NCBI RefSeq assembly: GCF_036507355.1
Contig: NZ_AP027877.1
Length of the DNA: 64,000 bases
Strand: one strand, 5' to 3'
DNA from: Escherichia coli
GTDB lineage: Bacteria; Pseudomonadota; Gammaproteobacteria; Enterobacterales; Enterobacteriaceae
This document shows, piece after piece, positions 1 through 64,000 of this stretch. A program made the translations under genes and the position numbers. How positions within the stretch are numbered: position 1 is the first letter of the stretch; each line of letters starts with the position of its first letter. The notes beneath the pieces were generated by a model. The model was not told the DNA's origin. It made no database searches and saw only the letters and a program-made list of their open reading frames with translations.

Positions 1-9839: not shown

Positions 9840-11302
9840 TCAATCGTCAACTTTCACGTCTGCTGTTGTGCAGCATTCTCGGCAGCACGACGCTGATTTC
9901 CGGCTGTGCCCTGGTACGCAAGGATTCTGCGCCTCATCAACAGCTCAAACCGGAACAAATCAAACTGGCCGATGATATTCATCTTGCCAGCTCCGGCTGG
10001 CCGCAGGCGCAGTGGTGGAAACAACTCAATGACCCGCAGCTGGATGCGCTGATCCAACGGACGCTAAGTGGTTCACACACCCTCGCCGAAGCGAAACTGC
10101 GGGAAGAAAAAGCGCAGTCCCAGGCCGATTTGTTAGATGCCGGTTCACAATTACAGGTCGCAGCGTTAGGGATGCTCAACCGCCAACGCGTCTCGGCGAA
10201 CGGCTTTTTAAGCCCTTATGCGATGGATGCGCCAGCACTGGGTATGGACGGGCCGTACTATACGGAAGCCACAGTAGGTTTGTTTGCCGGACTGGATCTT
10301 GATTTGTGGGGTGTGCATCGCTCAGCGGTTGCCGCCGCCATTGGCGCGCATAATGCCGCGCTGGCAGAAACCGCAGCAGTAGAGCTATCGCTGACCACGG
10401 GCGTAGCGCAGCTTTATTACAGTATGCAGGCCAGCTATCAGATGCTCGATCTGTTAGAACAAACTCGCGATGTGATTGATTACGCGGTGAAAGCGCACCA
10501 AAGTAAAGTGGCGCACGGTCTGGAAGCGCAAGTGCCTTTCCACGGCGCGCGGGCACAGATTCTGGCGGTCGATAAACAAATTGCTGCCGTTAAAGGGCAA
10601 ATCACCGAAACGCGAGAATCTCTGCGTGCATTGATTGGCGCGGGAGCCAGCGATATGCCGGAGATCAAACCGGTGGCATTACCGCAAGTACAGACCGGCA
10701 TTCCGGCGACGCTCTCTTATGAGTTGCTCGCCAGACGCCCGGATCTGCAAGCCATGCGCTGGTATGTTCAGGCGTCATTAGATCAGGTGGATTCCGCGCG
10801 GGCGTTGTTCTACCCGAGCTTTGATATCAAAGCGTTTTTCGGCCTTGATGCCATCCACCTGGATACCTTATTCAAAAAAACCAGTCGCCAGTTCAACTTC
10901 ATCCCGGGTCTGAAATTGCCGCTGTTTGACGGTGGACGGTTGAATGCCAATCTCGAAGGCACTCGCGCCGCCAGCAACATGATGATTGAACGTTACAACC
11001 AGTCAGTACTGAACGCGGTGCGTGACGTTGCCGTCAACGGCACGCGTCTGCAAACGCTCAACGACGAGCGAGAAATGCAGGCTGAACGCGTGGAAGCAAC
11101 GCGCTTCACCCAGCGCGCTGCCGAGGCCGCCTATCAGCGCGGCTTAACCAGCCGCTTACAGGCCACTGAAGCCCGGTTGCCAGTACTTGCCGAAGAGATG
11201 TCATTACTGATGCTGGACAGCCGCCGGGTGATCCAAAGCATTCAGTTGATGAAATCGCTGGGCGGCGGGTACCAGGCGGCTCCCGTCGTCGAGAAAAAAT
11301 AA
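9836..11302 (+). CDS. mdtP: MdtP, outer membrane factor lipoprotein of MdtNOP efflux system
   Basis: 488 aa ORF with lipoprotein signal (LISGC); start overlaps mdtO stop. Confidence 0.85.
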   Translation: MINRQLSRLLLCSILGSTTLISGCALVRKDSAPHQQLKPEQIKLADDIHLASSGWPQAQWWKQLNDPQLDALIQRTLSGSHTLAEAKLREEKAQSQADLLDAGSQLQVAALGMLNRQRVSANGFLSPYAMDAPALGMDGPYYTEATVGLFAGLDLDLWGVHRSAVAAAIGAHNAALAETAAVELSLTTGVAQLYYSMQASYQMLDLLEQTRDVIDYAVKAHQSKVAHGLEAQVPFHGARAQILAVDKQIAAVKGQITETRESLRALIGAGASDMPEIKPVALPQVQTGIPATLSYELLARRPDLQAMRWYVQASLDQVDSARALFYPSFDIKAFFGLDAIHLDTLFKKTSRQFNFIPGLKLPLFDGGRLNANLEGTRAASNMMIERYNQSVLNAVRDVAVNGTRLQTLNDEREMQAERVEATRFTQRAAEAAYQRGLTSRLQATEARLPVLAEEMSLLMLDSRRVIQSIQLMKSLGGGYQAAPVVEKK

Positions 11303-11432
11303 AATGTCTGCCGCGTGATGTCTGTCACGCGGTATTTCGTTTCGTCACGTCAAAACTGACGACAGCCTGTTTTTCGTCAGAGTTTTGAATAAATAGTGCC
11401 CGTAATATCAGGGAATGACCCCAAATAAAATG

Positions 11433-11448
11433 TGGCATAAAAGATGCA
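11433..11448 (+). promoter_or_regulatory. sigma-54 (-24/-12) promoter of fdhF, with FhlA-type upstream repeats around 11330-11390
   Basis: TGGCATAAAAGATGCA matches TGGCAC-N5-TTGCA; upstream repeated TCGTCA/TGACGA motifs. Confidence 0.5.
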
Positions 11449-11499
11449 TACTGTAGTCGAGAGCGCGTATGCGTGATTTGATTAACTGGAGCGAGACCG

Positions 11500-13647
11500 A
11501 TGAAAAAAGTCGTCACGGTTTGCCCCTATTGCGCATCAGGTTGCAAAATCAACCTGGTCGTCGATAACGGCAAAATCGTCCGGGCGGAGGCAGCGCAGGG
11601 GAAAACCAACCAGGGTACCCTGTGTCTGAAGGGTTATTATGGCTGGGATTTCATTAACGATACCCAGATCCTGACCCCGCGCCTGAAAACCCCCATGATC
11701 CGTCGCCAGCGTGGCGGCAAACTCGAACCTGTTTCCTGGGATGAGGCACTGAATTACGTTGCCGAGCGCCTGAGCGCCATCAAAGAGAAGTACGGTCCGG
11801 ATGCCATCCAGACGACCGGCTCCTCGCGTGGTACGGGTAACGAAACCAACTATGTAATGCAAAAATTTGCGCGCGCCGTTATTGGTACCAATAACGTTGA
11901 CTGCTGCGCTCGTGTCTGACACGGCCCATCGGTTGCAGGTCTGCACCAATCGGTCGGTAATGGCGCAATGAGCAATGCTATTAACGAAATTGATAATACA
12001 GATTTAGTGTTCGTTTTCGGGTACAACCCGGCGGATTCCCACCCAATCGTAGCGAATCACGTAATTAACGCTAAACGTAACGGGGCGAAAATTATCGTCT
12101 GCGATCCGCGCAAAATTGAAACCGCGCGCATTGCTGACATGCACATTGCACTGAAAAACGGCTCGAACATCGCGCTGTTGAATGCGATGGGCCATGTCAT
12201 TATTGAAGAAAATCTGTACGACAAAGCGTTCGTCGCTTCACGTACAGAAGGCTTTGAAGAGTATCGTAAAATCGTTGAAGGCTACACGCCGGAGTCGGTT
12301 GAAGATATCACCGGCGTCAGCGCCAGTGAGATTCGTCAGGCGGCGCGGATGTATGCCCAGGCGAAAAGCGCCGCCATCCTGTGGGGCATGGGTGTAACCC
12401 AGTTCTACCAGGGCGTGGAAACCGTGCGTTCTCTGACCAGCCTCGCGATGCTGACCGGTAACCTCGGTAAGCCGCATGCGGGTGTAAACCCGGTTCGTGG
12501 TCAGAACAACGTGCAGGGTGCCTGCGATATGGGCGCGCTGCCGGATACGTATCCGGGATACCAGTACGTAAAAGATCCGGCTAACCGCGAGAAATTCGCC
12601 AAAGCCTGGGGCGTGGAAAGCCTGCCTGCTCATACCGGTTATCGCATCAGCGAGCTGCCGCACCGTGCAGCGCATGGCGAAGTGCGTGCCGCGTACATTA
12701 TGGGCGAAGATCCGCTGCAAACTGACGCGGAGCTGTCGGCAGTACGTAAAGCCTTTGAAGATCTGGAACTGGTTATCGTTCAGGACATCTTTATGACCAA
12801 AACCGCGTCGGCGGCGGATGTTATTTTACCGTCAACGTCGTGGGGCGAGCATGAAGGCGTGTTTACTGCGGCTGACCGTGGCTTCCAGCGTTTCTTCAAA
12901 GCAGTTGAACCGAAATGGGATCTGAAAACGGACTGGCAAATCATCAGTGAAATCGCCACCCGTATGGGTTATCCGATGCACTACAACAACACCCAGGAGA
13001 TCTGGGATGAGTTGCGTCATCTGTGCCCGGATTTCTACGGTGCGACTTACGAGAAAATGGGCGAACTGGGCTTCATTCAGTGGCCTTGCCGCGATACTTC
13101 AGATGCCGATCAGGGGACTTCTTATCTGTTTAAAGAGAAGTTTGATACCCCGAACGGTCTGGCGCAGTTCTTCACCTGCGACTGGGTAGCGCCAATCGAC
13201 AAACTCACCGACGAGTACCCGATGGTACTGTCAACGGTGCGTGAAGTTGGTCACTACTCTTGCCGTTCGATGACCGGTAACTGTGCGGCACTGGCGGCGC
13301 TGGCTGATGAACCTGGCTACGCACAAATCAATACCGAAGACGCCAAACGTCTGGGTATTGAAGATGAGGCATTGGTTTGGGTGCACTCGCGTAAAGGCAA
13401 AATTATCACCCGTGCGCAGGTCAGCGATCGTCCGAACAAAGGGGCGATTTACATGACCTACCAGTGGTGGATTGGTGCCTGTAACGAGCTGGTTACCGAA
13501 AACTTAAGCCCGATTACGAAAACGCCGGAATACAAATACTGCGCCGTGCGCGTCGAGCCGATCGCCGATCAGCGCGCCGCCGAGCAGTACGTGATTGACG
13601 AGTACAACAAGTTGAAAACTCGCCTGCGCGAAGCGGCACTGGCGTAA
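11500..13647 (+). CDS. fdhF: formate dehydrogenase H (selenocysteine-containing molybdoenzyme), with in-frame UGA at codon 140
   Basis: Two track ORFs (11500-11919 and 11968-13647) are in the same frame, separated only by TGA at 11917-11919; N-terminal Cys cluster CPYCASGC; total 715 codons. Confidence 0.9.
11917..11960 (+). promoter_or_regulatory. selenocysteine insertion element (SECIS hairpin) immediately 3' of UGA-140
   Basis: UGACACGGCCCAUCGGUUGCAGGUCUGCACCAAUCGGUCGG forms the stem-loop known for fdhF. Confidence 0.7.
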
Positions 13648-13662
13648 TACAGTCCTTTCTAC

Positions 13663-13689
13663 AGCCTCCTTTCGGAGGCTGTTTTTTTA
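13663..13689 (+). terminator. rho-independent terminator of fdhF
   Basis: AGCCTCC-TTTCGG-GGAGGCT hairpin followed by TTTTTTT. Confidence 0.6.
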
Positions 13690-13740
13690 TCCATTCGAAC
13701 TCTTTATACTGGTTACTCCCTACCCAATCGTATTATCAAA

Positions 13741-14430
13741 ATGAAAAAAATTATCGCATTGATGTTGTTTTTGACATTCTTTGCCCACGCCAACGACTCC
13801 GAGCCTGGCAGCCAGTATTTAAAGGCAGCAGAGGCCGGGGACCGACGCGCACAATATTTTCTTGCCGACAGCTGGTTTAGCTCCGGCGATTTGAGCAAAG
13901 CCGAATATTGGGCACAGAAAGCCGCCGACAGCGGTGATGCTGATGCCTGCGCGCTGTTGGCGCAGATCAAAATCACCAATCCGGTCAGTCTGGACTATCC
14001 ACAAGCAAAAGTTCTTGCAGAGAAAGCGGCGCAAGCGGGCAGTAAAGAAGGTGAAGTAACGCTGGCGCATATTCTGGTAAATACTCAAGCGGGTAAACCG
14101 GATTATCCAAAGGCGATTTCGCTGTTAGAAAACGCCTCGGAAGATCTGGAGAATGACTCCGCCGTCGATGCCCAAATGCTGCTTGGTTTGATTTACGCCA
14201 ACGGCGTGGGCATTAAGGCCGACGATGACAAGGCAACCTGGTATTTCAAACGCAGCTCTGCAATTTCCCGAACCGGTTATTCCGAGTACTGGGCGGGAAT
14301 GATGTTCTTAAACGGTGAAGAAGGTTTTATCGAGAAGAACAAGCAAAAGGCGCTGCACTGGTTGAACCTGAGCTGTATGGAAGGGTTTGATACCGGGTGT
14401 GAAGAGTTTGAAAAATTAACTAACGGTTAA
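13741..14430 (+). CDS. yjcO: Sel1-repeat periplasmic protein YjcO
   Basis: 229 aa ORF with signal peptide and repeated A-x-x-A-A-x-x-G Sel1/TPR-like units. Confidence 0.7.
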   Translation: MKKIIALMLFLTFFAHANDSEPGSQYLKAAEAGDRRAQYFLADSWFSSGDLSKAEYWAQKAADSGDADACALLAQIKITNPVSLDYPQAKVLAEKAAQAGSKEGEVTLAHILVNTQAGKPDYPKAISLLENASEDLENDSAVDAQMLLGLIYANGVGIKADDDKATWYFKRSSAISRTGYSEYWAGMMFLNGEEGFIEKNKQKALHWLNLSCMEGFDTGCEEFEKLTNG

Positions 14431-14600
14431 GGTAGGCCTGATAAGACGCGTTAAGCGTCGCATCAGGCGTTGATGTCGGATGCGGCGTAAACGCCTTATC
14501 CGACCTACAAAATCACGCTAAATCAGGCTATTGCGCTGTCTGACGTAGGCCTGATAAGACGCACCAGCGTCGCATCAGGCATCCACACATTGCCGGGGGA
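14431..14600. repeat. REP/BIME cluster (repetitive extragenic palindromes)
   Basis: Repeated GCCTGATAAGACGC...GCATCAGGC and GCCGGATGCGGCGTAAACGCCTTATCCGACCTAC motifs between convergent yjcO and gltP. Confidence 0.6.
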
Positions 14601-14619
14601 TATCCCCGGCAATCTTCAA

Positions 14620-15933
14620 TTATTGATCCGCAGTTTTATCAAATTTGCCCAGCACTTCACGCTCATAAGCCAGCGCCTTTTTGCGGTCAAATTTGTGTTC
14701 CCACTTGGCAATCACCAGCACCGCCAGCGCATTACCCACCACGTTCAGCGCAGTACGCGCCATATCGAGGATACGGTCAACACCGGCAATAAACGCCAGA
14801 CCTTCCAGCGGAATACCTACGCTACCCAGCGTTGCCAGCAACACCACAAACGACACGCCCGGCACGCCAGCAATCCCTTTCGAGGTCACCATCAGCGTCA
14901 GCACCAGAATGATTTCCTGCCAGATGGACAGGTCAATGCCATACAGCTGAGCGATGAAAATAGCGGCAATACTTTGATACAGCGTCGAACCATCAAGGTT
15001 AAAAGAGTAACCGGTCGGCACCACGAAGCTGGTGATCGACGCCGGTGCTCCGTAGGCTTCCATCTTCTCAATAATTCGCGGCAGTACGCTTTCAGAGCTG
15101 GCAGTGGAGTACGCCAGAATCAGCTCATCTTTCAGAATACGAATCAGGATCCAGACGCTTAACCCGCACAGGCGCGCCACAATTCCCAGCACTACCAGCG
15201 CGAAGAACAGAATGGCGAAATGCACCAGCAGCACCAGTTTCGCCAGTGGCCACAGAGAAGAGAAACCAAAGTTAGCCACCGTCACCGCAATCAGCGCAAA
15301 CACACCCACCGGCGCATAACGCATCACCATGTGAGTCACTTTAAACATGGTTTCAGAGATGGAGCGGAACACGGTCACCAGCGGTTCACGATGCGTCGCG
15401 GGCAGGGAGGAAAGCCCCAGACCAAACAGCACCGAGAAGAAGATGATCGGCAGCATTTCGCCTTTCGCCATCGACGCCACAATGTTCGTCGGCACCAGCG
15501 ACAAAATCGTGCCCATAATGCCGTGGGAACTGCTTTGTACCGCTTCCGTAGTGCTCTGATATTTCGAGATATCGACGGTCGCCAGCTGCGACATATCCAC
15601 CCCGGCACCGGGCTGGAAGACGTTCGCCAGAGTGATCCCCAAAATGATGGCGACGGTGGTGATCACCTCGAAGTAAATAATGGTTTTCGCGCCAATACGC
15701 CCGAGCTGTTTGGCATCACCCACACCCGCGATACCCACCACCAGCGTGGAGATCACAATCGGCACAACAATCATTTTGATCAGATGGATGAAGATATCAC
15801 CCGCCGGAGAGAGCAAATTGACGACCAGCCAGTCGCGGCTGTCGCTATGGTAGTGCAGGTAGCTTCCCAGGAGAATGCCCAGCACCATAGCAAACAGAAT
15901 CTGCCAGGCCAGGCTGAATTTTATATTTTTCAT
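14620..15933 (-). CDS. gltP: proton/glutamate-aspartate symporter GltP
   Basis: 437 aa multi-TM ORF matching remembered GltP. Confidence 0.9.
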   Translation of the reverse strand: MKNIKFSLAWQILFAMVLGILLGSYLHYHSDSRDWLVVNLLSPAGDIFIHLIKMIVVPIVISTLVVGIAGVGDAKQLGRIGAKTIIYFEVITTVAIILGITLANVFQPGAGVDMSQLATVDISKYQSTTEAVQSSSHGIMGTILSLVPTNIVASMAKGEMLPIIFFSVLFGLGLSSLPATHREPLVTVFRSISETMFKVTHMVMRYAPVGVFALIAVTVANFGFSSLWPLAKLVLLVHFAILFFALVVLGIVARLCGLSVWILIRILKDELILAYSTASSESVLPRIIEKMEAYGAPASITSFVVPTGYSFNLDGSTLYQSIAAIFIAQLYGIDLSIWQEIILVLTLMVTSKGIAGVPGVSFVVLLATLGSVGIPLEGLAFIAGVDRILDMARTALNVVGNALAVLVIAKWEHKFDRKKALAYEREVLGKFDKTADQ

Positions 15934-16274
15934 CAGAATAACTTCCTCAATGGAGCGCCGTTCCCCGTTCAGAAACGCGAGAACGTGACATACTGCCAGG
16001 GCATGAATTGTGTTGCGTTGGTTTGTAGACTTTTTTAACGCTTATGATCAGTATCATTTGCGCGGTATGTTGCGCAACCCTTTAACAACAGAGCTTTTCG
16101 CTGCATTAATGCATAATAACGCGAGTTTATGGCAGGATTAATGAATAACCATTTGTTATGGAAAGATTTTTATTTGTTTAATCTGCAATAATACTGATTA
16201 GTGATTATTTTTAGTATATGTTCATTCGATTATTTTTTATGCAGCTCAATAACATAATCTTCATCACCAGATGA

Positions 16275-16871
16275 TTAATCCGATCTCCGCTGCAACAATT
16301 TCGCCATATTAATCGACTCGACCAGCTGTGTCCGGTTGATCCGGGGTGAGTTGAGATCCATCACTTTTTGCCATAGTTCGATGGCTTGCGCGTAGTTCGC
16401 CTGCATAAACGCATCGGAAGCCAGCAGCATCAGAGCGGTGATTTCGTTAGAGTCCAGCGCGAGGGCTTTGTCGATCATTGCGCGAGTCTGGGCGGTCATA
16501 TGCTGGCTGGCCTGATAGTAGAGCACCGTCGCCAGCGCCGCATACAATTCAGCATTCTCACCACGTAGTTGCAACGCCTGACGGTACGCCAGCAGCGAAT
16601 TGCTGTAATCGTTTTGCCACAGATAGTACTCGCCCAGTAACGCCCACTGTTCGCTGTTTTGCGGATTAGCGCGGATTTTATCCTGCAATGCCTGAAGCTG
16701 CGCTTCCGGGGTTTGCTGGCTGGCAAACTGATGTAGCGGATCGCGCTGACGCTGATACTCCGCACGTACCGCCTGCCATTTTGGGCTTAACAGATAACTG
16801 CCGACACAGAGGAATACCATCAATATCGTGAGTGTTGTCAGCATTTTCACCGGTATTTGAGGCTGTTTCAT
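16275..16871 (-). CDS. nrfG: NrfG, TPR protein for NrfA heme lyase system
   Basis: Start taken at MKQPQIP within longer ORF; overlaps nrfF by 4 bp. Confidence 0.8.
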
Positions 16872-17251
16872 CGCTTTGCCCTCACTCGCCAGAGGATCAG
16901 TGCCATCAGCAGTAACAACACCACTGGCAGCGCCCACAACACCAGCGTCTGACCCGTTAACGGTGGGTTATAGCGAACAAAATCTCCGTAGCGTTCGGTC
17001 ATCCAGCCAATGATTTCGACTTCACTTTTCCCCTCCGCCACCATGCTGTAAACCTGATGGCGCATACTGACTGCCACCGGCGCGTTGGATTCCAGTAAGT
17101 TTTGATTCTGGCACTGCGGACAACGTAACTGGCTGGCAATATTTAACGCCTGTTGCTGTTGTTGCGGATTGGCGAATTGCCAGGTGTCTACAACCTGAGC
17201 GCGCGCAAAACAGGTAAATAACAGCAGTAGCGTGAGAAGCCCTTTATACAT
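16868..17251 (-). CDS. nrfF: NrfF (CcmH-like) cytochrome c maturation protein
   Basis: 127 aa ORF with CPQC thiol-redox motif. Confidence 0.8.
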
Positions 17252-18926
17252 CGCGCTTCTTCCCCCGCCATCCGCTTAACAATGCGCCTGCAATCATCAA
17301 CAATCCTCCCCCCCAGATCCAGCGCACACCGCTTTGTACATACAAACGAAAAGCGTAACGATCCGGCCCAGTTTTCTCCCCCATGACCGCATACCAGTCA
17401 TGGATGCCGTTCCAGCGAATTGACGGTTCCATCATTTGCTGACGGCGTGCTTCATAAAAACGCCGCTCCGGCGTCAGTTCACCAATACGTTGCTGATGGT
17501 CAAACAGTGCCACTATCGCTTTTTCGCTGGTGTAATTGCCTCTGGCTTGCAGATCGAGGCGCTCAAAACGGAAGGTGTATCCTGCCAGCGTCACCTGCTG
17601 ACCCAGCTGTAAATTCAGGCTGATTTCCTGACGGCTGACGCTGGAAACCACGACCCCAGCGGCAAATAACAGCACGCCCGCATGAGCTACCAGCGCCGGA
17701 AGCTGCACGCGTTTGCCAGAGACAAACGTCGCCAGCACAATCACCACCAACATCAACAGACCAAACGGTAACGTCGCGCGGTTAAAATACGGTGCGCCAA
17801 CGGAGAGGCGTCCCCAGCCCAGCAGGCCGTAAATCATCGGATAAAGCGTTCCCACCAGCACGATCAGTAGCACTGCGCAAAACAGCAACAGCGTAGCGAG
17901 GATTAACATTTCCCGCGATAACCCCGAAAAACGCACCGCCGGGCCACCGTCCCGCGCTCGCCAGCCATACAGAGCCAGAGACGCAAGGCTAATCAGTGCA
18001 AACAGACTGAACAACGGCACGGCGCGGACGTTATCCAGCGCGAACGCATGAACCGAAACCAGAATGCCAGAACGGACAATTAAGGTGCCCAGCAATGACA
18101 GCATCAGAGTAACTATCGCCAACAACAGCGACCAGTGGCGGAAAATCCCCCGCTGGCGTGTCAGGGATAAACTGTGCAGCAGCGCAGTGGCAGAAAGCCA
18201 GGGTAATAAAGAGGCGTTTTCCACCGGATCCCAGAACCACCAGCCGCCCCAGCCCAGTTCGCAATAGGCCCACCAGGAACCGAGGATGATCCCCGCAGTT
18301 AATGCGCTCCAGCCAGGTAACGCCCAGCGCCAGCAAATTCGGGCGCAGGCACCATCAAACTCGCCGCGCAGTAGACTCGCCAGCGCCACGCTCGCCGCTA
18401 CCATCAAACCGCCATAGCCAAGGTAAAGCAGCGGTGGATGAAAGATAAGACCGGGATGTTGCAGCATCGGATTGAGATCGCGGCCTTCGATTGCTGGTGG
18501 AAATATCCGCACGAAAGGATCGGACCACAGCACTACAAACAGTAGCAGTGCGGCGAGCATGAGAGATAAAACGGCTAACGTCAGCGGAAATAGCGGATCG
18601 GTTTGCTGCCGATAATGCCAGGCAAACAGCGCGCTCCAGGCGGAAAGCAGCAGAACCCAAAGCAGCAGCGAACCTTCATGACCACCCCATACCGCCGCCA
18701 GTTTGAGTTCCCACGACAGCAGGCTGTAGCTATGTTGGGCGACATAAATGACCGAGAAATCGCTGATGAGAAAACAATACGTCAGTACGCCAAAGGCGAG
18801 CAGCAGGAGCGCGAACTGTGCCAGAATGCCGATGCAAGTGAGTCGCATCATGGCAGGCCAGCGCAACCGCACTCCCGCGAAGGCCGTCAACGGGGTCAAC
18901 ACGTTGACCCCGAGACTTAACAACAA
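17244..18926 (-). CDS. nrfE: NrfE (CcmF-like) heme lyase
   Basis: 560 aa polytopic membrane ORF; operon position; start codon uncertain. Confidence 0.8.
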   Translation of the reverse strand: MLLSLGVNVLTPLTAFAGVRLRWPAMMRLTCIGILAQFALLLLAFGVLTYCFLISDFSVIYVAQHSYSLLSWELKLAAVWGGHEGSLLLWVLLLSAWSALFAWHYRQQTDPLFPLTLAVLSLMLAALLLFVVLWSDPFVRIFPPAIEGRDLNPMLQHPGLIFHPPLLYLGYGGLMVAASVALASLLRGEFDGACARICWRWALPGWSALTAGIILGSWWAYCELGWGGWWFWDPVENASLLPWLSATALLHSLSLTRQRGIFRHWSLLLAIVTLMLSLLGTLIVRSGILVSVHAFALDNVRAVPLFSLFALISLASLALYGWRARDGGPAVRFSGLSREMLILATLLLFCAVLLIVLVGTLYPMIYGLLGWGRLSVGAPYFNRATLPFGLLMLVVIVLATFVSGKRVQLPALVAHAGVLLFAAGVVVSSVSRQEISLNLQLGQQVTLAGYTFRFERLDLQARGNYTSEKAIVALFDHQQRIGELTPERRFYEARRQQMMEPSIRWNGIHDWYAVMGEKTGPDRYAFRLYVQSGVRWIWGGGLLMIAGALLSGWRGKKRDV

Positions 18927-18981
18927 CGCCAGAAAACCGACTTCAGGAAGGAATACGTCCAGAAACCACCTCTTTTCTGGC

Positions 18982-19938
18982 TTACGCCACCGTTAACTGC
19001 CCGGCGTAGAGAATGAAAAAACGCAGCATCAAGACGCCGACCAGGCTGGCCCCACACGCCGCCAGCACGGCAGGAATGCCGGAACTGCGATTGACCCACG
19101 GTTTGAGCAACATTGGTACAATCAACCCCAGCCCGGCGACACCAAGCCAGAACCACCACGTCCAGAAACCGCCGCCCAATGCCGCCACCAGCGCACGCAC
19201 TTTACCGTCATCGCCCAGCGCCAGACCGACAAAAAACGCCACCAGCAGGAAGATTTCACCCCATACCACGGGGATTTCCATCCGGTGAACAAAGTGCGCT
19301 TCCGTGGAATGCGGATTTTTGCGTTGGCGTATCGCCATGGCGATCAGCGCTACCGCCGCACCGGACGAGATGCCGGAGAAGAGGAACAGCACCGGCAGGA
19401 TCGGGTTATTGAGGAACGGATACGATTTCAGCGCCGACAGCAGAAAACCGGTATAAGCCCCCAACAACACCGCCAGCACCAGCATCAATGTTTCCAGTCC
19501 GCGATGAACGGGCGTCAGCAGGCTCAGAACCTTTTGCACGATCCCCAGCTTCGGCAACCAGCGTTGTTGCAGGGCAAGCAAATCATGTTCAAAGATTTTC
19601 GCCAGCCACAGCACCAGCACCACCATGTAAAGCTGAAACAGCATCACCCCCATCGACATCACCGAGGTAAAACTGTAGTGGAACATCAGCTTCCAGAAGG
19701 TCCACGGTCTTGTCAGGTGGAAGACGAGGATCAATAGACCGAGGATCACCGCGCCAGGTCCGACAATCAGCGTGGTGCGCAGCAACGTGCTGTCTGCACC
19801 GCCCGCCTGCGGGTAGAAGCGACGTAACAGCACAGCCAGCGTCACCAGACCAGCAGAAATACCAATCAAAAACAGGTAGATGGCAATCGGCCAGTCCCAC
19901 ACCAGTGATTCAAAATGAAATGCGGAAGTCTGCGTCAT
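18982..19938 (-). CDS. nrfD: NrfD, membrane quinol-oxidising subunit
   Basis: 318 aa multi-TM ORF. Confidence 0.85.
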   Translation of the reverse strand: MTQTSAFHFESLVWDWPIAIYLFLIGISAGLVTLAVLLRRFYPQAGGADSTLLRTTLIVGPGAVILGLLILVFHLTRPWTFWKLMFHYSFTSVMSMGVMLFQLYMVVLVLWLAKIFEHDLLALQQRWLPKLGIVQKVLSLLTPVHRGLETLMLVLAVLLGAYTGFLLSALKSYPFLNNPILPVLFLFSGISSGAAVALIAMAIRQRKNPHSTEAHFVHRMEIPVVWGEIFLLVAFFVGLALGDDGKVRALVAALGGGFWTWWFWLGVAGLGLIVPMLLKPWVNRSSGIPAVLAACGASLVGVLMLRFFILYAGQLTVA

Positions 19939-20606
19939 TGGCTCACCTCCCCGTATTTAAACGGTACGCGGTACAGCTTCGGTTTGGTTCCCAGCGCCAG
20001 CTTGTAGCGGTAAGTGGGCTTCTGGCGCAGCAGTTGCGAAATCTCACTGTTGGGATCGTCCAGATTGCCAAACGTCAGCGCCTTCGTCGGGCAAGCCTCA
20101 ACGCACGCGGGAAGCTTACCGGCCTGCAAATTGGTCTTACGGCAGAAATCGCATTTGTCCGCTGTCTTCGTGACCGGATGGATAAAGCGCACGCGGTACG
20201 GACAGGCGGCGATGCAGTACTGACAACCGACGCAGAGATCCGGATTAACATCGACAATCCCGCTAGCGGCATCACGAAAAGACGCACCGGTCGGGCAGAC
20301 GTCAACGCACGGCGCATGATCGCAGTGCTGGCAAGACTTACGGAAGAAGCGATATTTCACATCAGGAAATTCGCCCTGCGGCTCGCTACGAATAATCGTC
20401 AGGCGCGAGACGCCTTCCGGCACCTTGTTCACTTCCCGACAAGCATCCATACAGGCGGTACAGCCGATGCATAACGACTCGTCATGCACCATGCCGTAAC
20501 GTACCCCATTGATATTCAACGTTTTCGCCACCACGCGTCCTGCGGTGCCGCTGACGGCTGCCAGCACGCCGACGCCGGTGAGAAACTGGCGACGAGACCA
20601 GGTCAT
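19935..20606 (-). CDS. nrfC: NrfC, 4Fe-4S ferredoxin-type subunit
   Basis: 223 aa ORF with Tat-like N-terminus (RRQFL) and multiple CxxCxxCxxxCP clusters. Confidence 0.85.
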
Positions 20607-21175
20607 GGCTGCTCCTTAAGCAACGGAACAGACGCCGGGTTAAAGTTCGGATTGGTGCGCTGATCGCTGTGGCAATCGACGCAAATCTTAATCCGTCCTT
20701 TGTCACTTAACGTCTGCATCGTATCTTGCTGTGGATGCAGGGAATGGCAGCTGGCGCACGCCACTTTGGTTACGTGGACATCGTGCGGCCAGAACGCTTT
20801 TTGCAACTGTTCCGGCAGATGGCAGGACATACAGACGCTGTTCTGCTCTCCAACCTTGTACATCGGCTCGTTAAAGCGCATCACATCTTTCACCCCTTCG
20901 CGGTGTTGCGGTGATGGCTGGCCGTGACAGTTGGTGCAGGTGACCGGCAGTTTGTTATTCGGGTTGATAACGGAAGCATGTTTGCCATGCATACCTTCGG
21001 TATCTGGCTTATGACAGTCCAGACAGGCGGCATCCGGGTTACGCTGCTGGGTAACTTCGTAGCGATCATCAGATGCCTGCGCCGCAGGGGTAGCGGTAAT
21101 TCCGTTCAGGCTCCACAACAGGCCCGACGCCAGCACCCCGGCAGTTAATAACGAACGTAATACGCTCATATTCAC
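20603..21175 (-). CDS. nrfB: NrfB, pentaheme cytochrome c
   Basis: 190 aa ORF with five CxxCH motifs. Confidence 0.85.
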
Positions 21176-21213
21176 TCCATTGTGTTTTCCGCCCCTTGCG
21201 AGGCGGAACGGGG

Positions 21214-22692
<1,479 letters not shown>

Positions 22693-22777
22693 TTATTGTT
22701 TTTCACGACAGTAACCGCACCTACACTGTCATGACATTGCTCGCCCCTATGTGTAACAAATAACCACACTGTGAATG

Positions 22778-36474: not shown

Positions 36475-39297
36475 ATGGATAAGATCGAAGTTCGGGGCGC
36501 CCGCACCCATAATCTCAAAAACATCAACCTCGTTATCCCCCGCGACAAGCTCATTGTCGTGACCGGGCTTTCGGGTTCTGGCAAATCCTCGCTCGCTTTC
36601 GACACCTTATATGCCGAAGGGCAGCGCCGTTACGTTGAATCCCTTTCCGCCTACGCGCGGCAGTTTCTGTCACTGATGGAAAAGCCGGACGTCGATCATA
36701 TTGAGGGGCTTTCTCCTGCCATCTCAATTGAGCAGAAATCGACGTCTCATAACCCGCGTTCTACGGTGGGGACAATCACCGAAATCCACGACTATTTGCG
36801 TTTGTTGTTCGCCCGCGTTGGCGAGCCGCGCTGTCCGGACCACGACGTCCCGCTGGCGGCGCAAACCGTCAGCCAGATGGTGGATAACGTGCTGTCGCAG
36901 CCGGAAGGCAAGCGTCTGATGCTGCTCGCGCCAATCATTAAAGAGCGCAAAGGCGAACACACCAAAACGCTGGAGAACCTGGCAAGCCAGGGTTACATCC
37001 GTGCTCGTATTGATGGCGAAGTCTGCGATCTTTCCGATCCGCCGAAACTGGAACTGCAAAAGAAACATACCATTGAAGTGGTGGTTGATCGCTTCAAGGT
37101 GCGTGACGATCTTACCCAACGTCTGGCCGAGTCGTTTGAAACCGCGCTGGAGCTTTCCGGTGGTACCGCGGTAGTGGCGGATATGGACGACCCGAAAGCG
37201 GAAGAGCTGCTGTTCTCCGCCAACTTCGCCTGCCCAATTTGCGGTTACAGTATGCGCGAGCTGGAGCCGCGACTGTTTTCGTTTAACAACCCGGCGGGGG
37301 CCTGCCCGACCTGCGACGGCCTTGGCGTACAGCAATATTTCGATCCTGACCGCGTGATCCAGAATCCGGAACTGTCGCTGGCAGGTGGTGCGATCCGTGG
37401 CTGGGATCGCCGCAACTTCTATTATTTCCAGATGCTGAAATCACTGGCAGATCACTATAAGTTCGACGTCGAAGCGCCGTGGGGCAGCCTGAGCGCGAGC
37501 GTGCATAAAGTGGTGTTGTACGGTTCTGGCAAAGAAAACATTGAATTCAAATACATGAACGATCGTGGCGATACCTCCATTCGTCGTCATCCGTTTGAAG
37601 GCGTGCTGCACAATATGGAGCGCCGTTATAAAGAGACGGAGTCCAGCGCGGTACGCGAAGAATTAGCCAAGTTCATCAGCAATCGCCCGTGCGCCAGCTG
37701 CGAAGGGACGCGTCTGCGTCGGGAAGCGCGCCACGTGTATGTCGAGAATACGCCGCTGCCCGCCATCTCCGACATGAGCATTGGTCATGCGATGGAATTC
37801 TTCAACAATCTCAAACTCGCAGGTCAGCGGGCGAAGATTGCGGAAAAAATTCTTAAAGAGATCGGCGATCGTTTGAAATTCCTCGTTAACGTCGGCCTGA
37901 ATTACCTGACGCTTTCCCGCTCGGCAGAAACGCTTTCCGGCGGTGAAGCCCAGCGTATCCGTCTGGCGAGCCAGATTGGTGCGGGCCTGGTTGGCGTTAT
38001 GTACGTGCTGGACGAGCCGTCTATCGGCCTGCACCAGCGCGATAACGAGCGCCTGTTGGGTACGCTTATCCATCTGCGCGATCTCGGTAATACCGTGATT
38101 GTGGTGGAGCACGACGAAGACGCGATTCGCGCCGCTGACCATGTGATCGACATTGGCCCGGGCGCAGGTGTACACGGCGGTGAAGTGGTCGCGGAAGGTC
38201 CACTGGAAGCGATTATGGCGGTGCCGGAGTCGTTAACCGGACAGTACATGAGCGGTAAACGCAAGATTGAAGTGCCGAAGAAACGCGTTCCGGCGAATCC
38301 GGAAAAAGTGCTGAAGCTGACAGGCGCACGCGGTAATAACCTGAAAGACGTGACGCTGACGCTGCCAGTCGGTCTGTTTACCTGCATCACAGGGGTTTCA
38401 GGTTCCGGTAAATCGACGCTGATTAACGACACACTGTTCCCGATTGCCCAACGCCAGTTGAATGGGGCGACCATCGCCGAACCAGCACCGTATCGCGATA
38501 TTCAGGGGCTGGAGCATTTCGATAAAGTGATCGATATCGACCAAAGCCCAATTGGTCGTACTCCGCGTTCTAACCCGGCGACCTATACCGGCGTGTTTAC
38601 ACCTGTGCGCGAACTGTTTGCGGGCGTACCGGAATCCCGTGCGCGTGGTTATACGCCAGGACGTTTCAGCTTTAACGTCCGTGGCGGACGCTGCGAGGCC
38701 TGTCAGGGCGATGGCGTGATCAAAGTGGAGATGCACTTCCTGCCGGATATCTACGTGCCGTGCGACCAGTGCAAAGGTAAACGCTATAACCGTGAAACGC
38801 TGGAGATTAAGTACAAAGGCAAAACCATCCACGAAGTGCTGGATATGACCATCGAAGAGGCGCGTGAGTTCTTTGATGCGGTGCCAGCTCTGGCGCGTAA
38901 GCTGCAAACGTTGATGGACGTTGGTCTGACGTACATTCGCCTGGGGCAGTCCGCAACCACACTTTCTGGTGGTGAAGCCCAGCGCGTGAAGCTGGCGCGT
39001 GAGCTGTCAAAACGCGGCACCGGGCAGACGCTGTATATTCTCGACGAGCCGACCACCGGTCTGCACTTCGCCGATATTCAGCAACTGCTCGACGTACTGC
39101 ATAAACTGCGCGATCAGGGCAACACCATTGTGGTGATTGAGCACAATCTCGACGTGATCAAAACCGCTGACTGGATTGTCGACCTGGGACCAGAAGGCGG
39201 CAGTGGCGGCGGCGAAATCCTCGTCTCCGGTACGCCAGAAACCGTCGCGGAGTGCGAAGCTTCGCATACGGCACGCTTCCTCAAGCCGATGCTGTAA
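36475..39297 (+). CDS. uvrA: excinuclease ABC subunit A
   Basis: 940 aa; two ABC ATPase modules ([20 protein letters not shown]) and zinc-finger Cys clusters. Confidence 0.95.
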
Positions 39298-39302
39298 TCG
39301 TT

Positions 39303-39333
39303 AAGGCCGCTTTCCGAGCGGCCTTTTCCTTTC
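39303..39333. terminator. bidirectional terminator between uvrA and yjbR
   Basis: AAGGCCGCTTTCCGAGCGGCCTT hairpin followed by T-rich tract. Confidence 0.5.
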
Positions 39334-39688
39334 AGAGTTGCACCAGCAATTTACGTTTTTCTTCCGGCAGTAAATTCACCGCCTGCTGATAAGACGCATC
39401 CACCAGATAATAGATTTGCGAATCCGGCAGCGAACCGTCGAGATACACGGTGCTCCAGTGCGCTTTATTCAGATGGCGGCTTGGACGCACATCGCTGTGC
39501 TGCTGACGTAGCAGCTCCGCCAGCTCCGGGCTGGTTTTCAGCGAAACAGCTGGGCGATTTTCTACTTCTTTCACCATCGCAAACAGTACATCTTCCACTT
39601 TGATCTGCGTCGCTTTCCAGTCGTTATGCACGCTCTGTTCTGCGCCTGGTTTTGCCATGCAATATTGTAGCAACTCCGAAATGGTCAT
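39332..39688 (-). CDS. yjbR: conserved protein YjbR
   Basis: 118 aa ORF in conserved position. Confidence 0.7.
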   Translation of the reverse strand: MTISELLQYCMAKPGAEQSVHNDWKATQIKVEDVLFAMVKEVENRPAVSLKTSPELAELLRQQHSDVRPSRHLNKAHWSTVYLDGSLPDSQIYYLVDASYQQAVNLLPEEKRKLLVQL

Positions 39689-39691
39689 TTT

Positions 39692-40108
39692 TTACTCCCC
39701 TTGTAGTGTCGCGATGATGCGACGCGATCCGCCGTGGATGCGATGTTCCCCCAGCCAAATGCCTTGCCAGGTGCCGGTCTGAATACGCCCTTTATGCACC
39801 GGCAATACAAGCGATGTTCCCAGCATTGAGGATTTGATATGAGAAGGCATATCGTCTGCTCCCTCATAGTCATGCTCATAGTTTCCATTATCGGGAACGG
39901 TGCGGAGGAAAAAACGCTCCATGTCGTGGCGTACGGTGGGATCGCAGTTCTCATTAAGTGTCAGAGAGGCGGAGGTATGTTGCAGCAACAGATGCAGTAA
40001 GCCGATGTTAACGCGCGGCATATCAGCCAGCTGATTCAGAATTTCATCCGTTACCAGATGAAACCCACGAGATTTGGCGCTAAGCGTGAGCGTCTTTTGA
40101 TACCACAT
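39692..40108 (-). CDS. yjbQ: UPF0047-family protein YjbQ
   Basis: 138 aa ORF in conserved position. Confidence 0.7.
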
Positions 40109-40218
40109 GTGCTGCTCCTTGATAAAACTCTCTTAATCAGTTTGCAGCAAGACAGCGAAAGGATAAAGGTGTGATTAAAAAAACAGCATTCGGGAGAGTG
40201 TCACGCTCTCCCGCTCTG

Positions 40219-41211
<993 letters not shown>

Positions 41212-41310
41212 TTAATGAACTTAATGATACAGCATTACAAAAACAATCGAAGTTTAAAAAATAAAATTTTTATAAAGATGATCTCTGATTGACCAGAACC
41301 CTACCATACA

Positions 41311-41853
41311 ATGGTGACTAATTTTATTACTCTCGAAGGAGATGATGATATGAATATATCATATGTGAATAGCAACAAAACGACATCTTTACCTGTTGAG
41401 CTAGATGCACTAAATAATAAAGATATCTCTTATGCCAAAGATTTTTCTTATGCCAAAGATTTCTTTTTATATATAGAAATACAGTTAAAAATTGCAAAAG
41501 ATTTTTGTAGACCTGGAGAAGAAGTATCAAGTTCTATTGCAAGTACAGTTTTTCACGCTTTTATTGATTTAGTTAACAAAATCAGGGGAAAGAAAGATTG
41601 TATGTATATTTGTACGCTTTGCTGTTTTGCCGAGGAGGTTAAAGGTGATTATTCTCATTACAGGACCTTTTCATTTGATATCGGTAATCAATATAAGGTT
41701 AAACTTACACAAAGCGGAAAAGATGAGTTCTCTTTAACTTTAGAATTTAACGATACTATAATTGAATCTCAGAAAGTCACAGGCAATAAGGCAAAGCATA
41801 TTCTTAAGGATATAGCAGAATACTATCGTAACAAACCCGGCACTTATTATTAA
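41311..41853 (+). CDS. hypothetical protein in AT-rich islet at the yjbS locus
   Basis: 180 aa ORF, visibly AT-rich, no recognisable domain; contains perfect 18-bp tandem duplication. Confidence 0.45.
   Translation: MVTNFITLEGDDDMNISYVNSNKTTSLPVELDALNNKDISYAKDFSYAKDFFLYIEIQLKIAKDFCRPGEEVSSSIASTVFHAFIDLVNKIRGKKDCMYICTLCCFAEEVKGDYSHYRTFSFDIGNQYKVKLTQSGKDEFSLTLEFNDTIIESQKVTGNKAKHILKDIAEYYRNKPGTYY
41428..41463 (+). repeat. 18-bp tandem duplication inside the yjbS-locus ORF
   Basis: TCTTATGCCAAAGATTTT followed by TCTTATGCCAAAGATTTC, encoding SYAKDF twice. Confidence 0.8.
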
Positions 41854-42074
41854 GTTTAATAATGATTAGAAATGCAGAAATTATTACCCCACACAAAAAA
41901 ACAGGGTAAGGAATTCCAGATAATTAGGATAATCTTAACAATAAAAGAACTAACAACGTTTATTATCTCTCACGTAGAACGATGGTATCAAAAAAATCAT
42001 CTATAAAGAAAGTGTGAAAGCGACGACAGTTTAATTTCACTGCAGGCTGGGTAATTCCAGCCTGCTTTACTGCA

Positions 42075-43268
42075 TTACATCACCGCAGCAAACGCCTTTG
42101 CCACACGTTGCACATTTGCCGTATTTAACCCGGCGACACACATGCGACCGCTGGCGATGAGATAGACACCAAATTCTTCACGTAGTCGGTCAACCTGAGC
42201 GGCACTTAAACCGGTATAACTGAACATGCCGCGCTGATTAAGCAGATAATCGAAATTGCGTTCTGGCATCTCTGTGCTCAATACCTTCACCAGTTCCTGA
42301 CGCATTGCCAGAATGCGAGTACGCATCTCTTCTACTTCCGCCAGCCAGCTGGCTTTCAATGCCTCGTCATTCAGCACCGCAGCCACCACCTGCGCACCAA
42401 AATTCGGCGGGCTGGAGTAGTTGCGGCGAACTGTTGCTTTCAATTGCCCCAGTACGCGGCCTGCAGCTTCGGCATCTTCACACAGAACAGAAAGTCCGCC
42501 AACGCGCTCGCCGTAAAGGGAGAAAATTTTCGAGAACGAATTGCTCACCAGAGCGGGTAATCCAGCGCTGGCAATGGCGCGAATGGCGTAGGCATCCTCT
42601 TCCATACCGGCACCAAATCCTTGATAGGCAATATCAAGGAATGGGATAAGCTCGCGGGCTTTGAGAATTTCAATCACCGCATCCCACTGGTCATTAGTGA
42701 GATCGGCACCCGTTGGGTTGTGGCAACATGGATGCAGCAACACAATACTGCGGGCAGGTAATGTTTTCAGCATCGCCAACAGGTCATTAAAGCGCACGCC
42801 GTTAGTCGCTTCGTCATACCAGGGGTAAGTACTTACTTCGAATCCAGCCCCGGCGAAGATTGCTACGTGGTTTTCCCAGGTAGGATCGCTGACCCAGACG
42901 CCTGATTCCGGGAAGTAGCATTTCAGGAAATCCGCGCCCACTTTCAATGCCCCTGAGCCGCCAAGGGTTTGAATGGTTGCTACGCGCTGTTGTTGCAGTA
43001 CCGGATGGTCGGCACCAAACAGCAGCGGCGCAATGGCATGGCGATAGCTGTTAAGCCCTTCCATCGGTAAATAAAGCGAAGCGCCATGAGGCTGCGCATT
43101 CAGGCGCGCTTCTGCATCAGCCACGGCTTTCAATTGTGGAATAATTCCGTCTTCGTTGTAGTACAGACCGATACTTAAATTCACTTTGTCGCTGCGAGGG
43201 TCTTCTTTAAAACGCTCCATAAGCGTAAGAATCGGGTCGCCAGCGTAGGCGTCAACTTTTTGAAACAC
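42075..43268 (-). CDS. tyrB: aromatic amino acid aminotransferase TyrB
   Basis: 397 aa from (V)[13 protein letters not shown] (GTG start); PLP lysine context [14 protein letters not shown]. Confidence 0.9.
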
Positions 43269-43349
43269 GCGATGGTTCTCCAGGTTTACGGGCAGGTGGT
43301 TAAAACACAATAAACCGGAAGAAGGCGAAGATCGAGTGGATGTTCAAAG

Positions 43350-44378
43350 TCAGTCGGGAAGTTGATGAAGAATTTGCCCCAGTCGCTCTTGCAGCGACCC
43401 CGAAACCGAAAGATAAGGAATGTTCCTGCGCGATAATTCCTGTTCGTACCACGCCTGCTGCCGCGCGCGAAACGCCTCTCCTTGCCGGGTGCCATCCTGC
43501 ACAAAGGGAAATTCCGCGCCGCAAAGCACCACCAGAGAGTATTCCCGCTCCGCCAGCTGGTGAAGTTCTTGCGGGGCATGACCATATTGATCAAGGGTAT
43601 AGAACAAGGTCGTGAGTGGCGATGTGTCACATATAAGATAGCGATTAGCTTCTGCTTGTTGTTCCCGACGTACCTGTTCGCGGGCGATATGCAACAAATC
43701 GTCTGCGGTTAAAACACCATTTTTCTCTTCCCAATAGTCGCGACCAAATTCAGCGACATACGCCGTATCGAGCACGTCCGCCAGTGCTTTTGAAAGTGTG
43801 CTCTTACCGGTTGATTCGCCACCAAGCAGACAGATACGGCGAACGAAACTGCGATAAACGTCGTGCGCCAGCATGTAGCGATAACGGTGAACGTCGGAAC
43901 GAATCAGCGTTCCCGAAGGTGATTTATCGCCAAGTGGACGCTGTAATCGAACGTGTTCAACAGGTTGGGCAAAACGCAGTGCCAACACTTTAGCAAAACC
44001 GTCACCATAATCTTCTGCGGTAAATACAGCGTGTGGGCGGCAACGTAATACCTGCAGGCACAGCGTCGCCACATAATGACGATGGATGTCGGCATCGGCA
44101 TCATTATGCGGTATGGCAGGTAAGTTATAACGCGCGATCAGTTCGGGAGTCAGTACCAGAACCATCGCTCGTGGGAAGCGCACTTGCAGCCACGTCAGGC
44201 GCTTTTCAGGTTCACAGTCAGGCATTTCCGGCACGGAATAACTGATGATGAACAGTTCTTCACATTGTGCCAGCGCGGTATTAATCAACCGTTCATGACC
44301 ACAATGCAAAGGCGCGAATTTGCCAACCACCAGTCCCGTTACGAAAGGCTTCATGATGCCCGCAGCTCCTTGCGCCAC
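43350..44378 (-). CDS. NadR-like bifunctional NMN adenylyltransferase / ribosylnicotinamide kinase lacking the N-terminal HTH domain
   Basis: 342 aa ORF with nucleotidyltransferase motif GKFAPLHCGHERLI and Walker A GGESTGKSTL in the same order as NadR; alternative start at 44354 overlaps upstream stop as ATGA. Confidence 0.7.
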   Translation of the reverse strand: MAQGAAGIMKPFVTGLVVGKFAPLHCGHERLINTALAQCEELFIISYSVPEMPDCEPEKRLTWLQVRFPRAMVLVLTPELIARYNLPAIPHNDADADIHRHYVATLCLQVLRCRPHAVFTAEDYGDGFAKVLALRFAQPVEHVRLQRPLGDKSPSGTLIRSDVHRYRYMLAHDVYRSFVRRICLLGGESTGKSTLSKALADVLDTAYVAEFGRDYWEEKNGVLTADDLLHIAREQVRREQQAEANRYLICDTSPLTTLFYTLDQYGHAPQELHQLAEREYSLVVLCGAEFPFVQDGTRQGEAFRARQQAWYEQELSRRNIPYLSVSGSLQERLGQILHQLPD

Positions 44379-44908
44379 TGATACAAACCATGCCAGGCGT
44401 TAATCCAGAACAGGAAATATAAACCGGCGGTCAGGTTTAAACCGCGAGTCATATACAGTGGAACCGCCAGGGTATTCACCGCTAACCAGACGTACCAGTT
44501 TTCGATCCTTCTTCCCATCAACATGAATTGCGCCAGAACGCTGAAGGTCAAAATCAACGAATCCAGCCAGGGGGCCCAGGCATTGGTAAAGGTGTGGAGC
44601 AAAAAGCCGTAGCCGCCTGCCACGACAACGGCACAGAGTAACAAGAGGAAAAAGTGACTGGCTTGCGTCCGACGCACTGGCAAGACATCGCCACCCTGAC
44701 CTTTCAGCCAGTGGATCCAACCGGTGATGCTGGTCGCGATGAAGAATAACTGGAGCGTGACATCGGCATAGAGTTGCACGGACCAAAAAACCCAGCCATA
44801 AAGCATGCTACCAATTATGCCGATCCACCACGTATGCACATTGTTTCTGGCAGCCAGCCAGACGGAAACCGCGTATGCCAGACACGCGGCGATTTCTGAA
44901 TAAGACAT
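44351..44908 (-). CDS. PnuC-family nicotinamide riboside transporter homologue (short form)
   Basis: 185 aa multi-TM ORF with PnuC-like motifs (WIHW, ENWYVWL, WINAWHGLYQW). Confidence 0.7.
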   Translation of the reverse strand: MSYSEIAACLAYAVSVWLAARNNVHTWWIGIIGSMLYGWVFWSVQLYADVTLQLFFIATSITGWIHWLKGQGGDVLPVRRTQASHFFLLLLCAVVVAGGYGFLLHTFTNAWAPWLDSLILTFSVLAQFMLMGRRIENWYVWLAVNTLAVPLYMTRGLNLTAGLYFLFWINAWHGLYQWRKELRAS

Positions 44909-44930
44909 TGTCCCTCCCTGGAGACGGATA

Positions 44931-46010
44931 TTAATCCACGTATTTCATCGCGACCCTTGAAGTCAGGCGCGTAATAAGTTCGTAAGCGCTTACTTTCGTC
45001 ATTTCAGCGATACGTTCTACGGGCAAACCTTCACCCCACAAAATGACCGGGTCCCCGGCTTTATCCTGTGCCTGTGGACCTAAGTCTACGCAGATCATAT
45101 CCATCGCGACTCGCCCGACAATCGGCACTTCGCGACCGTTCACCAGCACTGGCGTACCAGACGGCGCAGCGCGCGGATAACCATCGCCATAGCCCATCGC
45201 GACTACGCCAAGACGGGTATCACGTTCGCTTACCCAGGTTCCACCATAACCAACAGGTTCTCCGGCTTTATGCTCACGCACGGCAATCAGGCTGGAGGTT
45301 AGTGACATCACTGGCTGACAGCCAAAATCGGCACCGGTGGAGCGATCTTCCAGCGGCGAGACGCCATAAAGAATGATGCCCGGGCGCACCCAGTCAAAAT
45401 GCGACTGTGGCCACAGCAGAATGCCACCCGATGCGGCAATGGAACGTTGACCAGGTTTGCCTTCGCAAAAGGTATTAAAGATAGCGAGTTGTTTCTCGGT
45501 TGCGCCGCATTTTGGTTCATCCGCGCGCGCAAAATGGCTGACGATATTCACCGGCTGACGAACGTTTTTGCACTGGGTCAGGCGATGATAAAACGCCTCA
45601 GCCTGTTCCGGCCTTACGCCCAGACGGTGCATACCGGTATCGAGTTTCATCCAGACGGTAACCGGCTCTTCCAGATGCGCCTCTTCCAGCGCAGCCAGCT
45701 GTTCTTCGTTATGTACGGCGGTATGAAAATGTTGCGCAGAAATCGTCGGCAGATCTCTGGCATCAAAAAAGCCTTCGAGTAACAGTACAGGTTTGGTGAT
45801 TCCCCCCGCACGCAGTCGCAGAGCTTCTTCGAGACGGGCTACGCCAAAGGCGTCAGCATCGGGGAGCGTTCGCGCGGTCTCAAGAAGACCGTGACCATAA
45901 GCGTTCGCTTTCACCACCGCAACCATTTTACTGGCAGGAGCCAGTTCACGAAGACGTTGCAGGTTGTGTCGCAGAGCGCGGCGGTTAATCACAACAGTTG
46001 CCGCTTGCAT
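44931..46010 (-). CDS. alr: alanine racemase, biosynthetic
   Basis: 359 aa ORF with PLP-binding [11 protein letters not shown]. Confidence 0.9.
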
Positions 46011-46062
46011 TTGTGTTCCTTGATAAGTGTTTGCTTTAATTACCTAATTCATAAAATAATTA

Positions 46063-47478
46063 TTATTCGTCGTCGTACTGCGGCCCCGCATAGTTGTCGA
46101 AGCGCGACCATTGACCGTTAAAGGTCAGGCGTACCGTCCCGATTGGGCCGTTACGTTGTTTACCGATAATAATTTCCGCGATGCCTTTTAAATCACTGTT
46201 TTCGTGATACACCTCATCACGATAGATAAACATGATCAAGTCCGCATCCTGCTCGATGGAGCCGGATTCACGCAAGTCGGAGTTGACCGGGCGTTTGTCG
46301 GCACGTTGTTCCAGAGAACGGTTCAACTGGGACAGCGCCACCACCGGCACGTTCAGTTCTTTCGCCAGTGCTTTCAGCGAGCGGGAGATTTCTGCAATTT
46401 CCAGCGTACGGTTATCGGAAAGTGCCGGTACGCGCATCAGTTGCAGGTAGTCGATCATGATAAGCCCGATGCCGCCGTGTTCACGGGCAATACGGCGTGC
46501 GCGGGAACGCACTTCCGTTGGCGTCAAGCCGGAGGAGTCATCGATATAGATATTGCGTTTTTCGAGCAAAATACCCATGGTGCCGGAAATGCGTGCCCAG
46601 TCTTCATCATCGAGTTGCCCGGTACGGATTTTAGTCTGGTCAACGCGCGACAGCGACGCCAGAGAACGCATCATGATCTGTTCTGATGGCATCTCCAGCG
46701 AGAAGATAAGTACCGGTTTATCCTGCAACATCGCCGCGTTTTCGACGAGGTTCATCGCAAATGTTGTTTTACCCATCGACGGACGCGCGGCGACGATGAT
46801 CAAATCCGACGGCTGCAAGCCAGCGGTTTTTTTGTTGAGATCGTCATAACCGGTGTTTACCCCGGTAACGCCATCGTGTGGCTGCTGAAACAACTGCTCA
46901 ATACGCGCCACGGTTGCGTCGAGCACATCGGCGATGTTCTTCGGCCCTTCGTCTTTGTTTGCACGACTTTCGGCAATTTTAAAGACGCGGGATTCAGCCA
47001 GGTCCAGCAGATCTTCGCTGGTGCGCCCCTGTGGATCAAAACCGGCTTCGGCAATCTCATTCGCAACCGAGATCATCTCGCGAACAACGGCACGTTCACG
47101 CACGATGTCCGCATAAGCACTGATGTTCGCCGCACTTGGCGTATTTTTTGACAGTTCTGCCAGATAAGCAAATCCACCGACGCTATCGAGTTGCCCCTGG
47201 CGTTCCAGCGATTCCGCAAGAGTAATCAGATCGATAGGACTACCGCTTTCCTGCAAACGCGCCATTTCAGTAAAGATATGACGGTGTGGGCGGGTGTAAA
47301 AATCGTCTGCTACCACACGCTCGGCTACATCATCCCAGCGTTCGTTATCCAGCATTAAACCGCCCAACACCGACTGCTCCGCTTCGATCGAGTGCGGAGG
47401 CACTTTCAGCCCGGCAACTTGTGGATCGCGTTCGCGGGGTTCAGCCTGCTGTTTGTTGAAGGGTTTATTTCCTGCCAT
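46063..47478 (-). CDS. dnaB: replicative DNA helicase DnaB
   Basis: 471 aa ORF with Walker A (ARPSMGKTTFA). Confidence 0.95.
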   Translation of the reverse strand: MAGNKPFNKQQAEPRERDPQVAGLKVPPHSIEAEQSVLGGLMLDNERWDDVAERVVADDFYTRPHRHIFTEMARLQESGSPIDLITLAESLERQGQLDSVGGFAYLAELSKNTPSAANISAYADIVRERAVVREMISVANEIAEAGFDPQGRTSEDLLDLAESRVFKIAESRANKDEGPKNIADVLDATVARIEQLFQQPHDGVTGVNTGYDDLNKKTAGLQPSDLIIVAARPSMGKTTFAMNLVENAAMLQDKPVLIFSLEMPSEQIMMRSLASLSRVDQTKIRTGQLDDEDWARISGTMGILLEKRNIYIDDSSGLTPTEVRSRARRIAREHGGIGLIMIDYLQLMRVPALSDNRTLEIAEISRSLKALAKELNVPVVALSQLNRSLEQRADKRPVNSDLRESGSIEQDADLIMFIYRDEVYHENSDLKGIAEIIIGKQRNGPIGTVRLTFNGQWSRFDNYAGPQYDDE

Positions 47479-47560
47479 AGTGAATGGAGTTACCGAGATA
47501 AAGAATGGGTCGAAACTTTACCATATGAAGCAGACCCTGACGATACGTTCTGGAGGACAC

Positions 47561-48544
47561 ATGGCAACACGAATTGAATTTCACAAGCACGGTGGCCCGG
47601 AAGTACTTCAAGCCGTAGAGTTCACTCCTGCCGATCCGGCGGAGAATGAAATCCAGGTCGAAAATAAAGCCATCGGCATCAATTTTATCGACACATATAT
47701 CCGCAGCGGCCTTTACCCGCCGCCATCGCTACCCAGCGGATTAGGTACCGAAGCGGCAGGCATCGTGAGTAAAGTCGGCAGTGGTGTAAAGCATATTAAG
47801 GATGGCGATCGTGTAGTCTATGCGCAGTCGGCGTTAGGCGCTTACAGCTCTGTGCATAACATTAATGCGGATAAAGCGGCGATTCTGCCTGCGGCAATTT
47901 CTTTTGAGCAAGCTGCGGCATCCTTCCTGAAAGGCTTAACGGTTTATTATCTGCTGCGCAAAACCTATGAAATTAAACCCGATGAGCAGTTCCTGTTCCA
48001 CGCAGCAGCTGGCGGCGTTGGCTTGATTGCCTGCCAGTGGGCAAAAGCCCTGGGCGCGAAACTTATCGGCACCGTAGGAACTGCGCAAAAAGCGCAGAGC
48101 GCGCTAAAAGCGGGCGCGTGGCAGGTTATTAACTATCGTGAAGAGAATCTGGTCGAGCGGTTAAAAGAGATCACCGGTGGTAAAAAAGTGCGCGTGGTGT
48201 ACGATTCCGTGGGCAGAGACACCTGGGAACGGTCGCTGGATTGCCTGCAACGCCGCGGCTTAATGGTGAGTTTTGGCAACTCATCAGGTGCGGTTACCGG
48301 TGTGAACTTAGGCATTCTCAATCAGAAAGGCTCGTTGTATGTGACACGCCCTTCCCTGCAAGGCTATATCACCACGCGGGAGGAATTAACCGAGGCCAGT
48401 AATGAACTGTTCTCTTTGATTGCCAGCGGTGTGATTAAGGTCGATGTCGCCGAGCAGCAGAAATATCCGCTGAAGGATGCGCAGCGTGCGCATGCGATTC
48501 TGGAAAGCCGGGCGACGCAAGGTTCCAGCCTGTTGATTCCATAA
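47561..48544 (+). CDS. qorA: NADPH:quinone oxidoreductase
   Basis: 327 aa from MATRIEFHKHGGPEV; MDR family GxGxxG (AAAGGVG). Confidence 0.85.
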   Translation: MATRIEFHKHGGPEVLQAVEFTPADPAENEIQVENKAIGINFIDTYIRSGLYPPPSLPSGLGTEAAGIVSKVGSGVKHIKDGDRVVYAQSALGAYSSVHNINADKAAILPAAISFEQAAASFLKGLTVYYLLRKTYEIKPDEQFLFHAAAGGVGLIACQWAKALGAKLIGTVGTAQKAQSALKAGAWQVINYREENLVERLKEITGGKKVRVVYDSVGRDTWERSLDCLQRRGLMVSFGNSSGAVTGVNLGILNQKGSLYVTRPSLQGYITTREELTEASNELFSLIASGVIKVDVAEQQKYPLKDAQRAHAILESRATQGSSLLIP

Positions 48545-48551
48545 AAGAAAT

Positions 48552-48584
48552 AGGGCTTCCACCTGGGAAGCCCTTTCTTTTTAT
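48552..48584 (+). terminator. rho-independent terminator of qorA
   Basis: AGGGCTTCC-ACCTG-GGAAGCCCT hairpin followed by TTCTTTTT. Confidence 0.5.
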
Positions 48585-48709
48585 AGTTCGGCTGTATGTA
48601 GGGTACAGCACGATGAATCTGTTAGAGGCGCAATAGTGACAGGTTTGATTATCAATTCCTATTTTGTTCTAAGGATAAAACCTTAGGTTGTGATCATCCG
48701 CACAATCCC

Positions 48710-64000: not shown

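What the first reader, a model, noticed from the sequence alone, without database searches (positions are those of the whole stretch)
11917..11960. fdhF selenocysteine recoding site: in-frame UGA-140 plus SECIS hairpin
The ORF track splits fdhF in two, but both parts are in the same frame and separated only by TGA at 11917-11919, followed directly by a stem-loop-forming sequence. This is the classic bacterial selenocysteine insertion context, so the gene is intact (715 codons) and not a pseudogene. Upstream there is a good sigma-54 -24/-12 element (TGGCATAAAAGATGCA) and FhlA-type repeats.
Basis: partly seen in the sequence, partly recalled or inferred. Interest (0 to 1): 0.35.

Follow-up and report, generated by a model that had tools for sequence, protein, structure and literature searches.

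The report
E. coli fdhF selenocysteine recoding site

Summary
Frame 11500-13647 (+) has one internal stop, TGA at 11917-11919 (codon 140), and encodes 715 residues matching PDB formate dehydrogenase H (1AA6/1FDO) at all 714 standard positions; the PDB chain has its nonstandard residue at 140. The segment after the UGA scores 87.1 bits on Rfam SECIS_2 (gathering 70, E 8.5e-19) and is base-for-base the K-12 sequence. It has the published determinants: 11-nt spacer, 17-nt apical stem-loop, U17, and G23/U24 in a GGUC loop. Hairpin stability alone is unremarkable (z about -1.3). The support is comparative: in 63 distinct orthologous sequences G15:C31 and U18:A29 covary, while U17 and the loop never change. 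All 15 differences from K-12 after the UGA are synonymous. The frame stays open 574-605 codons past the UGA in 77 of 81 scorable loci. So it is not a pseudogene. The sigma-54 element (11433-11448) equals a ChIP-seq site in K-12 and is conserved in 38 of 48 orthologous loci. The "FhlA-type repeats" exist and lie in the only conserved upstream block (11341-11388), but a published FhlA matrix does not single them out. Verdict: already known, low interest.

The parts
11500..13647 (+). fdhF coding sequence (formate dehydrogenase H, 715 residues including Sec140)
   Evidence: Translation has one internal stop only. NCBIfam TIGR01591 Fdh-alpha 1095.7 bits against a cutoff of 666. Identical at all 714 standard residues to PDB 1AA6/1FDO/1FDI/2IV2/7Z0T. 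Annotated fdhF in 5,419 of 5,426 complete E. coli genomes.
11917..11919 (+). UGA codon 140, recoded as selenocysteine
   Evidence: In frame. It aligns with the nonstandard residue X at position 140 of PDB FDH-H. The preceding peptide TNNVDCCARV equals the in-vitro Sec-peptide of PMC4513850.
11912..11966 (+). SECIS element, full Rfam SECIS_2 extent (outer helix, lower stem and apical stem-loop)
   Evidence: RF01988 87.1 bits, gathering 70, E 8.5e-19, full model 1-55. MFE structure identical to the Rfam consensus. Identical to K-12.
11931..11947 (+). Minimal 17-nt apical stem-loop GGUUGCAGGUCUGCACC, starting 11 nt after the UGA. U17 = 11933 (bulged), loop GGUC = 11938-11941, G23 = 11939, U24 = 11940.
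   Evidence: Positions read directly from the sequence against the determinants summarised in PMC8659212. In 63 distinct orthologous sequences U17 and the loop are invariant, and G15:C31 and U18:A29 covary.
11433..11448 (+). sigma-54 (-24/-12) promoter TGGCATAAAAGATGCA; GG at 11434-11435, GC at 11446-11447
   Evidence: Ranks 4th of about 128,000 positions with the RpoN matrix. Same 17-mer as ChIP-seq site OS41 upstream of fdhF in K-12, PMC4591121. Conserved at -53 to -74 from the ATG in 38 of 48 orthologous loci.
11341..11388 (+). Conserved upstream block TTCGTCACGTCAAAACTGACGACAGCCTGTTTTTCGTCAGAGTTTTG with TCGTCA/TGACGA repeats. Inferred to be the FhlA upstream activating sequence, about -118 to -71 from the inferred start site.
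   Evidence: Repeats. It is the only strongly conserved stretch upstream of the promoter in 41 enterobacterial sequences. The best FhlA-matrix hit, CGTCAAAACTGACG at 11348-11361, scores 8.4 and ranks 89th in the window. FhlA dependence of fdhF is taken from PMC3844500 and PMC7658346.
11488..11491 (+). Shine-Dalgarno-like GGAG, 8 nt before the ATG
   Evidence: Read directly from the sequence.
13661..13689 (+). Intrinsic-terminator-like hairpin ACAGCCTCCTTTCGGAGGCTGT plus T-run, 14 nt after the fdhF stop
   Evidence: Terminator scan: 9 pairs, 6 of them G-C, followed by TTTTTTT. Identical in K-12.

Best explanation
This is the fdhF gene of Escherichia coli (or a very close relative). Its UGA at codon 140 is recoded as selenocysteine by the bacterial SECIS mechanism. 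The mRNA segment directly after the UGA folds into a hairpin. Its 17-nt apical stem-loop (bulged U17, G23/U24 in a GGUC loop, 11 nt from the UGA) is bound by the C-terminal domain of the elongation factor SelB carrying Sec-tRNA(Sec) and GTP. When the ribosome reaches the UGA it unwinds the lower stem, and the tethered SelB complex delivers Sec-tRNA(Sec) to the A site ahead of release factor 2. Ribosomes that fail to insert Sec are terminated by RF2. In K-12, with this exact sequence, about 30-40% of ribosomes read through. The product is the 715-residue molybdopterin/4Fe-4S enzyme FDH-H, with Sec140 at the catalytic position occupied by the nonstandard residue in the solved structures. Transcription starts from a sigma-54 promoter 52-67 nt upstream of the ATG and is activated by the formate-responsive enhancer-binding protein FhlA, which is inferred to bind the conserved repeat block about 70-120 nt further upstream. 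Shown here: the sequence anatomy, the family matches, identity to K-12, covariation, purifying selection past the UGA, and promoter conservation. Taken from the literature on the identical K-12 sequence: SelB binding, Sec insertion and its efficiency, and sigma-54 occupancy. Inferred: the FhlA site assignment, the transcription start near 11459, and a working sel machinery in this particular genome.
For: Single internal in-frame TGA. SECIS_2 at 87.1 bits, above the gathering score of 70. The predicted fold equals the Rfam consensus. The SECIS, promoter and leader are identical to K-12 MG1655. The protein is identical to PDB 1AA6/1FDO, which has X at residue 140. TIGR01591 scores 1095.7 bits. 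The gene is present and annotated as fdhF in 5,419 of 5,426 complete E. coli genomes. Published determinants U17, G23, U24, the 11-nt spacing and the 17-nt stem-loop at positions 15-31 (PMC8659212) are all present when read off the sequence. Covariation in 63 distinct orthologous sequences: G15:C31 is GC 49, UA 10, UG 2, CG 1; U18:A29 is UA 50, AU 9, CG 2; 91.2% of cells pair against 21-49% when partners are slid; 0 of 500 shuffles reach the covariation score. Some compensations combine a synonymous change on one side (Ser TCG to TCT, Val GTT to GTA) with an amino-acid change on the other (Gln to Lys, His to Leu). Purifying selection past the UGA: 15 synonymous and 0 nonsynonymous differences from K-12 in codons 141-715. 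The frame stays open 574-605 codons after the UGA in 77 of 81 scorable loci. Recoding of this sequence was measured at 30-40% in vivo and in vitro, with a peptide matching the window's translation (PMC4513850). The sigma-54 site equals ChIP-seq peak OS41 (PMC4591121), and the Salmonella ortholog is bound and sigma-54/FhlA-dependent (PMC3844500).
Against: Hairpin stability is not significantly better than shuffled controls (z -1.2 to -1.4). The lower stem shows little covariation, and one of its pairs (A12:U34) is unpaired in 41 of 63 sequences; part of the 5' side was also fixed by the search pattern. The window holds no tRNA gene and nothing in it was identified as a sel gene, so the presence of selA, selB, selC and selD in this genome is assumed, not shown. 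The FhlA matrix does not distinguish the upstream repeats from background (rank 89). The window carries an IS600 insertion in mdtN that no complete E. coli genome shares, so it may come from an IS-rich lineage in which partner genes such as hyc or fhlA could be defective. That would affect the enzyme's use, not the recoding mechanism.
Confidence: 0.97

Rival explanations
1. fdhF is a pseudogene here: the TGA is a nonsense mutation, only a 139-residue fragment is made, and the downstream frame is decaying.
For: A mechanical ORF call splits the gene. The window comes from a lineage with at least one IS-disrupted gene, mdtN::IS600.
Against: The same TGA is present in K-12 and in every aligned ortholog. 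Downstream of it there are 15 synonymous and 0 nonsynonymous differences from K-12, and no further stop for 575 codons. The protein is identical to the crystallised enzyme, whose residue 140 is nonstandard.
Confidence: 0.01
2. The hairpin is incidental, a by-product of codon choice in a G+C-rich conserved peptide, and the UGA is read through by near-cognate tRNAs (Trp or Cys) without a dedicated signal.
For: The folding energy is within about 1.3 standard deviations of shuffled sequence. SECIS-independent UGA read-through of about 5-8% is reported (PMC4513850).
Against: Compensatory changes keep the apical stem paired across families, including synonymous changes that compensate for amino-acid changes. 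U17 and the GGUC loop are invariant even at third-codon positions. The covariance-model score is well above Rfam's gathering threshold. The PDB structures have a nonstandard residue at 140, not Trp or Cys.
Confidence: 0.01
3. The main role of the UGA-SECIS is regulatory: it acts as a selenium-dependent gate that mostly terminates translation, and full-length enzyme is a minor outcome.
For: About 60% of ribosomes fail to insert Sec and are released by RF2, and efficient recoding needs sufficient selenium (PMC4513850).
Against: This is a property of the same mechanism, not an alternative to it. The full-length product is the crystallised active enzyme, and the downstream frame is under strong purifying selection.
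Confidence: 0.01

Closest known systems
E. coli K-12 fdhF (b4079) UGA-140 with the fdhF SECIS (Rfam RF01988 SECIS_2)
   Same: Base-for-base identical over the SECIS (11912-11966), the promoter, the leader and the terminator. The protein is identical. The flanking genes mdtP and yjcO are the same.
   Different: There are 16 synonymous substitutions in the CDS and two intergenic substitutions, at 11321 (T for G) and 11424 (A for C). Neither intergenic change touches the -24/-12 element or the conserved upstream block.
fdnG / fdoG SECIS elements of E. coli and other bacterial SECIS families (e.g. Rfam RF01989 SECIS_3)
   Same: Same principle: an in-frame UGA followed directly by a SelB-binding hairpin inside the coding sequence of a formate dehydrogenase catalytic subunit.
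   Different: Different hairpin sequence and family. SECIS_3 scores only 35.8 bits here against a gathering score of 63. fdnG and fdoG are not in this window.
FhlA/sigma-54 formate regulon promoters (hyc, hyp, hydN-hypF, fdhF)
   Same: A GG-N10-GC promoter with an upstream enhancer. fdhF is listed as sigma-54-bound in E. coli and as FhlA- and sigma-54-dependent in Salmonella and Proteus.
   Different: None was detected. The exact FhlA contacts were not verifiable with the literature held here.

Membership tests
Bacterial SECIS, fdhF type (Rfam RF01988 SECIS_2) | In-frame UGA inside an otherwise open reading frame | tested here: met
   Only TGA 11917-11919 and the terminal TAA are in frame.
Bacterial SECIS, fdhF type (Rfam RF01988 SECIS_2) | Covariance-model score at or above the curated gathering score | tested here: met
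   87.1 bits against 70, E 8.5e-19, full-length match 1-55.
Bacterial SECIS, fdhF type (Rfam RF01988 SECIS_2) | Hairpin starting directly 3' of the UGA, with a 17-nt apical stem-loop 11 nt from the UGA, U17, and G23/U24 in the loop | tested here: met
   Positions 15-31 are GGUUGCAGGUCUGCACC (11931-11947), with U17 = 11933 and G23/U24 = 11939/11940. Criteria as summarised in PMC8659212.
Bacterial SECIS, fdhF type (Rfam RF01988 SECIS_2) | Structure supported by compensatory changes in orthologs | tested here: met
   G15:C31 and U18:A29 covary; 26 double-change cells against 6.6 in shuffles. The lower stem is largely uninformative. The data favour bulged U17 over the bulged U18 drawn by Rfam and the MFE fold.
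Bacterial SECIS, fdhF type (Rfam RF01988 SECIS_2) | Hairpin thermodynamically more stable than chance | tested here: inconclusive
   z = -1.40, -1.23 and -1.29 for the 44-, 55- and 40-nt segments; 17 to 27 of 200 shuffles fold as well.
Bacterial SECIS, fdhF type (Rfam RF01988 SECIS_2) | SelB binding and Sec insertion; selA, selB, selC and selD present in the genome | not testable with these tools
   No tRNA gene in the window. Experiments exist for the identical K-12 sequence (PMC4513850; PMC7590224).
Formate dehydrogenase H (NCBIfam TIGR01591 Fdh-alpha; PDB 1AA6) | Profile score above the curated cutoff over the full length | tested here: met
   1095.7 bits against 666.25, residues 6-685 on profile 1-672.
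Formate dehydrogenase H (NCBIfam TIGR01591 Fdh-alpha; PDB 1AA6) | The UGA aligns with the catalytic selenocysteine of the solved enzyme | tested here: met
   Position 140 of 1AA6 is X; all other 714 residues are identical.
sigma-54 dependent, FhlA-activated promoter | -24 GG / -12 GC element with 10-nt spacing at a suitable distance from the start codon | tested here: met
   11433-11448 ranks 4th in the window. It equals the K-12 ChIP-seq motif OS41. It is conserved in 38 of 48 orthologous loci.
sigma-54 dependent, FhlA-activated promoter | Upstream FhlA binding sites (UAS) | tested here: inconclusive
   A conserved repeat block lies at 11341-11388. The FhlA matrix from PMC7658346 gives its best hit at 11348-11361 with a score of 8.4, rank 89 in the window, and the bare consensus is no more frequent than chance. 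The primary footprinting papers are not held.

The most novel reading that the evidence does not exclude
The window comes from an IS600-bearing lineage whose mdtN::IS600 junction is found in none of 5,426 complete E. coli genomes, which suggests a Shigella- or EIEC-like genome. Many such strains make no gas from formate (my own knowledge, not tested here), yet fdhF, its SECIS, promoter, upstream block and terminator are perfectly preserved with only synonymous change. This could mean that FDH-H is kept for a role independent of formate hydrogenlyase in that lineage.
Probability: 0.08. Interest if true: 0.25.

Novelty: already known. Interest (0 to 1): 0.05.

Why it matters
It matters mainly for annotation. 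A tool-free or naive ORF caller splits fdhF in two and may flag it as a pseudogene, and this check shows the gene is intact. One small by-product: comparative data from 63 distinct orthologous sequences support the experimentally derived drawing (U17 bulged, U18 paired with A29) over the register drawn by the Rfam consensus and the minimum-free-energy fold.

Tried and rejected
- **Folding energy as a test:** the z-scores are about -1.3, so it does not discriminate.
- **FhlA IUPAC consensus TGWCN6GWCA:** 75 hits against 66 expected, so it is uninformative.
- **FhlA weight matrix:** the best upstream hit ranks 89th, which cannot confirm FhlA sites.
- **Primary papers:** Liu et al. 1998 (PMC147357) and Wang & Gunsalus 2003 (PMC180993) are not held, so the SECIS determinants are cited through the review PMC8659212, and the FhlA UAS position rests on inference plus conservation.
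- **Residue 'U':** protein tools reject it, so Cys was substituted at position 140 for the searches.
- **K-12 locus L002:** it was not exported to the script machine, so the comparison was done through DNA alignment.
- **Pseudogene reading:** rejected on dN/dS and frame conservation.
- **Locus L020 (Rhizobiaceae):** excluded from the covariation set as a chance pattern match, with 30 of 60 differences and a stop 4 codons after the TGA.

Full report
**1. The observation**

The window at 11917-11919 reads TGA. Translating 11500-13647 on the + strand gives 716 codons with exactly two stops: this TGA at codon 140 and the terminal TAA at 13645-13647. The 44 nt from the UGA fold into a hairpin of -14.9 kcal/mol. 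The 55-nt stretch 11912-11966 folds at -19.7 kcal/mol into exactly the Rfam consensus structure.

These energies lie only 1.2-1.4 standard deviations below dinucleotide-preserving shuffles, and 17 to 27 of 200 shuffles fold as well.

**2. What it is**

- **RNA family:** Rfam SECIS_2 (RF01988) matches 11912-11966 over its full length at 87.1 bits, against a gathering score of 70, with E 8.5e-19. It is one of only three gathering-level RNA hits in the 64-kb window.
- **Genomic distribution:** megablast finds the 2.4-kb region in 5,419 of 5,426 complete E. coli genomes. It is annotated fdhF and flanked by mdtP and yjcO.
- **Protein:** with Cys standing in for residue 140, the translation scores 1095.7 bits on NCBIfam TIGR01591 (cutoff 666). 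It is identical at all 714 other positions to PDB formate dehydrogenase H (1AA6, 1FDO, 1FDI, 2IV2, 7Z0T), whose deposited sequence has the nonstandard residue X exactly at position 140.
- **Comparison with K-12 MG1655:** the SECIS, the -24/-12 element, the leader and the terminator are identical. The intergenic region differs at two bases, 11321 and 11424.

**3. SECIS anatomy against published determinants**

Numbering from the U of UGA, the review PMC8659212 (citing Liu et al. 1998) describes four features:
- a 40-nt element;
- a minimal 17-nt apical stem-loop at positions 15-31, 11 nt from the UGA;
- a bulged U17;
- G23 and U24 in the loop, with U17 and G23 as SelB contacts.

Read off the window, positions 15-31 are GGUUGCAGGUCUGCACC (11931-11947). 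U17 is 11933, and G23 and U24 are 11939 and 11940 within the GGUC loop. All features are present.

PMC4513850 measured recoding of this very sequence at 30-40% in vivo and about 40% in vitro, with RF2 terminating only those ribosomes that failed to insert Sec. Its in-vitro peptide ...TNNVDCCARV-Sec equals the window's translation before the UGA.

**4. An independent comparative test**

A DNA pattern back-translated from CARV-U-HGP was searched in one genome per species. It constrains nothing beyond the eighth nucleotide after the UGA. These gave 63 distinct ungapped 60-mers once the window was added and one chance hit removed.

Results on that alignment:
- The GGUC loop and U17 never vary.
- With the Rfam structure, 90.5% of cells pair, against 22-49% when partners are slid by 1-3 columns.
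- Redrawing the apical stem as in the literature (U17 bulged, U18 paired with A29) raises double-change cells from 15 to 26 and the covariation score from 0.115 to 0.142. None of 500 shuffles reaches either value.
- The U18:A29 pair is UA 50, AU 9, CG 2, with 2 unpaired. The alternative U17:A29 pairing has 11 unpaired cells and no compensatory change.
- G15:C31 is GC 49, UA 10, UG 2, CG 1.
- In Pasteurellaceae the compensation combines synonymous changes (Ser TCG to TCT, Val GTT to GTA) with amino-acid changes on the other strand of the stem (Gln to Lys, His to Leu). That is the signature of selection on RNA pairing within a coding sequence.

Two caveats apply. The sequences are phylogenetically related, and the first 16 columns were constrained by the search pattern. 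The lower stem is largely uninformative, and one of its pairs is unpaired in 41 of 63 sequences. This fits the literature view that the apical part is the essential one.

**5. Not a pseudogene**

The window carries an IS600 insertion in mdtN (see section 7), so gene decay in this lineage is a real possibility and was tested.
- Between the window and K-12 there are 16 substitutions in fdhF and all are synonymous. Fifteen of them lie downstream of the UGA.
- Against strain AMSHJX01 there are 6 substitutions, all synonymous.
- Across species, the frame remains open for 574-605 codons after the UGA in 77 of the 81 loci where it could be scored.

The downstream 575 codons are therefore translated and under purifying selection.

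**6. Promoter and activator sites**

TGGCATAAAAGATGCA lies at 11433-11448 with GG-N10-GC spacing.
- With the RpoN matrix printed in PMC7658346 it ranks 4th of about 128,000 positions in the window.
- The 17-mer GTGGCATAAAAGATGCA is listed as sigma-54 ChIP-seq site OS41 upstream of fdhF in K-12 (PMC4591121).
- The Salmonella ortholog TGGCATAAAACATGCA is sigma-54-bound and listed as FhlA-dependent (PMC3844500). The same sequence occurs in the Salmonella locus fetched here.
- The element sits at -53 to -74 from the ATG, with a score of 10 or more, in 38 of 48 loci that have 139 codons before the UGA. It is absent in Pasteurellaceae, Budviciaceae and Shewanella.

Upstream, the window has TTTCGTCA twice and the inverted pairs CTGACGA/TCGTCAG and TCAAAACT/AGTTTTGA. 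In an alignment of 41 sigma-54-bearing upstream regions, the only strongly conserved stretch besides the promoter corresponds to 11341-11388, while the sequence on either side drifts. With a start site inferred near 11459, this block lies at about -118 to -71, the expected range for an enhancer.

However, the 14-column FhlA matrix gives its best hit there (CGTCAAAACTGACG, 11348-11361) a score of only 8.4, rank 89 in the window. The bare consensus is no more frequent than chance. The assignment to FhlA therefore rests on conservation, position and the literature statement that fdhF is FhlA-dependent, not on a direct test. A terminator-like hairpin with a T-run follows the stop codon at 13661-13689.

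**7. Context and lineage**

The window runs from the phn operon through yjcS, mdtNOP, fdhF, yjcO, gltP, nrf, acs, soxRS, ssb, uvrA and dnaB to pspG and beyond.
- It is 93-99% identical to strain AMSHJX01.
- It carries an IS600 copy in mdtN whose junction no complete E. coli genome shares.
- It carries an accessory segment between tyrB and alr that is present in 868 of 5,426 genomes.

The source is thus a lineage outside that collection, possibly Shigella- or EIEC-like. None of this touches fdhF.

**8. Verdict**

The finding is correct and is the founding example of bacterial selenocysteine recoding. It is already known and of low interest beyond preventing a pseudogene mis-call.

Three things remain unshown for this particular genome and cannot be tested in the window:
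- the presence of selABCD;
- the integrity of the FHL partner genes;
- actual selenium incorporation.

Noticed in passing
window 5952-7215 (target duplication GTT at 5949-5951 and 7216-7218): A 1,264-bp IS600 copy, 99.9% identical to annotated IS600 elements, is inserted in mdtN and disrupts the mdtNOP efflux operon just upstream of fdhF. None of 5,426 complete E. coli genomes shares the junction, so the window comes from a lineage outside that collection, possibly Shigella- or EIEC-like.
   Followed up: partly
window 43347-44929: A 1.58-kb accessory segment lies between tyrB and alr, annotated elsewhere as an AAA-family ATPase plus a PnuC-like nicotinamide riboside transporter. It is present in only 868 of 5,426 E. 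coli genomes, with a best identity of 98.3%.
   Followed up: partly
alignment A2, columns 22-23 and 34 (window 11933-11934 and 11945): The Rfam SECIS_2 consensus and the MFE fold pair U17 with A29 and bulge U18. The comparative data instead support U18:A29 pairing (UA 50, AU 9, CG 2) with an invariant bulged U17, as in the experimental literature.
   Followed up: yes
loci L015, L016, L026, L048, L051 (Morganella, Hafnia, Edwardsiella, Proteus, Providencia), SECIS positions 29-32: These fdhF orthologs read GCAGCG instead of GCACCA, which breaks the G16:C30 pair. The apical stem may pair in a shifted register (U17-G30, G16-C31), which would move or remove the bulged U.
   Followed up: no
window 48988-49003 (-): TGGCATGATTCTTGTA ranks 6th in the window with the RpoN matrix and matches the known pspG sigma-54 promoter, ChIP-seq site OS40 of PMC4591121.
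   Followed up: yes
window 9745-9760 (-), inside mdtO: The best RpoN-matrix hit in the whole window (TGGCAGACGTGTTGCT, 15.2 bits) is intragenic and antisense to mdtO. It was not found in the main text of the sigma-54 ChIP-seq paper.
   Followed up: partly
window 32280-32420 (+) and 14435-14505 (-): There are gathering-level Rfam hits to the sRNA sraL (151.5 bits, overlapping the 3' end of soxR on the other strand) and to naRNA4 (a REP-derived element between yjcO and gltP). The window has about 112 nt more than strain AMSHJX01 at the latter site.
   Followed up: no
loci L056, L105, L107: Three fdhF-like loci (L056 is one of two copies found in Cedecea neteri) have an in-frame stop only 64, 291 or 95 codons after the UGA. 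These could be pseudogenes, a second recoded codon or assembly errors.
   Followed up: no
loci L029, L034, L117 (Pasteurellaceae), L042, L064, L066 (Budviciaceae), L077 (Shewanella): These orthologs keep the UGA and a SECIS but have no sigma-54 -24/-12 element upstream, so their fdhF is presumably transcribed and regulated differently.
   Followed up: no
window 11309-11334: The terminator-like hairpin after mdtP (CCGCGTGA/TCACGCGG) includes the conserved GTCAC motif at 11323-11327. The window-specific substitution at 11321 (T where K-12 and AMSHJX01 have G) falls in its loop.
   Followed up: no

What the first reader, a model, noticed from the sequence alone, without database searches (positions are those of the whole stretch)
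14431..14600. REP/BIME clusters mark several convergent gene ends
Repetitive extragenic palindromic units occur after yjcO/gltP (14431-14600), acs (about 25003-25070), plsB (about 57727-57850) and between lamB and malM (about 63090-63135). They are potential sites of gyrase/IHF binding and mRNA stabilisation, and can be confused with novel repeats or CRISPR-like elements.
Basis: partly seen in the sequence, partly recalled or inferred. Interest (0 to 1): 0.2.

Follow-up and report, generated by a model that had tools for sequence, protein, structure and literature searches.

The report
Ordinary E. coli REP/BIME repeats
The four spots are textbook repetitive extragenic palindromes (REP/BIME elements) of Escherichia coli, seven hairpin units in all, and they are real but ordinary and already described, including this gltP-yjcO locus.

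Summary
The window is E. coli chromosome (fdhF-yjcO-gltP ... acs ... plsB ... lamB-malM). It holds exactly seven REP units, all at the four stated places: three at 14432-14580, one at 25011-25045, two at 57739-57837 and one at 63099-63132. A REP-tail pattern finds 7 matches against 0.73 expected. A covariance model scores the seven at 40-59 bits and nothing else above 18. The hairpin is supported by compensatory changes.

Site 1 is a BIME-2 (Z2-Y-Z2) and site 3 is a BIME-1 (Y, L linker, short Z1-like unit). Sites 2 and 4 are single Y units left by deletion from larger BIME-2 arrays seen in other strains.

The 'convergent gene ends' framing is half right: acs-yjcH and lamB-malM are co-directional, intra-operon spacers.

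Across strains the gltP-yjcO array runs from 1 to at least 13 REPs (11 in K-12), and some strains carry IS1397 in the loop of the third REP. The BIME-1 has the same length in every sampled genome. Salmonella and most Citrobacter have only one hairpin at the gltP-yjcO spot.

The functions are taken from the literature and were not tested here: 3'-UTR hairpins that protect mRNA and attenuate transcription, protein-binding sites, and RAYT and IS targets. Nothing here is new.

The parts
14432..14468 (+). REP unit 1 of site 1, Z2 type. It reads 5'-GTAG-hairpin on the + strand; the stem is 14436-14468 and starts 5 nt after the yjcO stop codon (14428-14430).
   Evidence: -21.6 kcal/mol, z -6.8; 51.6 bits; aligned to the Z2 hairpin of Rfam naRNA4
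14469..14474 (.). Short head-to-head linker (GTTGAT) between Z2 and Y, the S-type linker of a BIME-2.
   Evidence: BIME-2 definition in PMC3333891
14475..14508 (-). REP unit 2 of site 1, Y type (GTAG on the - strand). It has a compensated C-G to U-A change in the stem (GTCGGAT...ATCCGAC).
   Evidence: z -5.6; 59.1 bits
14509..14544 (.). 36-nt tail-to-tail linker of the BIME-2 unit. It is part of the 113-bp unit that is repeated 5.3 times in K-12.
14545..14580 (+). REP unit 3 of site 1, Z2 type. Its loop (ACCA, 14563-14566) is where IS1397 is inserted in strain S51 and others, with CCA duplicated.
   Evidence: z -5.5; 54.4 bits; for the IS1397 junctions
14589..14613 (.). Non-REP GC-rich hairpin (ATTGCCGGGGG-ATAT-CCCCGGCAAT) 6 nt after the gltP stop (14620-14622, - strand). 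By position it is the counterpart of the single hairpin that forms the whole gltP-yjcO spacer in Salmonella and Citrobacter. It is probably the original 3'-end hairpin of gltP.
   Evidence: -19 kcal/mol, z -5.4; cross-species spacers; no T-run follows it, so the terminator scan does not call it
25011..25045 (-). Site 2: a single Y REP between the co-directional genes acs and yjcH. The stem starts 9 nt after the acs stop (24999-25001). Compared with most genomes it is the remnant of a Z2-Y BIME after loss of 68 bp between two TTGCCGGATGCG direct repeats.
   Evidence: z -5.1; 57.4 bits
57739..57772 (-). Site 3, Y-like REP of a BIME-1. It is degenerate: one G-A mismatch in the stem and GTAA instead of GTAG. 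The stem starts 12 nt after the plsB stop (57724-57726).
   Evidence: z -1.9; 51.1 bits
57773..57808 (.). Long L linker of the BIME-1. It contains an IHF-consensus-like CAATTTATTGAAT at 57785-57797 (- strand).
   Evidence: the 41-nt query centred on this linker, with 2-3 nt of each REP, matches a median of 5 places per E. coli genome; relaxed IHF pattern match; weak test
57809..57837 (+). Site 3, short Z1-like REP of the BIME-1 (29 nt, GTAG at 57809-57812).
   Evidence: z -2.0; 40.5 bits
57847..57874 (.). Non-REP hairpin (core GCCGGATGATCATCCGGC, 57851-57868) followed by T6 on the + strand and by a T-rich tail on the - strand. It is the likely bidirectional intrinsic terminator shared by plsB and ubiA, and is separate from the BIME.
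   Evidence: sequence; -16 kcal/mol, z -5.5. It is not flagged by the simple scan, probably because the stem extension consumes the T-run.
63099..63132 (-). Site 4: a single Y REP between the co-directional genes lamB and malM (both on the - strand). The stem is 63099-63128, 13 nt after the lamB stop (63142-63144), and there is no GTAG (CCCAG tail). It is chimeric: it has the left flank of the first Y and the right flank of the last Y of the K-12 Y-Z2-Y array.
   Evidence: (53.5 bits)

Best explanation
These are seven ordinary Escherichia coli REP units (palindromic units), organised as follows:
- Site 1 (yjcO/gltP): one BIME-2, Z2-S-Y-linker-Z2.
- Site 3 (plsB/ubiA): one BIME-1, Y, L linker, then a short Z1-like unit.
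- Sites 2 and 4 (acs-yjcH and lamB-malM): two solitary Y units that are contraction products of BIME-2 arrays.

Shown here: their sequence class, hairpin structure, extragenic position, dispersed multi-copy nature, alternating orientation, unit-wise copy-number change between strains, use as an IS1397 target, and restriction of this BIME to the genus Escherichia.

Inferred from published work on the same element classes:
(i) They are non-autonomous palindromes recognised and cut as single-stranded DNA by the REP-associated tyrosine transposase (TnpA_REP/RAYT), which needs the GTAG and the stem mismatch. BIME-2 arrays expand and contract by recombination between their direct repeats.
(ii) When transcribed into the 3' UTR of the upstream gene, the hairpins block 3'-to-5' exonucleases and partly attenuate transcription, in part through Rho. 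This favours the upstream gene in the tandem pairs (acs over yjcH-actP, lamB over malM) and both genes in the convergent pairs.
(iii) All four upstream stop codons lie 5-13 nt from a REP stem, so the hairpins may also lower translation of yjcO, acs, plsB and lamB by stalling terminating ribosomes.
(iv) On DNA, the BIME-1 L linker is a likely IHF site and the BIME-2 a likely gyrase site.
For: Identity as REPs:
- 7 tail-motif matches against 0.73 expected.
- The covariance model separates the seven (40-59 bits) from everything else (18 bits or less).
- Imperfect hairpins with an internal bubble.
- 4 of 13 pairs show compensatory changes among the seven units.
- On 59 distinct REPs from 40 sources, 96.9% of cells are paired, against 32-49% when partners are slid, and 9 of 13 pairs change on both sides.

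Y and Z2 labels: the Rfam naRNA4 model is by definition a Y plus Z2 unit of REP325. It aligns end to end at 14435-14505 with 75.2 bits, above the gathering score of 59.5.

BIME classes: definitions in PMC3333891. The K-12 allele of site 1 is a 113-bp unit repeated 5.3 times at 97% identity.

Repeat count at gltP-yjcO by strain:
| REPs | spacer (bp) |
| 1 | 77 |
| 3 | 177 |
| 3 | 189 |
| 5 | 303 |
| 7 | 416 |
| 11 | 641 |
| at least 13 | 827 |

Other evidence:
- The site-3 L-linker query (41 nt, with 2-3 nt of each flanking REP) recurs at a median of 5 places per genome. The whole BIME-1 recurs at 40 or more places per genome. Its length is the same in all sampled genomes.
- Deletion origin of the solitary units.
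- IS1397 sits in the REP loop with a CCA duplication. IS1397 is published as PU-specific.
- The gltP-yjcO BIME of K-12 was itself used as a TnpA_REP cleavage substrate, oligo B319.
- REP roles as 3'-UTR stabiliser and terminator, and the 60/40 convergent/tandem split.
- The stop-codon proximity rule (fewer than 16 nt): citing Liang et al. 2015.
- Density: 584 REPs in K-12 gives about 8 per 64 kb; 7 were found.
Against: No function was measured here. None of the REPs is followed by a T-run, so they are not intrinsic terminators by pattern. Genome-wide, terminal REPs were not associated with longer mRNA half-lives, so stabilisation depends on context.

Three units are degenerate, which weakens any claim that they are still RAYT substrates. 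The site-3 Y unit has a stem mismatch and GTAA. The site-4 Y unit has no GTAG and folds with z -1.5. The Z1-like unit folds with z -2.0.

The IHF-like match uses a relaxed consensus that occurs 13 times in the window against 5.9 expected. Four of four REPs lying within 15 nt of a stop codon is not significant if about half of all REPs do so.
Confidence: 0.93

Rival explanations
1. The site-1 element is a gene for a nucleoid-associated non-coding RNA of the naRNA4 family. Its transcript would bind HU and bridge DNA cruciforms to condense the chromosome.
For: Rfam RF02564 (naRNA4) matches 14435-14505 on the - strand over the full model at 75.2 bits, above the gathering score of 59.5. That strand is the one that read-through from gltP would transcribe. 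Qian et al. 2015 proposed this role for the equivalent units of REP325.
Against: The Rfam model is simply a Y plus Z2 BIME-2 unit. It also hits every other REP site in the window at lower scores, and the opposite strand of the same site at 48.8 bits. No promoter of its own is evident. The window has only one such unit, and some strains have none (1-REP allele). A 2026 preprint from the same laboratories reports that REP325 and naRNA4 do not measurably compact the nucleoid and act instead as a local 3'-UTR regulator.
Confidence: 0.04
2. The elements are purely selfish or neutral DNA: RAYT-dispersed palindromes tolerated in spacers where they do no harm, with no contribution to expression of the neighbouring genes.
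For: Copy number at three of the four sites varies freely between strains, from 1 to at least 13 REPs. Salmonella and most Citrobacter manage with a single hairpin at the gltP-yjcO spot. Several units are decaying. The same spacer was colonised independently by genus-specific REP types.
Against: The BIME-1 at plsB-ubiA has the same length in every sampled genome and is covered at 80% or more in 5423 of 5426 genomes. A BIME is retained at gltP-yjcO in all five Escherichia species representatives examined. Published deletion and RNA-seq data show local effects of REPs on neighbouring genes.
Confidence: 0.25
3. They are gene-specific intrinsic terminators or a CRISPR-like or otherwise novel repeat array, not members of a dispersed family.
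For: They are GC-rich hairpins at gene ends. In K-12 the site-1 element is a regular array with a 113-bp period.
Against: No T-run follows any REP. Separate non-REP hairpins next to gltP and between plsB and ubiA fill the terminator position. The same sequences recur at 40 or more places per genome. In the K-12 array the whole unit, 'spacers' included, is 97% identical between copies, so there are no unique spacers. The window itself has no tandem array.
Confidence: 0.01

Closest known systems
BIME-2 of E. coli, specifically the gltP-yjcO BIME of K-12 MG1655 (oligo B319 in Ton-Hoang et al. 2012) and REP325 (yjdM-yjdN)
   Same: The same locus and the same Z2 and Y units. It has a short head-to-head linker and a 36-nt tail-to-tail linker, alternating orientation, and GTAG on all three units. 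The unit matches the naRNA4 (REP325) model over its full length.
   Different: The window carries 1.3 units (3 REPs), against 5.3 units (11 REPs) in K-12. The linker between Y and Z2 is 7 nt shorter than in REP325.
BIME-1 (also described as RIP/RIB elements, the IHF-binding class)
   Same: Site 3 has a Y unit and a short Z1-like unit in opposite orientation, separated by a 36-nt L linker. That linker is itself a dispersed motif and contains an IHF-like sequence. The element is single-copy and stable in length across E. coli, as the class is described.
   Different: The Y unit is degenerate (GTAA, one stem mismatch). IHF binding was not tested. The L consensus itself could not be read from a held paper, so the match to it rests on recurrence and on my own recollection of the motif.
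REPINs and RAYT systems of Pseudomonas; subterminal hairpins of IS200/IS605
   Same: Short imperfect palindromes with a conserved flanking tetranucleotide, recognised as single-stranded DNA by a Y1 HUH transposase, and occurring as inverted pairs.
   Different: The sequence family is different. The E. coli RAYT gene is not in this window, so the association could not be examined here.
CRISPR arrays
   Same: Regularly spaced palindromic repeats in the expanded alleles.
   Different: There are no unique spacers (the whole 113-bp unit repeats at 97%). Adjacent palindromes alternate in orientation. The repeats are dispersed at hundreds of loci. There is no array at all in this window.

Membership tests
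REP (palindromic unit) of E. coli | 30-40 nt imperfect palindrome able to form a hairpin with an internal mismatch or bubble | tested here: met
   All seven units are 29-37 nt and fold as a hairpin with an unpaired position in the stem. Across 59 distinct REPs, 96.9% of cells are paired and 9 of 13 pairs show compensatory changes.
REP (palindromic unit) of E. coli | Conserved GTAG tetranucleotide next to the foot of the hairpin | tested here: met
   Present in 5 of 7 units. The site-3 Y unit has GTAA and the site-4 Y unit has CTGG.
REP (palindromic unit) of E. coli | Extragenic position, at 3' ends of genes (between tandem or convergent genes) | tested here: met
   All units lie between stop codons, or between a stop codon and the next start codon. 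Two sites are convergent and two are tandem.
REP (palindromic unit) of E. coli | High-copy dispersed repeat in the genome | tested here: met
   The 124-nt site-3 element matches a median of 40 places per genome, which is the per-record cap. The site-1 region matches a median of 8 places per genome even in megablast mode.
BIME-2 | Z2 and Y units in alternating orientation, with a short head-to-head linker | tested here: met
   Unit orientations are +, -, + with a 6-nt linker at 14469-14474.
BIME-2 | Occurs as tandem copies whose number varies between strains | tested here: met
   1 to at least 13 REPs at this locus in 9 strains. 113 bp x 5.3 copies in K-12. 1 to at least 10 in other Escherichia species.
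BIME-2 | Bound and cleaved by DNA gyrase | not testable with these tools
   Literature attribute only (Espeli and Boccard 1997, listed).
BIME-1 | One Y and one Z1 unit separated by a conserved long linker L; single copy | tested here: met
   Y at 57739-57772, a 36-nt linker, then a short unit at 57809-57837. The 41-nt linker query recurs at a median of 5 places per genome. The length is invariant in sampled genomes.
BIME-1 | IHF binding site in L | tested here: inconclusive
   CAATTTATTGAAT at 57785-57797 fits a relaxed IHF pattern, but that pattern has 13 matches in the window against 5.9 expected. Binding cannot be tested here.
Rfam RF02564 naRNA4 | Score at or above the curated gathering score | tested here: met
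   75.2 bits against a gathering score of 59.5, covering model positions 1-77. The second-best site, 14548-14611, scores 51.9 bits and fails.
Rfam RF02564 naRNA4 | Expressed as a discrete RNA that binds HU | not testable with these tools
   No expression data are available here. The proposed role is itself disputed.
RAYT (TnpA_REP) substrate | GTAG plus the stem mismatch, needed for binding; cleavage at a C|T in the inverted partner or linker | not testable with these tools
   The sequence prerequisites are present at site 1. Cleavage was shown in vitro for the K-12 allele of this locus, not for this allele.
CRISPR array | Direct repeats separated by unique spacers of similar length | tested here: not met
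   No array in the window. In K-12 the entire 113-bp unit repeats at 97% identity.
Intrinsic (Rho-independent) terminator | GC-rich hairpin followed directly by a T-run | tested here: not met
   The scan finds no terminator-like sites at any of the four loci, and none of the REPs is followed by a T-run.

The most novel reading that the evidence does not exclude
BIME-2 copy number at gltP-yjcO (1 to at least 13 REPs), and the contracted single-REP alleles at acs-yjcH and lamB-malM, could act as heritable, fast-mutating 'dials'. They would set strain-specific expression of glutamate uptake, acetate scavenging and maltoporin without touching promoters or coding sequence. The REP stems 5-13 nt after the four stop codons would add translational down-tuning. 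This extends an idea already proposed in a 2026 preprint to named loci and alleles. It is not a new kind of element.
Probability: 0.2. Interest if true: 0.3.

Novelty: already known. Interest (0 to 1): 0.07.

Why it matters
For a genome scan, the value is in clearing these four places. They are known repeats and should not be reported as novel repeats, CRISPR-like arrays or new small-RNA genes, even though one scores above the Rfam threshold for naRNA4.

The comparison gives a clean illustration of REP biology at one locus:
- the ancestral single hairpin in Salmonella and Citrobacter;
- a BIME present in all five Escherichia species representatives examined, so probably acquired early in the genus;
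- unit-wise expansion and contraction between strains;
- repeated independent colonisation of the same convergent spacer in other genera;
- targeting by IS1397.

If the copy-number alleles do tune gltP, acs or lamB expression, that would be of modest interest to people studying regulatory diversity in E. coli.

Tried and rejected
Separate head and tail patterns were used instead. The 10-nt head pattern alone is not specific (35 matches against 21 expected).
- I looked for curated REP features in the RefSeq K-12 record; none are listed there.
- The simple terminator scan found nothing at any site. It also missed the obvious hairpin-plus-T6 between plsB and ubiA, so its negatives are weak. The absence of a T-run after each REP was therefore read directly from the sequence.
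- Liang, Rudd and Deutscher 2015, Clement et al. 1999 and Boccard and Prentki 1993 are not held. Their claims are cited second-hand from papers that are held.
- Neither the 2015 naRNA4 paper nor the 2026 REP preprint names any of the four loci in its main text.
- I tried to identify the source strain. No complete E. coli genome exceeds about 99.1% identity over 13700-25500, and none of the top hits shares the site-2 allele.
- The CRISPR-like, novel-repeat and intrinsic-terminator readings were considered and rejected (see the rival explanations).
- The naRNA4 'gene' reading was rejected as the main explanation, because the Rfam model is just a BIME-2 unit and hits all REP sites.
- My strict REP regex found REPs only in Escherichia. 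Reading the longer spacers directly, and the covariance model, showed genus-specific REPs in several other genera, so the regex result was not taken as absence.

Full report
**What the window is.** The region around the finding matches the E. coli chromosome with the gene order fdhF-yjcO-gltP. The other three places lie at acs-yjcH, plsB-ubiA and lamB-malM. The window runs in the opposite direction to the MG1655 record. ORF coordinates:

| Gene | Coordinates | Strand |
|---|---|---|
| yjcO | 13741-14430 | + |
| gltP | 14620-15933 | - |
| acs | 23043-25001 | + |
| yjcH | 25131-25448 | + |
| plsB | 55243-57726 | + |
| ubiA | 57881-58753 | - |
| malM | 62071-63000 | - |
| lamB | from 63142 | - |

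- Reading the four places shows the familiar GCC(G/T)GATGCG...CTTATC(C/A)GGCCTAC palindromes.
- The tail motif with up to two mismatches occurs seven times in 64 kb, against 0.73 expected, and all seven are at the four stated loci.
- The seven units align with 76% mean column identity.
- Five fold much better than shuffled sequence (z -5.1 to -6.8). The two units after plsB and the one between lamB and malM are weaker (z -1.5 to -2.0).
- Four of the 13 stem pairs already show compensatory changes among the seven. One is the G-C versus U-A pair that separates Y from Z units. Another is a compensated C-G to U-A change in the Y unit at 14475-14508.
- A covariance model built from the seven and run without filters returns them at 40.5-59.1 bits. 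Nothing else scores above 18 bits, and the best of the rest are mirror images on the opposite strand.
- On a wider set of 59 distinct REPs gathered from 40 sources, 96.9% of cells pair, against 32-49% when partners are slid, and 9 of 13 pairs change on both sides. That alignment is fitted to the model, so it leans towards the structure.

**Anatomy of site 1 (14432-14580).** The order is a Z2 unit, a 6-nt linker, a Y unit in the opposite orientation, a 36-nt linker, and a second Z2 unit. This is the BIME-2 layout as defined in PMC3333891. The Y and Z2 labels have tool support. The Rfam model naRNA4 is by definition one Y plus one Z2 hairpin of REP325. It aligns end to end to 14435-14505 on the minus strand at 75.2 bits, above its gathering score of 59.5, with only a 7-nt shorter linker. 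The stretch 14589-14613 is a different, non-REP hairpin 6 nt after the gltP stop.

**Anatomy of site 3 (57739-57837).** A Y-like unit, a 36-nt linker and a short 29-nt Z1-like unit make up the BIME-1 layout.
- A 41-nt query centred on the linker, with 2-3 nt of each flanking REP, recurs at a median of five places per E. coli genome, so the L linker appears to be a dispersed motif in its own right.
- The linker contains CAATTTATTGAAT, which fits a relaxed IHF consensus. That pattern is common enough that the match is weak evidence.
- A separate hairpin with T6 at 57847-57874 is the likely plsB/ubiA terminator.

**Anatomy of sites 2 and 4.** Each is a single Y unit (25011-25045 and 63099-63132).

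Only yjcO/gltP and plsB/ubiA are convergent pairs. acs-yjcH and lamB-malM are co-directional genes within operons. This is normal: about 60% of E. coli REPs lie between convergent genes and about 40% between tandem genes. The density is also normal. K-12 has 584 REPs, which is about eight per 64 kb; seven were found here.

**Variation within E. coli.** The gltP-yjcO spacer differs between strains by whole units:

| Strain | REPs | Spacer (bp) |
|---|---|---|
| 2014C-3051 | 1 | 77 |
| an O157:H7 strain | 3 | 177 |
| this window | 3 | 189 |
| YPE3 | 5 | 303 |
| SLK172 | 7 | 416 |
| MG1655 | 11 | 641 (113 bp x 5.3 copies at 97% identity) |
| SSGNw1 | at least 13 | 827 |

- Strain PMV-1 has a decayed version.
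- In strain S51, and judging by the same 3.4-kb two-piece alignment in at least six other genomes among the top 15 hits, an IS1397-family element sits exactly in the loop of the third REP. CCA is duplicated at the junctions. IS1397 is published as specific for palindromic units of BIMEs.
- At acs-yjcH, most sampled genomes carry 68 bp more: a half Y, a Z2 and the full Y. The window's allele is what remains after loss of the segment between two TTGCCGGATGCG direct repeats. One strain has four REPs.
- At lamB-malM, K-12 has Y-Z2-Y and another strain has seven REPs. The window has one chimeric Y carrying the left flank of the first copy and the right flank of the last.
- The BIME-1 at plsB-ubiA has the same length in every sampled genome that aligns in full, and is covered at 80% or more in 5423 of 5426 genomes.

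This is the published behaviour of the two classes: BIME-2 is tandem and variable, BIME-1 is single.

**Variation between species.** A degenerate DNA pattern for the GltP tail retrieved 80 loci from species representatives across Enterobacteriaceae.
- The convergent gltP/yjcO arrangement is present in 53 of them.
- In Salmonella and most Citrobacter the spacer is 46-55 nt. In many other genera it is 33-91 nt. In the Salmonella and Citrobacter spacers read in full it is a single hairpin of the form TTGCCGGAT...ATCCGGCAAT. That hairpin corresponds in position and flanks to the window's non-REP hairpin at 14589-14613.
- All five Escherichia species representatives (including E. albertii, E. whittamii and the E. 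coli representative) carry Z2/Y units between that hairpin and yjcO, numbering from 1 to at least 10. The BIME is therefore probably old within the genus, while its copy number is fluid.
- The same spacer has independently acquired genus-specific REP arrays in some Citrobacter, Pseudenterobacter, Raoultella and Pluralibacter. This fits convergent spacers being favoured landing sites.

**How it most likely works.**

Shown here: the sequence family, the hairpin, extragenic 3'-end placement, multi-copy dispersal, alternating orientation, unit-wise expansion and contraction consistent with recombination between direct repeats, and use as an IS target.

Inferred from the literature:
- TnpA_REP recognises the GTAG and the stem mismatch on single-stranded DNA and cuts at C|T sites in the inverted partner or the linker. 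It cut the K-12 gltP-yjcO BIME at four linker sites in vitro.
- Five of the seven units keep GTAG. The two that lack it (57739-57772 and 63099-63132) are predicted not to be bound.
- As RNA, REPs act as context-dependent 3'-UTR elements that block decay of the upstream message and attenuate read-through, partly through Rho. Tandem pairs show upstream-biased expression and convergent pairs show higher expression of both genes.
- None of the REPs has a T-run, so they are not intrinsic terminators by pattern.
- The REP stem begins 5, 9, 12 and 13 nt after the stop codons of yjcO, acs, plsB and lamB. REPs closer than 16 nt are reported to lower translation through ribosome stalling (citing Liang et al. 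2015, which I could not read). About half of all REPs are reported to meet this criterion, so four of four is not remarkable.
- IHF binding at BIME-1 and gyrase binding at BIME-2 are literature attributes and were not tested here.

**Rivals.**
- Reading site 1 as an naRNA4 gene rests only on the Rfam score. The model is a generic BIME-2 unit that hits every REP site in the window and both strands of site 1. The nucleoid-condensing role has also been contradicted by later work from the same groups.
- A purely selfish or neutral reading fits the free copy-number variation and the REP-free state in Salmonella. It is harder to square with the species-wide constant length of the BIME-1 and with published local effects. 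I keep it as a substantial minority view.
- The CRISPR-like, novel-repeat and intrinsic-terminator readings are excluded.

**Verdict.** The finding is real, correctly named, half mis-framed, and entirely ordinary. The locus at the given coordinates is itself in the literature. Novelty: already known. Interest: low.

Noticed in passing
L002 (E. coli S51) 1562-2993; corresponds to window 14564-14566: An IS1397-family IS3-like element is inserted exactly in the loop of the third REP of the gltP-yjcO BIME, with CCA duplicated at both junctions. The same 3.4-kb two-piece alignment appears in at least seven of the top 15 genomes. The transposase is annotated as a pseudogene in S51.
   Followed up: partly
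window 25002-25045 and 63099-63132: The window's alleles at acs-yjcH and lamB-malM are the minimal ones. Nearly all sampled complete genomes carry 68 bp more at acs-yjcH. At lamB-malM many carry about 92 bp more, though some share the window's length. Both window alleles look like deletions between direct repeats (TTGCCGGATGCG at site 2; two Y copies at site 4).
   Followed up: yes
window 13700-25500: No complete E. coli genome among 5,426 is closer than about 99.1% over this 11.8 kb. The nearest at different sub-regions belong to different strains (O145:H28 here; S51 and DSM 103246 at plsB). The source lineage is therefore not closely represented, or the region is mosaic.
   Followed up: partly
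window 57776-57816 (+): There is a weak Rfam hit to ES036 (CssrF) at 27 bits, below its gathering score of 37.6, lying on the L linker of the BIME-1. That Rfam 'sRNA' family may in fact be the BIME-1 linker motif.
   Followed up: no
window 32280-32420 (+) and 11912-11966 (+): The sRNA sraL scores 151.5 bits, and the fdhF selenocysteine insertion element SECIS_2 scores 87.1 bits. Both are expected for this region of E. coli.
   Followed up: no
L044, L080 (Kluyvera), L019 (Enterobacter cloacae), L067 (Leclercia): gltP-yjcO spacer: In these genera the same spacer is occupied by a different palindromic repeat (CCCTCTCCC...GGGAGAGGG with GGGTGAGGG...CCCTCACCC) rather than by REPs.
   Followed up: no
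window 63055-63078 and 25066-25084: There are further small non-REP hairpins in the same spacers: GGGGC-TTTC-GCCCC between the REP and malM, and CTCCC-ATAA-GGGAG upstream of yjcH. They could be attenuators or processing sites within the operons.
   Followed up: no
window 14510-14530: A 10-nt mini-duplication (AAATCACGCT x 2.1) sits inside the 36-nt BIME-2 linker (TRF score 35).
   Followed up: no
H29 (NZ_CM135829.1, labelled DH5alpha): A record labelled DH5alpha shows the short allele at gltP-yjcO (388-bp span against 500 in the window) and is 4.83 Mb long. Other K-12 records have the long allele, so the label or the assembly may be unreliable.
   Followed up: no
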